Part shown: in pieces, positions 1 to 56,784 of the stretch
How positions within the stretch are numbered: the stretch's first letter is position 1
Layout of the letters: every line of letters starts with the position of its first letter
Assembly: GCA_964358425.1 (NCBI GenBank)
Contig: CAYHON010000002.1
Coordinates: 9,350 to 66,133, forward strand
Origin: an uncultured Candidatus Saccharibacteria bacterium
GTDB lineage: Bacteria; Patescibacteriota; Minisyncoccia; Sungbacterales; HO2-52-23
Length of the DNA stretch: 56,784 nucleotides
Direction of reading: 5' to 3'
Program-made: the position numbers and the translations under genes
The notes under the pieces: model-generated
What the model was told of the DNA's origin: nothing
What the model saw: only the letters and a program-made list of their open reading frames with translations
Database searches by the model: none

Positions 1-915
1 ACTGTCCCAGTCGTGTATGGAGACGGCTTGAGTTTTTTTGTTGAGTTTTTTTAAAGCGTCCAGCTTTTTTTTCAGTTCTTTTTTATCCACCAAATCGCTT
101 TTGGTCAGAAAGACATATTCCGGCTTCTCGGCCAGCTCCTTACTGTATTTCTTAAGTTCATTTTTTATTATCTTGTAATCTCGGGCGACATTAGCCGACT
201 CGGCCGAGATAAGATGAAATAATATTTTGGTGCGCTCTATGTGCCGTAAAAATTTGATGCCCAGTCCCTTGCCCTCCGCCGCGCCCTCAATCAGGCCGGG
301 AATGTCGGCCAAAATAACTTTATAATACACCCCAAGATTGGGCTCCAAAGTCGTAAATTCATAATTGGCGACTTTGCTCTGCGCTTTGGTAAGCTCGTTG
401 AGCAGGCTGGATTTGCCGGCGTTGGGCAGGCCTATCAGCCCCACATCGGCGATGAGCTTGAGCTCCAGGCGCACGACAAAAGCTTCTCCGGACGTTCCCA
501 TTTTGAACTGTCGGGGGCTGGTGTTGCGCGGAGAGCGGAATTTAAAATTGCCCTTGCCTCCGTATCCTCCCCGGGCAGCTAAAATTTTCTGCCCGACCTC
601 CACTATTTCATATACTGTCTGCGTGTCTAAGTTGGTTATCACCGTCCCCGTCGGGACTTGTAAAACCAGGTCTTCTATATCTATGCCGTCTCTGAATTGA
701 GGCAGGCCGTTTCCTCCGTTTTCGGCTTTAATTTCTTTTTTATATCTGAATTGAGCCAAAGCGCTAAGATTGGAAATACCCTCAAAATAAATATCGCCGC
801 CAGCACCTCCGTCCCCGCCCGCGGGTCCTAAGCTCAACACGTTTTTATTAAAAGCAACGGCGCCTCGTCCGCCGTCTCCCGCTTTTATTTTTATAGTTAT
901 GTCATCTATGAGCAT
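1..915 (-). CDS. obg: GTPase Obg/CgtA (C-terminal end runs off the window)
   Basis: My own translation from the ATG at 915 gives MLIDDITIKIKAGDGGRGAVAFNKN... (Gly-rich Obg fold). It continues into the G domain with LIGLPNAGKSSLL (G1) and DIPGLIEGA (G3). The frame stays open to position 1, and it is missing from the ORF track because it is open at the window edge. Confidence 0.9.
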   Translation of the reverse strand, partial: MLIDDITIKIKAGDGGRGAVAFNKNVLSLGPAGGDGGAGGDIYFEGISNLSALAQFRYKKEIKAENGGNGLPQFRDGIDIEDLVLQVPTGTVITNLDTQTVYEIVEVGQKILAARGGYGGKGNFKFRSPRNTSPRQFKMGTSGEAFVVRLELKLIADVGLIGLPNAGKSSLLNELTKAQSKVANYEFTTLEPNLGVYYKVILADIPGLIEGAAEGKGLGIKFLRHIERTKILFHLISAESANVARDYKIIKNELKKYSKELAEKPEYVFLTKSDLVDKKELKKKLDALKKLNKKTQAVSIHDWDS

Positions 916-939
916 TGAAGTGTTTTAAGAATACAGTTA

Positions 940-1455
940 TTAAATTGCTATACCAGCTGGACGCTCAATCTTTTTCGTTAATTTTTGTAAGTCAGCTTTG
1001 TTAGTCAAAAAAATGCCTACATCCGGTTGAAGGGTATATAAAGTAACGTGAGTAGGCGGATATTCTACAGCTAAACTATACTTTTTATTAATAAAATCAA
1101 AAAATCTATCAAGATTGGATATTCCACAAAAAACCACCACCGAACGCTTCTCGGCTTCAGTTACGAATCTGAAATCATCTTGATAATCGACTAAATCAAT
1201 ACTGGTGGTGCGCACGAACTCGCAGAAATCAGTCACTATTTTTTCTATGAAATCAGGTATGGTTACATGATATTTTTCAATAATTTTACCGATGCAAACC
1301 AGGCTTATGTGGAAAGAAGTTTTTCTTAACAGGGTATATTCTTTAACTTCTATTTTTTCAGGTAAATTTGTAATGGTAACCGGGAGACCTATGGTTTCTC
1401 CCGTCCGACCACCAAGATCGTACTTAGTACCTTCGCAAATAAATTTTTTAGGCAT
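940..1455 (-). CDS. 2H phosphoesterase superfamily protein (LigT/CPDase-like)
   Basis: 171 aa with two H-x-S/T-x motifs in hydrophobic context (FHISLV and THVTLYT), the signature of 2H phosphoesterases. The gene is AT-rich relative to its neighbours. Confidence 0.5.
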   Translation of the reverse strand: MPKKFICEGTKYDLGGRTGETIGLPVTITNLPEKIEVKEYTLLRKTSFHISLVCIGKIIEKYHVTIPDFIEKIVTDFCEFVRTTSIDLVDYQDDFRFVTEAEKRSVVVFCGISNLDRFFDFINKKYSLAVEYPPTHVTLYTLQPDVGIFLTNKADLQKLTKKIERPAGIAI

Positions 1456-1458
1456 AAA

Positions 1459-2046
1459 TTAACTACTCACCTCAAACAACTTTCTTAATTCTTCCCTCTT
1501 TTTCTCGTCGTACTTTGCTTCCAGAAATTTATAAACCACCTCTTTTTCGTAGAAATCCGGGCTGGAGCCGATTTCCAAAAGCTCGTCAAAAGATACGGGT
1601 TTCAACTTTATTTTCTCTCCCGCGTCCAAATTGATATCCGCTATCTTTTTCAACCCCTTGGCGATGAAAGTATACACTGCCCATTCTATTTTGCTGACGG
1701 GCTGTTGGGCATCCCAGAGTATAAAACGCTCGGCCGTATAACCGCTTTCTTCCAGCAATTCTCTTTTGGCGGCCTCCAGCGGGTCTTCACCTTCATCGGC
1801 TCGTCCGCCGGTGGCTCCCATAAAAGACTCTTTGCCGGGCTGCTCCTGCTCGGTAAGCAGGATTTTGCCGTCGGGCAGGACGGGGAAAACTACCACCGTG
1901 TCCGGTCTTTTCAGTTTTTCAAAAGTGGTTTTACTGCCGTCAAAAAGCGTCTGCTCCCATTGGTACACGTCAAAAATCACGCCGCTGAAAACTTTCTTGG
2001 CGGATTCGGGGATGGGCTGTCGTGATTTGGGTCGTTGAATGTCCAT
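1459..2046 (-). CDS. NUDIX hydrolase
   Basis: Nudix box GGRADEGEDPLEAAKRELLEESGY (GX5EX7REUXEEXGU) in a 195 aa ORF. Confidence 0.85.
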   Translation of the reverse strand: MDIQRPKSRQPIPESAKKVFSGVIFDVYQWEQTLFDGSKTTFEKLKRPDTVVVFPVLPDGKILLTEQEQPGKESFMGATGGRADEGEDPLEAAKRELLEESGYTAERFILWDAQQPVSKIEWAVYTFIAKGLKKIADINLDAGEKIKLKPVSFDELLEIGSSPDFYEKEVVYKFLEAKYDEKKREELRKLFEVSS

Positions 2047-2057
2047 TTATATTGATT

Positions 2058-2130
2058 CTGGGGAGCTAGGGCTCGAACCTAGAGTTTCCTGCGCCAAAGG
2101 CAGGCGTGTTGCCAATTACACTACTCCCCA
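2058..2130 (-). tRNA. tRNA-Gln (anticodon UUG)
   Basis: The reverse complement is TGGGGAGTAGTGTAATTGGCAACACGCCTGCCTTTGGCGCAGGAAACTCTAGGTTCGAGCCCTAGCTCCCCAG. It folds as acceptor TGGGGAG/CTCCCCA, D stem GTGT/ACAC, anticodon stem CCTGC/GCAGG with loop CTTTGGC, and T stem CTAGG/CCTAG with loop TTCGAGC. CCA is not encoded. Confidence 0.9.
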
Positions 2131-2240
2131 ATAATTTACTCCAAAAGTTTGTTAAACTCCGCTGGCGATAATTCAATATCTTTTAGAATCTTTTTAAGCA
2201 AATCAGGACCAATTAAAAGAATAGGTAGGCGCGGCATATT

Positions 2241-2471
2241 TTATAAAGTGATTGTATGCAGGCTAAATTCACTAGGCCGGAAAGATTTTAAAATTTCCAG
2301 ATTTTTCTTTTCTTCCAAAACCAGTTTTATGGCTTCACGAATGTTTCTTAAGGCCTCATCTAAGGTTTTTCCTTGAGTATAACAACCTTCAAACAGGGGG
2401 CATTCTACCGTATAAAATTTACCGCCATTTTTTTCTATAAAAATAGGTAGTTGTGAAAAAGCATTAGACAT
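2241..2471 (-). CDS. HicB-like antitoxin / UPF0150 family protein
   Basis: The ORF spans 2241..2501, with the likely start at the internal Met MSNAFSQLPIF. The core YTVECPLFEGCYTQGKTLDEALRNIREAIKLVLEE matches the HicB N-terminal fold pattern. Confidence 0.55.
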   Translation of the reverse strand: MSNAFSQLPIFIEKNGGKFYTVECPLFEGCYTQGKTLDEALRNIREAIKLVLEEKKNLEILKSFRPSEFSLHTITL

Positions 2472-2523
2472 AGCTATATTATACTCCTGATTACTCCCCA
2501 AGTCAATTATTTATTATATAAAA

Positions 2524-3609
2524 TCACCTATTTATCAATTCAATTACGGTCACCTCCAGGGGCAGTTGCGGGATGGGAGTTTTTTTGAAAATCTGCATAT
2601 TTTGCACGATAACATTGAGACTGCGGGAAAGCTCCTCGGCGGTGAAAGCCGGCAGGTGGGAGACGATGCACTCCATTTCATCCAGCAGGAGCTCGTCGGC
2701 GATAAACTTTTTTAGGTTGGGATCAATTTTCAAAAAAAGCGCGTAGCGGAAATAACGGGTCAGAAACTTGGTGAAGTAGCTTAAATCATAGCCCGCGTCG
2801 GTCAACTCCTGTATCAAAGCCAGGGCCGAGAAAGCGTCTTTACGGGCGATAAAGCCAAACATTTTTTTACCTGTCTCGCGGCGTGGGAGGCCCAATATTT
2901 TTTCCGCCTCCTCGCGGGTGATTTTTTTATCCTCCACCGACATTATCTGCCCCAAAATGCTTTCGGCATCGCGGATGCCCCCTTCGGCGGCGAGCGCAAT
3001 CAAGTGCGCCGCCTCTTTATCCAAAATCACGTTTTCCTTTTTGGCCAGATATTCCAGCCGTCCGACGATTTGGGGCACGGTCGGGCGGCGGAAATCGTAG
3101 TGCTGGGTGCGTGAGACGACGGTCGGCAATACTTTTTCAAGCTCGGTCGTGGCTAAAATAAAGACGACATGCGCCGGGGGCTCTTCCAGGGTTTTAAGCA
3201 GAGCGTTGAAAGCTTCTTTGGTGAGCTGATGGACTTCGTCAATGATATATATTTTGTATTTGCCATCGCCGGGATTGAAGCGCACTCCCGCGCGTAACTC
3301 GCGTATCTCATCTATGCCTCGGTTGGAGGCGGCGTCTATTTCCACCAAGTTCATCCCCTGCCCCCGGTTGAAGCGCTCGCAATTGGCGCAGGCGTTGCAG
3401 GGCTTATTGCGCTCCAGACAATTCAGAGCTTTGGCAATCAGGCGTGCGGTGGTCGTCTTGCCCGTCCCGCGGGGGCCGGAAAACAAATAGGCGTGGGCGA
3501 TTTTGCCCATTTTTAGAGAATTTACAATCGGCGTGATTATATGCTTCTGGCCGACGATTTCGGTGAAATCTTTGGGCCTATACTTTCTATATAAAACCTG
3601 TTCGCTCAT
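2524..3609 (-). CDS. dnaX: DNA polymerase III subunit gamma/tau (short form)
   Basis: AAA+ clamp-loader motifs are present: GPRGTGKTT (Walker A), the Zn module CLERNKPCNACANCERF, IIDEVH (Walker B) and SRTQ (sensor). Confidence 0.9.
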   Translation of the reverse strand: MSEQVLYRKYRPKDFTEIVGQKHIITPIVNSLKMGKIAHAYLFSGPRGTGKTTTARLIAKALNCLERNKPCNACANCERFNRGQGMNLVEIDAASNRGIDEIRELRAGVRFNPGDGKYKIYIIDEVHQLTKEAFNALLKTLEEPPAHVVFILATTELEKVLPTVVSRTQHYDFRRPTVPQIVGRLEYLAKKENVILDKEAAHLIALAAEGGIRDAESILGQIMSVEDKKITREEAEKILGLPRRETGKKMFGFIARKDAFSALALIQELTDAGYDLSYFTKFLTRYFRYALFLKIDPNLKKFIADELLLDEMECIVSHLPAFTAEELSRSLNVIVQNMQIFKKTPIPQLPLEVTVIELINR

Positions 3610-3646
3610 CAGTTTGCGTAGTTATTTTCTCTGGAAACTTTAGCAT

Positions 3647-3669
3647 AAAAAAAAACCTTTTGAAAGGTT
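3647..3669 (-). terminator. Intrinsic-terminator-like hairpin with U tract on the minus strand
   Basis: The minus strand reads AACCUU-UCAA-AAGGUU followed by about 9 U. It lies about 40 nt upstream of the dnaX start, so it is either the end of an upstream RNA or an attenuator. Confidence 0.5.
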
Positions 3670-3724
3670 TGCGCTCGCTATCGCGCTTCGCATAAACACG
3701 ACAGACCCAAACAATAAAATATTA

Positions 3725-3764
3725 GAGGCGGCAATCTGTGAAGAGATTACCGCCTCGGTTTTTT
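3725..3764. terminator. Perfect 13-bp hairpin flanked by U/A tracts (bidirectional terminator-like)
   Basis: GAGGCGGCAATCT-gtgaag-AGATTACCGCCTC. On the + strand it is followed by GGTTTTTT. On the - strand it is followed by TAATATTTTATTGTTT. Confidence 0.55.
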
Positions 3765-3767
3765 GCG

Positions 3768-4020
3768 GAGAGAGAGCTCCGCGTCTCGGACATTTAAGGA
3801 TTGCTGACCCTTCTCCTTCTTCCCGGATCAGGTCCTCACGACCGATAGAGAAGCGACGGGTAACGACGCCTGGGACGGACGACCCTGCAGGAAGACCGCC
3901 TGAGGGCCGGCGCGAGCGTCGGCCTGGGATAGGGGTGCCATGGGAACCTCCATAGAAGCACCGGTGGCGGGAACGAGAGTACTCGTCTTGAGCACTCCCA
4001 GGAACATACTCCATCGACGT
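3768..4020 (+). ncRNA. GC-rich structured RNA with RNase P RNA-like (specificity-domain) motifs on the + strand; class and strand not settled
   Basis: There is no credible CDS here, and the tracked 124-aa ORF is low-complexity and Arg/Gly/Pro rich. The + strand carries, in E. coli M1 RNA order, AGGUCC..AUAGAG..GGGUAACGaCGCCUGGG..ACGACC..UGCA..AGACCGCC..[GGCCGGCG-CGAG-CGUCGGCC hairpin]..GAUAGGGGUGC..AGAAGCACC. CCGCC/GGCGG pairing is possible. I could not find the universal GGAAAGUCC and ACAGAA..CGGCUUA P4 strands. The best promoter and terminator signals are on the - strand. Confidence 0.4.
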
Positions 4021-4026
4021 CTTTTA

Positions 4027-4055
4027 TTTTTATACCTTAGAATTTATTTTGTCAA
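4027..4055 (-). promoter_or_regulatory. Sigma-70-like promoter candidate reading into the GC-rich RNA region
   Basis: Minus strand TTGACA (4055-4050), then a 15-17 nt spacer, then TATAAA/TAAAAA (4034-4027). The surrounding sequence is AT-rich, so a chance match is possible. Confidence 0.35.
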
Positions 4056-4090
4056 ATGGGGTTTTTCCACAGGGGTTCATTGGAAGTAAT

Positions 4091-4242
4091 ACCCCAGCCC
4101 TAATTTTGCGGGGCAATAATTTGGCAAAGCGCTTCGCCCATCAAGGTATGGCCTATCCGGCCACGCTCTTTGCTTATATAAAATAAGCTATTCTTAAAAA
4201 AATTAGTTTAACTCTCTAAAAATCGCAAAATTAGGGCGGGGT
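4091..4242. repeat. About 150-bp element bounded by about 19-bp inverted repeats
   Basis: ACCCCAGCCCTAATTTTGCG (4091-4110) pairs with CGCAAAATTAGGGCGGGGT (4224-4242). The 14-nt core GCCCTAATTTTGCG is perfectly complementary. Inner hairpins include TGGCC-tatcc-GGCCA and GCTTAT-ataaa-ATAAGC. Confidence 0.8.
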
Positions 4243-4297
4243 TACTTTTTGTTAGCCAAATTTTCTGCGCTTGTCAGCTTGAAAATTTGGACAAAAA

Positions 4298-4332
4298 CTA
4301 AAAAAAGAGGCGTCCCGTTCGCGAGACGCCTC
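4298..4332 (-). terminator. Rho-independent terminator
   Basis: The minus strand reads GAGGCGUC-ucgcgaacgg-GACGCCUC followed by UUUUUUUAG. Confidence 0.8.
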
Positions 4333-4388
4333 CAATTCTGTTTTTCCGCCTTCTACTGCTTCGCTACCTTGGCACTGCCGGCTTGGTC

Positions 4389-4499
4389 CTACCCGCTCCT
4401 GACCTGGAGCTTCTTCGGGGTCTCGGGCGCTTCCGCAAGGATGAGCCTCTTCTTGGCGGCACGGGTTCCCTGCACGCCGTAGTAACGTCCAGCTGCCAT
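4389..4499 (-). CDS. Candidate 36-aa basic small protein (or part of a small RNA)
   Basis: My own translation is MAAGRYYGVQGTRAAKKRLILAEAPETPKKLQVRSG*. AAAGGAGGTG lies 8 nt upstream of the ATG. The unit has its own promoter-like element and terminator. It is too short for the ORF track and I recognise no family. Confidence 0.4.
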   Translation of the reverse strand: MAAGRYYGVQGTRAAKKRLILAEAPETPKKLQVRSG

Positions 4500-4539
4500 G
4501 GGTTACACCTCCTTTCGTGGCGGGATAAGATCTTTTTAC

Positions 4540-4568
4540 AGGATAACTGTTCTTTGGGGACAGGTCAA
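4540..4568 (-). promoter_or_regulatory. Sigma-70-like promoter candidate for the mini transcription unit
   Basis: Minus strand TTGACC (4568-4563), a 17-nt spacer, then TATCCT (4545-4540), just downstream of the gtrA-like stop. Confidence 0.45.
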
Positions 4569-4587
4569 ATTTTATCCACAACTAGGG

Positions 4588-5190
4588 TTATTTTTTAAAA
4601 ACTATCAATTTATATCCCAAGAAGTTCCAGAACAAAGTTATGGCCGTGGCGGCGACCTTGGCCAAATTGAGCCATGCAGCTTTAGGGAGGCCGTAATGCG
4701 AAGGTATATAAGTAGTGGCCAGGATTATGATGGCGCTATTTATAATCATACCGAGCACCGTTACCACAAGAAACCTCGGCAGATCATGGAAAAAACTTTC
4801 TCGGTCGCGGTCTTTGAAAACCCAAAGCTTGTTCCAGACATAGCTGTTGGAGACGGCTACGAGAAAGCCGGGTATGTTGATGCCTCCCAAGATAAAACCG
4901 GAAGCGACGCCGGATAGCAGGCTTAAAATATTGAGGATGCCGAAATCAATCGTAGTATTTAGCAATCCTACCGCCGCGAAGCGGCTCAATTGCCGGAAGA
5001 TGTTGAATTTTTTCCCCAAAAAATTTCCTATGCCTACGCCGATAATAAAAAGTACCAAGGTTAGCAGGGGCAGGGCAAACAAGATGACCGGCTGTCCTTT
5101 TAAGAATTCCAGATTAACAGCTATAGGGATTAAAAAAACTCCGGTCAGAAAACCCGCCAACGCGCCCACATAATAATCAGTTTTTTGCAT
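4588..5190 (-). CDS. GtrA family membrane protein
   Basis: 200 aa with four predicted TM helices. It has the GtrA-like N-terminal pattern FAAVGLLNTTIDFGILNIL and the C-terminal VWNKLWVFK. Confidence 0.75.
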   Translation of the reverse strand: MQKTDYYVGALAGFLTGVFLIPIAVNLEFLKGQPVILFALPLLTLVLFIIGVGIGNFLGKKFNIFRQLSRFAAVGLLNTTIDFGILNILSLLSGVASGFILGGINIPGFLVAVSNSYVWNKLWVFKDRDRESFFHDLPRFLVVTVLGMIINSAIIILATTYIPSHYGLPKAAWLNLAKVAATAITLFWNFLGYKLIVFKK

Positions 5191-5212
5191 TATTTGTTGT
5201 TACTTAATTTAT

Positions 5213-7669
5213 TTATGATGCCGGGGTATGCTTGGCCAATATTTCCTGCTCTACCTCCTCGCGCGGGCGGCCGTATTTGGTGCGGGAAATTTCTTTGACC
5301 ACCTCCGCTATTTCTTTGTCGCCCTTGCGGGGAGGATAGGTTTTCATGCTGAAAGGCGGAGAGGTCATGCCTCTGGCCAAAAGTTTAACATAACAATTAA
5401 AGTTGTCTATTTGCAGCAAGTCCTGCTCGTTGAAAACAGGCTTGAATTGCTTGGCCATAAATTCGGCGTCGTCGGTGCCGATGCGGAAAGATATGGTGGA
5501 GCCGACGTTGCCGAAGACCGCTTTTTTAATATCCTCTTTCAGCTGGCCGATGAATTGATGGGTGATAATGAGGTCCAGCCGGTATTTACGCGCTTCCGAC
5601 AAAATGGTCGCAATGGAGTTGGTGGTGACGTTTTGGAACTCGTCTATATACAGATAAAAATCTTTGCGCCTGCTTTCCTCCACATCTACCCGCGAGAGGG
5701 CCGACATCAAAAGCTTGCCGACAATAATAAGACCAATGAGCGAAGAATTCAGATCGCCGAGACGTCCTTTGGATAAATTGACCAGCAATATTTTTTGATT
5801 ATCCATCACCTCGCGGAAATTAAAGGCCGATTTTTCCTGGGCGATGATGGGGCGCATAATTTCGTTGGCAATAAAATTATCAAACTTGGAGGCGATGTAG
5901 GGAACCATATTTTGCAGGCTGGCTTCTCCGCCGGCTTTCTCGGCAATCTGGGTCCAGAAATTTTTGACGACGATATTGGTGGTGCGCGACAGCTTCAGGT
6001 CGCGGAAAGGCTTGTCGGTCAGCACCCTTTCAATTTCCAGAAAAGTATTGCCCGAAGACGGGTCATCCAGCACCAGCATCGTCGCGTTGCGGAAATACTG
6101 CTCAAACATCGGCCCTCCGGCGATGGACATATTGTATAGCTTGTCAAAAATACCCAGAAGCTCGTTGACGATGAAAGTTTTCTGCTCCGGATAATTTTGG
6201 TCGTACTCCAGCATATTGAGTCCCATGGGGCGCGAGGTGTCGCCCGGGTTGAAATAAATCACGTCCTGCACGCGCTCGCGCGGGATAAATTCCAGAATTT
6301 TTTCCACCAAGTCGCCGTGGGGGTCAATGACGCACAGGCCCTTGCCGTTTTCCACATCCTGCACAATGAGGTTTTGCAGAAAGGCGGATTTACCGGTGCC
6401 GGTCTGCCCGATGGTGTAGAGATGTCGCCGCCGGTCTTCATCCAGCTGGCGGATTTCCGATTTTTCTCCGCGGAAAGCGTTGTAGCCGAGAATCAAACCC
6501 TCTGTCGGCAAATTTACCGGGGGCGCTGCCTCGCGGGCTTTGAGCTTGCTGATTTTGGGCGTCTCCAGCGGTACGTTGGGGAAATGAAAAATAGAGGTCA
6601 GCTCTTCGGTATTTAAAATTACTAAGCGGCTTTCGTCAAAGTTGCGGAAAGAAAAATTAAAAAGAATTTTTTTGAGCGAGTTGCAGTCTTGTTTAGCAGT
6701 AGTAAAACTATTGGCGTTGGGATCGGCGAATTGCCCGAAAGCGGCTTCCAGCCCTCCGAGGATGGCTTGGGTCCTCTCTACGCTGGGGGCGGAGGCCACC
6801 AGACGGATATTGGTCTCAAACAGGGCTTTATTGGCCTTGCCGTCCAGAGCTTTGACCATTTCCTCCTGCGCGGGAGAAAGTTTTTTCATCTCCGGCGGTT
6901 TAGCGTCGGTAGAAGTCCCCGCCACTGAAACTACTGTCTGCAAAGTTTTTAAAATAATATCGTCATGGTTTTTTTTACCCTCAAAAATATTTTTAGCCGT
7001 TTTCTTTAACTTATTCTTCCATTTGCTTTTAGCCGGCCGCGCGATTATCTGCAGGCAGGCGCCCTCCCCTTCTTTGGCCAGCTTGGTAAAGACATTGGTC
7101 AGGGATTTAACCGGATCCCCTTCCAGTTTTTGGTAAGTGCGGATGGGAAAATATTGATTTTCTTTGAGGGCCGCGCTGGAGGCGGCGGCGACTCCGTCGG
7201 GATTAAAAATATTATAGTCCCGGCATATTTCCAGCTGGGCGTCCGGAAAGATTCCTTGGATTATTTTTTCCACCGAGAGCATCAGGCGCCGGGGAACGGC
7301 CACGTAGAAACTTATTTCTTCGCCCACAGATGGCACGGTCAGCTCTAGGGCGAAAGACGGCCGGCCGTAGAGGATGGTCTGCCACGGTCTGTCCTTGACC
7401 AATCCGAGCGAGGTATAGAATTGCTCCATTAGGGCAATTTTTTCCCGGATTTGCTGGAGATTCATTTCTTGGGTAGTCTGGGCTTGAGAAAAGCGGATGG
7501 CAAAAAGTCCTAGGCTCAAGGACCGGCTTATCAGCCCGCGGCGGATAAAAGTTTTTTTGATGATTACGACGGCGAGAAAACACCCCACCAGGAAAATAAT
7601 CCCTCCGGTGATGTAAGGACCCATCCCTTCGAATAAATCCCCAAAGGAGAAAAATCCGCTTTCTACCAT
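5213..7669 (-). CDS. Membrane-anchored VirD4/TraD/TraG-like coupling-type ATPase
   Basis: 818 aa with an N-terminal TM segment. Walker A is YTIGQTGTGKSAFL, followed by CVIDPHGDL, and Walker B is FYLYIDEFQN. The tail is ITHQFIGQL...GNVGSTISFRIG, typical of TraD/VirD4-type NTPases. The roughly 400-aa N-terminal domain is not recognised. Confidence 0.65.
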   Translation of the reverse strand: MVESGFFSFGDLFEGMGPYITGGIIFLVGCFLAVVIIKKTFIRRGLISRSLSLGLFAIRFSQAQTTQEMNLQQIREKIALMEQFYTSLGLVKDRPWQTILYGRPSFALELTVPSVGEEISFYVAVPRRLMLSVEKIIQGIFPDAQLEICRDYNIFNPDGVAAASSAALKENQYFPIRTYQKLEGDPVKSLTNVFTKLAKEGEGACLQIIARPAKSKWKNKLKKTAKNIFEGKKNHDDIILKTLQTVVSVAGTSTDAKPPEMKKLSPAQEEMVKALDGKANKALFETNIRLVASAPSVERTQAILGGLEAAFGQFADPNANSFTTAKQDCNSLKKILFNFSFRNFDESRLVILNTEELTSIFHFPNVPLETPKISKLKAREAAPPVNLPTEGLILGYNAFRGEKSEIRQLDEDRRRHLYTIGQTGTGKSAFLQNLIVQDVENGKGLCVIDPHGDLVEKILEFIPRERVQDVIYFNPGDTSRPMGLNMLEYDQNYPEQKTFIVNELLGIFDKLYNMSIAGGPMFEQYFRNATMLVLDDPSSGNTFLEIERVLTDKPFRDLKLSRTTNIVVKNFWTQIAEKAGGEASLQNMVPYIASKFDNFIANEIMRPIIAQEKSAFNFREVMDNQKILLVNLSKGRLGDLNSSLIGLIIVGKLLMSALSRVDVEESRRKDFYLYIDEFQNVTTNSIATILSEARKYRLDLIITHQFIGQLKEDIKKAVFGNVGSTISFRIGTDDAEFMAKQFKPVFNEQDLLQIDNFNCYVKLLARGMTSPPFSMKTYPPRKGDKEIAEVVKEISRTKYGRPREEVEQEILAKHTPAS

Positions 7670-7671
7670 AT

Positions 7672-8127
7672 TTATAATTTTTCTATTTTACGCAAAGCCA
7701 GCAATTTGTCGTAGAAATCATCCGTGAGGTGGTCGTGCAGCTCGTCCAGCAGATAGGGGCTAAACTCGCTGGCCGTCTTGACGGCGTCGCGGATGCTTTT
7801 AGTGAGAGCTATCTCCACCAGCTCCTTTACTTGTTCTCCCCGGATATCCTTTCTTTTGGCTTCGTCGGCCTGGACTTTGGTGTCGTCGGACAATACATGT
7901 GTTACGGCCGGAGCAGTACCTGTAGCCGGACTTTCAGTCGGTGGTAAAGCCGCCCTCTCTTCTTCAATATGTTTTTGCAGGACTTCCTTAAAAACCTCCT
8001 TTTCGGGGGGCAGGACTTCAGATTGCGAGCCTGCGGAAAGCTGCTGTTTCTTTTCTTGCAGTTTTCGCTCCAGCTCTTTTATTTCGTCCTCGGGGGAAAT
8101 GTTTAATCCTGTTGGCTTATCGGGCAT
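7672..8127 (-). CDS. Hypothetical protein (charged, coiled-coil-like), tightly coupled to the downstream ATPase
   Basis: 151-aa ORF. Its stop is 2 nt from the start of 5213..7669. I recognise no motif. Confidence 0.45.
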   Translation of the reverse strand: MPDKPTGLNISPEDEIKELERKLQEKKQQLSAGSQSEVLPPEKEVFKEVLQKHIEEERAALPPTESPATGTAPAVTHVLSDDTKVQADEAKRKDIRGEQVKELVEIALTKSIRDAVKTASEFSPYLLDELHDHLTDDFYDKLLALRKIEKL

Positions 8128-8147
8128 ATTTTTATTATAATATAAAT

Positions 8148-9770
8148 ATGAAAAGAAAAGAATATCTACTGCTCTTGCTGGTTATCGTCATAGGGGTCTT
8201 TTTCAGATTTAATCTTATAAAAGAAGTTCCTCTAGGGCTCTATCCGGACGAGGCGATGAACGGCAACAACGCGCTGGAAGCTTTGTCCACGGGTCCGCTG
8301 GCTGGCGGATTTAAGATGTTTTATCCGGAAAATAACGGACGGGAGGGTTTGTTTATAAATATCCAGGCGATTTCGGTGCGCATCTTCGGCAACCAGCCGT
8401 GGGCTTTGCGCGGAGTCAGCGCTTTGTTTGGCGTGCTTACTATCTGGGGATTATATCTTGTTACCCGGGAGCTTTTAAATAAATTTGGGAAGAAAGGCCA
8501 CTGGATTGCTTTACTTTCGTCCTTCTTTTTGGCAACTTCGTACTGGCATATCAACTTCTCCCGCATAGGTTTCAGGGCGATTATGGTTCCTTTTGCCGCT
8601 GTGTTTGCTTTGTATTTTTTGCTGGAGGGTTTCCGGACCGGCCGAACTTTAAGCCTAATTTTGGCAGGAGTTTTTATGGGAGTTGGGTTAAATACTTATA
8701 TCGCCTTTCGTTTTGTACCTTTTGTGATGGCAGTGCCGATTTTGTTTTATTTTCTGCCTCGCTGGAAAGAACATCAGACAAGAAAAGCGGTGATTATATT
8801 TTTGCTGGCTACGTTTATTGTGTCCTTGCCGATAGGGCTTTATTTTTTGAAAAATCCGGCTGATTTCTTGGGGCGCGGAGGACAGGTTTCGGTATTTGCG
8901 GCCTCTAGCCCCGCGCTTGAATTTGTCAAAACCAATGTTGTAACCCTTGGTATGTTTTTTGTGTATGGCGACTGCAACTGGCGCCACAACTACAACTGCC
9001 AGCCGGAGCTGAATCCCCTGGTTACTGTATTTTTTGCCATTGGGCTGTGGCTCGCCCTAAAAAATATTTTTAAGCCCAAATTGCTGGAAAGGCAGACGAG
9101 CGCGCTGCTGCTAGCCTGGATGTTTTTTATGTCTTTGCCGGCTACTCTCACCCGCGAAGGCCTGCCCCACGCTTTGCGTTCCATCGGCATGATACCCCCG
9201 ACAATGATTTTAGCGGGACTTGGCGCTTGGTATATTTTAAATATGGTTTTTCGGAGGCTTGAATGGAGCAAAGATAAATATGAAAATTACGGCAGGCAGA
9301 TTGAGAGGATAAAAAAGGAAGTTATGGTTTTGTTCTGTCTGGTGCTTTTGGCAATTCCGGTAATGACTTACCGAGATTATTTCCGCCGCTGGGCCTACAA
9401 CCCCGCGACATATTATGAATTCAACACCGATCTCCTGCATATCGGCCAGTATCTAAATAATTTGTCTCCGGACACTAAAAAATATGTAGTGGTCAACCGC
9501 GACTCGGGCGTAAAAGTATATGGCCTGCCCATGCCCGCGCAGACGGTGATGTATGCCACCAATACTTTCGTGGATGCGGAAAGAGAAAAGAAAAATTATG
9601 TCTATTTACTGCCGGATCAAATTGACCGGATTTCTATAGAGCCGGGCCGAAGAACGGTAGTATCTTTTTTGAAGGTAGAAGATTTAGAGTTCATAAAATC
9701 CGTGCAAAAAAAATACCCGGAGTTGCGCGTGAGCGTTCCGAGCGATTTTGTGGTTTTACAAGATTTTTAA
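8148..9770 (+). CDS. Glycosyltransferase family 39 / ArnT-like membrane glycosyltransferase
   Basis: Multi-TM protein with the N-terminal loop LYPDEAMNGNNA (the DE motif of GT-C enzymes). The start is set at the ATG MKRKEYLLL; the tracked ORF begins at TTG 8112. Confidence 0.75.
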   Translation: MKRKEYLLLLLVIVIGVFFRFNLIKEVPLGLYPDEAMNGNNALEALSTGPLAGGFKMFYPENNGREGLFINIQAISVRIFGNQPWALRGVSALFGVLTIWGLYLVTRELLNKFGKKGHWIALLSSFFLATSYWHINFSRIGFRAIMVPFAAVFALYFLLEGFRTGRTLSLILAGVFMGVGLNTYIAFRFVPFVMAVPILFYFLPRWKEHQTRKAVIIFLLATFIVSLPIGLYFLKNPADFLGRGGQVSVFAASSPALEFVKTNVVTLGMFFVYGDCNWRHNYNCQPELNPLVTVFFAIGLWLALKNIFKPKLLERQTSALLLAWMFFMSLPATLTREGLPHALRSIGMIPPTMILAGLGAWYILNMVFRRLEWSKDKYENYGRQIERIKKEVMVLFCLVLLAIPVMTYRDYFRRWAYNPATYYEFNTDLLHIGQYLNNLSPDTKKYVVVNRDSGVKVYGLPMPAQTVMYATNTFVDAEREKKNYVYLLPDQIDRISIEPGRRTVVSFLKVEDLEFIKSVQKKYPELRVSVPSDFVVLQDF

Positions 9771-9958
9771 CCTTTTGGTAAAAAAGGCCACGCAACCATG
9801 TATCCCAGTATATATAGAAAACATATTATCATGCACGCTACAATGTAGTTAAAGAAAATCTTGTTAATGTCCCAAGAAACAAATGAGAATAAGAATAGTA
9901 GGACAAATAACAATATAAATAAAACAACAGCACATATTTTGCAGATTTTTTCAAACAT
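9767..9958 (-). CDS. Possible small two-TM membrane protein
   Basis: 63-aa very hydrophobic ORF in an AT-rich spacer between the two GT genes. There is no homology evidence. Confidence 0.25.
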   Translation of the reverse strand: MFEKICKICAVVLFILLFVLLFLFSFVSWDINKIFFNYIVACMIICFLYILGYMVAWPFLPKG

Positions 9959-10030
9959 TTTATAGCGGCTCCTTTTTCGGGGGATATTTCAAACAACTCC
10001 CAATTTCTAACAAATTATTTATACAACCAT

Positions 10031-11920
10031 ATGCAAAATAAGTCAACACCACCACATAACAAGTTATGTGTGGGGTCAATGGTTCGACAAGCTCACCATA
10101 AAATAGCTCTATTTGTGGGTTTTGTGCTCGCGTTGATGCTCTCTCTGATGATAAATTCGGCCAAGCAGGATTCGGCGACGATGGACGAGCTGGCGCATAT
10201 CCCTTCCGGATATAGCTATGTCACCCAGCATGACTACCGCCTCAATCCCGAGCACCCTCCTCTGCTAAAGGCTTTGGCCGGACTCTCGGCGAGGATTTTT
10301 GTAAATCCCCTATTTCCTACGGACACCGCTTCCTGGCAGACCGACGTAAACGGCCAATGGACCGAAGGAGATACTTTTCTTTACCATTCCGGCAACGATG
10401 CGGATGAAATAATTTTCTGGTCGCGCCTGCCCCTGATACTGCTTACTGTCTTTTTTGCCGCGCTGATTTTCTGGTGGACCCGCCGGAAATTCGGCACGGG
10501 CACGGCCTTTCTTACCCTTTTATTTTTTGCCTTCTCCCCGACCGTTTTGACGCACGGGCGTCTCGTGACGACGGACGTAGGAGCAGCTTTCGGTTTTTTT
10601 CTCGGGATTATCGCCTTCATAAGGATGCTGGAAAAACCGACTTGGAAAAACGTTGTTTGGTCGGGTCTCGCTACGGGACTGGCCATGCTTTTAAAGTTCT
10701 CGCTGGTTTTAATCGTGCCGATTTTTGGCCTGATTTTGGCCGGCTGGGTATGGTCCATGCCCCGACAGGACGCGGGCGCGCGCTGGAAACATTTTTTTAG
10801 CCTGATTTGGAAAACTGTGGTCAGCGGACTGGTCGGCATAATTTTAATCTGGGCGGTGTACGCCTATTTTATTTATAACGAACCCCAGGCTAAACAACTA
10901 GCCGATGCGAATTTCATTATTGGCTCTTACCCCTCTAAAACCCTAGCCAATCTCGATCTGGCGCTTATAAAAAATGATTTTACGCGGCCACTGGGCCAAT
11001 ACGTTTTGGGGGTGCTGATGGTAAGCCAGCGCGCCGGCGGGGGCAATACGGCTTTTTTCCGGGGAGAAGTTTCCAATATGGGCTGGCGGTCTTATTTCCC
11101 GCTTTTATATCTGTATAAGGAGCCGCTTGCTCTGCATTTACTGACCTTGCTTGCCTTATGGCTGGGTTTAAATAAAATTTTTACTCGTACCAAGCTAAGC
11201 TTTGAAGAGAAAAAGCTTAGCTTGGTACGTTCTTGGATTTTCCGGCATTTGCCGGAGTTTTCTGGTATGGTAATGATAGTTGTTTATTGGGCATCATCCG
11301 TGACCTCTCCATTAAATTTGGGCATCCGCCACGTCTTGCCGACTTTCCCATTTATCTATCTGCTGGTATCCAGGCAAATCACCGATTGGCTGAAAATAAA
11401 ATTTTCGGGCCCGGCCGGATTTTTGGCAAACTTAAAAAATCTATTCAAAATTTATTTCGGCACCGGCCTTAAATATTTATTTGTAGCAGTACTTATGATC
11501 TGGCTGGTCGTCGGGACATGGTCTGCTTTTCCCCATTTTCTTTCTTATTACAACGCGCTGGCCGGCGGGACGGCCGACGGCTATAAAATCGCGGTGGATT
11601 CCAACTACGACTGGGGGCAGGATTTGCTCCGCTTAAAAAAATTCGTGGAGGATAACGACATAAACGAAATACACCTGGATTATTTTGGCGGCGGAAGCCC
11701 CGGTTATTACTTGGGAGAAAAATTTATGCCGTGGCGCTCCAGCAAGGGATATGTCTCTGGCTGGTATGCGGTATCTTCCGGTTTTCGCGAGCAGGCCTTT
11801 GGCCGACCAGTACCCGGCTTTAACCGCGGAGAGGACGAGACTTACAGCTGGCTCAAGCCGTACGAGCCGGTAGCGCGCGCCGGATATACCATCTGGATTT
11901 ATAGACTCCCTCAGTTGTGA
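10031..11920 (+). CDS. GT-C fold (GT39/PMT_2-like) membrane glycosyltransferase
   Basis: 629 aa, multi-TM, with the motif MDELAHIPSGYSY early in the first loop. The true start may be an internal Met (MVRQAHHK at 10079). Confidence 0.7.
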   Translation: MQNKSTPPHNKLCVGSMVRQAHHKIALFVGFVLALMLSLMINSAKQDSATMDELAHIPSGYSYVTQHDYRLNPEHPPLLKALAGLSARIFVNPLFPTDTASWQTDVNGQWTEGDTFLYHSGNDADEIIFWSRLPLILLTVFFAALIFWWTRRKFGTGTAFLTLLFFAFSPTVLTHGRLVTTDVGAAFGFFLGIIAFIRMLEKPTWKNVVWSGLATGLAMLLKFSLVLIVPIFGLILAGWVWSMPRQDAGARWKHFFSLIWKTVVSGLVGIILIWAVYAYFIYNEPQAKQLADANFIIGSYPSKTLANLDLALIKNDFTRPLGQYVLGVLMVSQRAGGGNTAFFRGEVSNMGWRSYFPLLYLYKEPLALHLLTLLALWLGLNKIFTRTKLSFEEKKLSLVRSWIFRHLPEFSGMVMIVVYWASSVTSPLNLGIRHVLPTFPFIYLLVSRQITDWLKIKFSGPAGFLANLKNLFKIYFGTGLKYLFVAVLMIWLVVGTWSAFPHFLSYYNALAGGTADGYKIAVDSNYDWGQDLLRLKKFVEDNDINEIHLDYFGGGSPGYYLGEKFMPWRSSKGYVSGWYAVSSGFREQAFGRPVPGFNRGEDETYSWLKPYEPVARAGYTIWIYRLPQL

Positions 11921-11959
11921 CACGAGGTTGACATACCAAGGATGGGTATGATACATATG

Positions 11960-12400
11960 TATATAGCGTCAAACTGGTCCGGCAAACCTGCGGGCAGAGT
12001 AAGCTCACCGACGACAGATACGGCTTACCGCGCAGTACCAGTTTGAGGGTGTGGGTCAGTCGGGGAAAACGGGACAGCGCCAAGATGGCGGCTTGCGTCA
12101 GAATAATTGGCGGAGCTAGGATGCCACCCCCGGCGAGGATCTCCGACCAGGAGAAGAGACTGACCCACTTTTTAAGCTCATTGAAATTGCCTCTTGTGTG
12201 TGGTCTGTAGACCAGTCACGGAGGCGGTAACCGAGGCACAGAACACCGGCCTCATAAGCCTGGACAACCCACCCTCGGTAGCGTGCTTAGCACGGGAACC
12301 AGAGGCAGAGCACGCTGCCGAGGCTATAATTCCTACTCCGACAGGTAAAACGAGCCCTTCTCCACGAGAAGGGCTCGCAATTTTTATAAAGATGTTTTGG
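11960..12400. ncRNA. Large GC-rich structured non-coding RNA candidate (class unknown)
   Basis: A roughly 530-nt gap between convergent genes has no credible ORF. Perfect long-range helices are TCAAACTGGT (11969-78)/ACCAGTTTGA (12037-46), with nested CTGCG/CGCAG and GTAAGC/GCTTAC. Further helices are GTGGGTCAGTC (12051-61)/GACTGACCCAC (12158-68), GGTC-tgta-GACC (12202-13) and CGGAG (12219)/CTCCG (12345). The region ends in a terminator hairpin. Confidence 0.5.
12352..12385. terminator. 11-bp terminator-like hairpin
   Basis: GAGCCCTTCTC-cac-GAGAAGGGCTC. It is followed by GCAATTTTTAT on the + strand and by GTTTTACC on the - strand. Confidence 0.6.
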
Positions 12401-12451
12401 CAGGGATGCAGGAACCTTTGATGGAAGCGGTTTTTTTATTTCTATTTTTGA

Positions 12452-13381
12452 TTAAAATTCGGAAGGGGTTGAACTGGCGGCTGTGGCGGATACCGGGTCG
12501 GAGGCGGCTGGCGTGGAGACTGCGGCTGTTTTTTTAAATTTATAAAAAACTTTGTTGCCGAAGCGCAAGTCTATATATTCCAGTTGAGGTTGCTTATCCC
12601 CTATTTCCTTATCCAGGACCACCTTCAATACCTTAAAAACTTTAGAGAAATCATCATTTTTGTTTAAATACAACTTATAGCCTCCGGCACTTACAGCTCT
12701 AAACTCTTCGGGCAGTTTCGAAAAAATTTCATAGCCAATCACAGCCGAACCAACTAAAGAGAGAGACTCTCGGGAGACGGATTCAAATTTTTCCACCAGA
12801 CCACGGTCTATTATCTGGACCCCTATATCCTGCAAGAGGGCATCGGTGTTTATCGTCAGTAATAAAGAACCCTTGGAACTGGGAGATTCTTCATATGCAA
12901 ATCCGGTTTTATCCAGGAAAAAACATTTTTGTCTTTCTGTATCCGAAGAATCTGGTAAACCGCACAAAATACCAAAAAGCTCTCTTTCCTTAATTTTAAA
13001 ACTAAGGGAGTCGGGCAGATGCCGCGAGATCTCTATATTTTCAATACGGGGATATTCTTTTTTAAGCTCGCGGGCCAGTTTGTCCGTACTTACCAAAAAA
13101 TAAAAATCTTTTGGAAGCAGTTTTAAGTATTTTCCTTCCAGGAGGCTTAGGGTTTTTTGCTCCAATTCTTGCCGGTCCAAGGCCACGAGTCCCGAAAACT
13201 CTGTCCTTTTTATTTTAAAATAAGGCAGGCGGGACATATAAATCAGCCCACCGGCCAGAATTAATACAATCAGTACGACTAAGGCTGTTTTCCAGAAATA
13301 TTTACCGCCGTATTTAATCTTGGAAATTCTAAAGCGCGGAGTCGGCGGGTTTAAGGGGGAATAGACAACTCGGCTGGCCAT
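12452..13381 (-). CDS. ftsQ: FtsQ/DivIB-like cell division protein (POTRA domain)
   Basis: N-terminal TM anchor followed by a POTRA-like segment FKIKRTEFSGLVALDRQELEQK. The tail is Ser/Thr/Ala/Pro-rich. Confidence 0.6.
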   Translation of the reverse strand: MASRVVYSPLNPPTPRFRISKIKYGGKYFWKTALVVLIVLILAGGLIYMSRLPYFKIKRTEFSGLVALDRQELEQKTLSLLEGKYLKLLPKDFYFLVSTDKLARELKKEYPRIENIEISRHLPDSLSFKIKERELFGILCGLPDSSDTERQKCFFLDKTGFAYEESPSSKGSLLLTINTDALLQDIGVQIIDRGLVEKFESVSRESLSLVGSAVIGYEIFSKLPEEFRAVSAGGYKLYLNKNDDFSKVFKVLKVVLDKEIGDKQPQLEYIDLRFGNKVFYKFKKTAAVSTPAASDPVSATAASSTPSEF

Positions 13382-13387
13382 GATAAT

Positions 13388-14503
13388 TTAGACTAAAAAT
13401 CTTTTAATAAGCGGATTAAGCCGTGTTAAAAATTCATAGTGGTATCCGGTTTGCATTTGACGGGCAATATCATCGGCCCAGATTTCTTCCTGCCCCTGCC
13501 GGCCCAAAAGAACCGCCTCATCCCCTTCTTTTATTTTAGCAATTTCTGTAACATCCGCCACAATCATATCCATAGAAACCCGGCCTATTATTTTGGCGCG
13601 CTTGCCTCCCGCTAATATCTCGCCGCAGTCGGACAGACGGCGGTCATAACCGTGCCAGTAGCCGACCGGCAAGACAGCTATGCGGGTTGGTCTTTGGGTT
13701 TTAGCCGTGAGACCGTAGCCTACAAATTCGCTCGCCGGCACTTCCTTGAGCTCGCTTATCCGGGTCTTCCAGGATAATACCGGACGAAGGCTTATTTTAG
13801 ATTTTAACTCCAACGAGGGCGGATAGCCATAAAGACCGATGCCCACCCGCACCATATCCAGGGCGGTTTCGGGATGGCCTAAGACTCCTCCGCTAGAGGA
13901 GGCGCTTTTGATAAGATTTTTAAATCCGTTTTCTTGCAGTATTTTTACGGCTGATAAAAATTTTTTAAACTGACTTTCAGTAAATTTTTTATGTCTTGGG
14001 TCGGTGGGTGACGCGAGGTGGGTGTATATACCTAGAGGTGCAAGTCTCGATATTTTTAAATTAGCCAGGAGGCGGAACAGGTCGTCTTCCATAAAACCCT
14101 GCCGATGCATACCCGAATCTATCTTTAAAAAAAATCGGGGACACACGGCGGTTTTGCCGATTTCGGCCAAAAGAGAAAAATTGGATACGGTTACGGTGAT
14201 TTTGTTTTTATGCGCTTCCGAAAGACGGGAGGGTAAGGTCTGCCCCAGCACCAAAAGTTTATTTTTAATGCCTTTTTTTCTTAGGGCCAAGGCTTCTGTA
14301 ATGGAATCAAGACCAAACCAGATTTCCCTGTCTTTTACGGAAGAAAGGACTTGGGCGGTTTCCACCAGGCCATGGCCGTAGGCGTTGGACTTGATTACAG
14401 CCATAAAAATGGTACTCTCAGGAATCAATTGCAAAAAGCTCCTCGTGTTTCCGAGGAGGGCTTTTTGATCTATTTCTATCCAGGTGCGGAGTTTCTCAAT
14501 CAC
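13388..14503 (-). CDS. alr: Alanine racemase
   Basis: PLP-lysine motif AVIKSNAYGHG. The C-terminal beta domain carries VGYG...SMDM. Confidence 0.9.
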   Translation of the reverse strand: MIEKLRTWIEIDQKALLGNTRSFLQLIPESTIFMAVIKSNAYGHGLVETAQVLSSVKDREIWFGLDSITEALALRKKGIKNKLLVLGQTLPSRLSEAHKNKITVTVSNFSLLAEIGKTAVCPRFFLKIDSGMHRQGFMEDDLFRLLANLKISRLAPLGIYTHLASPTDPRHKKFTESQFKKFLSAVKILQENGFKNLIKSASSSGGVLGHPETALDMVRVGIGLYGYPPSLELKSKISLRPVLSWKTRISELKEVPASEFVGYGLTAKTQRPTRIAVLPVGYWHGYDRRLSDCGEILAGGKRAKIIGRVSMDMIVADVTEIAKIKEGDEAVLLGRQGQEEIWADDIARQMQTGYHYEFLTRLNPLIKRFLV

Positions 14504-14506
14504 ACT

Positions 14507-15802
14507 TTATTTTTTCTTGATAATTTTTTGTCCGCTCATATATGGCTGCAAAACCTTGGGTATTTTTATGGAGCCGTCTTTTTGCTGGTAGTTTTCCATA
14601 ATGGCAATCAGGGTGCGGCCTATGGCAAAAGCGGTAGCGTCATTCATATGGGCGAAAACTGTCTTGCCGTCGGCCAGGCGGACTTTGGTATTCAGGCGGC
14701 GCGATTGGTAGTCGGTCATATAGTCGGAAGTATTGGTTTCGCGGTAGCGGTCTTGGCCCGGCAGCCATGTTTCAATGTCTATCTGGCGATAGTCGGGTCC
14801 GCCCATATCTCCGCTGCAGATAGCCACTACCTGGTAAGGAAGTTTGAGGCCCTGAAGCAGGTATTCCTGCACGGCCACGATAAAATCTTGCTCGGCCATA
14901 GATTCCGCGGGAGCGGCGAATGTTTCTATTTCCAGTTTATCGAACTGGTGCACCCGCAGTATGCCCTTGGTGTCCTTGCCGTACGATCCCGCTTCGCGCC
15001 GAAAAGCGGTGGAATACCCAATATAGCGGATAGGCAGATCGGATTGGTTTATCGCCTCATCCATATGCAGGGGTCCTAAAGTATGCTCCGCGCTTCCCAC
15101 TAAATATTGGTCGTCGGAGGCGATATAATATCTTTCCTCGCGGGGTTCCAGGCGGGCCATCCTCTGCATAACTTCCGGCTTGATAAAAATCGGCGGGACT
15201 ACCGGCGTAAATGGTTTGGAGCTAATCTTTAGTTTTGTTTTTTTGATTATTTCCTTAATTACTTTTTCATCGGTTATCCTGTCCAAAGTATATTGGATAA
15301 TAGCAAATTGCATCCTGGCCAGGTCTCCTTTCAGGTAAGCAAAACGGGAACCGGATATTTCACCCGCCCGCTTGGTGTCTATCACTCCCAGCTCCTCTCC
15401 CAATTCCCAATGTTCTCTGGGTTTGAAATCAAAAGTTGTCGTCTCTCCCCATTTTCGGATGACTTTGTTTCCGGACTCATCGTCTCCGACGGGCACGCTC
15501 TCATGGGTAAGATTGGGCAGAGTATTTAATAATTTTTTGAGTTGCTCTTCTTTTTCCTGAAGCTGTTGCTCTTCTTTTTTTATATCTTCCCCTAGTTTTT
15601 TCAGCTTCTTTATCTCTTCCGGACTCGGTCTGCTTTTGCTTTGTTTGTTTAATTCGGCCCGCTTTTTATCTATTTCGGTTATTAATTTTCTTTTCTCCTC
15701 GTCCAATTTCAAAATCTCCCGCACATCTATTTTGCATTTGCGGATTTTATTATTTTTTTCGATTATATCAGGATTTTGTCTGATAAAATTTATATCAAGC
15801 AT
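14507..15802 (-). CDS. serS: Seryl-tRNA synthetase
   Basis: Starts MLDINFIRQNPD with a coiled-coil arm. Class II motifs are FRREAGS...GILRVHQF and TLIAIMENYQ. The tracked ORF is extended upstream to 15874. Confidence 0.9.
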   Translation of the reverse strand: MLDINFIRQNPDIIEKNNKIRKCKIDVREILKLDEEKRKLITEIDKKRAELNKQSKSRPSPEEIKKLKKLGEDIKKEEQQLQEKEEQLKKLLNTLPNLTHESVPVGDDESGNKVIRKWGETTTFDFKPREHWELGEELGVIDTKRAGEISGSRFAYLKGDLARMQFAIIQYTLDRITDEKVIKEIIKKTKLKISSKPFTPVVPPIFIKPEVMQRMARLEPREERYYIASDDQYLVGSAEHTLGPLHMDEAINQSDLPIRYIGYSTAFRREAGSYGKDTKGILRVHQFDKLEIETFAAPAESMAEQDFIVAVQEYLLQGLKLPYQVVAICSGDMGGPDYRQIDIETWLPGQDRYRETNTSDYMTDYQSRRLNTKVRLADGKTVFAHMNDATAFAIGRTLIAIMENYQQKDGSIKIPKVLQPYMSGQKIIKKK

Positions 15803-16049
15803 AATTGTGCGGAAGTTTATTTTCCAAAAATTCGTTGTCCTCCTCCCAAAGGAGGGTGTCCTCTTTTGGACCATTCGTCTTCTCGTTTCATTTTTTCTAA
15901 TTCTTCTTCATCTTCCCAGGCAGAGTCTTGGAGAGGTGGGGAAGATTTTTTATCTTCGGCTTCTTCCGGGGACAATACCGCCTCCGGCGGCAAATTTTCT
16001 TTTATCATATTTTTATTTTTGCGCGGGCCGAGGGGATCGCGCGCACCTA

Positions 16050-17501
16050 TTATTTTGGTTTTAAGGTTGGGAATAGCAAAACCTCACGGATATTTTTTGT
16101 ATCCGTAAGAAACATGACCAGCCGGTCTATGCCGATGCCGAGCCCGGCGGCCGGCGGCAGGCCGTATTCCAGCGCCTCTATGAAATCTCGGTCTACGGGG
16201 TGCGTCTCCTCGTCTCCTCCCGCTTTTTCTTTTTCCTGCTCCTCAAAACGTATATACTGCTCACGCGGATCGTTGAGCTCGGCAAAGGCGTTGGTAAGTT
16301 CCAGGCCGTTTATTATGAGCTGGAAACGCCGCACTTCTCCTTTTTCCTCCGATAGGGTTTTGGCCAAGGGAGATATTTCCTTGGGATGGTTGGTTATAAA
16401 AGTCGGCTGGATAAGATGGGGCCGGCATATTTTTTTATAGATTTCATCCGCTATTTTGCCTTTGGACTCGTGCGCGCTTATATCAATACCGAGTTGTCTG
16501 GCGCGGGTGGCCAGGGCGTCGCGGGTCTCGCGGTCGTAATCCATTATTTGGGCGTAGCGTTTTAAAGCGTCTTTAAAAGGAATCCTGGCAAAAGGTTTTT
16601 TAAAAGATATTTTTTTACTCTCCTCGTTATTTTTATCCAGCAATTTAGCCAAAGCCAAAAATAAATCTTCCACCATATCCATCATATGCTCCTCATCCCA
16701 GTAAGCGGCATAGCACTCCAGCATGGTGAATTCGGGGTTGTGGGTGGCGTCTATGCCTTCGTTACGAAAGTTGCGGCCAATTTCGTACACCCGGTCAAAA
16801 CCTCCCACCAGCAGGCGTTTGAGATATAATTCGGGCGCGATGCGAAGATAAAAATCGGTATCCAGGGCGTTGTGGTGGGTCATAAACGGCTTAGCCAAGG
16901 CTCCTCCGGGAAGCGGATGCAGGAGCGGAGTCTCTACCTCCAGAAAATCTTTTTTATCCAAAAACTCGCGGATGGTTTTTATGATTTTGGTGCGAAGTTC
17001 AAACCTTTCTCTTACCCCTTCATTCATCAGCAGATCCAAATATCTCTTGCGGAATCTTTCTTCCACATCCTGCAGACCGTGCCATTTTTCGGGCAGGGGC
17101 AGGAGCGACTTGGAAAGCATTTTCCACGAGCTTGCCTGCAAAGTTTTTTCTTCTTTTTTGGTTTTAAAAAGGGTGCCCGCTGTCTCTATAAAATCTCCGA
17201 TATCCGCGGTCTCCAAAAATAAATCATAAGATTCCTGCAGGACATCTTTTTTGAAAAAAACCTGTATCTGTCCGCTGCCGTCGCGCAGGTCGACAAAAGT
17301 AGATCCGCCGTGCTCGCGTCTGGCCATTATCCTTCCCGCCAGCACCAGACTTTTTGGTATTTTGGCAAACGCCGCGAATTTTTTTATCGCCTCAATAATC
17401 AAAACACCCCGGCCAGACTTGGCCGGATAGGGATCTATATTTTTACTCTTTAGAGTATCTGCTTTGTTTACTCTTTCCTGTCTTATATCCTCGAGAGCCA
17501 T
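16050..17501 (-). CDS. lysS: Lysyl-tRNA synthetase, class II
   Basis: OB-fold N-terminus plus class II motifs FLEVETPLLH, YEIGRNFRNEG and GLGIGIDRLVM. Confidence 0.9.
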   Translation of the reverse strand: MALEDIRQERVNKADTLKSKNIDPYPAKSGRGVLIIEAIKKFAAFAKIPKSLVLAGRIMARREHGGSTFVDLRDGSGQIQVFFKKDVLQESYDLFLETADIGDFIETAGTLFKTKKEEKTLQASSWKMLSKSLLPLPEKWHGLQDVEERFRKRYLDLLMNEGVRERFELRTKIIKTIREFLDKKDFLEVETPLLHPLPGGALAKPFMTHHNALDTDFYLRIAPELYLKRLLVGGFDRVYEIGRNFRNEGIDATHNPEFTMLECYAAYWDEEHMMDMVEDLFLALAKLLDKNNEESKKISFKKPFARIPFKDALKRYAQIMDYDRETRDALATRARQLGIDISAHESKGKIADEIYKKICRPHLIQPTFITNHPKEISPLAKTLSEEKGEVRRFQLIINGLELTNAFAELNDPREQYIRFEEQEKEKAGGDEETHPVDRDFIEALEYGLPPAAGLGIGIDRLVMFLTDTKNIREVLLFPTLKPK

Positions 17502-17544
17502 ACAATAATGATAAACAGGAAAAGGTTGATTGTAAACCCCGAGG

Positions 17545-18300
17545 CTAAGAGGCCTTTTTTCGGGCTAAAATAACGTTGGCGTCCCCTGTCCCCGGCCAAA
17601 TCTTAGCCAAAACTCTGAATAAGCTTATATAAAATCCGCGGAATCCTTTGCTGAAAAAATCCGGCTTTAATTCTTGTCGATTTTTGCCATATACTATCTC
17701 AAAACCGGACCACTCAAACAGATTTTTTAACTCCTGAATGGTATATTCTCTCCAGTGTCCGACAAAGTTGTCTTCATAGAAAAATTCTTCAATATTATTT
17801 GATGCCGGCCGGCCCAGAAAGAATCTTAGGCGATTTAACAGATGATTGGGGTTGGGGGTGGCAATATACAGCCAGCCCCCGTCTTTAATCATATTTTTTA
17901 ACTTTTCCAAAAAAAATCGTGGATGCTGCTGATGCTCAATGGTGGCTATGCTTACCACCGCGTCATATTTTTTCGGAAGTTCGTCTTTTAGGATGTCAAA
18001 ATCAAGTATATTTAATCCGTTTTGTTTCCAGATACTCCGCAGTTTTTCCAGGTCTTTGACGGTGAAGCTGTTTTTATCGGTAAAGACATATTTGTCGCCT
18101 CCCTCTACTCGATAGTCTAAAAAAGAAAGGGCCAAAGCCAAAACCCCCAGTCCGCAACCCGCGTCAAAAACGGAAGAATTTTTGGGCAGGTGGCGGGTGA
18201 GGGTATGGAGGTGTTTTAAATTGGAGTTCCGCTCCCAGGCCGAGCCTACAAAAGGAGCCAGCAAATCAATGGCCTTTTGCAGAGCGTCTTCGTTGGTCAT
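17545..18300 (-). CDS. Class I SAM-dependent methyltransferase
   Basis: Motif I is VFDAGCGLGVLAL, followed by the acidic post-I pattern. Confidence 0.7.
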   Translation of the reverse strand: MTNEDALQKAIDLLAPFVGSAWERNSNLKHLHTLTRHLPKNSSVFDAGCGLGVLALALSFLDYRVEGGDKYVFTDKNSFTVKDLEKLRSIWKQNGLNILDFDILKDELPKKYDAVVSIATIEHQQHPRFFLEKLKNMIKDGGWLYIATPNPNHLLNRLRFFLGRPASNNIEEFFYEDNFVGHWREYTIQELKNLFEWSGFEIVYGKNRQELKPDFFSKGFRGFYISLFRVLAKIWPGTGDANVILARKKAS

Positions 18301-18337
18301 TCAATTATAATTAAGCGAAGCCTTCGGCGAAGTTTAA

Positions 18338-18802
18338 TTAACTGATTCCCAAAATAGCGTATTTGGTTGTTCCCCGGGGGGTTTTCACCTCAACCGTATC
18401 CCCTATTTTGCGTTCCAGAAACGCCCGGCCCAAAGGAGACTCGTTGGATATCTTTCCCTCGGTCGGACTGGCTTCCTCCGACCCCACGATAGTATAGTAC
18501 TCTTCGCCCTTCTCCGATTTTATGTGGATGGTGGCCCCAACCTGCACTTTATCGGAGGCTCCGTTCTTTTTTATGATTACCGCGTTTCTAACCATCTCTT
18601 CCATTTCGGCGATATGGGCCTCCAGCATGGATTGCTCTTCTTTGGCTTCCTGATATTCAGCGTTTTCCGACAAATCTCCCAGAGATTTTGCATGTTCCAG
18701 ACGCATAGCTATGTCTTTGCGCTTGGCGGTTTTAAGTCCCTGAAGCTCTTTTTTTAACTTCTCCAATCCCTCTTCCGAAACATATTTGGCATCCGGATCC
18801 AT
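18338..18802 (-). CDS. greA: Transcription elongation factor GreA
   Basis: 154 aa with the signature DLSENAEYQEAKEEQ and a C-terminal FKBP-like domain SPLGRAFLERKIGD. Confidence 0.9.
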   Translation of the reverse strand: MDPDAKYVSEEGLEKLKKELQGLKTAKRKDIAMRLEHAKSLGDLSENAEYQEAKEEQSMLEAHIAEMEEMVRNAVIIKKNGASDKVQVGATIHIKSEKGEEYYTIVGSEEASPTEGKISNESPLGRAFLERKIGDTVEVKTPRGTTKYAILGIS

Positions 18803-18856
18803 AAAATGATTTGCTAAAAATAATAAACACTACCTTAAGGTAAAAAAGAAAGCGTG

Positions 18857-20761
18857 TCAATGTTGATAACTACTTTTGGCGCGGTTGGCAAAATACCAGC
18901 TGTATAAATCATAAGCTGTCGGCGCGGCGGCCCTGATACCTTCTCCCGAGTTTTCCACCATCACCGCCAAAACCAATTCAGGATTATTCATCGGGGCTAT
19001 GGTGGTGACCCAAGAGTGCGGTTTGCGGGGGCCGGTTACTTGGGCCGTGCCGGTTTTAGCCGCGACCTCTATCGGCAGTCTGGATAAATTCCTGACGGTT
19101 CCCGATAGTACCGCCTGGCGCATGCCGATTACCACCTGTTTTAAATTGAATTCATCTATGAAGCCTGACGTTACTACCTGCACCGGATCCTCGGCCAGCA
19201 GTCTTGGCTTGTACAGCGTCCCGCCGTTGGCGATAGCCGCCGTGGCCATACCTATCTGCAAAGGGGTAAGTTTCAGCCCTCCTTGGCCGATGGAGGTGTT
19301 GTAAGTATCGCCTATGCGCCAGACGGGGTTTGAGCGGTCAAAATCTTTTTTATTTTCCGGATTGGGCACGAAGCCCGCTTTTTCCCCGGGGAGGCTTATG
19401 CCGGTTTTAGATCCCAGACCAAAAAGTTTGTAATATTTATTTAAATTGTCTATGCCTAAACCTTTTTGGTCCCGATAGCCGCCGCCCAGCATATAGAAAT
19501 AAACGTTAGCCGAAAGGGCCATGGCGTCATAAAAATCTATCCAGCCGTGTTTTCGCCAATCCATAAATATCGCGGCTTGGTCCGGATGGTAGATATTAGG
19601 CACTTCAACAAAACCCTCATCATATATTCTTTTATTGGGATCTATAAGTTTTTCCTGCAGGGCGGCGGCCCCCACCAGTGGCTTGATAACCGAACCGGAT
19701 GGAAACTCTCCGGCAATTACCCGATTGAAAAATGGTTTAAGCGGATCTTTGGCGATTTTATTGTAGGCGGCTTGGGTTATACCCTGACTTAGATCGGTGC
19801 TGTTGAAGCCGGGAAAACTGACCAACGCCAAAATTGACCCGTCGCGGGGGTCTATGGCCGCCAAGCTCCCTCCCTTGGTTCCTTCGGAAGAGTAGTGTCG
19901 GAGGTATTCATAAGCTTTACTTTGCATCTCGCTGTCTATCGTAAGGTGGATATCCTGTCCCGGTATCGGCTCTTCCACCAGCTTAAAACGGGTCTCGCGG
20001 CCCAGAGAATTTACCTCCACTATTTTGCGTCCGCTGGTTCCCCGTAGAATATCGTCAAGCTGCATCTCCAATCCGTTTTTACCGAAACTTTCTTCTTTGC
20101 CCAGCTGGGGATTTTTTTTAAGCTCTTCGGGAGATACCTGGCCGATGAATCCGAGCAGGTGCGAAAAAGCCTCTGGATCTTTATATACCCTTTTATAGCT
20201 TTCAAAAGTTTCGATACCTGGGAGCAGGTCGGCCTGGGCGGCTATGGAGACAACTTCATCTAAAGATAATTCTACCGATAAAAATATATAGGGGGGCAGT
20301 TTTTTGAGGTTGTTGTCTTCCGGAAAACCCGACTCCAAAAAATATTCTCTTGGTTTTCCTAAAGTAAGCTCTAACTTGTTTAACAAAGAAGGCAAATCCT
20401 TTCCGCTTTTTAAAAATTTATCTTTTTCAAAAACAAGTCCAAAAATCGGCTTGTTTTCCACCATGGGTATGCCGTTACGGTCATAAATTATCCCGCGAGG
20501 CGGGAAGATGGGACGGGTTAAAAAACGGTTTTCCTGCGACTTGTCGAACAACGCGTTGCCCGAACGTATCTGCAGCAAAAAAGCATTCCATCCCAGATAC
20601 GCCACACCGGCGCACATAATAAAAAGAAAAAACAAAAAAGGCAGCCGGCTGATGGACCGCTCCAGCTTTCCTTCGGTGGCGAAGCGGGAGCCTATGGCGC
20701 TGATAGAGTCGGCTAGGATTTCATCAGCGTCTAAAAGTTCTGTTTTTTTTATTCTGGCCAT
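18857..20761 (-). CDS. mrdA: Penicillin-binding protein 2 (elongasome transpeptidase)
   Basis: N-terminal TM anchor. Transpeptidase motifs are SGSVIKP (SxxK), SANV (SxN) and KTGTAQ (KTG). It lies directly downstream of mreBCD. Confidence 0.85.
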   Translation of the reverse strand: MARIKKTELLDADEILADSISAIGSRFATEGKLERSISRLPFLFFLFIMCAGVAYLGWNAFLLQIRSGNALFDKSQENRFLTRPIFPPRGIIYDRNGIPMVENKPIFGLVFEKDKFLKSGKDLPSLLNKLELTLGKPREYFLESGFPEDNNLKKLPPYIFLSVELSLDEVVSIAAQADLLPGIETFESYKRVYKDPEAFSHLLGFIGQVSPEELKKNPQLGKEESFGKNGLEMQLDDILRGTSGRKIVEVNSLGRETRFKLVEEPIPGQDIHLTIDSEMQSKAYEYLRHYSSEGTKGGSLAAIDPRDGSILALVSFPGFNSTDLSQGITQAAYNKIAKDPLKPFFNRVIAGEFPSGSVIKPLVGAAALQEKLIDPNKRIYDEGFVEVPNIYHPDQAAIFMDWRKHGWIDFYDAMALSANVYFYMLGGGYRDQKGLGIDNLNKYYKLFGLGSKTGISLPGEKAGFVPNPENKKDFDRSNPVWRIGDTYNTSIGQGGLKLTPLQIGMATAAIANGGTLYKPRLLAEDPVQVVTSGFIDEFNLKQVVIGMRQAVLSGTVRNLSRLPIEVAAKTGTAQVTGPRKPHSWVTTIAPMNNPELVLAVMVENSGEGIRAAAPTAYDLYSWYFANRAKSSYQH

Positions 20762-20766
20762 GTATC

Positions 20767-20929
20767 AAGACTCTCTAAAACCCCTTTATTCTACTGCGAT
20801 TGTATAATTTCGGCTACGCTCTCGTCTGTCCTCGTCAGCGTATATTTCTCATATATGTTTTCCTCGTCCATCCTCGGCTCGCCCGAAATTCTGCAACCTC
20901 GCTACGAAACAGGGGTTTTAGAGAGTCTT
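20767..20929. repeat. 163-bp element with perfect 19-bp terminal inverted repeats (MITE/REP-like) between mreD and mrdA
   Basis: AAGACTCTCTAAAACCCCT (20767-85) pairs with AGGGGTTTTAGAGAGTCTT (20911-29). The inner part (20806-20890, AATTTCGGCTACG...CTCGCCCGAAATT) is homologous to the element at 53541-53634. Confidence 0.9.
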
Positions 20930-20958
20930 ATTAGGGCGTCTAAAAAACTTTTATCCCG

Positions 20959-21465
20959 CTATCTTTTCTTTTTAGACCACGCGTAGGATAACCCCATTAG
21001 AATCAGAGGAAGTAAAACGGACCAAAAAAGCGAAGTGAAAAAAACATGCAACGCCGCCGCCCAGCTTAGGCAAAAACCCGATTGGTCCAGGTATCCGATG
21101 AGGCAGGCCAAGGGATAAATAAAAATGAGAGAGGTAAAAATAAGCAATCCCACGCTTAAACCCTTAGTAAAAAAGGAATCGGTATTGGTGAGGGTCTTGC
21201 GCAGCAGCTCGGTAAGCAGGGCTAGTACCATGAAGACCAGCAGGTGGCTGCCGAAGGGGAACGCCAGCAGAGTATCAAATAGCAACCCTAAGATAATCCC
21301 GCTCAAAACTCTATGCCAAAAAGGCAGTTGCCAAAAAAGAAAAACTATCGCCGAGGTTATGATCGGAGGATCCCAAAACCCGGCCAGCGGTTCCAAGGAC
21401 CATTGGGCAGGTATGCTTACCAGGACGGCTACGACGGCGTAAATTTTTTTACTCGCGGGAATCAT
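20959..21465 (-). CDS. mreD: Rod shape-determining protein MreD (probable)
   Basis: Polytopic hydrophobic protein of about 168 aa starting MIPASKK. Its ATG overlaps the mreC stop (ATGA), and its position in mreB-mreC-X-pbp2 fits mreD. The tracked ORF is extended to 21597. Confidence 0.6.
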   Translation of the reverse strand: MIPASKKIYAVVAVLVSIPAQWSLEPLAGFWDPPIITSAIVFLFWQLPFWHRVLSGIILGLLFDTLLAFPFGSHLLVFMVLALLTELLRKTLTNTDSFFTKGLSVGLLIFTSLIFIYPLACLIGYLDQSGFCLSWAAALHVFFTSLFWSVLLPLILMGLSYAWSKKKR

Positions 21466-22226
21466 TTCAACGAAGAAGGTATTACAAAAACGTTCTGGAC
21501 GGTTTCGGGATAAATGGAGGTCACAGCTTTTATTTTTAGAAAATTGCTGTTTTCTTTCTCCGAGGTCATAACCTCCGCCAGCAAAAATGCGCCCCATCCA
21601 CCCTTGGCCAAAGACAGAAAATCGCCTTTTTCCACAACGGTTCCTTCGGGGACTAGCTTTACGGCAAAAGAGCGGTTTCCTAATCCCTCGGCCAGCGCCC
21701 TCGTATTGTCTTTAGCCAGCTTAATCTCCCAGTTATTACCGGCGTTGGAGGCAATATCTATTTTAGAAAAATTTTCTCTTGTTTCAAATACCGTTCCTAT
21801 TATATTTTGATGGTCATCAATTACCAGGGAACCCTCCTGGATTCCATCCTGAAACCCTTGGTCCACCAGTAAATATTCTTTTCCCAGTTCTTGAGAGTAA
21901 AAAATTACTCGAGCCCCCTTCAAGGGGAGTTTGTTTTCAGATTTAAAGTTTAAAACTTCTTTTAGGGTCTTATTTTCGGCATTGGTTTTTTGCAGATCAA
22001 ATTCCAATTCTTTTATTAGGGCGTCTTTTTCGTCTATCAGCCCCTGATAAAAATCAGTATTTTGGCGCAGGTAATTAGTCAGGCGTAGGACCGGGACCGC
22101 TAAGCTGATTATAGTTTCCCTGATTTTTTTTATGGCAGTCGTACGGCTAAAAAAAATCAGCCCTCCCAGCAGAGCCAGGACGACAATTGTTTTCAGTAAT
22201 TTTTTGGAATGTCTTTTGGAAATCAT
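21462..22226 (-). CDS. mreC: Rod shape-determining protein MreC
   Basis: N-terminal anchor, a coiled-coil segment (LIKELEFDLQKTNAENKTLKE) and then beta-barrel domains. It follows mreB. Confidence 0.75.
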   Translation of the reverse strand: MISKRHSKKLLKTIVVLALLGGLIFFSRTTAIKKIRETIISLAVPVLRLTNYLRQNTDFYQGLIDEKDALIKELEFDLQKTNAENKTLKEVLNFKSENKLPLKGARVIFYSQELGKEYLLVDQGFQDGIQEGSLVIDDHQNIIGTVFETRENFSKIDIASNAGNNWEIKLAKDNTRALAEGLGNRSFAVKLVPEGTVVEKGDFLSLAKGGWGAFLLAEVMTSEKENSNFLKIKAVTSIYPETVQNVFVIPSSLK

Positions 22227-22237
22227 GTTTTGAAAAT

Positions 22238-23299
22238 TTAAGTCGGGACTTGTTCATAGTCGGTGCTGACCAGCACCTCGCGCAGGGCGTCCACGTTTTC
22301 CAGGATTACACCCGTACCGCGGACGACGGCCGTCAGCGGGTCTTCGGCAATTTTTACGGGGATGTGAGTTTCCTCCTGTATCAACTGATCCAGTCCGCGC
22401 AGAAGCGCTCCTCCGCCGGTCAAATTAATTCCCCGATGCATAATATCCGCCACCAATTCCGGCGGGGTTTCTTCCACCACTGATTTGATGGAGCTCACCA
22501 ATACATTTATGGAGTGGCGCAGGGCGAGCCGTATATCGGTATCATCTACCACTATTTCTTTGGGCAGGCCGGTTACCAGATCCCGTCCGCGCATGGTGGC
22601 CTCCATGGGCTCGGGAAGCTCGTGGGCGGAGCCTATGGCGATTTTTACGTCCTCGGCGGTGCGCTCGCCTAAAAGCATTTTGAATTCGTCGCGGGCGAAG
22701 CGGATAATATCTTCGTTGAACTTATCTCCGGCGATACGTAGATTGCGGGAGACGACAATCCCCCCCAGCGAGATTACGGCAATATCCGAAGTTCCCCCGC
22801 CGATATCCACTATCATGGAGCCGATGGCTTCCTGTACCGGCAGGCGGATGCCGATGGCCGCGGCCATGGGTTCTTCCACCAGATACACTTCTCGGGCCCC
22901 AGCTGATCTGGTGGCATCTTCCACCGCTCTTTTTTCAACTTCGGTAACTCCCGAGGGTATGCCGATGACTACTCTTGGCCTAGCAAAAAAGGAAGAAGAC
23001 TCCTCGTGTACTTTGCGGATGAAAAATTTAAGCATCTCCTCCGTCACTTCAAAATCCGAAACTACCCCGGCGACCAGGGGGCGCGTGGCGACAATCTGGG
23101 CCGGCGTGCGACCGACCATACGTTTGGCTTCCTCGCCAATGGCGACAATCTGGCCGGTCTTTTGGTTTATAGCGACTACAGACGGCTCGTTGATGACTAT
23201 CCCCCGCCCGCGCACATAAACTAGGGTACTGGACGTACCCAAATCTATGCCGATGTCTTTAGAAAATTTGCCGAGGAGTTTTTTGAATAACATTGACAA
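22238..23299 (-). CDS. mreB: Actin-like rod shape protein MreB (copy 1)
   Basis: Motifs DIGIDLGTSSTLVY, EPMAAAIG and VDIGGGTSDIAVISLGGIV. Confidence 0.95.
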   Translation of the reverse strand: MSMLFKKLLGKFSKDIGIDLGTSSTLVYVRGRGIVINEPSVVAINQKTGQIVAIGEEAKRMVGRTPAQIVATRPLVAGVVSDFEVTEEMLKFFIRKVHEESSSFFARPRVVIGIPSGVTEVEKRAVEDATRSAGAREVYLVEEPMAAAIGIRLPVQEAIGSMIVDIGGGTSDIAVISLGGIVVSRNLRIAGDKFNEDIIRFARDEFKMLLGERTAEDVKIAIGSAHELPEPMEATMRGRDLVTGLPKEIVVDDTDIRLALRHSINVLVSSIKSVVEETPPELVADIMHRGINLTGGGALLRGLDQLIQEETHIPVKIAEDPLTAVVRGTGVILENVDALREVLVSTDYEQVPT

Positions 23300-23388
23300 A
23301 TGATACTATTAATGATACTAATTGCTTTGAAATATAGGTGTTTGAAATTTTTAATAATGTCTCGCCTAACAATAAGGAGGTTTTTCGG

Positions 23389-23988
23389 ATGGCCGAAACT
23401 TTTGATTTTGGTAAAGGTCCTATTGCTTGCCGAAAGCATAATTTTGGCAATGGGCTAGTTGCTTCTACGGCTCAGGTGGCGGGTACGGTTTGTGTAGGTT
23501 CTGAAAGTGTTGTGGGAGATGAAGCTCTTATTGAAGGACATGTCAGTTTGCTTGGAAGAACTGTTGTAAAAAATCAAGCGGTCATTCGTGGCAAAAATAT
23601 CCGTTTGGAAAACTGTATTCTGGGAGAAAGTTGCCGTATTGGAGATGCAACTACTTTATCAAATGTAACCGTTTGCGGTTATGCCCGAATTGAGAAAGTA
23701 CATATAGACAATAACGGTAGAACTCAACTTGTTATAGATGAAACTCCGGTGGTTGTCACAGGTATTGGTAACTACCCCATCATAATAATCCCTTCGCCAG
23801 TAGCCTTTTTGTTAATTGGATCATACCTCTGGCCGCTGAACAACGAAACGTTCGACATTGCCTATAGATTGGAGCAAATTGGTATAAAGCAACCGGTAGT
23901 AGATTCGATAGTCCGAATTGCTTATGTGGTCATGAAGCTTAGAGGAGCAGAGATGACTGGATATTGGGAATTACTAGGCAACCGATAA
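23389..23988 (+). CDS. Hypothetical beta-helix (hexapeptide-like repeat) protein with a hydrophobic C-terminal half
   Basis: The start MAETFDF is preceded by AAGGAGG. The N-terminal half has imperfect [LIV]-G-x4 repeats (VAGTVCVGSESVVGDEALIEGHVSLLGRTVVKNQAVIRGKNIRLENCILGESCRIGD). It is transcribed divergently from mreB. Confidence 0.5.
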   Translation: MAETFDFGKGPIACRKHNFGNGLVASTAQVAGTVCVGSESVVGDEALIEGHVSLLGRTVVKNQAVIRGKNIRLENCILGESCRIGDATTLSNVTVCGYARIEKVHIDNNGRTQLVIDETPVVVTGIGNYPIIIIPSPVAFLLIGSYLWPLNNETFDIAYRLEQIGIKQPVVDSIVRIAYVVMKLRGAEMTGYWELLGNR

Positions 23989-24031
23989 CTACGATATGAA
24001 CTAACTATACCCGATCTCTTTCAAAAACCGT

Positions 24032-24062
24032 TTGCCCGGCTCCCAAAGGAGTCGGGCAATTT

Positions 24063-24065
<3 letters not shown>
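24032..24065. terminator. Bidirectional terminator between convergent genes
   Basis: TTGCCCGGCTCC-caaa-GGAGTCGGGCAA followed by TTTTTATTT, with an A-rich stretch upstream. It overlaps the proS stop. Confidence 0.7.
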
Positions 24066-25346
<1,281 letters not shown>

Positions 25347-25496
25347 GAATTAATGATACTCCAAAACGCCCCTAAAAATCAAAAATGACAATTCTTGCTT
25401 AATTAAACCAATTTTGCTATCTTGTCCACAAGAAAGTACCCCCGATCTTTTCCAATAAAACTTTTTTCCTAACCATAAAGGAAGGGGGTGATTATA

Positions 25497-26477
25497 ATGC
25501 CTCGCGGCCGATCTAAAGGCAGTGGCAACAAGCTGGATGTAAGTATTTATTCAGAGTTAACCACCATCCAACGCTACCTAAATGATATACCAAATCTGCC
25601 CCTTATCTCGGCCGAAGAGGAGGTCAAGCTCGCTCGGAAAATTAAAGAGGGTGATCTCCACGCTCGCGATAAACTCATTGAGGCCAATCTCCGCTTCGTC
25701 ATCAGCGTCGCGCAACAATATCAGAATTATGGCGTTCTGCTGGCAGATCTTATCGCCGCCGGAAACACAGGTTTAATTACGGCGGCCGAGCGATTTAACG
25801 AGAGCAAGGGATGTAAATTTATTTCCTACGCGGTCTGGTGGGTTCGGCAGGCCATACTCCAAACCCTGACAGATTACCCTCGGGTTGTGCGTCTCCCTCT
25901 CAACCAGATCAATCTCCTGCGTCGCATCTACCGGTTCTCCAATGAGCGACAGCAGGCGACAGAAAAGCTTCCGACCGAAGAGGAAATGGCGAAGGATCTG
26001 GGTGTTTCCGTTAAACATTTAAAAGAGGTACTGGCCAACGGTCGGCGCATCCTGTCACTGGATGCCGCTTTTGGTGACGATAGTGATAATAATACCTTGA
26101 AAGAGATTTTGGCGGACGATCGCCAAGAGCCAGCCGACATCCTGTTGCAACGAAGTTCTCTAAAGGAGGAAATCAAGCTGGCCTTAAGCCAGCTGAAAGA
26201 CCGACGGGGGGCGGAGGTGATACGACTCTATTTTGGCCTGGGAGACATCCCGGAAATGACTCTTGGGGATATAGGAGTCAAGTTTGGTATTACCAGAGAA
26301 CGTGTCCGTCAGATCAAAGAAAAAGCTTTGGGTAAACTCCGTCATCCCAGACACGGCGCGAGAATAAAAGTTTATGCCGAGGAAGATAGTTTGACACCAT
26401 TATCGCCCGACAAGCCCAGGAAACAAAACCATCGCCGGGTGTATAACCGACGAATCACTAACTCTCCCAAGAATTAA
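25497..26477 (+). CDS. RNA polymerase sigma factor, sigma-70 family (RpoD-like)
   Basis: Region 2 is NLRFVISVAQQY...FISYAVWWVRQAI. Region 4 is TLGDIGVKFGITRERVRQIKEKAL. The ATG lies about 10 nt after GGAAGGGGG. Confidence 0.85.
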   Translation: MPRGRSKGSGNKLDVSIYSELTTIQRYLNDIPNLPLISAEEEVKLARKIKEGDLHARDKLIEANLRFVISVAQQYQNYGVLLADLIAAGNTGLITAAERFNESKGCKFISYAVWWVRQAILQTLTDYPRVVRLPLNQINLLRRIYRFSNERQQATEKLPTEEEMAKDLGVSVKHLKEVLANGRRILSLDAAFGDDSDNNTLKEILADDRQEPADILLQRSSLKEEIKLALSQLKDRRGAEVIRLYFGLGDIPEMTLGDIGVKFGITRERVRQIKEKALGKLRHPRHGARIKVYAEEDSLTPLSPDKPRKQNHRRVYNRRITNSPKN

Positions 26478-26494
26478 AACTCGGGAGATTTTTT
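26463..26494 (+). terminator. Terminator-like hairpin after the sigma factor gene
   Basis: TCTCCC-N14-GGGAGA followed by TTTTTT. It overlaps the last codons of the gene. Confidence 0.5.
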
Positions 26495-26521
26495 ATGGAA
26501 TTTTTGTATCAAATTTCGGAT

Positions 26522-27517
26522 TTAAGGTAATCTTTGGAGATGTTCCATAAGAGTGGCCGTGTATCCAGCCTCGTTGTCGTACCAGGAATAGATGGTGGCG
26601 AGATTGCCCGCAACTACTTTAGTAAGGGAAAGATCTATAATTGCGCCGTAAGGTTCACCCAAAATATCGGCGGAGACCAGCGGATCCTCGGTTGTTTTAA
26701 CAGTTTTAGACCAGCGGGGACTTAAGGCTTCTTTTTTAAAAACTTCGTTTATTTCTTTGGCCGATGTTTCTTTTTCAAGCAGGACGGTGGTAACGCTTAA
26801 AGAGCCGGCGATGGTCGGCACGCGCATAGCCACGGCGTCAAATTTTCCGGCCAAGCTGGGGATAGCTTGAATCACCGCCTCGGCCGCGCCGGTGGTGGAT
26901 GGCACAATATTTACGGCCGCCGCTCTCCCCCGCCGCGGGTCTTTATCATCGGGTCCGTCTACCAGTTTTTGAGTAGCGGTATAGCCGTGGATAGTCGCCA
27001 TACTGGCTTTTTGTATACCAAAATTATCCAGCAATATCTGCATCACGGGCGCTACAGAATTGGTGGTGCAGGAAGCGTTGCAGGTGATGGGTCCGGCTAC
27101 GGCAAACTTATCATCATTTACTCCGGCCATAAGAGTGTCCACATCGCCTTTCGCGGGCGCGGTGATGACGACTCTTTTGGCTCCCGCCTCCAGATGCGCC
27201 TTGGCTTTGTCACTGGACGTAAAAAAACCGGTGGATTCTACAACGATGTCTATATCTAAATCTTTCCAGGGGAGCTTGGCCGGATCTTTTTCGGCCAATA
27301 CTTTTATATCTTGGCCGTCCACGGCTATTTTCCCGTCAGCGCTGGTTACGGTTTTACCGTACCGGCCGTAGACCGAATCATATTTGAGCAGATAAGCCAG
27401 GGTTTTGGTGTCGGTAAGGTCGTTGACAGCCACAATATCAAAATCAGCCGAGCCGAAAGCTTGCCTGAAAAACGAGCGACCGATGCGGCCGAAACCATTG
27501 ATGGCAATTTTTTTCAT
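26522..27517 (-). CDS. gap: Glyceraldehyde-3-phosphate dehydrogenase, type I
   Basis: Motifs INGFGRIGR, the active site NASCTTNS, and WYDNE. Confidence 0.95.
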   Translation of the reverse strand: MKKIAINGFGRIGRSFFRQAFGSADFDIVAVNDLTDTKTLAYLLKYDSVYGRYGKTVTSADGKIAVDGQDIKVLAEKDPAKLPWKDLDIDIVVESTGFFTSSDKAKAHLEAGAKRVVITAPAKGDVDTLMAGVNDDKFAVAGPITCNASCTTNSVAPVMQILLDNFGIQKASMATIHGYTATQKLVDGPDDKDPRRGRAAAVNIVPSTTGAAEAVIQAIPSLAGKFDAVAMRVPTIAGSLSVTTVLLEKETSAKEINEVFKKEALSPRWSKTVKTTEDPLVSADILGEPYGAIIDLSLTKVVAGNLATIYSWYDNEAGYTATLMEHLQRLP

Positions 27518-27529
27518 AATCTTATTTTA

Positions 27530-28522
27530 TTACTTTTTGCCGTTTTTAAGCAAATAGCTATAGGCCGCCAATGCCGCTTTGACTGCGTCTCCGGCCGAAA
27601 TATTATTTTGTTTGTAGGGGTCGTCGGTGATATCTCCGGCGGCAAATAGGCCTGGGTGAGAAGTGGTGCCATGTTTGGAGTCAATTATAATCTGGCCGTA
27701 TTTATCCATATCCACCAAGCCCTTTACAATTTCCGAATTGGGTACGGAGCCGATTTCTACAAAAACCCCTTCTACTTTTAAAGTTTTTTCCTCACCGCTT
27801 TTGGTGTCCGTATATTTTAATCCCTCCACAAAAGCGTCTCCCAAAATTTCCGCCGTCTTGGCATTTAAAATTATCTCTATCTTAGGATTTTTTTTGACCA
27901 TTCCCTGGGTTACTACATCTCCTTTCAGGGAATCGGCAAATTCCAGGACATATATTTTTTGGGCATACGGCACAAGGTCTATGGCCGACTCCAATCCGGC
28001 GTTGCCTCCGCCGACCACGGCCACGTCTTTGCCGGAAAATAAAGGCGCGTCGCAGGTGGCGCAGTAAGCGACACCCTTGCCGTTGAGCTTGTCTTCTCCG
28101 GGAAGCCCGAGTTTTCGGCGCCGCGCTCCGGCGGCTAAAATCACAGACTTGGCCTGATAAGTATTTTTATCCGTGGTTACTTCAAAATCGCATATTTTTT
28201 CAGGTGAGCCCTCAACACCAATTTGGTGTACGGGTAAACAGTTTATAGCCTTTATCGCCGTAACCTTTTCTGGCATTTTTATTTCCACATCTTCCGCGAA
28301 TGTCCGCACGTGCTTTTCAAATTTCTGGGCTAAGTCATATCCGGAGATACTTGGCTCCCCTATCCAGTTCTGAATATCGCCCGATACTATGGACTGCCCG
28401 CCGAAAGATTCGGTGATGAGCAGGGTTTTAAGTTTTTTGCGGGCGGTGTAGACGGCGGCCGAGCACCCAGCCGGCCCCCCGCCGATGATTATGACGTCGT
28501 ATAGCATATACCCAACTGTCAT
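27530..28522 (-). CDS. trxB: Thioredoxin-disulfide reductase-like flavoprotein
   Basis: Motifs IIGGGPAG, the redox site CATCDA, VVGGGNAG and AAGD. Confidence 0.8.
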   Translation of the reverse strand: MTVGYMLYDVIIIGGGPAGCSAAVYTARKKLKTLLITESFGGQSIVSGDIQNWIGEPSISGYDLAQKFEKHVRTFAEDVEIKMPEKVTAIKAINCLPVHQIGVEGSPEKICDFEVTTDKNTYQAKSVILAAGARRRKLGLPGEDKLNGKGVAYCATCDAPLFSGKDVAVVGGGNAGLESAIDLVPYAQKIYVLEFADSLKGDVVTQGMVKKNPKIEIILNAKTAEILGDAFVEGLKYTDTKSGEEKTLKVEGVFVEIGSVPNSEIVKGLVDMDKYGQIIIDSKHGTTSHPGLFAAGDITDDPYKQNNISAGDAVKAALAAYSYLLKNGKK

Positions 28523-28582
28523 CCTGAAGGAGCGAAGCGACTGAAGGATCCGTTTTAGATACTTCGCTATGCTCAGTATGAC
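28518..28582. repeat. REP-like hairpin, GTCAT..GAGCGAAG family (copy A)
   Basis: GTCATCCTGAAGGAGCGAAGC-N-TAGATACTTCGCTATGCTCAGTATGAC. The arms are inverted complements. The left end overlaps the trxB start codon. Confidence 0.85.
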
Positions 28583-28591
28583 AAACTCTTT

Positions 28592-29578
28592 TTATTTTTT
28601 TCTATTTATCACTTTCTTCACCGCCTCTTTAATAGCCTCTTTCCCAATTCCAAAATGTTCAATCAGCTCATCACTGGTTCCAGACTCGCCAAACCGATCT
28701 TGGATTCCGATAAACTCCACGGGCACCGGAAAGTTTTTGGCTAAAAATTCGGCCACGGCCGAGCCCATACCTCCGGCTATTTGATGTTCCTCTACCGTAA
28801 TTATCGCGCCGGTCTCGCGGGCGGCGGTTAGCAGTGTTTCTTCGTCTAGGGGTTTAACCGAAGGATTGTTTATAACCCGTACGTCAATATTTTCTTTGGC
28901 AAGTTCCTCGGCGGCCAATAGAGCTCGGTGTAAAAGCATGCCGCAGGCAACTATAGTCGCGTCTTTACCTTGGCGGAAAATTTGGGCTTTGCCTACCGCA
29001 AAGGGGGTGTCTGCAGTAGTAATAATTGACGATTTTTCCCGACCGAAACGGATATACACCGGACCGGGCAGAGTTGCCGCGGCGACAGTTGCTTTTTGGG
29101 CTTCAATCGCGTCGCAAGGTACTAATACAGTCATCCGAGGCAGGACTCGCATAAGAGCAATATCTTCCAGCGCCTGATGGGTGGCGCCGTCCGGCCCCAC
29201 CGAGATACCCGCATGCGCTCCGCCTATTTTTACCGGCACGTTGTTGATACAGGCTGTGGTGCGGATTTGCTCGTTGTTGCGGCCGGGGCTAAAAGCGGCG
29301 TAGGAGGATATAAAAGGTATTTTGCCGTAGCAGGCCAGGCCTGCCGCCACGGTTGCCAAATTTTGCTCGGCGACTCCAATTTCAATAAATCTATCCGGGA
29401 ATTTTTCTTTGAACCAAAGCGACCGGGTAGACTCGGTCAGGTCGGCGCAGAGCACAACCACTTTTCTGTCTTTCTCCCCCGCCTCCACGAGGCCCTTGCC
29501 GTAGCCGTCGCGAGTGGCTACCTGCTCCACATCCGCGTCAAAAATTTTGGGATTAAGTTTTAATTCTTGGTTTAGCAT
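28592..29578 (-). CDS. Transketolase, C-terminal subunit (pyrimidine-binding plus C-terminal domains)
   Basis: Motifs FIEIGVAEQN, GPDGATHQALEDIA and VYIRFGRE, typical of the split transketolase B subunit. Confidence 0.9.
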   Translation of the reverse strand: MLNQELKLNPKIFDADVEQVATRDGYGKGLVEAGEKDRKVVVLCADLTESTRSLWFKEKFPDRFIEIGVAEQNLATVAAGLACYGKIPFISSYAAFSPGRNNEQIRTTACINNVPVKIGGAHAGISVGPDGATHQALEDIALMRVLPRMTVLVPCDAIEAQKATVAAATLPGPVYIRFGREKSSIITTADTPFAVGKAQIFRQGKDATIVACGMLLHRALLAAEELAKENIDVRVINNPSVKPLDEETLLTAARETGAIITVEEHQIAGGMGSAVAEFLAKNFPVPVEFIGIQDRFGESGTSDELIEHFGIGKEAIKEAVKKVINRKK

Positions 29579-29800
29579 AGAAAAAATTTAAAACTAAAAA
29601 CGAAAAAGGAAAAGCAACAACTAAAAACTTAAAACACCTTAAATTATTATTTTACGCTTTTCGTTTTTAACTTTACGCTTATTATCATACCACTTCCTGC
29701 TGATAGCATTGCTCGTCCCCCGCCAATTCCGATTAAGACTCTTAAATAATAGGTGTTTATTCTCGCGGCAGCGCCTAGCGGCAGTTTTTGGTCTCGGGAT

Positions 29801-31333
29801 TCATTCCAAAAGCTTTCTCTGGTGTCTTGATATATCAGTCTCCACTTTTTTTGCTTCTTTGTAATAGGATTCTGACCAAAGAGGCATTTTAGGACGCAGA
29901 CCAATAAGTAAGTCCTTTATAGTGATTATCTGAATTTTAGGAAATTCTTCTTTATGAAATCCATTAAAACTAATTTCAAATTTACCAGAACTTACTGCTT
30001 CTTCCCTCATTGGTCTGGTCGGTTCCTCTAGTGTTAACAGTAGTCCGCCGTCAGCCTTTTCTCGGTCTATATCTCCTTTCAAGGCGGCGATATCTTTTCT
30101 TTGAACTCCCCCGCCTTTTACCTGTACCAAGATTTTTCCATATTCACGGTCTCCATTCTTAATATTTTTTACAATTGTGATAATCCCATCAATTCCTTTA
30201 TCCGCTCCCCGCATATTTTCTTTAGACTTGCTTTGGGCTGGCATGGCGTTTACCAAGTCTAAGGCCCAATATTCAAATTCAAAGGGATCTTTTTTGAATA
30301 ACGATTTAGCACCGGTCAAATCTTTCGGCAGACCATCAACATGAATCTGCATAAACTTGTCAGAAAATTGTTTTTTTAGACGGTGTTTGACTAAATTGAC
30401 AGCTAATGCTGTAATATCAATGCCGACCCAGCGCCTATCTAGTTTTTCAGATACCGCAACAGTAGTTCCGCAGCCACAAAACGGATCTAAAATCCAATCT
30501 CCATTTTTCGAAGAAGCCTCGATAATACGTTCCAGCAATGCTTCTGGTTTTTGTGTTGGGTAACCTAACCTTTCATTTGCATTGCCAGCTATGGTGGGAA
30601 TGTACCAATAATCTGCTATTGGAGTTCCAATAGATTCCTCCTCTTGATCTCTGGATAATCTTTTACCGTCAATAAACGTAGCTTTCTGTTTTTTGCCCTT
30701 ATGTATTTTAATGGTTATATCTGCTAGGGGTTGGTATATGGTATTAAAAGTATAATCCCCCCGCTCGTCTTTTACATAGAAAAAAATTATATCATGCATC
30801 CTCTGAAATGATTTTGATTTAGCAGGCCAGCGTCTATATGTCCAAATAATTTCATTTCTAAAGTTTTGTTTTCCAAAAATCGCATCCATTACTATTTTTA
30901 AATAATGACTCGCGGTCGGGTCGCAATGCAGGTAAATACTGCCTGTATTTTTCAAAACTCTATGCAATTCAATAAGCCGCGTTGTCATCATTGTTAAATA
31001 AGCCAAAACATCGTTGTGGCCTATCATCTTTTCCAGAGCCAGCATGAGATTCGAAATCTGCTCGTTTATTCTTATTTTAGACGGCCTTGCGCCGACCAGC
31101 TGTTCAAAAGTGCTCTGGGCGTCGGCTGTCCAGTGCCAGCTGTCCTCAAACGCCTGAATTTGCGCCTGACTGTCCGCTAAACCCTCCTTAAACAAAACGT
31201 TGTAATTACGATTAGAATTAAATGGCGGGTCTAAATAAATCAAATCAAAATAACCCTCACCGTCAGGTTTGTCCGGAAACTTATCTCGTAAAATATCCAG
31301 GTTGTCCCCAAAATAAAGAGTCCGATTTTGCAT
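29801..31333 (-). CDS. DNA methyltransferase (beta-class N6A/N4C) fused to a C-terminal Mrr-like PD-(D/E)xK nuclease domain
   Basis: Motif IV IYLDPPFNSNRNYN precedes motif I DPFCGCGTTVAV, which is the beta order. The C-terminus GADKGIDGI...ILVQVKGG fits the D...(E/Q)xK restriction-endonuclease core. The start is taken at MQNRTLYFGDN. The gene is AT-richer than the flanking tkt genes. Confidence 0.8.
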   Translation of the reverse strand: MQNRTLYFGDNLDILRDKFPDKPDGEGYFDLIYLDPPFNSNRNYNVLFKEGLADSQAQIQAFEDSWHWTADAQSTFEQLVGARPSKIRINEQISNLMLALEKMIGHNDVLAYLTMMTTRLIELHRVLKNTGSIYLHCDPTASHYLKIVMDAIFGKQNFRNEIIWTYRRWPAKSKSFQRMHDIIFFYVKDERGDYTFNTIYQPLADITIKIHKGKKQKATFIDGKRLSRDQEEESIGTPIADYWYIPTIAGNANERLGYPTQKPEALLERIIEASSKNGDWILDPFCGCGTTVAVSEKLDRRWVGIDITALAVNLVKHRLKKQFSDKFMQIHVDGLPKDLTGAKSLFKKDPFEFEYWALDLVNAMPAQSKSKENMRGADKGIDGIITIVKNIKNGDREYGKILVQVKGGGVQRKDIAALKGDIDREKADGGLLLTLEEPTRPMREEAVSSGKFEISFNGFHKEEFPKIQIITIKDLLIGLRPKMPLWSESYYKEAKKVETDISRHQRKLLE

Positions 31334-31448
31334 ATTTAAATTATAGCCAATTTCGTGGCACAAAACAACATATAGAAGATTTCTATGCTAAGCGGAGGAA
31401 ATTATGCTTTTTGAAACACTCAAAAGACATAATTTCTGAAGCGAAAAT

Positions 31449-32318
31449 TTATTGATGCTCACTCTGTATTTTTCCTCCCAAAGTTCGTAATTCTTCCAAA
31501 AATTTTTTACCCTCTTCCGGTTTTGGCGGTTTGCCGTGCCAGAGGTAATCAAACTCTATTTCGTGTATCCCCTTGCCCGGGATGTTATGTGCGATAATAA
31601 CCGTCGGTTTTTCAAAGATGGCTTTGGCCTGCTCCACGGCGTCCGCAAAATCGCGGATGTTGTTGCCGTCGCAATTCAAAACATGCCACCCGAAAGCTTT
31701 GTATTTATCTTCCAGCGGTTCAAGCGGCATTATATCCTCGGTATATCCGTCTATCTGGATATTGTTGCGGTCAATTACTGCCGTGAGATTGTGCAGTTTG
31801 TTTTTTCCCGCAAACATAGCCGACTCCCAAGTGTTTCCACATTCCTGCTCTGCATCTGACATCAGACAGTAGGTGCGAAAAGTTTTTTTGTCCATTCGGG
31901 CGCCGTAAGCAATTCCGGCGGCCTGTCCCAGACCGGAACCCAGTGGGCCGGAAGTGGTCTCAATCCCCGACAACCTTTCCCGTTCAGGGTGTCCCTGCAA
32001 CCGGCTACCCAGTTTTCTTAAAGTTTTTAATTCCTCTATTGGAAAGTAGCCGGCTTGCGCCATGGACACATAGCGGATGGGAGTGATGTGGCCATTGGAT
32101 AAAATCAGCCGGTCGCGCTCCGGCCAGTCGGGATTTTTGGGGTCGTGATTTAAAATATAAAAATAAAGGGTGGTGAAAATATCCGCCATCCCCAAAGGTC
32201 CGGCGGTGTGACCCGAACCTGCTTCCACCAGCATCTCAATCAAAAGAGTGCGCGCGGTGTTGGCTTTGAGTTCCAGGTCTTTAAGTTTGTCGTCGTGTAG
32301 TTCGGACATTACTTCCAA
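31449..32318 (-). CDS. Transketolase, N-terminal subunit (TPP-binding)
   Basis: Motifs GSGHTAGPLGMADI, LSNGH and GPLGSGLGQAAG...DAEQECGNTWE. Confidence 0.9.
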   Translation of the reverse strand: MEVMSELHDDKLKDLELKANTARTLLIEMLVEAGSGHTAGPLGMADIFTTLYFYILNHDPKNPDWPERDRLILSNGHITPIRYVSMAQAGYFPIEELKTLRKLGSRLQGHPERERLSGIETTSGPLGSGLGQAAGIAYGARMDKKTFRTYCLMSDAEQECGNTWESAMFAGKNKLHNLTAVIDRNNIQIDGYTEDIMPLEPLEDKYKAFGWHVLNCDGNNIRDFADAVEQAKAIFEKPTVIIAHNIPGKGIHEIEFDYLWHGKPPKPEEGKKFLEELRTLGGKIQSEHQ

Positions 32319-32325
32319 AATACCA

Positions 32326-33597
32326 TTATTGCCAAGCTTCTACAACGCGGTTTAAGGCTCTTACATACGCCGCCAGGCGCCAAGATGTATTATATTTTGA
32401 TTTCGTTTCGGCTACTCCCCGGAAGGCTTCGGTCATCTGGGCGTCAATTTTTTCCAGGACTTCCTTTCCGCCCCAATATTTGCCTGATTTGGATTGTATC
32501 CATTCAAAATACGAGCCGACTACTCCCCCGCCGTTGGCCAAGATATCCGGGATTATTTCCACTCCTTTTTTCTCCAATATTTTATCCGCCTCATGGGAGA
32601 CGGGGCCATTGGCCAGCTCCAGAATAACTTTGGCTTTTATTTTATCCGCGTTTTTCTCCGTAATCTGGTTTTCCAGCGCGGCCGGTATCAAAATGTCCAC
32701 GGATAATTCCAGCAGCTCGTCATTGGAAATTTGCTGGCACAAAATACAGGCGTTTTTCTTGTCGCAATCCACCGCGTAACACTTGCCCTGGTCTATCAGG
32801 CCGGTTTTTTCCTTCTCGTCTATGATGCGATTGATGTCTATGCCGTCTGATTCCAGGAGTCCGCCTTTAGAATCGGATATGGCGATGACTTTAAAACCGC
32901 GCTCAAAAAGAAGCTTGGCGATATTGGAGCCCACATTACCGAAGCCCTGCACGGCGACATTTAGGGATGTAGGTTTTAGGTTATAGGTTATGGGGGATTT
33001 TTTTAGATATTCTCGGAGAGTCACGTATCCGCCGAAGCCGGTGGCAACTTCGCGACCCTGCGAACCCCCTTTTTCTATCGGTTTTCCGGTAAATACGGCT
33101 GGCTCCGAGTGACCGACAAGCTTGGAATATTCATCCGCCATCCAGTCCATCATTTGGGCGTTGGAGCCCACATCCGGCGCGGGAACGTCTTTATCCGGTC
33201 CGATATCTTGCCATATTTTTCGGACATAGCCGCGGCAAATCTGCTCAAGCTCTCTTTTACTCAAAGTGTGAGTATCGGCTTGCACGGCTCCCTTCCCTCC
33301 GCCGAAGGGCAGATTGACCACCGAAGTTTTCCAAGTCATTAAGGAGGCCAAAGCTTTTACCTCATCTAAATTAGAATCCGGATGAAAGCGAATACCGCCT
33401 TTATATGGCCCGAGTTTGTCGTTGTGCTGTACCCGCCAGCCGGGAAAATTTTTGGCGGAGCCGTCATCCATTTTGACGGATATTTCAAATTCTAAAACCT
33501 TATCAGGGGTTTCCAGTTTTACCAAAACATCCTTGGAAATACCAGCCAAGGATGCCGCTTCTTTTATAATTTCTTCGGTATTTTCTAGGAAGGACAT
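32326..33597 (-). CDS. gdhA: Glutamate dehydrogenase (Glu/Leu/Phe/Val dehydrogenase family)
   Basis: Motifs KGGIRFHP, the catalytic-Lys region PFGGGKGAV, and the NAD(P) fold VQGFGNVG. Confidence 0.9.
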   Translation of the reverse strand: MSFLENTEEIIKEAASLAGISKDVLVKLETPDKVLEFEISVKMDDGSAKNFPGWRVQHNDKLGPYKGGIRFHPDSNLDEVKALASLMTWKTSVVNLPFGGGKGAVQADTHTLSKRELEQICRGYVRKIWQDIGPDKDVPAPDVGSNAQMMDWMADEYSKLVGHSEPAVFTGKPIEKGGSQGREVATGFGGYVTLREYLKKSPITYNLKPTSLNVAVQGFGNVGSNIAKLLFERGFKVIAISDSKGGLLESDGIDINRIIDEKEKTGLIDQGKCYAVDCDKKNACILCQQISNDELLELSVDILIPAALENQITEKNADKIKAKVILELANGPVSHEADKILEKKGVEIIPDILANGGGVVGSYFEWIQSKSGKYWGGKEVLEKIDAQMTEAFRGVAETKSKYNTSWRLAAYVRALNRVVEAWQ

Positions 33598-33603
33598 TTT
33601 TAA

Positions 33604-33676
33604 GTCATAGTGAGCGGAGCGAAGCTATCTCTAGATTACTTCGTCATCCACCAGCTGGCGGATTTCGCACGATGAC
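33604..33676. repeat. REP-like hairpin, GTCAT..GAGCGAAG family (copy B)
   Basis: GTCATAGTGAGCGGAGCGAAGC-N-TAGATTACTTCGTC...CGCACGATGAC. It shares GGAGCGAAGC..TAGAT(T)ACTTCG with copy A and fills the gdh/pgi spacer. Confidence 0.8.
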
Positions 33677-33678
33677 AT

Positions 33679-34641
33679 TTAGGCTATAAGTTTTTTAAAT
33701 TCTTCCACCATCGGCACCTGCTCCGCCTCCGTGCCGTAAATCAAGGAAAGATAATAAGCGGTCCAATCGGCGAGCTGGAGAGAAGAAAATATTTTATGGA
33801 GCCGATCTTGGCCGGTCAGCTCCATTTCAGTCACTTCCAATCCCCGGTCACGGTATAGTTTGGCCAAAACACTGCTTCTTTTAATATTTTGCGGATGATC
33901 GGACGAATCTTTTAAAATAATAAAATGAAAGGCCCTGGATAATTTTTCAGTGGTATCGGTTGCGTCAAAACCGGTCATCTCGTTGTGATTAAGCTCGGGC
34001 AAGAAATTACAAAAAGCCGGTATTTTGCTAGTCTCGTTTAATTTTATTTTCCAATTATAAGCTATAGCGGCGTTGCGACGGGAGGCGTAGATAACTGGTA
34101 CAAATCCTCGCAGTTTGGCAGATAGCTCCTTGGCCGATTTCTCCACTTCTTCGGAGGATAGGAGCGCGGCCAACTTTTTGGTTTCCGCCAAAGTTTTCTC
34201 ATCCCCCATTATTTTTAAAAGTCCGCGCAGGCTGAAGCCGAGAGCCGAGCGTGGTTGGATGCCGGTATCGGGCATCTGGACATAGGGGATATTATTTTTT
34301 TTGGCTTCTTCAATGAGTTTGCCGCCGATAGCGATAGCAGCTGCGGGTAATTTTTTTTCTAAGGCTATTTTCAGCCCGTCCAGAACTTCTTCGGTGTTGC
34401 CGGAGTAAGAACTGGCGATCACAAAAGCGTTTTGCAGGACGGTTTCCGGAAAAGGCAGGCCGTAATCGGAGTGGACAATTATATCCATATCCGGCTTATA
34501 GGCGGCAAGTAAGTCCGCGGCAAGGTGCGACCCGCCCATGCCAAGCACTATAAAAATTTCTTTGCGCTGGAGCTTGTCCGCGTTTATTATCTCCGGCTCG
34601 TACAGAAACTGCTGGGGAAAATTTTTAATAGCTTCTTCCAT
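33679..34641 (-). CDS. Bifunctional phosphoglucose/phosphomannose isomerase (SIS domain)
   Basis: SIS pattern VLGMGGSHLAADL...ASSYSGNTEE, and the C-terminal ELNHNE motif typical of the PGI/PMI family. Confidence 0.8.
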   Translation of the reverse strand: MEEAIKNFPQQFLYEPEIINADKLQRKEIFIVLGMGGSHLAADLLAAYKPDMDIIVHSDYGLPFPETVLQNAFVIASSYSGNTEEVLDGLKIALEKKLPAAAIAIGGKLIEEAKKNNIPYVQMPDTGIQPRSALGFSLRGLLKIMGDEKTLAETKKLAALLSSEEVEKSAKELSAKLRGFVPVIYASRRNAAIAYNWKIKLNETSKIPAFCNFLPELNHNEMTGFDATDTTEKLSRAFHFIILKDSSDHPQNIKRSSVLAKLYRDRGLEVTEMELTGQDRLHKIFSSLQLADWTAYYLSLIYGTEAEQVPMVEEFKKLIA

Positions 34642-34658
34642 TAAAATAAAATGTTTAA

Positions 34659-35156
34659 TTATTTTTTACGTCTTTGATTATCTGTTATGGAGACTACTAG
34701 ATGTCTTAATTGTTGTATTATCGCCATATTTTTGTATAGAATAATAGAGTTTGCTTTATAAACAGGATGATTGTCTAATTCTTTTATATCTAGTAGATTT
34801 CCATCTTTATCTCTATGGAGATTAATTTCTCTGATTTTTTTATTGCATAAATCTTGTTCTTTGTCTATAGACTCTAACCTATACTCTAATTTATTTACAA
34901 TACTAAACCAAAAATTCCAGCCATATTTTGGGGAATCATTTATATCTCCCAAACTTGGACCATAACGCTCACGCCATTTTTCCCAATTCTCCTCAGATAA
35001 TCTCATTGATTCTCTATTATCTTTACTTTTATACTCAAAATATTCCATTCGCAACCTATCGATCATATATAAATTAGCGAGTTCTTCAGTATCTTTGGGC
35101 GTTTTACATTCAATTAGGTTTTCTATATTTTGTAGTTCTACTATCTTTTCATTCAT
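34659..35156 (-). CDS. Hypothetical protein (AT-rich, no recognised domain)
   Basis: 165-aa ORF, Trp/Glu/Lys-rich. It overlaps the upstream FMN-reductase remnant by 8 nt. Confidence 0.4.
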   Translation of the reverse strand: MNEKIVELQNIENLIECKTPKDTEELANLYMIDRLRMEYFEYKSKDNRESMRLSEENWEKWRERYGPSLGDINDSPKYGWNFWFSIVNKLEYRLESIDKEQDLCNKKIREINLHRDKDGNLLDIKELDNHPVYKANSIILYKNMAIIQQLRHLVVSITDNQRRKK

Positions 35157-35433
35157 GACTTTCTCTAATACTCCTTAAGTCTATTAAAGCTTTACCAAGT
35201 TTAATCAATTCATCCAAAAATTTAGCTGCTTTTTCTTCAAATTTATTGTTTTTTATAACTACGGATTCATCAAACTTGTAGTTATGTTCGTCATGCAGCA
35301 TATCCAATATCAGCTTTAATTCTCCCAGATAGCCGTGATTATATTCCGGCGAGACGATGATGATTCCGTCGGCTTTAGTTATTTTTTCAGCCAATTTTTT
35401 GGCCTGGGAAATTTCTCCGTCGCTATCCGTCAA
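35149..35433 (-). pseudogene. Remnant of an NAD(P)H-dependent FMN reductase
   Basis: It retains ADGIIIVSPEYNHGYLGELKLILD (the PEYN motif) but lacks the N-terminal flavodoxin strand/P-loop and the middle of the fold. It opens only with TTG. A short ATG ORF (MNFPII*) lies just upstream in another frame. Confidence 0.5.
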
Positions 35434-35456
35434 ATAATTGGGAAATTCATATTTTC

Positions 35457-35696
35457 ATGCTAAGCGAGCTTATACTCTTCCGTGGAATTGTGGAGGCACA
35501 GCTAATAAATTACCGAAGCGAGGAGGAAGGGAAACCGGGGCTCCAGTGCTCTACTTTGGAAGACAAGAGATTCTTTCGCTTCGCTCAGAATGACAACTAT
35601 AAGCTTATTAGTAAGTGGAGAACACGGAGGGATTCCCGCCTCCGAGCGAGGATAATTTATCTGTGCCGAAACGTTGGAGCGGAGAGTATGAGCGAG
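35457..35696. repeat. About 240-bp imperfect palindrome (nested inverted repeats), non-coding
   Basis: Outer arms are GCGAGCTTATACTCTTCCG and CGGAGAGTATGAGCGAG. Second-tier arms are GGCACAGCTAATAAATTACCGAAGCGAGGAGG and CCTCCGAGCGAGGATAATTTATCTGTGCC. The centre contains a minus-oriented GTCATTCTGAGCGAAGCGAAAGAAT copy (35570-35594). Confidence 0.8.
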
Positions 35697-35702
35697 TGAT
35701 GT

Positions 35703-35936
35703 CTATAAACCTAAAGCCGTCTGGATGGCCGGCTGGTCAAAACCTACGATTATTTTGCCGTCGATTTCAATCACCGGCACGCCCATCTGGCCGGATTTTT
35801 TAATCATATCCGTGCGCGCTTCGGTATCGGTGACCACATTTTTTTCCTCGTACTCCACTTTATTTTTTTGGAAAAAATCTTTGGCGAGCTTGCAATAAAC
35901 ACAAGTGGGGGTCGTATAAATGGTTACTTTGGACAT
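35703..35936 (-). CDS. Glutaredoxin-like / NrdH-like small redoxin
   Basis: 77 aa with the CVYC active site and a GVPVIEIDG motif. Confidence 0.8.
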   Translation of the reverse strand: MSKVTIYTTPTCVYCKLAKDFFQKNKVEYEEKNVVTDTEARTDMIKKSGQMGVPVIEIDGKIIVGFDQPAIQTALGL

Positions 35937-35951
35937 TTTATTTCTCGGATA

Positions 35952-36716
35952 TTATTTTTTATATTTAAGAGCGTCTTCTATTATAGTTTGGAATCCTTTG
36001 GGTAGCCGCATGGCTTCGGCCTCGCTCTGTAGAAAAGGTACGGCGCCTACCAATCTTTCTCCGTTGACGAAGTTGGTCGGCGTGCCGTCTATTTCCAGGG
36101 TAGTCGCGTCGGCCATATCTTTGGCAATGATTTTTTTAATCTCCTCCGAATCCATATCTTTGACAAACTTGTCGTCGTTTAGTCCGATACTGCGCGCGTA
36201 AGACACGAAAGTGCTTTGCGGATTGGGCAGGCTGGACCATTCGACTTGGCGGACAAAAAGCAGGTTGTGCATCTCCCAGAATTTATCCTGGAGCCTCGCC
36301 GCTTCCGAGGCCTGCGCCGCGGGCAAGGCGTTGGGATGGATGCCGGTCAAGGGGAAATGACGGTACACGAACCTTACTCGCCCGGTTTTTACATATTTTT
36401 CTATGATATCTTTCTCGGCGGTTTGAAAAAATTTATCGCAATAGGGGCACTGAAAATCGCTGAATTCCACTATTGTCACCGGAGCATCGGGTTTGCCCAT
36501 GGAAGCGCTGTTAGCCGCCAGCTGTTCGCCGGTTAAGGTTAAGGCTTCAGCGGGGAGGGCTACCGCCGCGGGCTGTTTGGAAATACGCGGGCCGGTGGAA
36601 TAAATAACTGCTCCGGCTATCAAAACCCCCGCCAAGAGTATAGAGCCGGCTATTACATAAGGGGTCTCTTCTTTCTTATCCGACGCTGTTTTCGCGGTTT
36701 TTTGTTCTTCTTCCAT
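35952..36716 (-). CDS. DsbA-family thiol:disulfide oxidoreductase (membrane anchored)
   Basis: N-terminal TM segment, then FSDFQCPYCDKF (CPYC) in a thioredoxin fold. Confidence 0.8.
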   Translation of the reverse strand: MEEEQKTAKTASDKKEETPYVIAGSILLAGVLIAGAVIYSTGPRISKQPAAVALPAEALTLTGEQLAANSASMGKPDAPVTIVEFSDFQCPYCDKFFQTAEKDIIEKYVKTGRVRFVYRHFPLTGIHPNALPAAQASEAARLQDKFWEMHNLLFVRQVEWSSLPNPQSTFVSYARSIGLNDDKFVKDMDSEEIKKIIAKDMADATTLEIDGTPTNFVNGERLVGAVPFLQSEAEAMRLPKGFQTIIEDALKYKK

Positions 36717-36744
36717 TTTTAAGTTTTAGTTGATTGTAGGAGCT

Positions 36745-37974
36745 TTATTTTATCACCGGTATCTCGTTGATGTCAAAATCAAAAGTGGATAATTTTTGCC
36801 GGTAGGAGCCGATGTTTGTTTTGGTTTCTATAAGCTTGGCTATGGCGTTTTTATCTTTGAAACGGTTTATCAGAAAGGCTCCGGTGATGATGTCTCCTTT
36901 TAAAAATATCCTCTCGTATAGGTCTTTGTAATTATCATAACGCACTATGCTCTCCAAATTGTTTCGGCATTCGCCAAGACAGGTCAGATGGAATCCCAGA
37001 TTGGTAAGAGAATAAAAGGGCAGACTGCTGAAGGGCTCTTTTTGGCCCGCCATATTGAGCCCGACTCTTTTTCCCTGCAGGAAAGCGGTGGTCCAGTTGC
37101 CGCATAGATTGTATTGGCCGAGCGGGGGGTCGTAATACTCGGCGACGTCTCCGGCGGCATATACTTGCGGTTGGCTGGTTTCAAAGAATTCGTTGGTGCG
37201 TATACCTCTGTTTCCGACCTCCACCCCGCTATTTTTGAGAAAATCCATATTGCGCTCTATACCTATGCCCACGGCGATGGCGTCGCAGTTGATATTTGCG
37301 GTTTGATGGGTGGTTATGGCGAGGCCCTGATCCGAACTAAAGATAGAATCTACCCGGTCGTCGGAAATGACCTGTATTCCGTAGCGGGCCATATTTTTTT
37401 TCATCAGCTCGGTGCCTTGTTCTTCCAGCATCCCGCCGAAAAAATTTTCTTCTTTGGTAAGCAGGGTTGTCTCGGACTTGTTGACCGCCAAAATCTCCAA
37501 AAACTCCAGCGCGATAAAAGAGCCGCCCACCACCACAGCTTTTTTTATTTTCTCCAAATTATTAAATAGGCGGTCGGCATCGTCTATCGTCTGCAGGCGG
37601 TAGATAAAATTTTGTCCCTCGTCTTTTTCCCATTTCCGCACTTTTCCGCCGGAGGCGAGCAGCAATTTTTTGAATCCGATAAACTGGCCGGATGACAGCT
37701 CCACCTCGCGGCGGCTCATCTTTATGGAGACGGCCTCCATTTGCGGCAGGAAATCTATCTTTTTTTGGGCAAAATCATCCAGCCTTCTTAAAAATAGTTT
37801 ATCCCGGCTGACGCGCCTCTTTAGATAAGACGGCAAAAGCACCCGGGAATATAAAGGATATGGTTCGGAAGAAATTATGGCGACGGTTGATTCGGGATCT
37901 TTTTCCCGGATAGTTTCTGCGGCGGTGACGCCGGCTACTCCCCCGCCGATTATAAGATAGTCATAGTAAGACAT
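36745..37974 (-). CDS. FAD-dependent pyridine nucleotide-disulfide oxidoreductase
   Basis: Motifs IIGGGVAGVTAA, a second Rossmann fold VVGGSFIALE, and AAGDVAEY. Confidence 0.8.
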   Translation of the reverse strand: MSYYDYLIIGGGVAGVTAAETIREKDPESTVAIISSEPYPLYSRVLLPSYLKRRVSRDKLFLRRLDDFAQKKIDFLPQMEAVSIKMSRREVELSSGQFIGFKKLLLASGGKVRKWEKDEGQNFIYRLQTIDDADRLFNNLEKIKKAVVVGGSFIALEFLEILAVNKSETTLLTKEENFFGGMLEEQGTELMKKNMARYGIQVISDDRVDSIFSSDQGLAITTHQTANINCDAIAVGIGIERNMDFLKNSGVEVGNRGIRTNEFFETSQPQVYAAGDVAEYYDPPLGQYNLCGNWTTAFLQGKRVGLNMAGQKEPFSSLPFYSLTNLGFHLTCLGECRNNLESIVRYDNYKDLYERIFLKGDIITGAFLINRFKDKNAIAKLIETKTNIGSYRQKLSTFDFDINEIPVIK

Positions 37975-37975
37975 A

Positions 37976-38128
37976 CCCCGTATATCAACCTCGATAAGAG
38001 CATTTGTCTTATATCTGCCGCTATCTCAGTTGTAATAAAATCAATAATAAAATACTTAAATTAATCTCACAAATAAATATAATCAAATGCCCCTAGATGT
38101 GGCAGATAATCGAGGTTGTATTACGGGG
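37976..38128. repeat. About 150-bp element bounded by 20-bp inverted repeats (17/20 match) around an AT-rich core
   Basis: CCCCGTATATCAACCTCGAT (37976-95) pairs with ATCGAGGTTGTATTACGGGG (38109-28). A second tier is ATCTGCCGC/GTGGCAGAT. It exactly fills the spacer between rseP and the oxidoreductase. Confidence 0.8.
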
Positions 38129-38132
38129 CATA

Positions 38133-39200
38133 TCAGAAAATTCGGACTATATCCCGATAAGTCACCAAAACCATCAGAGCTATGAGCAAGGCGAAGCTTA
38201 TCAGGTGAGCTAAATTCTCCCATTCTACCTTGACCTTCTTTCCTCTGATTTTTTCAATTATTAAAAATAAAACCCGCCCGCCGTCAAGGGCGGGAATAGG
38301 CAAAAAATTAAGCACGGCCAGATTAACCGAAAGGATGCCGACGAATTGGGTCAGGTAGGCTAGGCCCAGCATCCGGGTGTCGTTGACGAGGAAAAATATG
38401 CCTACGGGTCCCGCCACGGCCGCCACCATCTTTCTTTCCATAACCAGATTTTTCAGAAGTTCGGCCAATCCCAGGATAGTAAGGAAAAGACTGTTGTAGA
38501 GCATTTTGAAACCCTCTATCGGCGCCTTGTACCAAGGCACTTGGCGGAGGGAAATCCTGGCCAAAGCGATGCCCAGCGACCCCTCGTTGGCCGCGATGTC
38601 TTTGCGGGGTGTAGCTTTTATTTCTTGGAGATTTTGACCGCGACGTATAACAAGAGTTATTTCTTCTCCGCGGTGGGTATCGGTGAAATTGCGCACGTCT
38701 TGCTCTGTGCTTATCGGCAGGGAGGTTTTAATATCTCGCATCTCCACAATCTTATCTCCAAATTTTAATCCGGCCTGCTCGGCTGGAGTGTTGGGCAGAA
38801 CTTCAATGATAGACACCGGCAGTACTTCCGTGGATTCATCCACGGCTTCCGGTATGCCGGCCATGCTCCCCGCGCTGAAAAGAACCCAGGCCAGCACCAA
38901 ATTCATAAAAACTCCGGCGGCAAGCACGACAAATCTTTGCCACGCCGGACGGGAGGCAAAACTGTCTTTGTTGTCTTCCCCCTCCCCATGCTCGCCGTAA
39001 ATTTTTACGTATCCTCCAAAAGGTAGCCAGTTTACGGAATAGCGGATGCCGTTTTTGACGCGAGACCAAAGTTTGGGCGGAAAACCAAAGCCGAACTCCT
39101 CTACCCGTATTTTTAAAAATCTGGCCGCGTAAAAATGCCCCAGCTCATGGGCGAGTACCAGAATACTGATAACGATGATTACTAATATGAATGTAAGCAT
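38133..39200 (-). CDS. rseP: RIP metalloprotease RseP (site-2 protease, M50)
   Basis: HELGHF zinc motif in TM1, a PDZ segment, and the C-terminal NLLPIPALDGG motif. Confidence 0.85.
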   Translation of the reverse strand: MLTFILVIIVISILVLAHELGHFYAARFLKIRVEEFGFGFPPKLWSRVKNGIRYSVNWLPFGGYVKIYGEHGEGEDNKDSFASRPAWQRFVVLAAGVFMNLVLAWVLFSAGSMAGIPEAVDESTEVLPVSIIEVLPNTPAEQAGLKFGDKIVEMRDIKTSLPISTEQDVRNFTDTHRGEEITLVIRRGQNLQEIKATPRKDIAANEGSLGIALARISLRQVPWYKAPIEGFKMLYNSLFLTILGLAELLKNLVMERKMVAAVAGPVGIFFLVNDTRMLGLAYLTQFVGILSVNLAVLNFLPIPALDGGRVLFLIIEKIRGKKVKVEWENLAHLISFALLIALMVLVTYRDIVRIF

Positions 39201-39223
39201 TTATATTATTTCTTGAGTAAAGA

Positions 39224-39487
39224 TTATTTATAAATCTCGTGAGTGCCGATGTTTATAAAACCGACATCTTTTTTGTTCACCATAAATTTAAACATAATTC
39301 GATATTGACCGATAATTGTAAAGGATAAATAATCTCTATATTTGCCGTGAAGTTTATGAGTTTCTAATTTCGAATCAAACGGATTATTCAAAAACAAGCT
39401 TTCCTTTTCCAAGAAAGCCTGTTGCACGAATCTCGGCATCTTTTTCAACGATTTCCCGAACTTGGAAGAGTAAAAAACCCGCCGCAT
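39224..39487 (-). CDS. RelE/ParE-superfamily type II toxin (probable)
   Basis: 87 aa. The pattern F..L..NPFD..L..HKLHGKYRDYLSFTI.GQYRIMF fits RelE/YoeB-like mRNA interferases. It is preceded by a small partner ORF. Confidence 0.6.
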   Translation of the reverse strand: MRRVFYSSKFGKSLKKMPRFVQQAFLEKESLFLNNPFDSKLETHKLHGKYRDYLSFTIIGQYRIMFKFMVNKKDVGFINIGTHEIYK

Positions 39488-39501
39488 AATCTTGCACCGA
39501 T

Positions 39502-39729
39502 TTATTTTGATTTTCTAGCTGTGCCGAGTATTTCAGAAAAAGTGGAAGCTTTCTTTAGTTTCTTGTTCTGATATTCCTTTTCAAAAACATGGATGGTTTC
39601 ATCAGTATCTTTTTCTTCACGCAAAAGCCGTTTCTTCAATCCGGTTATCTCATCATATTCAGCGCGGGGAATTATTATAAGCTCACCCTTTTGAGCTAAT
39701 TTTTTGGGTATAGTGAGGATATTGACCAT
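39502..39729 (-). CDS. Putative antitoxin partner
   Basis: About 75 aa starting MVNILTIPKKLAQKGELIIIPRAEYDE (SpoVT/AbrB-like beta start). It lies 14 nt upstream of the toxin. The tracked ORF is extended to 39765. Confidence 0.4.
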   Translation of the reverse strand: MVNILTIPKKLAQKGELIIIPRAEYDEITGLKKRLLREEKDTDETIHVFEKEYQNKKLKKASTFSEILGTARKSK

Positions 39730-39757
39730 AAATAGGATTATAACAGATTTTATTTGT

Positions 39758-41550
39758 TTATACAATCTCGCTATTGTAACAGCTTTCGCAGTATATTATC
39801 TCCTTTCTCTCGGGACTGTAAGAGGTCTCAAACTCGTTGGGACAGGATTGGTCGCTGTGAAAATGAGTAGTTTGGTTTTGATAAATTATTATTGATTCTT
39901 GATTCTGACTTCTGGATTCTTTCCCATTGCACATACATCTCCTCTTCCAGAGCTTCAGGGGATTCCTCTGCTTCAATCGTGAATAATGCCTACAGTTGGG
40001 ACAGAGTCTGGGTAAGGGCAGGTTCATCTTACGGTAGAACTCCAGCTCTTGAGGGATGATACGAAAAGCCGAGGTACATTGTTCGTTACAAGTACCTTGG
40101 TGGCTACAGCCTATGTTTTGGGTAAGAATAGAGTCATCTACGTCTTTGATATGGTCGGGGAGGGATTCGGGGGTCAGGTTTATGGTGTATTCTCTCTTTT
40201 CATCTTCTTTCCAAGTGTAGCCTTGAGCTATGGCTTCCTCCTTAGTCAGAGGGAAGTATTCTTGAGCTATGGTCTCATTGTAGGAGAAGGGAGAGAGTTC
40301 AGGAGGAAAGAACTCTCCATACCTGTATATCCTTCCTTTAGAGTCGGTGTAGGGCATAGAGTTCATATGCTCTATGATCTGGGATATCAGCTTCTCATAG
40401 TCTTCTTTGGAGTATTGGCGGTTGAGGATACAATAGGACTTATTGCGGAGGCCCACACAACCAAATAGATTGTTGGAGTTGTGGCAGTTGAAGGAGTATT
40501 CAACGTCGTGGCTTCTGTAAACAACTATGGTGAATTTTACTCTTGAACCGGATATACCCGAATCTACCGATTCATAAAGCAAATCCACTCCTCCACCAAC
40601 CCCATAGCCATCATAGGAGTCTTTCATACCCATACCCCCCCAGACGGCGTATTTAGAATCCTCTACCCCCACCACATCAAAACACTGATAACAATTTTTA
40701 GTATTGCCAACTATATCCCCCACTACATCCACGATTTTAAAAGAATACATATATTTTCTAGGGAAGTTTAGTATCGTCTGCCCATATGTTTCTTTTAATT
40801 CCGTTAGTTTTTTATAACTTCCCAGATCAAAATTTTTGATGGCTTTTTTATAATCTTCTTTGGAGTAAGGTTTATTAAAAATATAATAAGATTTATTTCT
40901 TAAGCCCGTACAACCGAAACAGTCCGAACAGTTTCGGCAGTCAAACAAAAAAGCCGAGTTACTACAGTCCTCGCAGCCAAAAGAAAATAAAATTTTATAT
41001 GATGTTCCAGAATTGACCGTCTCATAAGATAAGTCCAAGTGGTCAACTAAATATAAATCAGCCGAATCTTTGGAAGAAGCTACTCGGTTGGAATAAAGTA
41101 TGTTTTCACTTCGCCAAGCCGCAGAAATCAAAAAAAGAATTCTTGCTATCTTCGGCGTGGTTGGCGTAATCAGAGTTTACGGCGTTGGTGTTGAACAGGG
41201 CTATGGCTGGAGTATTTTTTAATAGTTCCCCGAACTGGATAAAAAATAATTTTTGGGGCTCATACTTCAAACCAAATTGAATCGGGTCCCATTGATCCGA
41301 CCACCAATATTTTTGGTCATATATCTTAGCATCTGCCCCGGGGTGATAGATAGAAATAACATCTTCCTGATGACCAGGAGCTCGGCATTTATTTTTTATA
41401 TAAAACTCGTTCATTGCGCCAGGCCATTCTTCTAACCATCCGACACTCCGGACACCACGTCGGCGGAGGGACTTTTATTTTGGAATAGAATTGCAGATCA
41501 TCATCAGTGACCTCAAATGAGTTTTTGCAGTTTTGGCACTCTTTGTTCAT
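39758..41550 (-). pseudogene. Cys-rich zinc-ribbon repeat protein gene split in three by two +1 frameshifts at homopolymers
   Basis: The pieces are 41389..41550 (MNKECQNCK...), 41106..about 41395 and 39758..about 41125. They read as one protein if one base is removed from A6 (coding strand, + strand 41392-97) and from T7 (+ strand 41130-36). The module FY.K...P.P..CP.CR occurs at both ends. The internal duplicate is C.NC.DCFGC.GLRNKSY.I.N..YSKEDY. Confidence 0.6.
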
Positions 41551-41559
41551 ATCTTCTCG

Positions 41560-41594
41560 CCCTCCCAAATTTTGCGTAGCAAAACTTGGGAGGG
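41560..41594 (-). promoter_or_regulatory. 16-bp hairpin sequestering the Shine-Dalgarno of the Cys-rich gene
   Basis: The mRNA reads CCCUCCCAAGUUUUGC-uac-GCAAAAUUUGGGAGGG, then 9 nt, then AUG (41550). The GGGAGGG SD is base-paired with a perfect anti-SD CCCUCCC. Confidence 0.6.
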
Positions 41595-41695
41595 TAAATA
41601 AAACAAAAAATCCTCGGGTTCTATTACAAACTCGTTTTGGCAATTCTGGCAGATTTTAGTTTCCGTATTCATTCTTAATTCTTGATTCTTGCTTC

Positions 41696-42493
41696 TTAAT
41701 TCTTTGGAGACATATGTATCAAATATTCTTTATTCCCCTTATCCCCGCGGATGGGCGACTCCATAGTATTTTTTATTTTCCAGCCGTTTGACTCGGCCCA
41801 CTTTTTAAAACCTTCCAGCAGATTTTCCCGGTCCTGATCGGTTTTTATAATTCCGTGATGCAAGAGGCTTTGGTCCCGGGTCTGATACTGGGGTTTGAAA
41901 AGGGCCACTACTTCTCCTTTGGGAGACAAGAATCTACGCACGGCCGGCAGGATGTTTTCCAAAGGAATCAAGGATACGTCAATCGTAACAAGGTCTACTT
42001 CTTCGGGCAACTTGCCCCCACACCATAACGGAGATCGCGTTTCGCGTGAATTCTTATTTATCTCCGTTTGGTGTGGGGGTGAATCCAAACTGCGCACATC
42101 GGTGTCCTCCATCACCACCACTTTGGGATTTTCCCTGATTTTAGGCGCCATTTTTCCGCGGGCCGTATCTATGGCGTATACTTTCTCGGCTTCGTGCAAA
42201 AGCAAAATTTCCGTAAAACCGCCGGTAGCCGAGCCAATATCGGCGCAAATTTTCCCGGTCGGATTTATTTCAAAATTTTTCAGCGCCGCTTCCAATTTCA
42301 AGGCTCCTCGGCCGACGTATTTGAACCGTCCGCGGAACTCTATTTTATCTTTTTCGCCTACCATTTGCGCCGGCGAGATGGCTTTATGGCCATTTAGAAA
42401 AACAGCGCCTTCGGTGACTTTCACGAAAGCGTCTGGTTTGTCTCGGACAAGTTTTTGCTCTATGAGAAACTCGTCTAACCGGCGTTTTTTCAT
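41696..42493 (-). CDS. tlyA: TlyA-family rRNA 2'-O-methyltransferase
   Basis: S4 domain (RLDEFLIEQKLV), FtsJ-like motif I DIGSATGGFTE, and VSLI. Confidence 0.85.
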   Translation of the reverse strand: MKKRRLDEFLIEQKLVRDKPDAFVKVTEGAVFLNGHKAISPAQMVGEKDKIEFRGRFKYVGRGALKLEAALKNFEINPTGKICADIGSATGGFTEILLLHEAEKVYAIDTARGKMAPKIRENPKVVVMEDTDVRSLDSPPHQTEINKNSRETRSPLWCGGKLPEEVDLVTIDVSLIPLENILPAVRRFLSPKGEVVALFKPQYQTRDQSLLHHGIIKTDQDRENLLEGFKKWAESNGWKIKNTMESPIRGDKGNKEYLIHMSPKN

Positions 42494-43029
42494 ACCGTCA
42501 TTATTTCTTTCTCTTTGGCGCGATGTATCTCTTCCAGTTTTTTGTTGGCTTCATCCACTTGTTTTTGGACGTCGTTTTTTTGGCGAAATTTTTCGTCTTC
42601 GGATATTTCTTTGGATTTTTCCCGGCGGTCGGTCTCGCGCAGGGAATCCTCCCGGTCTTTTCTGATGCAGATGCGCGCCTCCTCCAAAAATTTGCCTAAG
42701 GTCTTGACCAAGTCTTTGCGGCGCTCCTCGTTTAAGGACGGGATGGCAAGGCGGATGGAATCTTTATCAACCACAGGGTTCATCCCCAGGGAGGAGGCCT
42801 GTATCGCTTTTTCAATCGGCTGGAGGGCGTTTTTATCCCAGGGTTTGATGAGTAACTGGCGTGGCTCGGGGCAGGATAAAGCCGCCAAAGCCTTTAGCGG
42901 AGTTTTGGAGCCGTAATAATCCACCTCTAAATCCTCCACCAAAGCCGGAGTGGCGCGCCCTGTACGTAAAGACGATATTTCATTTTTGAAATATTCCAGA
43001 GTTTTTTCAAGTTTTTCTTTTAGGTTCAT
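42490..43029 (-). CDS. frr: Ribosome recycling factor
   Basis: 179 aa with RTGRATPALVEDLEVDYYG. It is preceded by AAGGAGGAG. Confidence 0.9.
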   Translation of the reverse strand: MNLKEKLEKTLEYFKNEISSLRTGRATPALVEDLEVDYYGSKTPLKALAALSCPEPRQLLIKPWDKNALQPIEKAIQASSLGMNPVVDKDSIRLAIPSLNEERRKDLVKTLGKFLEEARICIRKDREDSLRETDRREKSKEISEDEKFRQKNDVQKQVDEANKKLEEIHRAKEKEIMTV

Positions 43030-43106
43030 TGTTCTCTCTCCTCCTTTGTGCTAAGCGGGGCAAAGTTTAAATATTTAAAAATATCAGGATATCGACGAGC
43101 GGCTAT

Positions 43107-44279
43107 TTATTGAAACACCGCCAGCATCAGATCCGGTTTCAGCGGATTTATATAAATTGTTTTTATTTTCCGCGAGGACGGCAGGCTGATTATTTTCCAA
43201 TGTATGCCCTGGTCCGCGCTTTTATAAAGCTGGTATCCGGCGCCAACAAAAAGATTGTCCGAATTTTTAGGGTTTAAAACCACCGTACTCAAATCCGAGG
43301 TATCGGGCGGAAGAGGTATCTGCAGGTTTTGCCAGGAGCCTCCCCCATTAAAAGAACGGGCTATCAGATTGGGGAAGCCAACGTATAAAAGTCCGGGGGC
43401 AAGTGGCGACATAGCCAGCGATTCTATATTTCTTCGGAAACTAAAAGGCGAGCCTTTAAGAGTAAAAAGATCTTTGGAGCCGGTTTGCTGGTAGGTGGCT
43501 TGCAAGTCGGCTGCTATTTGAGTGCTTATGTCCGTCCAATTTTCTCCGGTGTCCAGTGTTTTGAGAATTAAAAAAGAGGAGGTCACCAGATACATCTCGC
43601 TTTCGGCCCGCGGATTTACTAAAAGACGAATCAACGACTCACCAAACCATTTCTTGACTCGCCAAGTTTTGCCCCCGTTTACGGTTTCCAAAAATCCTCC
43701 CTGGCCGGTGGTTACGTACACGGTGTCGGCGTTGTATCCGGAGGCGTAGAGATCAAATATGCCGTATCCTTTAGTATTGACGAAATATATTTCGGTAAAA
43801 CTGTCTCCGCCGTCGCTGCTTCTCAAAACTCTTCCCCGGCTGTCCTGATAGACCGCGAGGTAAATAACTTTCGTATTTTGCCGGCTGATAGAAATTTTAT
43901 AAACATCGCTGGCGGGTTTCAACGTACCGGTTTTGTCGGTAACCCTCTGCCAGGTATCTCCGGAGTTGCTGCTTTTCCAAAGACCGGAGGACTTGGTTCC
44001 CAGATATACCGTATTCGGGTTCGTGGGGTGGAAATAAACATTAAGGATTTTGGTGGGGACTTTTTCTCTTTTGTTTTCGGGAGTGTCGGCTTTAGCCCAG
44101 CTTTCTCCGCTATCGCGGGAAATAAGCAGGCCTCCGCTGCCCAGAGCTCCCCGATCCGGTGTCTGACTGGCGCCCGGGAGCCCCAGACCAACAAAATAAA
44201 GCACTCCGGGGATTATGACAAAAAGCGCCAGGACGATGACGAGGATTACCAGAAACAGTCTTTTGGAAAAAGTAGGCAT
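43107..44279 (-). CDS. BNR/Asp-box repeat beta-propeller protein (membrane-anchored or secreted)
   Basis: N-terminal TM segment followed by about seven S/D-x-G-x-x-W boxes: DSGESW, NSGDTW, DGGDSF, NGGKTW, DTGENW, NGGGSW and DQGIHW. Confidence 0.7.
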   Translation of the reverse strand: MPTFSKRLFLVILVIVLALFVIIPGVLYFVGLGLPGASQTPDRGALGSGGLLISRDSGESWAKADTPENKREKVPTKILNVYFHPTNPNTVYLGTKSSGLWKSSNSGDTWQRVTDKTGTLKPASDVYKISISRQNTKVIYLAVYQDSRGRVLRSSDGGDSFTEIYFVNTKGYGIFDLYASGYNADTVYVTTGQGGFLETVNGGKTWRVKKWFGESLIRLLVNPRAESEMYLVTSSFLILKTLDTGENWTDISTQIAADLQATYQQTGSKDLFTLKGSPFSFRRNIESLAMSPLAPGLLYVGFPNLIARSFNGGGSWQNLQIPLPPDTSDLSTVVLNPKNSDNLFVGAGYQLYKSADQGIHWKIISLPSSRKIKTIYINPLKPDLMLAVFQ

Positions 44280-44285
44280 TGTTTA

Positions 44286-45245
44286 TTATTTTATAGTTTC
44301 CAGCAGCAGGGCATCCAAGGCGAGCCGGCTGTTGACGTTGGTTGTCTCCAACAAAGAAAAGATACGGTCTGTTTTTTTTATTTTTTCCGTCAAAATGCGC
44401 GTCTCTTTTTCTTTTCTTTCGAAGGCGAATTTTTTTAGGGAAGATCTTAAAGCCTGAAACGCCAGCTCGGCTATCCGCGCCGTCAATTCCGCATCTTGGC
44501 CGGTCTCCTCTGTCAGCATAAAAAGATGGGATAGGTCTCTCTGGCGAAAGACGAGATCAATTTCTTTGATCAATTTTTCCTCTTGGGCCAGCTGTCCACT
44601 GTCTTCCATAAACTTTCTAGCCCGGCCCGGCCGGCCATACGCGCAGAAAATTATTTTATCCAGCGCATCGGCGGCGAGACCTTCTTTTTTTAACCCGTCG
44701 CGCAGTTCCAAGTCGGCTACGGGATAAAAACCTACGGGTTGAGAGCGCGAAAGAATAGTCGGCAACACGGCCTCGCGATTCTCCGCAATCAGAATAAAAA
44801 GGGCGTTTTCTCCCGGCTCCTCCAATAGCTTCAAAAAAGCATTGGCCGCCTCTGTACTCATTTTATCAGCTTGATTTATTATGGCAATCCTCCACTGAGC
44901 CGACGGGGCGGCTATGGAAAACCGGCGTCTCAACTCCCGGATGTCGTCTATGGGAATATCGCTTCTTTCGTCTTTCTTGGAGACCAGGGTATGCTCCAGA
45001 TCCAGGACCGCGACCCGCGGATGGAGATTGGATTCTATGGCGCGGCAATCATGGCATTCACGGCAGGCGTCGCCCAGAGATTTAGGTTTCTGCGGACAGC
45101 AAAGAGTTTGGGCTAAGATTTTAGCCAAAGTAAACTTGCCCACTCCTTCCGCTCCGTAGAAAAAATAAGCATGGGCAAGTTTGTCTTTTTGCAGGACCTT
45201 ATTAAAATATTCAACCTGGCGAGCGTGGCCGATTATCCTTGACAT
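44286..45245 (-). CDS. holB: DNA polymerase III subunit delta'
   Basis: AAA+-like motif AHAYFFYGAEGVGKFT, a Zn-module-like CCPQKPKSLGDACRECHDC, and SRSQ. Confidence 0.8.
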   Translation of the reverse strand: MSRIIGHARQVEYFNKVLQKDKLAHAYFFYGAEGVGKFTLAKILAQTLCCPQKPKSLGDACRECHDCRAIESNLHPRVAVLDLEHTLVSKKDERSDIPIDDIRELRRRFSIAAPSAQWRIAIINQADKMSTEAANAFLKLLEEPGENALFILIAENREAVLPTILSRSQPVGFYPVADLELRDGLKKEGLAADALDKIIFCAYGRPGRARKFMEDSGQLAQEEKLIKEIDLVFRQRDLSHLFMLTEETGQDAELTARIAELAFQALRSSLKKFAFERKEKETRILTEKIKKTDRIFSLLETTNVNSRLALDALLLETIK

Positions 45246-45315
45246 TTTATATATAATAATACTATTTATTCAGTTTTGAAACACCTTGTCACTTAAATAT
45301 ATTACAACAAAAACC

Positions 45316-46326
45316 CTACCTCTTCGACAAGATACTCCTCTTGTACACATCCAAATGTTCCAACGCGATGCCGGTGCCTTTGGCCACGCACAAAAGCGGT
45401 TCCTCGGCGATGTGCGCCTGCACCCCTATTTCCTGATAAATAAGTTTATCGATATTGCGCAAGAGCGCTCCCCCGCCGGTGACCACGATGCCTTTATTCA
45501 TAATGTCCGCGGCCAGCTCCGGCGGAGTGTCATGCAGAACTGATTTCATCGCCCGGATTATTTCATCCAGCTCGTCGGCGATAGCCACGGTGATTTCCGG
45601 AGAATTTATCTCCACTGTTTTGGGCAGGCCGGTCATCAGGTCGCGCCCTTTTATTTCTATTTTCAGACCATCATCGTCCATCTGCACGGCCGAGCCGATT
45701 TTTATTTTTATGTCCTCGGCGGTGCGGTCGCCGATGGCGAGATTGTAACTTCTTTTTATATAATCCGAGATAGCCTGATCCAGCCGGTTGCCGGCCACCT
45801 TTACGGAAGTGGAGGTCACAATACCACCGAGCGAAATTACGGCAATATCCGCCGTACCTCCGCCGATATCTATGACCATGTGTCCGGCCGGCTCATTGAT
45901 GGGAATGCCTGCGCCGATGGCCGAGAGTACCGGCTCCTTTACCACATAGGCGGCCCGGGCTCCGGCCTGCACCGTGGCCTCTATCACGGCCCGGCGCTCG
46001 GTGGAGGTGACTCCGGCCGGGACCGAGACCATAACATCGGGTTTGAAAAGCCGGACTCTGCCCCCCGCTTTGTTTATAAAATACCGGAGCATAGCTTCGG
46101 TCACGCGGTAGTCGGCAATAACTCCGTCGCGCAAAGGACGGTAGGCCACGATAGTATCGGGCGTACGGCCGATCATATCTCGGGCGGCGCTTCCGACGGC
46201 CAGCACTTTGTTGTCGTCACGGGACACCGCGACCACCGAAGGCTCGTTTATAACCACTCCTCTTTTGGGAACAAAAACCAGCGTGTTGGCGGTTCCGAGA
46301 TCTATACCTATTTTTCTTGTAAACAT
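45316..46326 (-). CDS. mreB: Actin-like MreB (copy 2)
   Basis: Motifs KIGIDLGTANTLVF, EPVLSAIG and IDIGGGTADIAVISLGGIV. It is a second full-length paralog in the window. Confidence 0.9.
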   Translation of the reverse strand: MFTRKIGIDLGTANTLVFVPKRGVVINEPSVVAVSRDDNKVLAVGSAARDMIGRTPDTIVAYRPLRDGVIADYRVTEAMLRYFINKAGGRVRLFKPDVMVSVPAGVTSTERRAVIEATVQAGARAAYVVKEPVLSAIGAGIPINEPAGHMVIDIGGGTADIAVISLGGIVTSTSVKVAGNRLDQAISDYIKRSYNLAIGDRTAEDIKIKIGSAVQMDDDGLKIEIKGRDLMTGLPKTVEINSPEITVAIADELDEIIRAMKSVLHDTPPELAADIMNKGIVVTGGGALLRNIDKLIYQEIGVQAHIAEEPLLCVAKGTGIALEHLDVYKRSILSKR

Positions 46327-46388
46327 AAGTTAAAAGCTAAAAACTAAAAGTATAAAACTAAGGTATCGCTTCGCAATGTATTTATATT

Positions 46389-47747
46389 TTATGTTTTTAA
46401 TTGTTGTTTTTCACTTTTGGTTTTGCGTTCTATATCCGCTCCCAACTCCTTTAGTCTCTCCTCTATCTTCTCATAGCCCCTGTCCACATGGTCTATGCCG
46501 GAAATTTCGGATTGTCCCTCGGCCACCAAAGCAGCGATGATATGGGCCATGCCGGCGCGAATGTCGGTCATGGTGATGGTTTTTCCGCGCATGCGTGTAG
46601 GACCTTCTATGAAGGCGGTATGATTGAAAGATTTTCCCCGATAACGACAAGGCGCGTCCTCCGGGCATTCCGCGCTTATCTCAATTTTAGCCCCCATCCG
46701 TTTTAAGTCCTTGGTATAGCCCAGCCGGTCTTCGTAGACGGTTTCGTGTATTATTGATTTTCCGTGAGCTTGAGTCAATAGTATGCAAAACGGCTGTTGC
46801 CAGTCGGTCATAAAGCCGGGGTGAGGCGAAGTCTCCACAATCGTTGCCCGGTATTCTTTCTGTCCGATAAATTCAAGGCCGCCGTCTTTGTTTTCGCAGA
46901 CACCTCCGACCTCCCGCACTTTTTCCAGAAAATTTTTCAGATAAGCCGAGCTTGGCAGATGCGCGAAATTTATTTCCGAACCTATATTCTTTATTTTTAC
47001 CTTGCCTCGGGTGGCCAGGGCTGCGGAGGCCAAAGACACTATTTCGTTGCGGTCGGGTATGACTTTTATTTTTACCCCGGTAAGTCTCTTTACACCCTCA
47101 ATCTCTATTTTCCGGTTTTCTAAATCTAAAGAAATTTTTGCCCCCATAGCCATAAGCATATCCAGCAGATTTAGTATTTCGGGCTCGATAGCCGCGTTGC
47201 GGATACGGGTTTTGCCTTCCGCTGTGACGGCGGTCAAAATAACATTTTCGGTAGCACCCACCGACGGATAAGGCAAAACCATATCCGCTCCATGCAGTCC
47301 CCGGGTGGTGGCGTAATAAGAATTTTCACGTCGTTCAATTACCACTCCCATCTTGCTCAAGGCCTCCACATGAAAATTAATCGGCCGGTGGCCGATAGGG
47401 CATCCACCCGGCACCGGTATTTCGGCGACTCCCCGGCGGTGCAGAAGCGGGCCCAGGGCGAGCACCGGTATGCGGTTGCGGCGCGATAATTCCGGCACGA
47501 GCGAGTTTTTAATCTCGGGAGATTCTATCCGGCAGGTGTGATTGTCCAACGTAACCCGGCTGCCTATTTTCTCGCAAAGCTCCTTGGTAATCTCGGTATC
47601 CTCCGAACGGGGTATATTTTCCAAAATACACGGCTCCTCCGTAAGCAAAGACGCTACCATCATTTTGGTAGCGGCATTTTTGGATCCTCTTACTTCAGTT
47701 TCCCCCGTCAGGGATACACCTCCTTTTATTAAAAATTTATCGGACAT
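46389..47747 (-). CDS. murA: UDP-N-acetylglucosamine 1-carboxyvinyltransferase
   Basis: Starts MSDKFLIKGG..L.GE..V.GSKNA and shows the EPSP-synthase-like double-domain pattern. The catalytic loop is PGGCPIGHRPI. Confidence 0.9.
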   Translation of the reverse strand: MSDKFLIKGGVSLTGETEVRGSKNAATKMMVASLLTEEPCILENIPRSEDTEITKELCEKIGSRVTLDNHTCRIESPEIKNSLVPELSRRNRIPVLALGPLLHRRGVAEIPVPGGCPIGHRPINFHVEALSKMGVVIERRENSYYATTRGLHGADMVLPYPSVGATENVILTAVTAEGKTRIRNAAIEPEILNLLDMLMAMGAKISLDLENRKIEIEGVKRLTGVKIKVIPDRNEIVSLASAALATRGKVKIKNIGSEINFAHLPSSAYLKNFLEKVREVGGVCENKDGGLEFIGQKEYRATIVETSPHPGFMTDWQQPFCILLTQAHGKSIIHETVYEDRLGYTKDLKRMGAKIEISAECPEDAPCRYRGKSFNHTAFIEGPTRMRGKTITMTDIRAGMAHIIAALVAEGQSEISGIDHVDRGYEKIEERLKELGADIERKTKSEKQQLKT

Positions 47748-47812
47748 TGTTATAATCATACGGATTTTTACCATCTTTTCAAGGACGGTAAAAAATGCTA
47801 AGCTTTTAACTG

Positions 47813-48904
47813 ATGGATATAAGATTTAGGCGTAAAATTTTTTATTTATTGGTGGCTGTTTTTTTATTACTTTCTCCCCTGCTGATAACCTATTCTCTGG
47901 GCTACACTTTTGATTTTTCCAATCGCCGTCTCGACCGCCTCGGCGGTATTTTTATTAAATCCGAAACTTCCAGGTTGGGTGTTTTTTTGAATAATTCTTT
48001 TCAAAAAGAGACTTCTTTTTTGTCCGGCGGGGCGCTTTTAACCGGACTTGAACCCGGGGAGTATTTGCTTCGGCTGGACCGGGCAGGTTTTCAGTCGTGG
48101 TCCAGAACCGTGAAGGTTGATCCGGGTCTGGTGACCGAGCTACGCGATGTTATTTTATTTCCAAACCCCGTCGTTGAATCGGCGGCAACTGCGGAAGAAA
48201 AATCCGTCCTGGCCAATTTATTTTCACCCAGTCTCCCCTACCAGCTGGATAGCCAAAATAATCTTATCCAAAAAACAGCCATATCCTCCAAGATACTAGT
48301 GTCCAATGTAAAATATTTTGCCATGGCCGGAGAAAAAATACTGCTTGTTGACGGCAACGGATTTTTGGCCCGCATCAACCTTCAGGACGGCTCAATCCAG
48401 ACCATCGGGCGTCCCGGATTTGTCTTGAATGATAAAATACCGTTTAGGTTTATGTCCTCCGCCCGGGGTGAGGCGGCGGTCATAGATTCGGCCGAAGGGC
48501 TTTATATGCTGGACAGCGCAGACAAGCTTTATCCTTTGCATGGGGGCGTGATCCAAGTGGCTTATGATATGGAGGGAAATAAACTGCTTATCGTGAGCAA
48601 AAATAGTATGGAGGTTTTATGGCGAGCTGATAATACCAAGCAACCTTTCCAGACTAAAGGGACCAGAGAGCTTATTTTAAAAACCAGCACACCCATTTTA
48701 GACGCGGGGTGGTTTTATCACGACAACGCTCACGTGATTCTGCGTACACTAGAGGGTATTTTTATAACCGAATTGGATGGACGGGGCGGGCGTAATACTA
48801 CGGAGCTGATTACCGGTAAAACCGATAGCCTAAAAACTTCGCTGGATTTCCCGGATAAAATATTTTTCGGCCGCGACAAAAAAATATACAAACTGGAGTT
48901 TTAG
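47813..48904 (+). CDS. Hypothetical membrane-anchored protein with a PEGA-like domain
   Basis: N-terminal TM segment. LEPGEYLLRLDRAGFQSWSRTVKV resembles the PEGA motif. The remainder is predicted to be beta-rich. Confidence 0.45.
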   Translation: MDIRFRRKIFYLLVAVFLLLSPLLITYSLGYTFDFSNRRLDRLGGIFIKSETSRLGVFLNNSFQKETSFLSGGALLTGLEPGEYLLRLDRAGFQSWSRTVKVDPGLVTELRDVILFPNPVVESAATAEEKSVLANLFSPSLPYQLDSQNNLIQKTAISSKILVSNVKYFAMAGEKILLVDGNGFLARINLQDGSIQTIGRPGFVLNDKIPFRFMSSARGEAAVIDSAEGLYMLDSADKLYPLHGGVIQVAYDMEGNKLLIVSKNSMEVLWRADNTKQPFQTKGTRELILKTSTPILDAGWFYHDNAHVILRTLEGIFITELDGRGGRNTTELITGKTDSLKTSLDFPDKIFFGRDKKIYKLEF

Positions 48905-48913
48905 CTAGAAATC

Positions 48914-48940
48914 AAAAATTCCCCGAGAGGGGAATTTTTT
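48914..48940. terminator. Bidirectional rho-independent terminator
   Basis: AAAAATTCCCC-gaga-GGGGAATTTTTT between convergent genes. Confidence 0.85.
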
Positions 48941-49011
48941 GGTGTTAACGTTTTGCCCTAAAACAAAATTCGCCACTATGCAAATTTTGTTCGGACAGCG
49001 CTAAGCGAAGC

Positions 49012-49587
49012 TTAGCGCTTTGCCCATTGCGGCGCTTTGCGGGCTTTTTTGAGGCCGAATTTTTTGCGTTCCTTCATGCGAGGGTCCCGTTTCAGGTAGC
49101 CGGCCCGTTTGAGTCTTTTTCTAAAATCGGGGTTGAAGATTACAAGACAGCGGGCCAGACCGTGGCGGATGGCTTCGGCCTGGGAGTGGATGCCGCCGCC
49201 ATGGATTAAAACCGTTATCTTAAAACGTCCGAAAAGCTTCATTTTCTGCAAAGCTTCTTCGGTAATTCTTTGTAATTCTTGGGTCGGGAAGTAGGAAGTG
49301 TAATGCTTGTTGTTGACCAAAAAATCACCCGGCTTGGTGTAAAGTCTGACCCGGGCGGTGGAAGTTTTGCGGCGTCCGACGCCCTCAAAATATCTTTCGA
49401 TTTTTTTGCCGTTATCGTCAGTCTTGTCCGACAAATCTTCCAGGGTAGCCGGCATAGCTTCGGCTAAAATCTCTTCCTTGGTCTCAACTTCCGCTACTTT
49501 CTCGACCGGCTTTTCTACTTTAACAGCCTCCTTTTTGGAAGGAGTTTTTTTGACCGCTCTTTTTTTTGTGACAGTAGCTTTGACCAT
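49012..49587 (-). CDS. rpsI: 30S ribosomal protein S9 with a roughly 60-aa Lys/Glu/Val-rich N-terminal extension
   Basis: The core is GRRKTSTARVRL...GGG.HSQAEAIRHG.AR...RDPR.KERKK.G...ARK..Q..KR. Confidence 0.9.
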   Translation of the reverse strand: MVKATVTKKRAVKKTPSKKEAVKVEKPVEKVAEVETKEEILAEAMPATLEDLSDKTDDNGKKIERYFEGVGRRKTSTARVRLYTKPGDFLVNNKHYTSYFPTQELQRITEEALQKMKLFGRFKITVLIHGGGIHSQAEAIRHGLARCLVIFNPDFRKRLKRAGYLKRDPRMKERKKFGLKKARKAPQWAKR

Positions 49588-49596
49588 TTTTACAGA

Positions 49597-49953
49597 TTAC
49601 CTCTTTATTTCTCCTTTCAGCATCACCAAATTTTTGATAAATTTGGCCCTTAATTTATTTTTAGGCAGCATACCCATCACCGCTTCTCTCAAAACCAGCC
49701 GCGAATCTCTTTTTAGTAAGTCTTCCAGTTTTTCCTCTTTAAGTCCTCCGTGGTATCCCGAGTGCCTCCGGTAAAGCTTCTGGCCGGTTTTTTTGCCGGA
49801 AAAAGCTAGGCGGTCGGTATTGAAAACAGTAACCACATTGGAGGTAAACCTAGACGGGTCATAGGAGGGATTATTTTTCCCGCGCAACAATATGGCGACT
49901 TCGGTCGCCAGTCTGCCCAATATTTTCTTTTCGGCGTTTATTTCGTAGTTCAT
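49597..49953 (-). CDS. rplM: 50S ribosomal protein L13 (short)
   Basis: Motifs ILGRLATEVAILLRGKN and YRRHSGYHGGLKE. Confidence 0.9.
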   Translation of the reverse strand: MNYEINAEKKILGRLATEVAILLRGKNNPSYDPSRFTSNVVTVFNTDRLAFSGKKTGQKLYRRHSGYHGGLKEEKLEDLLKRDSRLVLREAVMGMLPKNKLRAKFIKNLVMLKGEIKR

Positions 49954-50036
49954 GTATAAGTGACATGTGACACGTGACTTGGAATTTTAGTTTGGTGTAT
50001 TTTCCTTGTCGCTTGTCACTTGTTACTTGTCACTGA
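49954..50036 (-). repeat. Heptad-repeat hairpin element, copy 1 (rplQ|rplM spacer)
   Basis: + strand: gtaTAAGTGACATGTGACACGTGACTTGGAATTTT...TTTTCCTTGTCGCTTGTCACTTGTTACTTGTCAC. It starts right after the rplM start codon complement and ends 2 nt before the rplQ stop. Confidence 0.9.
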
Positions 50037-50038
50037 TT

Positions 50039-50386
50039 CTATTTTACAAGCTCTATTACGGCCATCTTGGCGGAATCGGATTTTCGCTGTCCCAGCTTGG
50101 TGATGCGGGTATAACCTCCCTTGCGGTCGGCCTGTTTTTTACCCACCTCCAGTATTTTTTTGACCAGCTTAGCAGAGAACTGCGACCTTAGCAATCTTTG
50201 GCTGGACAAACTCATTTCCTTGGCTTTGGTTATAAATTTTTCCACGCGTGGGCGGAGTTCTTTGGCTTTGGCCTCGGTAGTGGTTATTTTCCCGAACAGA
50301 AAAAAGGCAGAAGCCAAGTCCCGCATAAGGGCCGATCTTTGCGCCGATTCTCGGCTAAATTTTCTGGGTTTTCGGAGATGCTTCAT
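50039..50386 (-). CDS. rplQ: 50S ribosomal protein L17
   Basis: MKHLRKPRKFSRESAQRSALMRDL....TT..KAKELR; GGYTRI.KLG.R..D.A. Confidence 0.9.
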   Translation of the reverse strand: MKHLRKPRKFSRESAQRSALMRDLASAFFLFGKITTTEAKAKELRPRVEKFITKAKEMSLSSQRLLRSQFSAKLVKKILEVGKKQADRKGGYTRITKLGQRKSDSAKMAVIELVK

Positions 50387-50387
50387 T

Positions 50388-51353
50388 TTACGGTTTTAAG
50401 ATTATGCCAAAGTTACCCAAAGCTTTCTTGATTTCATGTATTCCTTTTTCTCCCAGACCCTCTATTTCTTCCAGCGACTCAACTTTTTTACGAGAAAGCC
50501 CCCCGACGGTTTTTATGCCGGCTTCGCGCAAAGCGTTGAGGGTGCGGCTGGAAAACTTCAAAGTATCAAGTTTAATTTTGTTTGTATCTTCCTCGTCTGT
50601 ATTTTTTTCTTCGGTGGAAGTATCTTCCGCTCCGCGGACCTCGTGTTTTTTATCGGGCGCCTGTTCTTTGGCGGCAAAACCTTCGGCCAAGGCCGAAAAC
50701 TGGTCTACCAATATCTTGGCTGATCTTTGAAAAGCCTCCATCGGAGTCAGCGAGCCATCTGTTTCTATGTGAAATCTGACTTTGTTGTAATCGGTCTTGT
50801 CTCCAACGCGCATATTTTCCACTTCATAATTTACGTGTCTCACCGGGGAGAAAGCCGCATCCAGGGCAATGGTGCCCACCTCCACCTTTTCTTTGCTGCG
50901 GGCCTCCACCGGCACATAGCCCAGGCCGGCTTCCACCACCACCTCGATTTTAAACTTAGATTTTTTGGAAGTCAGGGTGGCGATATGCACCTCCGGGCTG
51001 ACCACCTCTACCTGGGAAGGGGTCTCGAAGTCGTCGCAGGTAACCTCTTTTTCTCCGCTGACGGAAAGCTCAATGGTATGGGGGCCGTCGTCGTTGAGCT
51101 TAAATCTGGCCTGTTTGAGGTTTAGGATTATATCAACCGCATTTTCCAGCACTCCTTCCAGAGTAGAAAATTCATGCCCCACCCCCTCTATTTTAACCGA
51201 GGTGATGGCCGCTCCTTTCAGCGAAGATAACAAAACCCGTCTCAAACTATTGCCGATAGTTTGGCCGTAACCGGGATAGAGGCCGTCCAATTCCAGAACG
51301 GCTTTGTTACCCTCGGAAGATATTATTTTAGGCATAACGGGCAAAGATATCAT
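50388..51353 (-). CDS. rpoA: DNA-directed RNA polymerase subunit alpha
   Basis: The N-terminal domain has GYGQTIGNSLRRVLLSS. The C-terminal domain has LKFSSRTLNALREAGIKTVGGL. Confidence 0.95.
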   Translation of the reverse strand: MISLPVMPKIISSEGNKAVLELDGLYPGYGQTIGNSLRRVLLSSLKGAAITSVKIEGVGHEFSTLEGVLENAVDIILNLKQARFKLNDDGPHTIELSVSGEKEVTCDDFETPSQVEVVSPEVHIATLTSKKSKFKIEVVVEAGLGYVPVEARSKEKVEVGTIALDAAFSPVRHVNYEVENMRVGDKTDYNKVRFHIETDGSLTPMEAFQRSAKILVDQFSALAEGFAAKEQAPDKKHEVRGAEDTSTEEKNTDEEDTNKIKLDTLKFSSRTLNALREAGIKTVGGLSRKKVESLEEIEGLGEKGIHEIKKALGNFGIILKP

Positions 51354-51379
51354 GATGATTTTTTATTAATAAAAATAAA

Positions 51380-51997
51380 TTAGCGAGAGAAGAATTCTTT
51401 TATTTTGGTTAGGTCGGCGGTTAATTCTCCGTCTTCTATTTCCGGAGAACCGGTTACTTGTCCTTCTTTTTTATTTTTATCCAGCGTAAGCCAGCGGGGT
51501 GATTCGTACTTTTTATATTTTGATTCCAAATCTTTAAAAATGGCCAGCCCGGAGGATTTTTCTTTCAGGGAAATCAAATCCCCTTTCTTGGCTTGGTAGG
51601 AAGATATGTTGACGGAGCGGCCGTTTACCCGGATATGCCCGTGGTTTACCAATTGCCGGGCAATGCGCCGGGAGTTGGCCAGGCCCAGGCGGAAAACTAC
51701 ATTGTCCAGTCTTGACTCCAGCAGTTTAAGCAAAACCGCATTAAAAACTCCTCTTTTGAAAACAGCTTTTTGGCTGTATGACTCCACTTCTTTATTGGTC
51801 AGGCCGTAAATAAATCTCACTTTTTGTTTTTCATGCAAAAGCTGGCCGAATTCCGAAGAAGCCCGCCGCCGGCTTTTACCGTGCACACCGGGGGCATAAC
51901 TTCGGCGCGTCAAAGCGCACTTGGGGCCCGAACAGCGGTCCCCTTTCAAAAAAAGTTTTTCTCCCAGCCGTCTTTCTGTTTTTTCTAATATCCTCAT
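51380..51997 (-). CDS. rpsD: 30S ribosomal protein S4
   Basis: Motifs EKQKVRFIYG, an S4 domain LESRLDNVVFRLG.A.SR..ARQLV.HGHI.VNG. Confidence 0.95.
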   Translation of the reverse strand: MRILEKTERRLGEKLFLKGDRCSGPKCALTRRSYAPGVHGKSRRRASSEFGQLLHEKQKVRFIYGLTNKEVESYSQKAVFKRGVFNAVLLKLLESRLDNVVFRLGLANSRRIARQLVNHGHIRVNGRSVNISSYQAKKGDLISLKEKSSGLAIFKDLESKYKKYESPRWLTLDKNKKEGQVTGSPEIEDGELTADLTKIKEFFSR

Positions 51998-52081
51998 ACA
52001 TAAGTGACAGGTGACATGGGACAGGTGACATGGAATCTTTTAATGCATTTCCTTGTCGCTTGTCGCTTGTCGCTTGTCGCT
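51998..52081 (-). repeat. Heptad-repeat hairpin element, copy 2 (rpsK|rpsD spacer)
   Basis: + strand: ACATAAGTGACAGGTGACATGGGACAGGTGACATGGAATCTTTTAATGCATTTCCTTGTCGCTTGTCGCTTGTCGCTTGTCGCT. Confidence 0.9.
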
Positions 52082-52084
52082 ATT

Positions 52085-52519
52085 TTATACCCGGCGCACT
52101 TTTTTGGGACGGGGTCCGTTGTGTGGCAGAGGGGTGACGTCTTTGATGGAGATAATCGTCAGACCCTGGTTGGCCAAAGCTCTGACTGCGGAATCTCGTC
52201 CGGAACCTACCCCGCTGACCCGTATCATTATTTCCTGCAGACCGGATTTTTTGGTTTTTTCAACCACCGTCTCAGCCACGCGGGCCGCCGCATATGGGGT
52301 TGCCTTTTTGGCTCCGGTAAATCCCAAAGATCCGGCTGAAGACCAGGCTAAAACTCCGCCTTGGTCGTCGGCGATGGATATAATGGTGTTGTTGTAAGTC
52401 GCCTGGATAAAGGCTATACCCCGGCTGGCTTTATGGCCCGCCTTAACTTCCGGCGCTTTTTTGACGTCGGTTTTGGAGGACTCACCTTCAGATTTTTGTA
52501 TTATTCTTTTCTTTCCCAT
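52085..52519 (-). CDS. rpsK: 30S ribosomal protein S11
   Basis: Core GIAFIQATYNNTIISIADDQGGVLAWSSAG..GF.G.KK.TPYAA. The start is set at MGKKRI; the tracked N-terminal extension MFLVTCHLY is translation of the repeat. Confidence 0.95.
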   Translation of the reverse strand: MGKKRIIQKSEGESSKTDVKKAPEVKAGHKASRGIAFIQATYNNTIISIADDQGGVLAWSSAGSLGFTGAKKATPYAAARVAETVVEKTKKSGLQEIMIRVSGVGSGRDSAVRALANQGLTIISIKDVTPLPHNGPRPKKVRRV

Positions 52520-52594
52520 ATATAAGTGACATGTGACAAGAAACATGTGACATGGAATTTTTAATTTATCCTTGTCGCTTGTTACTTGTCGCTA
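52520..52594 (-). repeat. Heptad-repeat hairpin element, copy 3 (rpsM|rpsK spacer)
   Basis: + strand: ATATAAGTGACATGTGACAAGAAACATGTGACATGGAATTTTTAATTTATCCTTGTCGCTTGTTACTTGTCGCT. Confidence 0.9.
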
Positions 52595-52597
52595 ATT

Positions 52598-52984
52598 CTA
52601 AGTTGGGCTTGAGGACGGTTTTCGGCCTGATCCCATAGTTTTTCTGGTATTTCCCCGGCGGGTGCGGGAATTGGTCTTGGTTCTTTGACCGCGGACAGGC
52701 AGTCCTCTCATGTGCCGGGTGCCGCGATAAATGGACAGCTCTTTTAATCTTTTGATGTTGGTCATAATCTCCCGGCGCAAATCTCCTTCTATCTTATAAT
52801 TTTTTTCTATAATCTCTCTTATCCGGTTTACTTCCTGGGCCGACAAGTCTTTGGTCCTTTTATCCGGATCCACCTGGGCTATCTTTAAAATCTTACGCGC
52901 GGACGTCAAACCCACGCCATATATATATGGAAGAGAATATTCTATCTTTTTGCTGTCCGGAATGTTTATACCTACAATGCGCAT
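52598..52984 (-). CDS. rpsM: 30S ribosomal protein S13
   Basis: MRIVGINIP...YIYGVG...[21 protein letters not shown]. The start is set at MRIVGI; the tracked extension MSHVTCHLC is translation of the repeat. Confidence 0.95.
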
Positions 52985-53066
52985 GCATAAGTGACATGTT
53001 ACATGTGACACGTGACATGGAATTTTTAATTTATCCTCGTCGCTTGTTACTTGTTACTTGTCGCTA
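52985..53066 (-). repeat. Heptad-repeat hairpin element, copy 4 (rpmJ|rpsM spacer)
   Basis: + strand: GCATAAGTGACATGTTACATGTGACACGTGACATGGAATTTTTAATTTATCCTCGTCGCTTGTTACTTGTTACTTGTCGCT. Confidence 0.9.
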
Positions 53067-53069
53067 ATT

Positions 53070-53186
53070 TTATCCTTGTCTTTGTTTATGTTTGGGATCA
53101 GATTTACATATAACGAATAGCCGACGTTTCCGCCGGACTACCTTGCATTTCGCGCAACGAGCCTTTACAGAAGCTTGAACTTTCAT
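53070..53186 (-). CDS. rpmJ: 50S ribosomal protein L36
   Basis: My own translation is [38 protein letters not shown]. It is too short for the ORF track. Confidence 0.9.
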
Positions 53187-53275
53187 ACATAAGTGACATG
53201 TGACATGTGACATGTGACATGGAATTTTTTAATGCATTTCCCCTTGTCACTTGTCACTTGTTACTTGTCGCTGGT
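53187..53275 (-). repeat. Heptad-repeat hairpin element, copy 5 (infA|rpmJ spacer)
   Basis: + strand: ACATAAGTGACATGTGACATGTGACATGTGACATGGAATTTTTTAATGCATTTCCCCTTGTCACTTGTCACTTGTTACTTGTCGCT. This is the most regular copy, with 4 heptads per arm. Confidence 0.9.
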
Positions 53276-53276
53276 T

Positions 53277-53492
53277 TTATTTCAGCCTAAGAATTATTCT
53301 GCCCTTGGTGTCATCGTAAGGAGACATTTCTACCCTTACTTTGTCTCCGGAAAGAATTTTTATAAAATTTAAGCGCATTTTACCCGAAAGATGACCCAGG
53401 ATTTCACGGCCATCCTCAAGCTTAATTTTAAAAAGGGTACCTGGAAGATTTTCCAAGACTACCCCTTCTATGCTTATCTTTTCTTTGCTCAT
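53277..53492 (-). CDS. infA: Translation initiation factor IF-1
   Basis: [65 protein letters not shown]. The tracked ORF is extended upstream to 53546. Confidence 0.9.
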
Positions 53493-53540
53493 TGGTTGTT
53501 TAGACGAGGTCATCTGTAAACTCTTTTTCGTAATGAGGTT

Positions 53541-53634
53541 GCTCAATTTCGAGCGAGGCGAGGAAAGACGACGAAGGTGTATATAAACCTATATACACCA
53601 AGGAGGAGTAACGATGCCGCAGCCGAAATTGAGC
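53541..53634. repeat. Hairpin element homologous to the core of the 20767-20929 element
   Basis: GCTCAATTTCG (53541-51) pairs with CGAAATTGAGC (53624-34), with inner GGTGTATATA-aacc-TATATACACC. The reverse complement AATTTCGGCTGCGG...TCCTCGCCTCGCTCGAAATT aligns with 20806-20890 (AATTTCGGCTACGC...TCCTCGGCTCGCCCGAAATT). Confidence 0.8.
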
Positions 53635-53721
53635 AAATGTAATAGAAAAGTGAGTTTAGAGATGACCTCAACAGGATAGCAAAACCGGCAGGAGATGTCA
53701 ATCTGCCCAGTCTTTTAACGA

Positions 53722-55317
53722 TTATTCTTGCTTAAATTTTATTTTGGAGGGGTTGCCGGGGGCGCTGGATATCCAAGGAGGGAAAAAGGAAGTACGAAAA
53801 TCGGCCAGCTCGGCGCGGTTTTTAAGGAATTCATTTATCGACCCTTCTTTTTGCCCTTTCAGTATTTGAGCCAAGTCTGAGTCCATAACTTGCGCCTGGG
53901 TTTTGATGGAGCCGTTCAGAGCGACGGCCGCCTTGCCTTTGTTGAAATCGGCATTTTGGACCTGATAACTAAAAGCGGCTGAATCTTCCAAAAGTTTTAG
54001 CGAGGAGACGTCTTTAAGCAAAAGCTCCTTGGAAAGATAAACCATATCGCTTTCCTTGAAAATTAGAACCCTGCCTCGGGCTCCGGCCTCTACGGCAAAA
54101 GTATCAGCCCGGATGTTTTCCGGCGGATAATTCATCTTGACTATTTGAATTTCCCTCAAGCCGTCTACCAGCTTGAAGCCAACAGGTATTTTTTTATCCA
54201 TCTCTGTTTTTAATTCTTCATAAGCCTGCTTAGTTACCTGTTCCTGGGCTTTTTTCAGATCATCTTTGGAAACAACCTTGGTGTTGCCCTTAAACCCCCC
54301 GTTGAAACCTGTGCCGGCCACCGCATAAAAGCCGTCATATTTAGGATTTCCTTTAAAACCCGCTATCTTCAGGCGGATTTCTTTATCAGTATTAAAACTT
54401 TCACCGGGCTGGTCGGCCGCTAAAGCGGCCTCTAAAAACTTCGGCTTTATTTGTCCTTCCTCTATGGTGGCTCCCGGTACGGTGACCGTAGATACCAGCC
54501 GATAAATAGCGCCGTTGTCGGTGACAAAGCGGGTGGAGGACACCAGCTTCTGCGGAGAGGAGCTATATCCGTTATATATTTTCACTTTGCCCGACGCTTT
54601 TTCCTCTACGTATTTGGTGGCGGTGGTCGGGAAGGTCTTGCTTATTTTTTTGGAGAACTCTAAAAGCTCGGCCGGAATTATTTTTGAAGCAACCATGACC
54701 TGCGAGACCGAGGTGTCCAGAGTGGTTACTATATTTTGGAGGGACAGGCTTTCCACTCTCGGCTTGAAGGTTACGGTCAGACTGGCAAAAACCGTAGACA
54801 GCAGGATTACTATGGCCAAAAAAGAAACCGCTCCAGTCCATATCCCAAATTTCTTACCCCTGGGAAGCCGCTTTTTCTTGGGACGGATTAGGTGTTCTTT
54901 TTGTGGCGAGGCATGTTCGAAGAATTTTTCGGTAAAAATATTCTCGGCGGCGGATTCATCCTCGCCTGATGCACAGCGGACCTCCATCGGCTCCGGTGAC
55001 GGCCGGGCTGATTCCCTACCAAATTCAGTATTTCCTCTTGCAACATCCAGTCGCGCATTCATTCTACTGAACTCAGTACTTTCTCGTATCTTCATGCTCG
55101 GCCATCGCTCCTCAACCGCCTCTATAATAGGTTTTTCAAAAAAATCCGCTTTCGGCTCCGGGATAAAAGTTTTGACGGGAGGCTCCGGTATTATTTCCTC
55201 TTCCATAATGACGGGCTCGGGTTTTTTCAAAGGAGCAAGACGAATAACCCGGGTGGAAGGTCGGGGCTGTCTTTGCAGGCGGATGCCGTCGGAATTGTTT
55301 TTATCTTTTTGGGCCAT
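53722..55317 (-). CDS. Hypothetical single-pass membrane protein (large extracytoplasmic domain)
   Basis: 531 aa. It has a charged/Pro-rich N-terminus, a TM segment (IWTGAVSFLAIVILLSTVFASL) and then about 330 aa with no recognised motif. Its start overlaps the stop of the upstream actin-like ATPase gene. Confidence 0.5.
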   Translation of the reverse strand: MAQKDKNNSDGIRLQRQPRPSTRVIRLAPLKKPEPVIMEEEIIPEPPVKTFIPEPKADFFEKPIIEAVEERWPSMKIRESTEFSRMNARLDVARGNTEFGRESARPSPEPMEVRCASGEDESAAENIFTEKFFEHASPQKEHLIRPKKKRLPRGKKFGIWTGAVSFLAIVILLSTVFASLTVTFKPRVESLSLQNIVTTLDTSVSQVMVASKIIPAELLEFSKKISKTFPTTATKYVEEKASGKVKIYNGYSSSPQKLVSSTRFVTDNGAIYRLVSTVTVPGATIEEGQIKPKFLEAALAADQPGESFNTDKEIRLKIAGFKGNPKYDGFYAVAGTGFNGGFKGNTKVVSKDDLKKAQEQVTKQAYEELKTEMDKKIPVGFKLVDGLREIQIVKMNYPPENIRADTFAVEAGARGRVLIFKESDMVYLSKELLLKDVSSLKLLEDSAAFSYQVQNADFNKGKAAVALNGSIKTQAQVMDSDLAQILKGQKEGSINEFLKNRAELADFRTSFFPPWISSAPGNPSKIKFKQE

Positions 55318-56495
55318 TATTGATGGCTGTCTTTATATATCAAAGCGGCTAAATTAAAATCTTCCGGTCCCTGAAGAGCTCCCCCCAAAGAATCGCCGCT
55401 AAACACCGAGTCTCCCCGCAGGATATTTACCTTGGGGTACTCTACATAAGAGAAATTTTTAATCCAATTTCCCCTGATTACCGAATTTACTTCAGGCATA
55501 TTGGCTCCTCCTCCGATAATTATAACCTGAGGAGGTAGAGGACCAAAATGGTAGAAATTTTCAAGAATTTTTATAAACATTTTTTTCCATATCTCCGCCT
55601 CGCAGCGGATAAAATTATGGAGCTGTTTTTGGGTGTCTTGGCTGACAATTCCCTGAGAGTACTGCCGTTTCAGGTCTTCGGCTTCCTCAAAAGATATGGA
55701 GGCTATTTTAGAAATTCCTCTAAGGAAATGTCTTCCTCCCAGAGGAAAAAAGTTGACATGTTCCAATGAGCCGTTTTTAAGAAGCGTTACGGCGGTGGTC
55801 TCTCCGCCGATGTCTATCACCAAGGAGTTGTGTATTTCCAATACTTTAGTCAGGACTTCTTTTTGTGCCAAAAAGCTCGGATAAAAATAAATTTTCAGAC
55901 CGCTCAATCCCTTTTTAACCATATCCAGCGTAGTAGCTATTTCTTGGCTAGCCCGGCGTTCGGTCGCCCTAGGGCTGGCTGGACGCATAACCATGGTTTT
56001 GAAAGAAAATTCTGTATTTGGGGGGAAAGTTGTTGCGGTATGTCTGAGGGGATAACCGTTTAGATAGGAGTCCAGAAGAAATGCGTCTATAATTTCCGGA
56101 TGTTTTTTTTTATTTTCCTGCAGGATTTTGGCAAATTGATTATAAAAGGCTCCGTCATTTTGGCTACTGCCGGAAAATCGGGCAGACCAATTTTCTATGT
56201 TTAAAGCAACTATATCGGGACCAAGTCCTATGGTTATGGTGTCCGGGTGATGCTCCGAGCTTTTAATCATCTCCTGGATGAAATCCGGCAATTTTTTAAC
56301 TATCCAGCCTACATATTCGTCAGGAGTAGGTTTGTCAGTATCGGGAAAGACAGGCGACTTAACCGTTTTCCTATCCAAGACAATAGGATTTTTTCCTATT
56401 ATCACCTCAAAAACAACACCTTTAAGCGAGTGGGTGCCTACGTCTATGGCTATTTTCCTTGGGCCGTATTTTTTCAAAATTTTCCCAAAGATCAT
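55317..56495 (-). CDS. FtsA/PilM-family actin-like ATPase
   Basis: Motifs KIAIDVGTHSLKGVVFE (phosphate 1), VIDIGGETTAVTLLKNGSL (phosphate 2) and IIIGGGANMPE (adenosine). Confidence 0.7.
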   Translation of the reverse strand: MIFGKILKKYGPRKIAIDVGTHSLKGVVFEVIIGKNPIVLDRKTVKSPVFPDTDKPTPDEYVGWIVKKLPDFIQEMIKSSEHHPDTITIGLGPDIVALNIENWSARFSGSSQNDGAFYNQFAKILQENKKKHPEIIDAFLLDSYLNGYPLRHTATTFPPNTEFSFKTMVMRPASPRATERRASQEIATTLDMVKKGLSGLKIYFYPSFLAQKEVLTKVLEIHNSLVIDIGGETTAVTLLKNGSLEHVNFFPLGGRHFLRGISKIASISFEEAEDLKRQYSQGIVSQDTQKQLHNFIRCEAEIWKKMFIKILENFYHFGPLPPQVIIIGGGANMPEVNSVIRGNWIKNFSYVEYPKVNILRGDSVFSGDSLGGALQGPEDFNLAALIYKDSHQ

Positions 56496-56539
56496 GTATA
56501 TATTGTAACACTCAACTAAAAGAATACAATTGCAATCTA

Positions 56540-56784
56540 TTAAGAAATTGTCGCCCGGATTCTTCTTATGCCGGCTGAAGAAGATTCTTCTTTGATGATT
56601 TTAAAATGTCCTATTTCTCCCGTATGGGCCACGTGCGGTCCGCCGCAAAGCTCGCGGGAGAATATTTCTTCCCCCCGGCCTATGGAATATACCTTTACCA
56701 TTTCCGGATAATGTCCTTTATAGAAAAACAGAGCTCCGGATTTTTTCGCTTCTTCAAAAGGCGTTTCTTTTTCCGTGACCGGAT
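56540..56784 (-). CDS. alaS: Alanyl-tRNA synthetase / AlaX-type editing domain, C-terminal end (5' part outside the window)
   Basis: My own translation is ...YSIGRGEEIFSRELCGGPHVAHTGEIGHFKIIKEESSSAGIRRIRATIS*. This is the ELCGG.HV..TGEIG.FKI motif of the AlaRS second additional domain. Confidence 0.7.
   Translation of the reverse strand, partial: PVTEKETPFEEAKKSGALFFYKGHYPEMVKVYSIGRGEEIFSRELCGGPHVAHTGEIGHFKIIKEESSSAGIRRIRATIS

What the first reader, a model, noticed from the sequence alone, without database searches (positions are those of the whole stretch)
3640..4060. GC-rich RNA locus upstream of dnaX with conflicting signals: RNase P-like motifs on + but promoter and terminators on -
On the + strand, a run of motifs matches the order and spacing of the E. 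coli M1 RNA specificity domain as I remember it. The run is AGGUCC..AUAGAG..GGGUAACG(ac)GCCUGGG..ACGACC..UGCA..AGACCGCC, then a P12-like hairpin GGCCGGCG-CGAG-CGUCGGCC, then GAUAGGGGUGC...AGAAGCACC, with CCGCC/GGCGG able to form a P11-like helix.

The universally conserved catalytic-core strands GGAAAGUCC and ACAGAA-N-CGGCUUA are not visible. The GC-rich block is only about 250 nt. It is followed by an AU-rich stretch and then an inverted-repeat element (4091-4242).

On the - strand there is a TTGACA-N15/17-TATAAA/TAAAAA promoter-like site at 4055-4027. There are also two terminator-like hairpins (3756-3725 and 3669-3647) just before dnaX.

Three readings are open. It could be a reduced or atypical, possibly interrupted, RNase P RNA. 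It could be a minus-strand RNA or long structured dnaX leader. It could be overlapping transcripts.
Basis: partly seen in the sequence, partly recalled or inferred. Interest (0 to 1): 0.6.

Follow-up and report, generated by a model that had tools for sequence, protein, structure and literature searches.

The report
Orphan small-RNA-like unit upstream of dnaX
The GC-rich stretch upstream of dnaX is not an RNase P RNA (the real one lies on another contig); it looks like a self-contained minus-strand unit of about 295 bases, with its own promoter and terminator, that has no detectable relative anywhere, so it is at most a lineage-specific small RNA of unknown role.

Summary
The RNase P reading is refuted. 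No Rfam family matches 3500-4450 on either strand, even at E<=10. The genome's real RNase P RNA is on contig C13 (144 bits, full length, with GGAAAGUCC and ACAGAAUUCGGCUUA). tmRNA is on contig C5.

The minus-strand reading fits best. A TTGACA promoter (4055-4026) is followed by a 61% GC body of about 260 nt and then a 13-bp terminator hairpin (3756-3725). dnaX has its own extended -10 promoter (TGCTAAAGT, 3645-3637) below a second terminator (3670-3647). The block is therefore a separate unit, not a dnaX leader.

SRP RNA, which often sits upstream of dnaX in other bacteria, is excluded. No SRP RNA, Ffh or FtsY was found in this genome, nor in any of the sampled genomes of its phylum.

The unit is an orphan:
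- no DNA, HMM or covariance-model match in up to 100 related genomes or 21 syntenic loci;
- no protein homologue of its 124-aa frame;
- predicted folding no better than shuffled sequence once the terminator is removed (z -1.4).

The gtrA-dnaX gap is a variable slot across relatives. Verdict: a plausible lineage-specific small RNA, or non-functional filler. Low interest.

The parts
4026..4055 (-). Sigma-70-type promoter-like site: TTGACA (4055-4050), 17-18 nt spacer, TAAAAA/AAAAAT (4032-4026). The predicted transcription start is near A4020.
   Evidence: 10 of 12 matches; 5 sites found in 1.3 kb against 1.3 expected from shuffles. Sequence read, coordinates. The start site is inferred, not shown.
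3760..4020 (-). GC-rich body of the putative RNA, about 260 nt. It has no Shine-Dalgarno-preceded ORF and no detectable homologue.
   Evidence: GC is 61.4%, in the top 0.4% of 250-nt windows. No Rfam match. The fold z-score is -1.40 on the minus strand and +0.19 on the plus strand. There is no homologue.
3974..4000 (-). Predicted 11-bp hairpin UGGGAGUGCUC-AAGAC-GAGUACUCUCG. It has three G-U pairs, which would be A-C mismatches on the + strand.
   Evidence: Minimum-free-energy structure. Coordinates. This is a prediction only, with no covariation to support it.
3804..3831 (-). Hairpin CUGAUCC-[GGGAAGAAGGAGAA]-GGGUCAG. Its unpaired 14-nt purine-rich loop (3811-3824) is Shine-Dalgarno-like.
   Evidence: Present in both the minimum-free-energy and centroid structures. 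Coordinates. Exact 19-mer matches to this loop in metagenomes were all chance hits in coding DNA.
3765..3782 (-). Small hairpin GCGGAG-CUCUCU-CUCCGC with a CU-rich loop.
   Evidence: Coordinates.
3709..3756 (-). Intrinsic-terminator-like hairpin (3756-3725, 13 bp) followed by the U-rich tail UAAUAUUUUAUUGUUU. This is the proposed 3' end of the unit. On the + strand the same hairpin is followed by GGUUUUUUG.
   Evidence: Sequence. This hairpin accounts for most of the apparent fold stability: z is -4.1 with it and -1.4 without it.
3647..3670 (-). Second, weak terminator hairpin AAACCUUUCAAAAGGUUU followed by U9. It is the positional equivalent of the terminator that precedes the dnaX promoter in relatives.
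   Evidence: Sequence. Comparison of dnaX-proximal regions in 12 relatives. The scan did not list it because it has only 2 GC pairs.
3637..3645 (-). dnaX's own extended -10 promoter, TGCTAAAGT. It is not part of the unit and marks the unit's lower boundary.
   Evidence: In one search a TGnTAnnnT motif (mostly TG-C-TAnnnT) sits in the last 45 nt before dnaX in ours and in L015, L016, L017, L018, L020, L025, L095 and L096 (L097 has a looser variant). In most of these it lies 6-9 nt before the ATG, so the mRNA would be leaderless or nearly so. Promoter function is inferred.
2524..3609 (-). dnaX (DNA polymerase III gamma/tau, 361 aa), the downstream neighbour.
   Evidence: Pfam DNA_pol3_delta2 at 1.2e-46, plus the DNAX lid domain and gamma domain III.

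Best explanation
Window 4055-3709, minus strand, is an independent small transcription unit. A near-consensus sigma-70 promoter would start transcription near 4020. The transcript is a GC-rich RNA of about 295 nt that ends at the 13-bp hairpin plus U-rich tail at 3756-3709.

The RNA is most likely non-coding. No reading frame has a ribosome-binding site, and none has a homologue. It belongs to none of the housekeeping RNA classes. It is specific to this genus or species.

It sits in a gap between gtrA and dnaX whose content differs in every relative examined. That gap also holds a separate 36-codon mini-gene and a repeated inverted-repeat element.

If the RNA is functional, the likeliest mode of action is base pairing as a trans-acting small RNA. 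Candidate pairing sites are its exposed 14-nt purine-rich loop (GGGAAGAAGGAGAA, 3824-3811) and its CU-rich stretches.

What is shown: the signals, the strand bias, the boundaries, and the absence of relatives. What is inferred: that the unit is transcribed, where the transcript ends, and any function.
For: - Promoter at 4055-4026 (10 of 12) and terminator at 3756-3725, both on the minus strand.
- The minus strand folds to -103.8 kcal/mol and the plus strand to -94.7. Predicted helices contain G-U pairs.
- A second terminator and dnaX's own TGCTAAAGT promoter lie between the unit and dnaX. That terminator-promoter arrangement recurs upstream of dnaX in relatives.
- The unit does not look protein-coding. 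The 124-aa frame runs through both terminators, has no Shine-Dalgarno sequence, and found only itself plus two low-complexity giant proteins among 1.84 billion representative proteins. It has no Pfam hit. The neighbouring 36-codon unit, by contrast, has AAAGGAGGTG 8 nt before its ATG.
- It is not a known RNA. No Rfam match at E<=10. RNase P RNA and tmRNA are elsewhere in the genome.
Against: - No conservation was found. DNA search gave 0 of 35 genomes in the family, while the genome's RNase P RNA found 34 of 35 with the same search.
- Two single-sequence covariance models found nothing in 100 relatives or in 21 syntenic loci.
- There is no second copy in the genome.
- The closest available relative (dnaX 79% identical) has unrelated sequence in the same slot.
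- Without the terminator, the fold is no better than shuffled sequence: z -1.40, with 15 of 200 shuffles folding at least as well.
- High GC is not a mark of RNA genes in this genome. RNase P RNA is 49.6% GC and tmRNA is 46.8%.
- The terminator's U tract is interrupted.
Confidence: 0.45

Rival explanations
1. The block is non-functional filler. It would be a fragment of GC-rich DNA, either foreign or the decayed remnant of a lost gene, lying in a hypervariable insertion slot. The promoter-like and terminator-like sites would then be fortuitous or left over from former neighbours. Any transcript would be noise.
For: - The block is an orphan at every level searched.
- The fold z-score is only -1.4.
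- The gtrA-dnaX gap holds something different in each relative: a 97-nt gap in L098 and L099, a 274-aa ORF in L097 and L016, two GC-rich mini-ORF units in L095, and a hairpin element in L017 and L020.
- Next to the block is an inverted-repeat element with an 83% identical copy at C6:30003-30206.
- The GC content is far from the genome mean, as expected for acquired DNA.
Against: - A perfect TTGACA -35 box with correct spacing sits exactly at the upper edge of the block, and a strong hairpin sits at its lower edge on the same strand.
- No donor was found in phage or plasmid collections.
- There is no significant match to the 274-aa ORF that fills the slot in relatives (best E 1.3).
Confidence: 0.3
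2. The unit is an orphan small-protein gene. Its mRNA would have a very short leader of about 6 nt before the ATG at 4014 (124 aa), or would use the ATG at 4007 (59 aa, ending at 3828). It would resemble the small GC-rich ORF units seen in the same slot in this genome and in its closest relative.
For: - The neighbouring unit (4298-4568) and both units in L095 are small ORFs with their own promoter and terminator.
- dnaX in many relatives appears leaderless, so translation without a Shine-Dalgarno sequence is plausible in this lineage.
- In the 59-aa frame the codon-position GC is 0.63, 0.53 and 0.68, which weakly resembles a coding pattern.
Against: - There is no Shine-Dalgarno sequence, whereas the neighbouring small ORFs have strong ones.
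- The predicted start site is not at the ATG.
- The 124-aa frame reads through two terminators and its GC3 is the lowest of the three positions (0.53).
- There are no homologues and no paralogues in the genome.
- The codon-position signal comes from only about 82 codons, roughly 2 standard errors.
Confidence: 0.13
3. The block is a long structured 5' leader of dnaX. Transcription would start at 4020 and read conditionally through the hairpins at 3756-3725 and 3670-3647 into dnaX.
For: It is on the same strand as dnaX and directly upstream of it. Two successive terminator-like hairpins could act as attenuators. The U tract of the first one is interrupted.
Against: - dnaX has its own extended -10 promoter below both hairpins, and that arrangement recurs upstream of dnaX in relatives that lack this block.
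- Relatives have gaps as short as 97 nt.
- No riboswitch, T-box or leader family matches.
- No alternative anti-terminator pairing was identified.
Confidence: 0.07
4. The block is a housekeeping RNA in disguise: a reduced RNase P RNA on the + strand, or a very divergent SRP RNA or 6S RNA on the minus strand.
For: From my own knowledge, the SRP RNA gene (ffs) lies directly upstream of dnaX in many bacteria. No SRP RNA or 6S RNA was found anywhere else in the genome.
Against: - The true rnpB is at C13:7806-8277 and carries both universal motifs.
- No RNase P, SRP or 6S model matches here at E<=10.
- The SRP protein partners appear to be absent. There is no Ffh M domain in the genome or in 40 relatives. 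Hits to the SRP54-type GTPase domain are at P-loop level only in 121 genomes of the phylum. tblastn with E. coli Ffh finds nothing in this genome or in 5 complete genomes of the phylum. No SRP RNA was found in 121 genomes. The SecY control was found in 31 of 31 genomes.
- A housekeeping RNA would be conserved across the family, as rnpB is in 34 of 35 genomes. This block is found in 0 of 35.
Confidence: 0.02

Closest known systems
Generic bacterial trans-acting small RNA genes: orphan, promoter-to-intrinsic-terminator units of 50-400 nt in intergenic regions
   Same: It has its own sigma-70-type promoter and a Rho-independent-type terminator on the same strand. It is about 295 nt long, lies between genes, has no ribosome-binding site, and carries exposed single-stranded purine-rich and CU-rich segments that could pair with targets.
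   Different: No expression, target or chaperone is known. It is longer and more GC-rich than most small RNAs. No conservation was found, even within the family. Its predicted structure is not more stable than shuffled sequence.
Bacterial RNase P RNA class A (Rfam RF00010; E. coli M1 RNA)
   Different: There is no covariance-model match. The universal GGAAAGUCC and ACAGAA-N-CGGCUUA motifs are missing. The better-supported strand is the opposite one. The genome has a complete RNase P RNA elsewhere.
SRP RNA (ffs; Rfam RF00169 and RF01854), which often lies upstream of dnaX
   Same: It occupies the position directly upstream of dnaX, on the same strand, with its own promoter and terminator. Its size is near that of large (Bacillus-type) SRP RNA.
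   Different: There is no model match and no helix-8 GNAR loop or conserved internal-loop sequence. Ffh, FtsY and SRP RNA were not found in this genome or in any sampled genome of its phylum. The block is not conserved in relatives.
The GC-rich mini transcription units in the same gtrA-dnaX slot: window 4298-4568 (36 codons), and L095 300-650 and 650-1065 (50 and 76 codons)
   Same: They share the slot and the architecture: consensus promoter, GC-rich body and strong terminator. All are lineage-specific.
   Different: Those units have strong Shine-Dalgarno sequences and clear small ORFs. The focal unit has neither. No sequence similarity exists among them.

Membership tests
Bacterial RNase P RNA class A (RF00010) | Match to the covariance model at or above the gathering score (100 bits) | tested here: not met
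   No Rfam match in 3500-4450 on either strand, even at E<=10. The only genome hit is C13:7806-8277 at 144.3 bits.
Bacterial RNase P RNA class A (RF00010) | Universally conserved core strands GGAAAGUCC (CR-I) and ACAGAA-N-CGGCUUA (CR-V) | tested here: not met
   Both are absent from 3600-4100. Both are present in the C13 gene, at positions 45 and 442-456.
Bacterial RNase P RNA class A (RF00010) | Conserved across related genomes as an essential single-copy gene | tested here: not met
   The focal block was found in 0 of 35 family genomes. The C13 rnpB was found in 34 of 35 with the same search.
SRP RNA (RF00169 / RF01854) | Covariance-model match, including the helix 8 motif | tested here: not met
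   No hit in the window or in the genome. RF00169 was found in 0 of 121 genomes of the phylum.
SRP RNA (RF00169 / RF01854) | The protein partner Ffh (M domain) and the receptor FtsY are encoded in the genome | tested here: not met
   PF02978 has no candidates in the genome and was found in 0 of 41 genomes. The only PF00448 hit is the APS-kinase P-loop. No DTAGR or TKxDG frames exist. tblastn with E. coli Ffh gives a best E of 0.15.
6S RNA (RF00013) | Covariance-model match, or a long hairpin with a central open-promoter-like bubble | tested here: not met
   No hit in the genome at E<=10. The predicted fold is multi-branched, not a single long hairpin.
tmRNA (RF00023) | Covariance-model match | tested here: not met
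   The tmRNA is at C5:18377-18737 at 110 bits. There is none here.
Independent small RNA gene (generic kind) | Own promoter and intrinsic terminator on one strand, outside ORFs | tested here: met
   Promoter at 4055-4026 and terminator at 3756-3725, both on the minus strand. These are consensus matches only.
Independent small RNA gene (generic kind) | A discrete transcript is detected | not testable with these tools
Independent small RNA gene (generic kind) | Conservation or covariation in relatives | tested here: not met
   No homologue was found by BLAST, nhmmer or covariance model. The closest dnaX relative available is only 79% identical, so comparison within the genus was impossible.
Structured non-coding RNA (generic kind) | Fold more stable than dinucleotide shuffles | tested here: inconclusive
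   z is -4.1 with the terminator included and -1.40 without it. The plus strand gives -1.19 and +0.19.

The most novel reading that the evidence does not exclude
The unit encodes a previously undescribed structured regulatory RNA that has taken over the ancestral ffs (SRP RNA) slot upstream of dnaX. It would do so in a bacterial phylum in which no SRP RNA, Ffh or FtsY was detectable. The variable small units seen in this slot across Sungbacteria would then be fast-evolving descendants or replacements of that RNA gene.
Probability: 0.04. Interest if true: 0.6.

Novelty: new member of a known kind. Interest (0 to 1): 0.2.

Why it matters
The locus itself matters little. At best it adds one unconserved candidate small RNA to a CPR (Sungbacteria-like) genome, and it cannot be studied further without expression data or genomes of the same genus.

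The useful results are three:
- The tempting RNase P and SRP RNA annotations are ruled out.
- dnaX is shown to have its own promoter.
- The gtrA-dnaX gap is shown to be a hypervariable slot that collects small units.

The side observation may be more interesting than the finding. No SRP component (Ffh, FtsY or SRP RNA) was detectable in this genome or in any of about 120 sampled genomes of its phylum. It needs an independent check.

Tried and rejected
**Known RNA families**
- Rfam on the whole window at gathering thresholds found only tRNA at 2058-2130.
- Rfam on 3500-4450 at E<=10 gave only noise hits outside the block.
- RNase P, SRP (small and large), tmRNA and 6S were searched in the whole genome.

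**Homologue hunting, all negative**
- BLAST in 60 relatives and in the whole family.
- blastn and nhmmer against the genome itself.
- nhmmer --max against 94 loci, including 80 dnaX loci.
- The closest dnaX relatives were fetched by exact-protein look-up: L095 to L099. blastn and tblastx against them found nothing.
- phmmer of the 124-aa frame against 1.84 billion proteins.
- A 19-mer from the purine loop scanned in metagenome contigs gave 54 hits, all chance matches in coding DNA. The same scan in viral contigs gave 0.
- Distant blastn against phage and plasmid collections.
- Two single-sequence covariance models (R1 of 88 nt, R2 of 175 nt) over 100 relatives and 21 syntenic loci.

**Specific ideas tested and rejected**
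- A remnant of the 274-aa ORF that fills the slot in L097 and L016: best tblastn E 1.3, rejected.
- A member of the genome's multi-copy hairpin repeat family: the profile finds no copy in the window.
- Similarity to a C19 region suggested by tblastx: not confirmed at the DNA level.
- GC-richness as a sign of an RNA gene: rejected, because rnpB and tmRNA have near-average GC.

**Not possible**
- An exact look-up of the window's own DnaX returned nothing.

Full report
**Setting.** The window is G000:C2:9350-66133 of an 864-kb, 83-contig genome that is 99% complete by marker genes. Its closest public relatives are labelled Candidatus Sungbacteria/Sungiibacteriota, in the Parcubacteria group of the CPR. 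On the minus strand the local gene order is:
- a VirD4-like ATPase (5213-7669);
- gtrA (4588-5190);
- a 980-nt gap;
- dnaX (2524-3609), confirmed by Pfam.

The finding lies in that gap.

**Observation.** The universal RNase P core strings are absent. The minus-strand promoter-like site (TTGACA at 4055-4050, spacer 17-18, A/T-rich -10 ending at 4026; 10 of 12) and the hairpin at 3756-3725 (13 bp) are both found by the consensus scan. The second hairpin (3670-3647, followed by U9) is real but weak, with 2 GC pairs. The block is 61.4% GC against a genome mean of 44.8%, which places it in the top 0.4% of 250-nt windows.

**RNase P is excluded.**
- Rfam finds only a tRNA in the whole window at gathering thresholds.
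- It finds nothing in 3500-4450 on either strand at E<=10, apart from noise hits outside the block.
- The genome has a complete class A RNase P RNA at C13:7806-8277 (144.3 bits, model positions 1-367).
- That gene carries GGAAAGUCC at position 45 and ACAGAAUUCGGCUUA at 442-456, and it shares no similarity with the focal block.

tmRNA is at C5:18377-18737.

**Which strand, and where the unit ends.**
- With the terminator included, the minus strand folds with z = -4.1 and the plus strand with z = -1.2.
- Most of that difference comes from the terminator hairpin. For 4022-3762 alone, the minus strand gives -103.8 kcal/mol (z -1.40) and the plus strand gives -94.7 kcal/mol (z +0.19).
- The strand bias therefore favours the minus strand, helped by G-U pairs such as those in the 4000-3974 hairpin. 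Thermodynamics do not show an unusually structured RNA.

Below the first terminator lie a second hairpin plus U9 (3670-3647) and then TGCTAAAGT (3645-3637), an extended -10 motif. A similar terminator followed by a TGnTAnnnT motif directly precedes dnaX in L095, L016, L015 and L017 (L097 has a looser variant), and the motif alone precedes dnaX in L018, L020, L025 and L096. In most of these it sits only 6-9 nt before the ATG, so dnaX there would be leaderless or nearly so. dnaX thus has its own promoter, and the focal block is a separate upstream unit rather than its leader. Transcription itself is inferred.

**Coding or not.** The only long frame (124 aa, 4014-3640) runs through both terminators, has no ribosome-binding site and has no Pfam hit. 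Among 1.84 billion representative proteins it found only itself and two low-complexity giants. Its GC3 is the lowest of the three codon positions. A 59-aa frame (4007-3828) shows a weak coding-like GC pattern, but it has no Shine-Dalgarno sequence. The neighbouring 36-codon unit (4298-4568) and the two units in the closest relative L095 do have strong Shine-Dalgarno sequences. A non-coding RNA is therefore more likely, but a small orphan protein is not excluded.

**SRP RNA or 6S RNA?** From general knowledge, the SRP RNA gene ffs sits directly upstream of dnaX in many bacteria, so this was the obvious alternative. It fails on every count:
- No SRP RNA model matches here or anywhere in the genome, and no 6S model matches.
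- The protein partners were not found. The Ffh M domain has no candidates in the genome and was found in 0 of 41 genomes of the order.
- The only hit to the SRP54-type GTPase domain is the APS-kinase P-loop of an ATP-sulfurylase fusion.
- No frame in the genome holds DTAGR or TKxDG, apart from DTAGR in an L31-like ORF (my reading of the sequence shown).

At phylum scale:
- 121 genomes gave only P-loop-level hits of 26 bits or less to PF00448.
- None of the 121 gave a hit to RF00169.
- Five complete single-contig genomes gave no match to Ffh.
- The same tool finds SecY in 31 of 31 relatives and finds all SRP parts in the control genomes.

**Conservation.** None was found.
- DNA search gave 0 of 35 family genomes and 0 of 25 further genomes of the order. 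As a control, the genome's own rnpB found 34 of 35 family genomes with the same search.
- There is no second copy in the genome.
- nhmmer --max over 94 loci gave no match.
- Covariance models built from the sequence and its predicted fold found only the sequence itself among 100 relatives and 21 syntenic loci.
- A 19-mer from the purine loop hit 54 metagenome contigs, all of them chance matches in coding DNA. It hit no viral contig.
- Phage and plasmid collections gave nothing.

The nearest dnaX in 5.8 billion proteins is only 79% identical. No genus-level relative exists for a covariation test.

**The slot is variable.** The order VirD4-like, gtrA, dnaX is conserved, but the gap between gtrA and dnaX differs in each relative:
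- 97 nt in L098 and L099;
- about 250 nt in L096;
- a 274-aa ORF in L097 and L016;
- a hairpin element with an A(G/A)CCAAGCA(A) bulge in L017 and L020;
- two GC-rich mini-ORF units in L095.

In this genome the gap holds three things: the 36-codon unit, an inverted-repeat element with an 83% identical second copy beside a tRNA-like sequence (my reading, not checked with a tRNA finder) on C6, and the focal unit. None of these contents is similar to another.

**Verdict.** The best reading is an orphan, independently transcribed minus-strand unit of about 295 nt, probably non-coding (confidence 0.45). If it is functional, it most plausibly acts by base pairing through its exposed purine-rich loop (3824-3811) or its CU-rich segments. 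That mechanism is pure inference. The rivals are:
- non-functional GC-rich filler in an insertion-prone slot (0.30);
- an orphan small protein (0.13);
- a dnaX leader (0.07);
- a disguised housekeeping RNA (0.02).

Interest is low. The RNase P idea is refuted, and what remains cannot be shown to be functional with the data at hand.

Noticed in passing
whole genome G000; also 40 relatives of the order and about 120 genomes of the phylum: No part of the signal recognition particle pathway was detectable.
- The Ffh M domain (PF02978) was found in 0 of 41 genomes.
- The SRP54-type GTPase domain (PF00448, found in Ffh and FtsY) gave only P-loop-level hits of 26 bits or less in 121 genomes.
- SRP RNA (RF00169) was found in 0 of 121 genomes.
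- tblastn with E. coli Ffh was negative in G000 and in 5 complete single-contig genomes.
- The SecY control was found in 31 of 31 genomes.

I found no paper in the held library that states this. It needs an independent check against the original annotations..
   Followed up: partly
G000 outside the window, e.g. C13:19239-19509(-), C25:1170-1441(-), C8:216-399(+), C12:3892-4084(+), and on C28, C37, C9, C45, C7, C16 (three copies): A multi-copy structured repeat of about 150-230 nt has at least 25 full or partial copies in this 864-kb genome, many of them at contig ends. Its core is CACUCCGUAAAAGCUUGGCUUCUC-[hairpin]-GAGACCAAGCAAGCCAAGCUUUUAAGGGUU, flanked by GC hairpins. It matches no Rfam family and has no copy in this window..
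   Followed up: partly
L017:1960-2110 and L020:2150-2260 (relatives, just upstream of dnaX): Two Sungbacteria relatives carry an extended hairpin in the gtrA-dnaX slot. It has a conserved 8-nt 3' bulge, A(G/A)CCAAGC(A). The motif resembles the core of the G000 repeat family, but that family's profile does not hit it at E<=1e-3..
   Followed up: partly
window 4089-4305: The inverted-repeat element next to the focal unit (arms CCCAGCCCTAATTTTGC / GCAAAATTAGGGCGGGG) has an 83% identical second copy at C6:30003-30206, beside a sequence I read as a tRNA gene (not checked with a tRNA finder). The repeated stretch also includes the hairpin that follows the arms. It behaves like a small mobile or repeated element. 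The promoter of the focal unit lies outside it..
   Followed up: partly
window 3637-3645 and the last 45 nt before dnaX in L015, L016, L017, L018, L020, L025, L096, L097: dnaX in this clade is preceded by an extended -10 motif (TGnTAnnnT). In most relatives the motif lies only 6-9 nt before the start codon, which implies leaderless or near-leaderless dnaX mRNAs. This genome and L095 instead have a leader of about 20-30 nt without a clear Shine-Dalgarno sequence..
   Followed up: partly
L095:300-1065 (closest relative, dnaX 79% identical) and window 4298-4568: The same slot holds self-contained GC-rich mini-genes, each with a consensus promoter, a strong Shine-Dalgarno sequence, a small ORF and a terminator. 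The ORFs are 50 and 76 codons in L095 and 36 codons in the window. The first L095 ORF and the window ORF both begin MA(A)G(T)R but are otherwise dissimilar..
   Followed up: no
G000:C13:7806-8277: The genome's RNase P RNA is 472 nt long against a 367-position model, so it carries sizeable insertions. One example is an AU-rich stretch around positions 60-100..
   Followed up: no
G000:C3, about 30,800-34,000 (locus L014:1207-3183, minus strand): A single long ORF fuses a PUA-like domain, ATP sulfurylase and APS kinase, with a fragment of the pyruvate-kinase barrel at its N-terminus. Sulfate activation is an unusual capacity for an 864-kb CPR genome..
   Followed up: no

What the first reader, a model, noticed from the sequence alone, without database searches (positions are those of the whole stretch)
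11960..12400. Roughly 440-nt GC-rich, multi-domain structured RNA candidate between convergent genes, class not recognisable
The 530-nt gap between the GT-C glycosyltransferase and ftsQ has no plausible ORF. The tracked 75-76 aa ORFs have no start context and odd composition. The region is visibly GC-richer than its surroundings.

It contains several perfect long-range helices that define separate domains:
- Domain 1 is closed by TCAAACTGGT/ACCAGTTTGA, with nested CTGCG/CGCAG and GTAAGC/GCTTAC.
- Domain 2 is closed by the 11-bp GTGGGTCAGTC/GACTGACCCAC and encloses about 100 nt with CGCC/GGCG and CGGAG/CTCCG pairs.
- A GGTC-tgta-GACC hairpin follows.
- Domain 3 is closed by CGGAG/CTCCG and contains AGCGTGCT/AGCACGCT alternatives.
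- The region ends in an 11-bp terminator hairpin.

I looked for the tRNA-like acceptor and T-arm of tmRNA, for the RNase P P4 strands and for the SRP helix-8 motif. I found none convincingly. An ACAGAACACCGGCC string exists, but in the wrong position for RNase P. The size and domain organisation resemble large ncRNAs rather than a riboswitch, and no downstream gene exists on either strand.
Basis: seen in the sequence. Interest (0 to 1): 0.7.

Follow-up and report, generated by a model that had tools for sequence, protein, structure and literature searches.

The report
Unclassified structured RNA beside ftsQ
The 531-base gene-free stretch between a glycosyltransferase gene and ftsQ in this groundwater Sungbacteria-like (CPR) genome most likely encodes a roughly 420-nt multi-hairpin non-coding RNA that matches no described RNA family, has one partial relative at the same position in a distant genome, and has no known function.

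Summary
Window 11921-12451 is the largest non-coding gap in the window. It is richer in G+C than the window (0.53 against 0.46) and folds far better than shuffles (z about -5).

It is not a known RNA. Rfam 15 gave nothing at the gathering scores or at E<=10, ARAGORN found no tmRNA, and alignment to the RNase P class A consensus scored no better than shuffles. It is not coding either: the ORFs have no Pfam match and no homologue.

Related Sungbacteria contigs keep the same layout, with a GT-C glycosyltransferase convergent on ftsQ. The space between them ranges from 0 to about 4.9 kb.

At least seven relatives carry gene-free, GC-rich stretches there, on the GT-C strand. Near-perfect sigma-70 promoters were scanned in three and read by eye in others. 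These stretches form three sequence groups. Two-sequence alignments of two groups show compensatory changes, so they look like structured RNAs.

The window's 5' half (hairpin SL1 plus the 118-nt domain closed by GUGGGUCAGUC/GACUGACCCAC and a U-run) is homologous to part of one of them, L089 (nhmmer E 6e-6). One pair shows a compensatory change and two pairs are kept as G·U.

The window copy has no canonical promoter and is probably co-transcribed with the glycosyltransferase gene. My verdict is a probably real, unclassified ncRNA. Its function is unknown and the comparative support is thin.

The parts
10031..11920 (+). Upstream GT-C (PMT_2 / family 39-like) glycosyltransferase gene. No terminator-like site lies between its stop codon and the RNA.
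   Evidence: ORF and translation. PF13231 on the identical product. Homologues named glycosyltransferase family 39. No terminator-like site at 11921-12350 on the + strand.
11928..11933 (+). TTGACA, a -35-like hexamer 8 nt after the GT-C stop. There is no acceptable -10 at 16-18 nt. TATGAT lies only 13 nt away; TACATA lies at 18 nt.
   Evidence: Sequence. The promoter scan finds 0 sites in 11500-12900. Relatives have TTGACA-17-TATAAT or TATACT at the equivalent place.
11966..12385 (+). Proposed extent of the non-coding RNA, about 420 nt. The 5' end is inferred. The 3' end is the T-run after the terminator.
   Evidence: Fold z = -5.1. No Rfam match. The + strand is favoured by the terminator T-run, by G·U pairs on this strand in L089 and the window, and by the promoters of relatives lying on the GT-C strand.
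11969..12046 (+). SL1: a long irregular hairpin closed by UCAAACUGGU/ACCAGUUUGA, with inner CUGCG/CGCAG and GUAAGCU/GGCUUAC.
   Evidence: z = -1.8. L089 has a hairpin in the same place, directly 5' of domain 2, closed by AUUGAAUUGGUU/AACCAAUUUAGU. One pair changes C-G to U-A and two pairs are kept as G·U (aligned by eye).
12051..12168 (+). Domain 2: a 118-nt branched domain closed by the perfect 11-bp helix GUGGGUCAGUC/GACUGACCCAC. Inside are GGGG/CCCC (alternative pairing GUCGGGG/CCCCGGC) and three small hairpins.
   Evidence: z = -2.3, 2 of 200 shuffles. Homologous to L089:3232-3347(-): nhmmer E 6e-6 against the gap set and 5e-4 against all loci. Alignment and consensus fold. The covariance model R1 finds only these two in 484 kb.
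12169..12173 (+). U-run (UUUUU) directly after the closing helix of domain 2. L089 has UUUU at the same place.
   Evidence: A role as a conditional terminator is inference only.
12189..12225 (+). SL3: GCCUCU/GGAGGC, GUG/CAC and UGGUC-UGUA-GACCA.
   Evidence: SL3-4 z = -3.0.
12233..12253 (+). SL4: a GAGGC/GCCUC hairpin presenting ACAGAACACCG in its loop.
   Evidence: A similar helix-flanked motif occurs in L089 (GCGUCCC-ACAGCAACCGG...GCAAC-GGGAACGC) and in L095 (GUGCUCC-ACAGCUACCGA...GGCAAC-GGAGCAC), seen by eye.
12273..12323 (+). SL5: a 16-bp hairpin containing one U·G pair that would be an A·C mismatch on the - strand.
   Evidence: z = -5.0, 0 of 200 shuffles.
12351..12385 (+). Intrinsic terminator: a 12-bp stem with a 3-nt loop, then CAATTTTT. 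On the - strand the same hairpin is followed by TTTT, so it probably also ends the ftsQ transcript and acts in both directions.
   Evidence: z = -6.3.
12452..13381 (-). Convergent ftsQ (POTRA_1). It served as the anchor for finding syntenic loci.

Best explanation
Window 11966-12385 (+ strand) most likely specifies a stable, multi-hairpin non-coding RNA of about 420 nt that belongs to no described family.

**How it is made (inferred).** The glycosyltransferase gene has no terminator of its own, and only a defective promoter (TTGACA without a proper -10) precedes the RNA. Transcription therefore runs from the glycosyltransferase gene, and perhaps weakly from that promoter, through five stem-loop domains. 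It stops at the strong hairpin and T-run at 12351-12385, which also serves convergent ftsQ.

**Where it fits (shown).** It is the local representative of a set of fast-evolving structured RNAs that fill the same slot, between the second GT-C glycosyltransferase and ftsQ on the glycosyltransferase strand, in related Sungbacteria. There they are free-standing genes with near-perfect sigma-70 promoters.

**What is under selection (shown).** The conserved part is the 5' half. It consists of hairpin SL1 followed directly by a 118-nt branched domain. That domain is closed by GUGGGUCAGUC/GACUGACCCAC and followed by a U-run. Conserved purine-rich unpaired segments lie inside it (GGGGA, ACAG-GCCAA, GCGGAGC-AG-A-GCC, CCCCGGC).

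**Proposed mechanism (inferred, low confidence).** The RNA acts through this conserved domain as a binding platform for a protein or small ligand. Formation of the closing helix next to the U-run could decide whether transcription or stability extends into the variable 3' hairpins. Structure, conservation, and the absence of coding potential or a family match are shown. Strand, ends, expression and function are inferred.
For: **Structure.**
- z = -5.1 for the region, and every sub-domain folds better than its shuffles.
- Perfect 10-, 11- and 12-bp helices plus a 15-16-bp helix lie within 420 nt.

**Composition and setting.**
- It is the largest non-coding gap in a compact window and is richer in G+C than the window.

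**Not coding.**
- The ORFs are 75 aa or shorter within the gap, and the longest includes the terminator.
- None of them is in the 15-billion-protein collection, although the contig itself is there.
- There is no Pfam match.
- The 75-aa ORF has 0 hits among 1.84 billion representatives.
- Indels against L089 are 1, 3, 4, 5 and 19 nt long.

**Not a known RNA.**

**Homology.**
- Domain 2 and the 3' strand of SL1 match L089 at the same locus and orientation, with E 6e-6 and 5e-4.
- Identical blocks of 15-23 nt survive although FtsQ is only 44% identical.
- The SL1 closing helix is kept through one C-G to U-A change and two G·U pairs.

**Context.**
- L088, L089, L092, L094 and L095/96 have 700-1300 nt (L095/96: at least 727-748 nt, cut by the contig end) of gene-free DNA in the slot. 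L093 has the last 349 nt before its contig ends.
- Promoters scoring 12/12, 12/12 and 11/12 lie on the GT-C strand.
- Pairwise RNAalifold shows 13 compensatory pairs of 141 for L088/L094. It shows a well-supported domain I for L095/L089.

**Strand.**
- The T-run follows the terminator on the + strand.
- The U·G in SL5 and the G·U pairs in L089 work only on this strand.
Against: - Only one homologue of the window's own RNA was found, and it covers only about 210 of 420 nt. One compensatory pair is weak covariation evidence.
- The long helices are perfect Watson-Crick and equally stable on both strands. That also fits DNA-level palindromes or a young sequence.
- The window copy has no canonical promoter, unlike every relative.
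- The element is absent from the slot in about ten relatives, including L099, which has one of the closest GT-C homologues at 62% identity.
- The three RNA groups in the slot cannot be aligned with each other, so 'one family' is not shown.
- There are no expression data.
- The proposed binding or termination role has no direct support.
Confidence: 0.5

Rival explanations
1. It is a purely cis-acting, long, structured 3' untranslated region. The hairpins stabilise the glycosyltransferase mRNA against 3' exonucleases. They also insulate the convergent glycosyltransferase and ftsQ transcription units. There is no trans-acting role.
For: - There is no terminator between the GT-C stop and the structured region, and no canonical promoter.
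- The region ends in a hairpin usable in both directions.
- The strongest structure signals are the two 3' hairpins.
Against: - In relatives the equivalent RNAs are separated from GT-C by a terminator and have their own consensus promoters. They are therefore independent genes.
- About ten relatives manage with gaps of 0-65 nt.
- Internal sequence blocks of domain 2 are conserved, not just its helices.
Confidence: 0.2
2. It is a decaying relic. An ancestral free-standing ncRNA gene of the L089 type lost its promoter and most of its length in this lineage. What remains is residual structure without function.
For: - The window copy is the shortest, at about 420 nt against 600-1000 nt.
- Its promoter looks like the relatives' promoter with about 4 nt missing from the spacer. 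The window has TTGACA-13-TATGAT against TTGACA-17-TATAAT.
- The slot is a variable spot that also holds a truncated nrdR in L013.
Against: - The helices are perfect, not eroded.
- Blocks of 15-23 nt are identical to L089 despite deep divergence.
- The sequence is identical in three independent assemblies.
- From general knowledge, CPR genomes are streamlined and 0.5 kb of junk is unusual. This gap is the largest in the window.
Confidence: 0.15
3. It is a DNA-level element: a palindrome-rich insertion such as a miniature mobile element, a recombination site or a protein-binding site. The inverted repeats would matter as DNA, not as RNA.
For: - The long helices are perfect Watson-Crick pairs and both strands have equal folding energy.
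- The element is patchily present in an otherwise conserved gene pair.
- The window holds another family of intergenic palindromic repeats at 52-53.3 kb.
Against: - It is single-copy in the window and in 950 kb of related loci.
- No terminal inverted repeats with target-site duplications are evident at the gap borders by eye.
- It is absent from phage, plasmid and viral collections.
- G·U-compatible substitutions favour RNA pairing on one strand.
- Relatives have promoters and terminators around the equivalent stretch.
Confidence: 0.07
4. It is a highly divergent RNase P RNA of the kind reported to escape Rfam thresholds in CPR genomes.
For: - ACAGAACACCGGCC (12238-51) resembles the 3' strand of P4, ACAGAACCCGGCUUA.
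- It can pair with GGUCCGG (11976-82), leaving a bulged U as in P4.
- The size is about 400 nt and the RNA is GC-rich.
- Lui et al. 2021 (PMC8172020) found 10 of 35 complete CPR genomes with RNase P RNA detectable only at about 5 bits.
Against: - No RF00010 or RF00011 hit appears even at E<=10, which is about 13-14 bits. The related L095, L088 and L089 RNAs give none either.
- A position-weighted local alignment to the RF00010 consensus scores 54, against 51.6 +/- 5.2 for shuffles.
- There is no GAGGAAAGUCC, and no P1-P2-P3 upstream of the putative P4 5' strand. That strand sits about 10 nt from the start and overlaps the SL1 helix.
- The ACAGAAC string lies in a 21-nt hairpin about 100 nt before the end.
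- The RNAs in this slot diverge beyond alignment between relatives, whereas RNase P core regions are nearly invariant (general knowledge).
Confidence: 0.04
5. It is a decayed or very small protein-coding gene. The candidates are an nrdR remnant, as in the same slot of L013, or the 34/55/75-aa ORFs that tile the + strand.
For: - Three + strand ORFs tile the gap.
- nrdR occupies this slot in L012 and L015, and a truncated copy is in L013.
Against: - tblastn with the two NrdR proteins gives nothing better than E 0.26 in a 531-nt target.
- tblastx against all loci gives nothing.
- There are no Pfam hits.
- There are no hits among 1.84 billion proteins.
- The ORFs are not called in public annotations.
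- Indels against L089 break every reading frame.
Confidence: 0.02

Closest known systems
Unnamed structured RNAs in the same GT-C/ftsQ slot of related Sungbacteria contigs (L089; also L095/L096, L088/L094, L092/L093/L001)
   Same: - Same genomic slot, strand, G+C enrichment, multi-hairpin build and terminal terminator.
- L089 shares SL1 plus domain 2 with the window, including identical closing-helix strands and a following U-run.
- L089 and L095 carry a split version of the same closing helix (P1 GACGAU/AUCGUC plus CAGUCYC/GRGACUG) and a helix-flanked ACAG..ACCG motif.
   Different: - The relatives are 600-1000 nt long and have their own near-perfect promoters and an upstream GT-C terminator. 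The window copy is about 420 nt and has neither.
- Groups A (L088/L094) and B (L092/L093/L001) show no detectable sequence similarity to the window.
Bacterial RNase P RNA, class A (Rfam RF00010)
   Same: - Size range and G+C richness.
- An ACAGAAC-N-CCGGC string that could pair with GGUCCGG and leave a bulged U, as in helix P4.
- In L095 and L089, but not in the window, domain I has the strand order P1, a, hairpin, AAA, b ... a', b', P1'. This mirrors P1-P2-P3-P4 (and by eye).
   Different: - There is no covariance-model hit and no consensus similarity above shuffles.
- Conserved regions I-IV are absent.
- The topology is wrong in the window.
- The U in CAGUC is paired rather than bulged in the relatives.
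Large bacterial ncRNAs of unknown or partly known function (OLE, GOLLD, ROOL, raiA, HEARO)
   Same: It is a long (at least 400 nt), multi-domain, GC-rich RNA, probably highly expressed in relatives. It has a narrow phylogenetic range and no obvious cis target.
   Different: - It matches none of their Rfam models.
- It evolves much faster than those families.
- No associated protein gene is evident.
Riboswitch or attenuator in which a closing P1 helix is coupled to a terminator
   Same: Domain 2 is a branched fold. Its closing helix is followed immediately by a U-run, and an alternative pairing (GUCGGGG/CCCCGGC) competes for three of its nucleotides.
   Different: - There is no downstream coding gene on either strand.
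- It matches no known aptamer class.
- What follows is more structured RNA.

Membership tests
RNase P RNA (bacterial class A/B, Rfam RF00010/RF00011) | Covariance-model score at or near the family threshold | tested here: not met
   No hit at the gathering score. No hit at E<=10, about 13-14 bits, on 11850-12560. Scores of 5-13 bits, the range used by Lui et al., could not be inspected.
RNase P RNA (bacterial class A/B, Rfam RF00010/RF00011) | Conserved regions I-V in canonical order (GAGGAAAGUCC ... AGAUGAAUG ... ACAGAACCCGGCUUA) | tested here: not met
   A weighted local alignment to the RF00010 consensus (taken) scores 54, against shuffles at 51.6 +/- 5.2 with a maximum of 64. Only a CR-V-like string is present.
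RNase P RNA (bacterial class A/B, Rfam RF00010/RF00011) | P4 pseudoknot formed across P2, with P1-P2-P3 on its 5' side and P1 on its 3' side | tested here: not met
   GGUCCGG/CCGGCC can pair. However, the 5' strand lies about 10 nt from the start, overlaps the SL1 helix, and has no convincing P1-P3 upstream. The 3' strand sits in the loop of a 21-nt hairpin.
tmRNA | tRNA-like acceptor and T-arm plus a tag reading frame | tested here: not met
   ARAGORN finds only tRNA-Gln at 2057-2131. Rfam finds nothing.
Any Rfam 15 family, including SRP, 6S, OLE, GOLLD, ROOL, raiA, HEARO and riboswitches | Match to the family covariance model | tested here: not met
   Only microRNA-type chance hairpin matches appear, at E 0.2-1.4. 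The related loci give nothing either.
Intrinsic (Rho-independent) terminator | G+C-rich hairpin followed by a T-run | tested here: met
   12351-12377 has 12 pairs, 8 of them G-C, with a 3-nt loop, followed by CAATTTTTAT. z = -6.3. This applies to the 3' end only.
Syntenic Sungbacteria GT-C/ftsQ slot RNAs (unnamed, defined here) | Gene-free structured stretch on the GT-C strand between GT-C and ftsQ | tested here: met
   for the window. for the relatives.
Syntenic Sungbacteria GT-C/ftsQ slot RNAs (unnamed, defined here) | Detectable sequence and structure homology to another member | tested here: met
   Met with L089 only, over SL1 (3' strand) and domain 2: E 6e-6 and 5e-4. Not detectable with groups A and B.
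Syntenic Sungbacteria GT-C/ftsQ slot RNAs (unnamed, defined here) | Own sigma-70 consensus promoter after a GT-C terminator | tested here: not met
   0 promoter-like sites in the window, against 12/12, 12/12 and 11/12 in L089, L088 and L095.
Protein-coding gene or pseudogene (for example nrdR, as in L012/L015) | Homology of any reading frame to a protein | tested here: not met

The most novel reading that the evidence does not exclude
The window RNA is a reduced member of a previously undescribed class of large (0.4-1 kb), modular, rapidly evolving structured RNAs. The class is confined to a Sungbacteria (CPR) subclade and kept at one syntenic slot beside ftsQ. The recurring module is a branched domain closed by a conserved (A/U)CAGUC/GACUGA-containing helix next to a U-run. 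In its fuller form, in L095 and L089, this module is a pseudoknot with the same strand order as the P1-P4 core of RNase P. It would work as a ribonucleoprotein or ligand-sensing RNA specific to these ultra-small bacteria.
Probability: 0.35. Interest if true: 0.75.

Novelty: categorically new. Interest (0 to 1): 0.6.

Why it matters
- **Rarity.** Large structured non-coding RNAs are rare in bacteria, and each new class (OLE, GOLLD, ROOL, raiA) has opened new biology.
- **A gap in CPR knowledge.** In my literature searches I found no description of lineage-specific RNAs in CPR/Patescibacteria. These organisms have tiny genomes in which 0.4-1 kb of non-coding DNA is costly.
- **If the RNA is real.** A syntenic, promoter-driven, fast-evolving structured RNA next to cell-envelope and division genes would be a concrete candidate for a CPR-specific ribonucleoprotein or sensor. 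It could be tested directly with groundwater metatranscriptomes and in vitro probing.
- **If it is a relic or a 3' UTR.** The finding still documents a hypervariable slot in an otherwise conserved gene neighbourhood.
- **Scope of the novelty claim.** 'Categorically new' here means only that the RNA fits no described family. Its function, and therefore its kind, is unknown, and the claim rests on thin comparative data.

Tried and rejected
1. **Rfam and ARAGORN.** Rfam at the gathering scores on the whole window and at E<=10 on the region, plus ARAGORN, gave nothing.
2. **RNase P.**
   - I took the RF00010 consensus from an E. coli rnpB alignment and aligned it with conserved positions up-weighted. 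The score was no better than shuffles.
   - Hand-threading of P1-P4 failed.
   - Several RNase P-like strings (ACAGAUACGGCUUAC, GGGGAAAACGGGAC, CCAAGAUGG) occur in the wrong order, so I treat them as chance.
3. **Homologues next to ftsQ in GTDB genomes.** nhmmer and blastn over 80 loci found no match to the window RNA.
4. **Collection scans.**
   - An 18-mer scan of viral contigs gave three hits with no similarity to the window.
   - A gapped module-pattern scan of viral contigs gave none.
   - Phage and plasmid blastn gave nothing.
5. **Coding tests.** Exact look-up of the gap ORFs, tblastn with NrdR, tblastx, Pfam and a search of 1.84 billion proteins were all negative.
6. **Closest GT-C homologues.** Their contigs end 48-103 nt after the gene (L098, L100) or have no gap (L099).
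7. **Linking the three RNA groups of the slot.** Profile nhmmer found no significant cross-group hit. A shared 'AAGUC-hairpin-GCACCGG' motif in groups A and B was seen only by eye, and my regular-expression test for it was inconclusive.
8. **Covariance model.** Model R1, built from the window and L089 domain 2, found no further member in 484 kb.
9. **SL1 alignment.** MAFFT and RNAalifold misaligned SL1 between the window and L089. That comparison therefore rests on separate folds.
10. **Strand from energy.** The strand cannot be decided from folding energy or G·U counts of the window alone.
11. **Literature.** Searches for a described CPR ncRNA found only the RNase P report.
Full report
**1. 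What is there**

The finding sits in the 531-nt gap (11921-12451) between a GT-C/PMT_2 glycosyltransferase gene (10031..11920, +) and convergent ftsQ (12452..13381, -). The genome is compact, and this is the largest non-coding stretch in the 56.8-kb window. G+C is about 0.54-0.56 here, against 0.46 for the window.

The organism is a Sungbacteria-like member of the CPR/Patescibacteria from Hainich groundwater. Identical sequence occurs in two further assemblies from that site, so no population variants are available.

**2.

- SL1 (11969-12046) is closed by UCAAACUGGU/ACCAGUUUGA.
- Domain 2 (12051-12168) is closed by the perfect 11-bp GUGGGUCAGUC/GACUGACCCAC.
- The UGGUC-UGUA-GACCA hairpin lies within SL3 (12189-12225).
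- A small hairpin presents ACAGAACACCG in its loop (12233-12253).
- SL5 is a 16-bp hairpin (12273-12323).
- A 12-bp terminator hairpin with a T-run follows (12351-12385).

The region folds about 5 standard deviations better than dinucleotide shuffles on either strand. Each sub-domain is better than its shuffles: z = -1.8, -2.3, -3.0, -5.0 and -6.3. The two 3' hairpins carry most of the signal.

**3. What it is not**
- *Known RNA families.* Rfam 15 finds only tRNA-Gln in the window. At E<=10 the region gives only chance microRNA-like hairpin hits. ARAGORN finds no tmRNA.
- *RNase P.* I examined this closely for two reasons. The string ACAGAACACCGGCC resembles the 3' strand of helix P4 and can pair with GGUCCGG, leaving a bulged U. 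Also, Lui et al. 2021 (PMC8172020) report CPR RNase P RNAs that escape Rfam thresholds.
  - Alignment to the RF00010 consensus (obtained), with conserved positions up-weighted, scores no better than shuffles.
  - The other conserved regions are absent.
  - No P1-P3 lies upstream.
  - The candidate 5' strand overlaps SL1.
  - I put this rival at about 4%.
- *Protein-coding.*
  - The ORFs are 75 aa or shorter within the gap, and none is in the public protein collection although the contig is.
  - Pfam gives nothing.
  - The longest + strand ORF has no relative among 1.84 billion proteins.
  - NrdR, which fills this slot in some relatives, shows no trace.
- *Repeat or mobile element.* There is no second copy in the window or in about 950 kb of related loci. 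Nothing matches in phage, plasmid or viral collections.

**4. Comparative evidence**

FtsQ has no homologue above 44% identity anywhere, so all relatives are distant.

*GTDB genomes.* I examined 80 genomic loci around FtsQ homologues. In 23 of them the GT-C gene lies convergent to ftsQ, but the spacing runs from 0 to about 4.9 kb.
- About ten loci have no room for anything.
- Some hold nrdR (L012, L015) or a truncated nrdR (L013).

The slot is therefore a variable spot. None of these loci matched the window RNA.

*Assembly contigs.* Contigs carrying the most similar FtsQ proteins were more informative. L088, L089, L092, L094 and L095/L096 each have 700-1300 nt (L095/96: at least 727-748 nt, cut by the contig end) of gene-free, GC-rich DNA in the slot, and L093 has a partial copy.
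- The stretches always lie on the GT-C strand.
- L088, L089 and L095 have TTGACA-17-TATAAT or TATACT promoters scoring 12/12, 12/12 and 11/12. Similar promoters are visible by eye in L092, L094, L001, L003 and L014.
- The scan finds a terminator-like end in L095; similar end hairpins in the others were read by eye.

*Grouping.* By nhmmer they fall into three groups.
- Group A: L088 and L094 (E 1e-74).
- Group B: L092 and L093 (E 1e-25), with L001 (E 5e-6).
- Group C: L089 and L095/96 (E 2e-12).

Pairwise consensus folding shows the pattern expected of structured RNA.
- Group A has 141 shared pairs, 13 of them with compensatory double changes. One hairpin appears replaced wholesale while its base pairs are kept (by eye).
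- Domain I of group C keeps an 11-bp outer helix, a CAGUCYC/GRGACUG helix and two hairpins through many double changes.

None of these RNAs hits Rfam.

**5. The window's own homologue**

The window gap matches L089 only, at L089:3232-3347(-), with E 6e-6 against the gap set and 5e-4 against all loci.
- The match covers domain 2 and the 3' strand of SL1.
- Blocks of 15-23 nt are identical: CAGUCGGGGA, ACAG-GCCAA, GCGGAGC-AG-A-GCC, CCCCGGC, and GACUGACCCACUUUU with its U-run.
- The interior hairpins differ, and the indels are 1, 3, 4, 5 and 19 nt long.
- Directly 5' of the domain, L089 has a hairpin closed by AUUGAAUUGGUU/AACCAAUUUAGU. It corresponds to the window's UCAAACUGGU/ACCAGUUUGA, with one C-G to U-A change and two pairs kept as G·U (aligned by eye because MAFFT failed).
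- The G·U pairs, the U·G in SL5 and the promoters of the relatives all point to the + strand.

In L089 and L095, the GUGGGU-CAGUC/GACUG-ACCCAC helix appears to have a split counterpart. There, P1 and the CAGUC helix are separated on the 5' side by about 58 nt. Both also carry a helix-flanked ACAG..ACCG motif like the window's SL4 loop (by eye). This suggests that the whole window RNA is a shortened relative of the L089-type RNA, but it does not prove it.

**6. How it probably works**

*Shown:*
- It is a stable multi-domain fold and not coding.
- It is not a known family.
- It is partly conserved in sequence and structure at a syntenic position.
- It ends in a strong terminator.

*Inferred:*
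- It is transcribed on the + strand.
- In this genome transcription is mostly read-through from the glycosyltransferase gene. That gene has no terminator, and the local promoter lacks a usable -10.
- The conserved SL1 plus domain 2 unit is the functional core.
- My preferred reading, at about 0.5, is a stable RNA whose conserved branched domain binds a protein or small molecule.
- The closing helix sits beside a U-run, and the alternative pairing GUCGGGG/CCCCGGC competes for three of its nucleotides. Together these could gate termination or stability.

*Rivals:*
- A purely cis-acting structured 3' UTR or transcription insulator (0.2).
- A decaying relic of a once free-standing gene (0.15).
- A DNA-level palindromic insertion (0.07).
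- A divergent RNase P RNA (0.04).
- A decayed gene (0.02).

**7. Comparison with known systems, and novelty**

The RNA resembles the large bacterial ncRNAs of unknown function (OLE, GOLLD, ROOL) in size and style, but it is a member of none. The membership tests for RNase P, tmRNA and every Rfam family were run and not met. Only the terminal hairpin is a known element, an intrinsic terminator.

I file the RNA as belonging to no described family. 'Categorically new' is used in that limited sense. The comparative support for the window copy rests on one partial homologue and one compensatory pair.

**8. Limits**
I could not collect enough homologues for a statistical covariation test.
- I could not inspect the rest of this genome for rnpB.
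- There are no expression data.
- These are the decisive missing pieces.

Noticed in passing
window 51995-53280: Four copies of a 73-95-nt intergenic element lie in the spacers between small genes on the - strand, apparently ribosomal-protein genes. Each is built from tandem heptamers (GTGACAT/GTGACAG, 3-4 copies), an AT-rich centre, then CTTGTCGC/CTTGTCAC/CTTGTTAC (3-4 copies). These give the strongest folding z-scores in the whole window (-5.7 to -7.5). The arms pair with U·G on the + strand, which is antisense to the genes. There is no Rfam match.
   Followed up: partly
L095:1540-1753(-) and L089:2830-3059(-): Domain I of the group C slot RNAs has an 11-bp outer helix, GGUCUG...CAGAC(C), a hairpin, AAA, and CAGUCYC...GRGACUG. 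The order is a, b, a', b', which makes a pseudoknot with the same strand order as P1-P2-P3-P4 of RNase P. Several compensatory changes separate the two sequences. There is no Rfam hit.
   Followed up: partly
L088:4832-5440(-) and L094:2763-3394(-): A roughly 600-nt promoter-driven structured RNA (group A) occupies the same slot. The pair share 141 predicted pairs, 13 of them compensatory, and whole hairpins are swapped while the pairing is kept. Group B (L092, L093, L001) shares an 'AAGUC-hairpin-GC(A/C)CCGG' motif with it, seen by eye.
   Followed up: partly
L012, L015, L013 (slot between GT-C and ftsQ): In these relatives the slot holds nrdR with its own TTGACA promoter. L013 keeps only a truncated N-terminal remnant. 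The slot is a hot spot for gene gain and loss.
   Followed up: partly
L001, L003, L004, immediately after the ftsQ stop: A conserved element of about 110-200 nt (nhmmer E 1e-13 between L001 and L003) contains AAUGGGAGG...CCCUUAGCGA...GAGCGUGUC, enclosed by a long inverted repeat. It is absent from the window and has no Rfam match.
   Followed up: no
L020 and L024 (slot region): GC-rich units recur, for example ...GAGGAGCCCGAAUGAACAGGAUCGACACCUGACGGACUCC. There are two copies in L024 and a related copy in L020. They look like another small structured motif.
   Followed up: no
window 41401-41600, 42001-42200 and 30801-31000: These are further folding outliers (z = -4.2 to -4.4) inside or between genes. 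I did not examine them.
   Followed up: no
window 13476-13482 compared with L081:2865-2906: An otherwise identical assembly of the same organism has about 35 extra bases at the alr/ftsQ junction, and its alr gene is called as 345 aa rather than 371 aa. This is a strain or assembly variant.
   Followed up: no
window 12238-12257 compared with L087:10719-10738: The 20-mer GAGGCACAGAACACCGGCCT occurs once in JGI metagenomes, inside an unrelated glycosyltransferase-like coding region. It is a chance match and not a homologue.
   Followed up: yes

What the first reader, a model, noticed from the sequence alone, without database searches (positions are those of the whole stretch)
39758..41594. Cys-rich zinc-ribbon repeat gene broken only at two homopolymer tracts and preceded by an SD-sequestering hairpin
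The three consecutive ORFs (41389..41550, 41106..41414 and 39758..41131) read as one protein of roughly 600 aa. Each junction lies in a homopolymer (A6 and T7 on the coding strand). Each needs the same +1 correction, meaning one base too many.

The restored junctions make sense. The first reads ...WRNERVLYKK-KCRAPGHQEDVISIY. The second reads ...DSKNSFF-ISAAWRSENILYS.

The protein has the module FY.K...P.P..CP.CR..R....RN at both termini. It has two internal copies of C.NC.DCFGC.GLRNKSY.I.N..YSKEDY, and its function is unknown to me.

Its GGGAGGG SD is locked in a 16-bp hairpin with a perfect CCCUCCC anti-SD. Two slippery tracts plus a translational lock would suit phase-variable or tightly repressed expression. 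Homopolymer sequencing error or simple decay are equally possible. The locus is AT-rich and sits next to a RelE-like toxin-antitoxin pair.
Basis: partly seen in the sequence, partly recalled or inferred. Interest (0 to 1): 0.6.

Follow-up and report, generated by a model that had tools for sequence, protein, structure and literature searches.

The report
Decaying zinc-finger paralog with palindrome leader
One copy of a very common but unstudied zinc-finger gene of tiny groundwater bacteria (Patescibacteria) is caught in the act of decaying, and the "regulatory hairpin" in front of it is a copy of a small palindromic insertion element that also sits, in frame, inside essential genes of many related bacteria.

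Summary
Window 41550..39758 (- strand) is one ~596-aa gene split into three ORFs by single extra bases at an A6 and a T7 run. A 16-bp hairpin holding GGGAGGG lies 10 nt before its ATG. The gene belongs to a large unnamed Patescibacteria family (>7,400 hits, intact members about 590-610 aa).

The breaks are probably not assembly errors. Three assemblies of the same aquifer population carry A6. Two carry T7 and one carries T6, which is the only indel in 9.7 kb. No assembly has an intact frame. The T run arose from a lineage-specific Tyr-to-Phe change. Three of four population SNPs in the gene are non-synonymous, one hitting a conserved Cys. I read this as recent stepwise decay of a redundant paralog, not evolved phase variation.

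The hairpin is not gene-specific. It is a 42-nt palindromic element with about 10 copies in this genome. About 22 of 41 copies elsewhere lie in frame inside genes such as S8, UvrB, LepA and RpoC, much like Rickettsia palindromic elements. Here it lies inside a 41-codon upstream ORF made from a duplicated N-terminal stub. That ORF's TGA overlaps the gene's ATG (ATGA), and this leader recurs in other genomes.

The parts
41671..41704 (-). Heptad tandem array (AAGAATN, 4.9 copies) that fills the spacer after the FtsJ/TlyA-like gene. Its last unit contains the ATG of the upstream ORF.
   Evidence: Tandem Repeats Finder. The pattern search found 3 matches against 0 expected.
41547..41672 (-). Upstream ORF of 41 codons: MNTETKICQNCQNEFVIEPEDFLFY + LPSQVLLRKIWEGE + KI + TGA.
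   Evidence: ORF list. The same architecture is found in L056/L087, L077 and L090.
41598..41672 (-). N-terminal stub. These are codons 1-25 of a canonical family N-terminus (first CxxC knuckle plus F.IEPEDF.FY), duplicated upstream of the gene.
   Evidence: It matches residues 1-28 of P0002. Stubs aligned across loci keep the peptide despite many synonymous differences.
41556..41597 (.). 42-nt palindromic insertion element: TTA + CCCTCCCAAGTTTTG-CTACG-CAAAATTTGGGAGGG + CGAG. The core is at 41560-41594. Its 3' arm carries the GGGAGGG Shine-Dalgarno-like sequence.
   Evidence: Folding. There are 33 loci in GTDB species genomes and about 10 copies in this genome against 0 in shuffles. About 22 of 41 distinct copies lie in frame inside long ORFs. 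The top-of-stem pair covaries as GC/CG/AU/UA/GU.
41547..41550 (-). ATGA overlap: the stop codon of the upstream ORF overlaps the start codon of the main gene.
   Evidence: Sequence. The same overlap occurs in all four intact stub-bearing loci, although their spacers are 9, 9, 12 and 15 nt.
41389..41550 (-). Gene piece 1 (53 aa): the complete N-terminal zinc-ribbon/treble-clef module. It is ended prematurely by TAA.
   Evidence: ORF list. Weak Zn_ribbon_8 and zf_Tbcl hits. It matches residues 5-58 of P0002.
41392..41397 (-). Lesion 1: an A6 run with one base too many. It is identical in all three assemblies that cover it.
41106..41414 (-). Gene piece 2 (102-aa ORF), equivalent to residues about 54-143 of the family.
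41130..41136 (-). Lesion 2: a T7 run with one base too many. It is polymorphic: T6, with an intact junction, in ENA contig L100.
   Evidence: One search shows the only indel in 9,722 aligned bases. Protein P0123 (551 aa) reads ..DSKNSFLISAAW...
39758..41131 (-). Gene piece 3 (457 aa): the two Cys-rich repeat regions and the C-terminal zinc-ribbon module.
   Evidence: 67% identity over its whole length to the intact 593-aa P0002, and more than 7,400 family hits.
39888..39921 (-). Heptad array (4.9 copies) inside the 3' part of the gene. It encodes the lineage-specific insert ..KESRSQNQES...
   Evidence: Tandem Repeats Finder, compared with the homolog sequences.

Best explanation
The locus is one paralog of a very large, uncharacterised Patescibacteria protein family. 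Members are about 595 aa, with a zinc ribbon at each end and two Cys-rich repeat regions between. This paralog has recently been inactivated and is decaying step by step.

Order of events:
- A one-base insertion in the A run after codon 52 came first. It is present in every assembly of this aquifer population.
- A T6-to-T7 slippage about 90 codons downstream came second and is still polymorphic.
- Amino-acid-changing SNPs are accumulating.
- The genome keeps one intact paralog and a third that spans a contig gap, so the loss is tolerable.

The hairpin is a 42-nt palindromic insertion element, similar in behaviour to Rickettsia palindromic elements (RPEs). It sits inside a 5' leader cassette made of four parts:
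- a stub of 25 N-terminal codons;
- the palindrome;
- an ATGA stop/start overlap;
- a replacement N-terminus.

This cassette occurs on several unrelated members of the family and seems to move between them by recombination.

Inferred mechanism of the leader: ribosomes translating the upstream ORF melt the hairpin, terminate on the ATGA, and so permit initiation of the main gene. The hairpin otherwise hides the only Shine-Dalgarno (SD) sequence.

Shown: the gene's identity, the lesions, the polymorphism, the dispersed in-frame nature of the palindrome, and the recurrence of the leader.

Inferred: that the gene is non-functional, the order of events, the coupling mechanism, and the recombinational spread.
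For: Family membership:
- More than 7,400 hits, with the best intact ones at 58-67% identity and 590-610 aa.
- The in-silico-corrected protein deviates at 7 of 173 columns that are at least 90% conserved. That equals the median of 75 intact members, so the damage is recent.

The lesions are real:
- L001 (ERZ1292638) is 99.93% identical over 2,929 bp with no gaps.
- L100 (ERZ1292640) matches over 9,722 bp with 19 SNPs and one indel, which is the T tract.
- L109 is identical but does not reach the tracts.

Signs of decay:
- No assembly has an open full-length frame.
- The next-closest database protein is only 67% identical.
- The population SNPs in the gene are Cys-to-Tyr at a conserved Cys, Ser-to-Phe, Val-to-Gly and one synonymous change.
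- The T run owes its existence to a Y-to-F change; Tyr is present in 71 of 75 homologs.
- Paralogs in the same genome: C5:5771-7570 is intact at 605 aa, and a third spans the C4/C31 contig gap.
- Broken, truncated or chimeric copies are common in relatives.

The palindrome:
- 33 loci in Patescibacteria species genomes.
- About 10 copies in this genome, including compensated arm variants such as CCCGCCT...AGGCGGG.
- In frame inside S8, UvrB and LepA, confirmed by Pfam.
- In frame inside RpoC, LysS, GatB, a P-type ATPase, ComEC and RtcA, as judged by reading the translations.

The leader:
- The stub-palindrome-ATGA-gene arrangement is found in L056/L087, L077 (twice, in tandem) and L090. Decayed versions occur in G017.
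- Genes carrying the leader do not form a clade in a tree of the gene body, but all share the same short D(L/M)xFY N-terminus.
Against: - Apart from the two indels the gene looks fully constrained, so a functional state rescued by slippage or recoding is not excluded.
- All assemblies come from one aquifer, so calling the A6 lesion fixed applies only locally.
- The SNP counts are tiny (3 non-synonymous to 1 synonymous).
- The stub peptide is conserved across loci. That could mean the stub is functional rather than a relic.
- The coupling model has no expression data behind it. In two of the four intact loci the hairpin carries an A.C mismatch on the mRNA strand, which suggests selection on the DNA palindrome rather than on an RNA structure.
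Confidence: 0.62

Rival explanations
1. Phase-variable (contingency) gene. Slipped-strand mispairing at the A and T runs switches expression on and off, and the hairpin adds a translational lock.
For: - The T tract differs in length between assemblies of one population, and it is the only indel in 9.7 kb.
- Both lesions are single-base gains in homopolymers.
- The rest of the gene is as well conserved as intact members.
- The family is multi-copy and variable in number between genomes.
Against: - No ON allele was seen in three assemblies, and A6 is invariant.
- Two independent OFF lesions need two reversions.
- Tracts of 6-7 nt are short for efficient switching.
- The tracts are absent from homologs. 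The T run is created by a lineage-specific Y-to-F change.
- Non-synonymous SNPs, including a conserved Cys, segregate in the gene.
Confidence: 0.1
2. The gene is still functional. Either it is a split gene (a free 53-aa zinc ribbon plus a 551-aa body in the T6 allele), or it is rescued by a +1 ribosomal slip at AAA-AAA-TAA-A or by transcriptional slippage.
For: - The break after residue 53 falls just after the N-terminal zinc-ribbon module (AF2 model).
- An ATG at 41414 opens the 551-aa frame in L100.
- AAA followed by a stop codon is a shift-prone context. This rests on general knowledge of +1 frameshift sites, not on a test here.
- The +1 reading gives LYKKKC, close to the consensus LYKRKC.
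- The remaining sequence is not degraded.
Against: - No homolog is split or shifted there. The 552-556-aa database entries are start-codon mis-calls on intact genes.
- There is no SD-like stimulator upstream of the site and no good ribosome-binding site before the internal ATG.
- A6 is too short for efficient transcriptional slippage.
- The T7 allele of the window needs a second rescue.
Confidence: 0.12
3. Assembly or sequencing artefact. The real gene is intact (A5/T6) and ordinary.
For: - Both breaks lie in homopolymers.
- Coverage of the public contigs is low, at 4-6x.
- One assembly does show T6.
Against: - A6 is reproduced in three assemblies with different SNP content, and T7 in two.
- There are no other indels in 9.7 kb, although the region contains many comparable runs.
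- The contig names are SPAdes-style, which suggests short-read data where runs of 6-7 nt are not systematically miscalled. This last point is an inference.
Confidence: 0.05
4. The hairpin is a dedicated, gene-specific SD-sequestering riboregulator rather than a passenger palindromic element.
For: - It is a stable stem that buries GGGAGGG, and an outer stem also pairs the AUG.
- It is retained upstream of at least 7 family genes in several genomes.
- The stem-top pairs covary.
Against: - Most copies are nowhere near this family, and many are translated inside housekeeping genes.
- The distance from SD to ATG varies from 10 to 16 nt among leader loci.
- The orientation of the G.U / A.C position is mixed relative to the mRNA.
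- The stem is part of an ORF whose translation would open it.
Confidence: 0.15

Closest known systems
Rickettsia palindromic elements (RPEs) and intragenic MITEs (review PMC10969869)
   Same: - It is a short palindromic repeat present in several copies per genome.
- It is inserted in frame into unrelated housekeeping genes, so that it is translated as a short conserved peptide: PSQILxxKTWEGE, PPKFxxxKLGRV or LP(S/N)FxxQNLGG, depending on frame.
- It is also found in intergenic spacers.
   Different: - It is 42 nt, against about 100-150 bp for RPEs.
- No sequence similarity to RPEs is expected, and none was tested.
- The hosts are Patescibacteria, not Rickettsia.
- Copy number is low (about 10 in this genome).
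- The arms are nearly invariant across distant lineages.
- No transposase or target duplication was identified.
Translational coupling through 4-nt ATGA overlaps and ribosome-melted SD hairpins (classic examples are the phage MS2 coat/replicase genes and the rpmI-rplT pair; from general knowledge)
   Same: - The upstream ORF ends on the start codon of the next gene.
- The downstream SD and AUG are base-paired in a stable stem that an elongating ribosome would open.
   Different: - The upstream ORF here is a 25-codon duplicate of the gene's own N-terminus fused to a mobile palindrome.
- Coupling is inferred only from conserved frame and overlap, with no expression data.
Homopolymer-tract phase variation (contingency loci of Neisseria, Haemophilus, Campylobacter and Helicobacter; from general knowledge)
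   Same: - The frame is lost by one-base changes in mononucleotide runs.
- One run differs in length between samples of one population.
   Different: - The runs are short (6-7 nt) and lineage-specific.
- Two independent OFF lesions are present.
- No ON allele was seen.
- The tracts are not conserved in the family.
Unnamed Patescibacteria zinc-finger repeat family, whose only Pfam handle is PF13451 zf_Tbcl on the terminal modules. It was noted before in this scan (e1-1032079, e1-4378167).
   Same: - The whole-length alignment, both terminal modules and both internal CFGC.GLRNK modules match.
- It is multi-copy, and paralog 3 of this genome is flanked by TrwB/VirD4-like ATPases.
   Different: - This copy is frameshifted twice.
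- It carries the stub-palindrome leader.
- No coupling ATPase lies beside it.

Membership tests
Patescibacteria ~595-aa Cys-rich zinc-ribbon family (unnamed) | Whole-length homology to intact members | tested here: met
   The 457-aa piece scores E = 6e-225 at 67% identity and 100% coverage to P0002. The other two pieces match residues 5-58 and 54-143.
Patescibacteria ~595-aa Cys-rich zinc-ribbon family (unnamed) | Conserved residues, including the Cys ligands of both terminal ribbons and the internal modules | tested here: met
   After in-silico correction, only 7 of 173 columns that are at least 90% conserved deviate. That is the median of intact members, and no Cys is lost.
Patescibacteria ~595-aa Cys-rich zinc-ribbon family (unnamed) | Single open reading frame of about 590-610 codons | tested here: not met
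   There are three ORFs in the window and L001, and two in L100.
Homopolymer phase-variable (contingency) gene | Tract length varies within a population | tested here: inconclusive
   The T tract is T6 against T7 between assemblies. The A tract is invariant in three assemblies.
Homopolymer phase-variable (contingency) gene | An in-frame ON allele exists | tested here: not met
   None of the three assemblies is in frame. No protein in the 5.8-billion-sequence collection is more than 67% identical and intact.
Homopolymer phase-variable (contingency) gene | The tract is a conserved, unusually long feature of the gene or family | tested here: not met
   The tracts are 6-7 nt. The T run is created by a Y-to-F change, with Tyr present in 71 of 75 homologs.
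Programmed +1 ribosomal frameshift (prfB-type) | The shift site is conserved in orthologs | tested here: not met
   All 75 aligned homologs are in frame at both sites.
Programmed +1 ribosomal frameshift (prfB-type) | A slippery codon followed by an in-frame stop, plus an upstream SD-like stimulator | tested here: inconclusive
   Site 1 has AAA-AAA-TAA, but no SD-like motif lies upstream. Site 2 has no stop at the shift point.
SD-sequestering translational hairpin | A stable stem contains the SD at a working distance from the start codon | tested here: met
   The stem is 16 bp at -26.6 kcal/mol, and GGAGG lies 10 nt from the ATG in the window. The distance is 10-16 nt in sister loci.
SD-sequestering translational hairpin | The element is specific to the regulated gene | tested here: not met
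   Of 33 genomic loci, only about 5 lie next to the family. Many copies are inside other ORFs.
RPE-like intragenic palindromic element | A repeated palindrome with several copies per genome | tested here: met
   10 copies in G000 against 0 in shuffles, and up to 3 exact copies in other genomes.
RPE-like intragenic palindromic element | In-frame insertion into unrelated conserved protein genes | tested here: met
   23 of 41 distinct copies have at least 30 open codons on both sides, though one of these looks like an antisense artefact. S8, UvrB and LepA give full-length Pfam matches, and S8 is 141 aa against a 126-position profile.
RPE-like intragenic palindromic element | Sequence homology to the ten described RPE families, with Rickettsia as host | not tested
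   RPE sequences were not compared. The size and the host both differ, so this is a functional analogy, not membership.
Translational coupling via upstream ORF | Stop/start overlap kept in homologous loci | tested here: met
   ATGA is present in the window, L056, L077 and L090, with spacers of 9, 15, 12 and 9 nt, all in frame.
Translational coupling via upstream ORF | Downstream translation depends on upstream translation | not testable with these tools
   This needs reporter fusions or ribosome profiling.

The most novel reading that the evidence does not exclude
The 42-nt CCCTCCCAA..TTGGGAGGG palindrome would be an undescribed RPE-like element of Patescibacteria. It is tolerated in frame inside essential genes (S8, RpoC, UvrB, LepA, LysS) and kept almost letter-perfect across distant lineages.

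In the zinc-finger family it would have been built into a mobile 5' cassette consisting of the old N-terminus as an upstream ORF, the palindrome, an ATGA overlap and a replacement N-terminus. This cassette would hop between paralogs by recombination and make their translation depend on upstream-ORF translation.
Probability: 0.35. Interest if true: 0.7.

Novelty: new member of a known kind. Interest (0 to 1): 0.45.

Why it matters
The broken gene itself is ordinary. It is a snapshot of birth-and-death turnover in a multi-copy family, with the second lesion still segregating in a natural groundwater population.

What matters more is what the hairpin led to.

- **A new example of in-frame selfish DNA.** Patescibacteria have some of the smallest and most streamlined genomes known. 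They nevertheless carry a short palindromic element that lands in frame inside core genes, including those for ribosomal protein S8 and the RNA polymerase beta' subunit. Its arms are conserved across distant lineages. That parallels the Rickettsia RPE story in a very different reduced-genome group. It also raises the question of whether the conserved stem has a role in DNA or RNA.

- **A leader that annotation pipelines miss.** The same element is part of a recurring leader in front of members of one of the largest unstudied protein families of these bacteria. These leaders matter for annotation: pipelines call the pieces inconsistently, for example a 41-aa ORF, 102/457-aa fragments or a 396-aa truncation. 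They also offer a simple, testable case of translational coupling.

Tried and rejected
- **Genome-wide homopolymer test.** I checked whether editing each homopolymer by one base merges two long ORFs. It gave 506 candidates, dominated by ordinary gene junctions, so it says nothing about assembly quality and I dropped it.
- **Function by homology.** Pfam, NCBIfam and PADLOC gave no family for the gene body. A profile search against PDB sequences found nothing.
- **Function by structure.** The AF2 model of P0002 (pLDDT 81) had no Foldseek match in the PDB with E < 7. Function remains unknown.
- **Rfam.** The only hits on the hairpin were spurious microRNA matches below threshold.
- **Intrinsic terminator.** There is no U run after the stem on either strand.
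- **Recurrent natural split after the zinc ribbon.** The 552-556-aa database members are mis-called starts of intact genes.
- **Apparent splits in relatives.** Two of them are only scaffold N-gaps.
- **Translational bypassing** from the stub's TAT to the gene's TAT, in the manner of T4 gene 60. I rejected it for three reasons:
  - The gap would be 113-119 nt.
  - The bypassed segment is itself a conserved coding N-terminus with its own ATG.
  - In L070 the landing frame would be wrong.
- **A phage vector for the palindrome.** There were no matches in the viral contig collection.
- **Leader inherited vertically in one subfamily.** The body tree requires at least 3 changes and shows no clustering beyond shuffles.
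Full report
**1. What is in the sequence**

On the - strand, three overlapping ORFs lie in different frames: 41550..41389, 41414..41106 and 41131..39758. The junctions lie at an A6 run (41392-41397) and a T7 run (41130-41136). Deleting one base at each gives a 596-aa protein. The terminal FY.K...P.P..CP.CR..R....RN modules and the two internal C.N...FGC.GLRNKSY.I.N..YSKEDY modules are present as described.

The hairpin core (41560-41594) has 16 pairs, one of them G.U, and a 3-nt loop. With short flanks it folds at -26.6 kcal/mol. The 161-nt region has z = -5.5 against shuffles, and an outer stem also pairs the AUG. GGAGG ends 10 nt before the ATG. GC content is 0.33-0.44 across 39.2-41.6 kb, against 0.45-0.52 around it.

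**2. What the gene is**

Nearly all are 590-610 aa, from Patescibacteria, and unnamed. The best intact hit, P0002, is 67% identical over the whole piece.

- Pfam, NCBIfam and PADLOC have no model for the family. Only the terminal modules touch PF13451 zf_Tbcl and Zn_ribbon_8.
- An AlphaFold2 model of P0002 built on 75 homologs reaches pLDDT 81. The ends are confident, and the Cys-rich repeat regions score 65-70 and are largely coil. It has no Foldseek match in the PDB and no sequence match to solved structures.
- Within the window's taxonomic family, 17 of 24 genomes carry the gene family, with 1 to about 14 matches each, often in tandem. None of 16 genomes sampled from sister families of the order had a match.
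- This genome has one intact paralog (C5:5771-7570, 605 aa) and a third that spans the contig ends of C4 and C31. The third is flanked by two TrwB/VirD4-like ATPase genes.
- P0002 also sits beside such an ATPase. This agrees with earlier notes of this scan (e1-1032079, e1-4378167).
- Function remains unknown. My best guess, at low confidence, is a cytoplasmic zinc-dependent binding partner or substrate of those orphan coupling ATPases.

**3. Are the frameshifts real?**

| Assembly | Overlap with window | Differences | A run | T run |
|---|---|---|---|---|
| L001 (ERZ1292638, 2.9 kb, 6x) | 42064..39136 | 2 SNPs, no gap | A6 | T7 |
| L100 (ERZ1292640, Hainich well H43, 9.7 kb, 4x) | 45451..35729 | 19 SNPs, 1 indel | A6 | T6 |
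| L109 (ERZ1292635) | 40980..37997 | identical | not covered | not covered |

- The single indel in L100 is the T tract. Its gene caller therefore produced a 551-aa protein (P0123) reading ..DSKNSFLISAAW...
- A6 is thus reproduced three times. The T tract is genuinely variable, or wrong in one low-coverage consensus.
- No assembly has the full frame open.
- No intact protein closer than 67% identity exists in the 5.8-billion-sequence collection.

**4. Decay or switch?**

Evidence for recent damage: the corrected protein deviates from columns that are at least 90% conserved at 7 of 173 positions. That is exactly the median of 75 intact members.

Evidence against an evolved switch:
- The tracts are 6-7 nt long.
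- Homologs do not have them. The T run exists only because a 95%-conserved Tyr codon became Phe (TAT to TTT).
- The upstream lesion is the same in all three assemblies, so toggling the T tract cannot restore the protein.
- Two OFF lesions need two reversions.
- The four SNPs that segregate in the gene are TGC-to-TAC (a conserved Cys of the DCRNC module to Tyr), Ser-to-Phe, Val-to-Gly and one synonymous change.

Copies with frameshifts, large deletions or chimeric structure are also common in relatives (G010, G003 and G017). Two apparent splits there are only N-gaps.

The simplest history is this: the A-run insertion came first, the T6-to-T7 slippage came second and is still polymorphic, and point mutations are now accumulating. 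In short, this is a redundant paralog being lost.

I cannot exclude two alternatives. The T6 allele could work as a split gene. A +1 slip at AAA-AAA-TAA-A would give LYKKKC, close to the consensus LYKRKC, and could yield some full-length product. No homolog shows either arrangement, and the 552-556-aa database entries proved to be mis-called starts.

**5. The hairpin is a palindromic insertion element**

- *First clue.* A relative, G017 (labelled Sungiibacteriota), has the same stem, letter for letter, in front of a family gene whose protein is only about 50% identical. It has a second copy with a compensated stem-top pair in front of another paralog.
- *Distribution.* A scan of one genome per prokaryotic species found the core CCCTCCCAARTTTT-N-AAAAYTTGGGAGGG in 33 loci. 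All are Patescibacteria or unclassified MAGs, and they include records labelled Nealson-, Wolfe-, Portnoy-, Sungii- and Saccharibacteria. Only about five of the loci lie next to the family. None was found in viral contigs.
- *Coding context.* Of 41 distinct copies, including metagenome hits, 23 lie in a reading frame that stays open for at least 30 codons on both sides, and often for hundreds. One of the 23 looks like an antisense artefact.
- *Host genes.* Pfam gives full-length matches for ribosomal protein S8 (three diverged lineages, 141 aa against a 126-position profile), UvrB and LepA. UvrB carries the insert at the same site in two genomes. By reading the translations, further hosts are LysS, RpoC, GatB, a P-type ATPase, ComEC and RtcA.
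- *Encoded peptides.* All three frames are used, giving PSQILxxKTWEGE, PPKFxxxKLGRV or LP(S/N)FxxQNLGG.
- *Copies in this genome.* Relaxing the arms finds 10 copies, against 0 in shuffles. They include compensated variants (CCCGCCTAA...TTAGGCGGG), and some lie inside ORFs.
- *Covariation.* In the positions that my search pattern left free, the stem-top pair covaries as GC 18, CG 4, AU 3, UA 2 and GU 3, with 2 unpaired, out of 32.

This is the behaviour described for Rickettsia palindromic elements (review PMC10969869). The differences are a 42-nt unit, a different phylum and a low copy number. I found no paper describing it in the library searched.

**6.

Immediately upstream of the hairpin lies a 25-codon copy of the canonical family N-terminus, MNTETKICQNCQNEFVIEPEDFLFY. 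It reads on through the palindrome (LPSQVLLRKIWEGE), then through KI, and stops at a TGA that overlaps the gene's ATG.

The same architecture of stub, palindrome, ATGA overlap and gene occurs elsewhere:
- L056/L087, from the same aquifer but a different organism;
- L077, twice in a tandem array;
- L090.

The spacers in the four intact loci, counting the window, are 9, 9, 12 and 15 nt, and all preserve the frame and the overlap.

G017 holds decayed versions: a stop in the loop together with a damaged gene N-terminus; a copy with no stub; and a copy with a truncated left arm.

All genes behind such a leader share a short, atypical N-terminus, MxxxCQNC...D(L/M)xFY. The stubs keep the canonical EPEDFxFY.

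In a maximum-likelihood tree of the gene body (residues 60-400), leader-bearing genes are scattered. Well-supported branches force at least 3 changes, and the clustering is no better than in shuffles. The window's gene groups with leaderless P0002, P0003, P0004 and P0005 at 100/98 support.

So the unit of palindrome plus spacer plus replacement N-terminus behaves as a 5' cassette. It has been copied between divergent paralogs, presumably by recombination using the homologous N-terminal codons on the left and the conserved VPPPTWCPEC codons on the right. Each stub would then be the recipient's displaced original N-terminus. That would explain why the stubs look conserved without necessarily being functional. 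This fits the junction gene conversion noted earlier in this scan (e1-2091921).

Two further stubs without hairpins lie upstream of the other two paralogs of this genome. I cannot explain them.

**7. How the leader probably works (inference)**

- The hairpin buries the only good SD sequence.
- A ribosome translating the upstream ORF must unwind it, and it terminates on the ATGA.
- This is the classic geometry for coupled initiation.
- The distance from SD to ATG drifts from 10 to 16 nt among loci, while the overlap is kept. This suggests that coupling matters more than free SD-dependent initiation.

Two cautions apply. In two of the four intact loci the variable stem position is A.C on the mRNA strand, so selection may act on the DNA palindrome. 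The palindrome may also be a mere passenger.

**8. Verdict**

The best reading, however, is a recently inactivated paralog whose hairpin is a dispersed, RPE-like palindromic element embedded in a recombining upstream-ORF leader. The gene break itself is ordinary. The element and the leader are the parts worth following up.

Noticed in passing
G000:C4:42959-43048 and G000:C5:11992-12060 (same genome, outside the window): Two more 25-30-codon N-terminal stubs of the family, without hairpins, lie upstream of the other two paralogs. They read MNPETRQCQSCKADFTIEPDDFLFYEKIKV.. and MYNPEIKQCQNCKSEFTIEPEDFLF*. One is separated from its paralog by a cytidylyltransferase-like gene. The other is separated by about 4.4 kb that includes recO and a RelE-like toxin. 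All three stubs of this genome share the unusual DFLF motif. Their origin is unexplained.
   Followed up: partly
window 41671-41704 and 39888-39921: Two heptad tandem arrays (AAGAATN, about 5 copies each). One ends exactly on the ATG of the upstream ORF. The other lies in frame inside the 3' part of the gene, where it adds ..KESRSQNQES... Both resemble the heptad hairpin repeats reported for the ribosomal-protein operon of this window (e1-3306097).
   Followed up: partly
L073, L081, L083, L086 (metagenome contigs): Ribosomal protein S8 genes of three diverged lineages carry the identical 42-nt palindrome in frame, encoding KY-LPSQILPSKTWEGE-N. The flanking codons differ between the lineages, so the element's nucleotides appear to be held constant.
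   Followed up: partly
L038 and L039 (uvrB of two different Patescibacteria): The palindrome sits at the same site of UvrB (..DYFL-[F/Y]PPKFS..K.GR.-RD[Y/F]L..DESH) in two distantly labelled genomes, with different loops. This is either an old insertion that has been kept, or a preferred target site.
   Followed up: no
G000:C1:28995-29029, C21:7016-7050, C23:5968-6002, C25:278-312: Copies of the palindrome family in this genome that lie inside open reading frames. The C21 copy is in a PilN-like ORF that has no Pfam hit. Some copies have compensated arm variants, CCCGCCTAA...TTAGGCGGG.
   Followed up: partly
G000:C4:41602-42540 and G000:C31:5239-5655: TrwB/VirD4-like (PF10412) ATPase genes flank the third paralog of the family. 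This repeats the family-ATPase linkage seen in L024 and in earlier notes of this scan.
   Followed up: partly
window 39224-39765 and G000:C5:~7600-7800: RelE/YafQ-like toxin genes, with sub-threshold family hits only, lie next to two of the three paralogs. The one in the window has a 75-87-aa antitoxin-like partner.
   Followed up: no
window 35745-35820 against L100 9631-9706: Twelve of the 19 SNPs between the window and the H43 contig L100 are packed into the last 90 bases of that contig. This could be a recombined strain segment or a contig-end artefact.
   Followed up: no
L068 (Patescibacteria AH-259-L07) and L077: These are tandem arrays of 3-4 family genes. In L068 the palindrome lies 14 nt after the stop of one copy and about 130 nt before the next. 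In L077 every unit is preceded by the stub-palindrome leader.
   Followed up: partly
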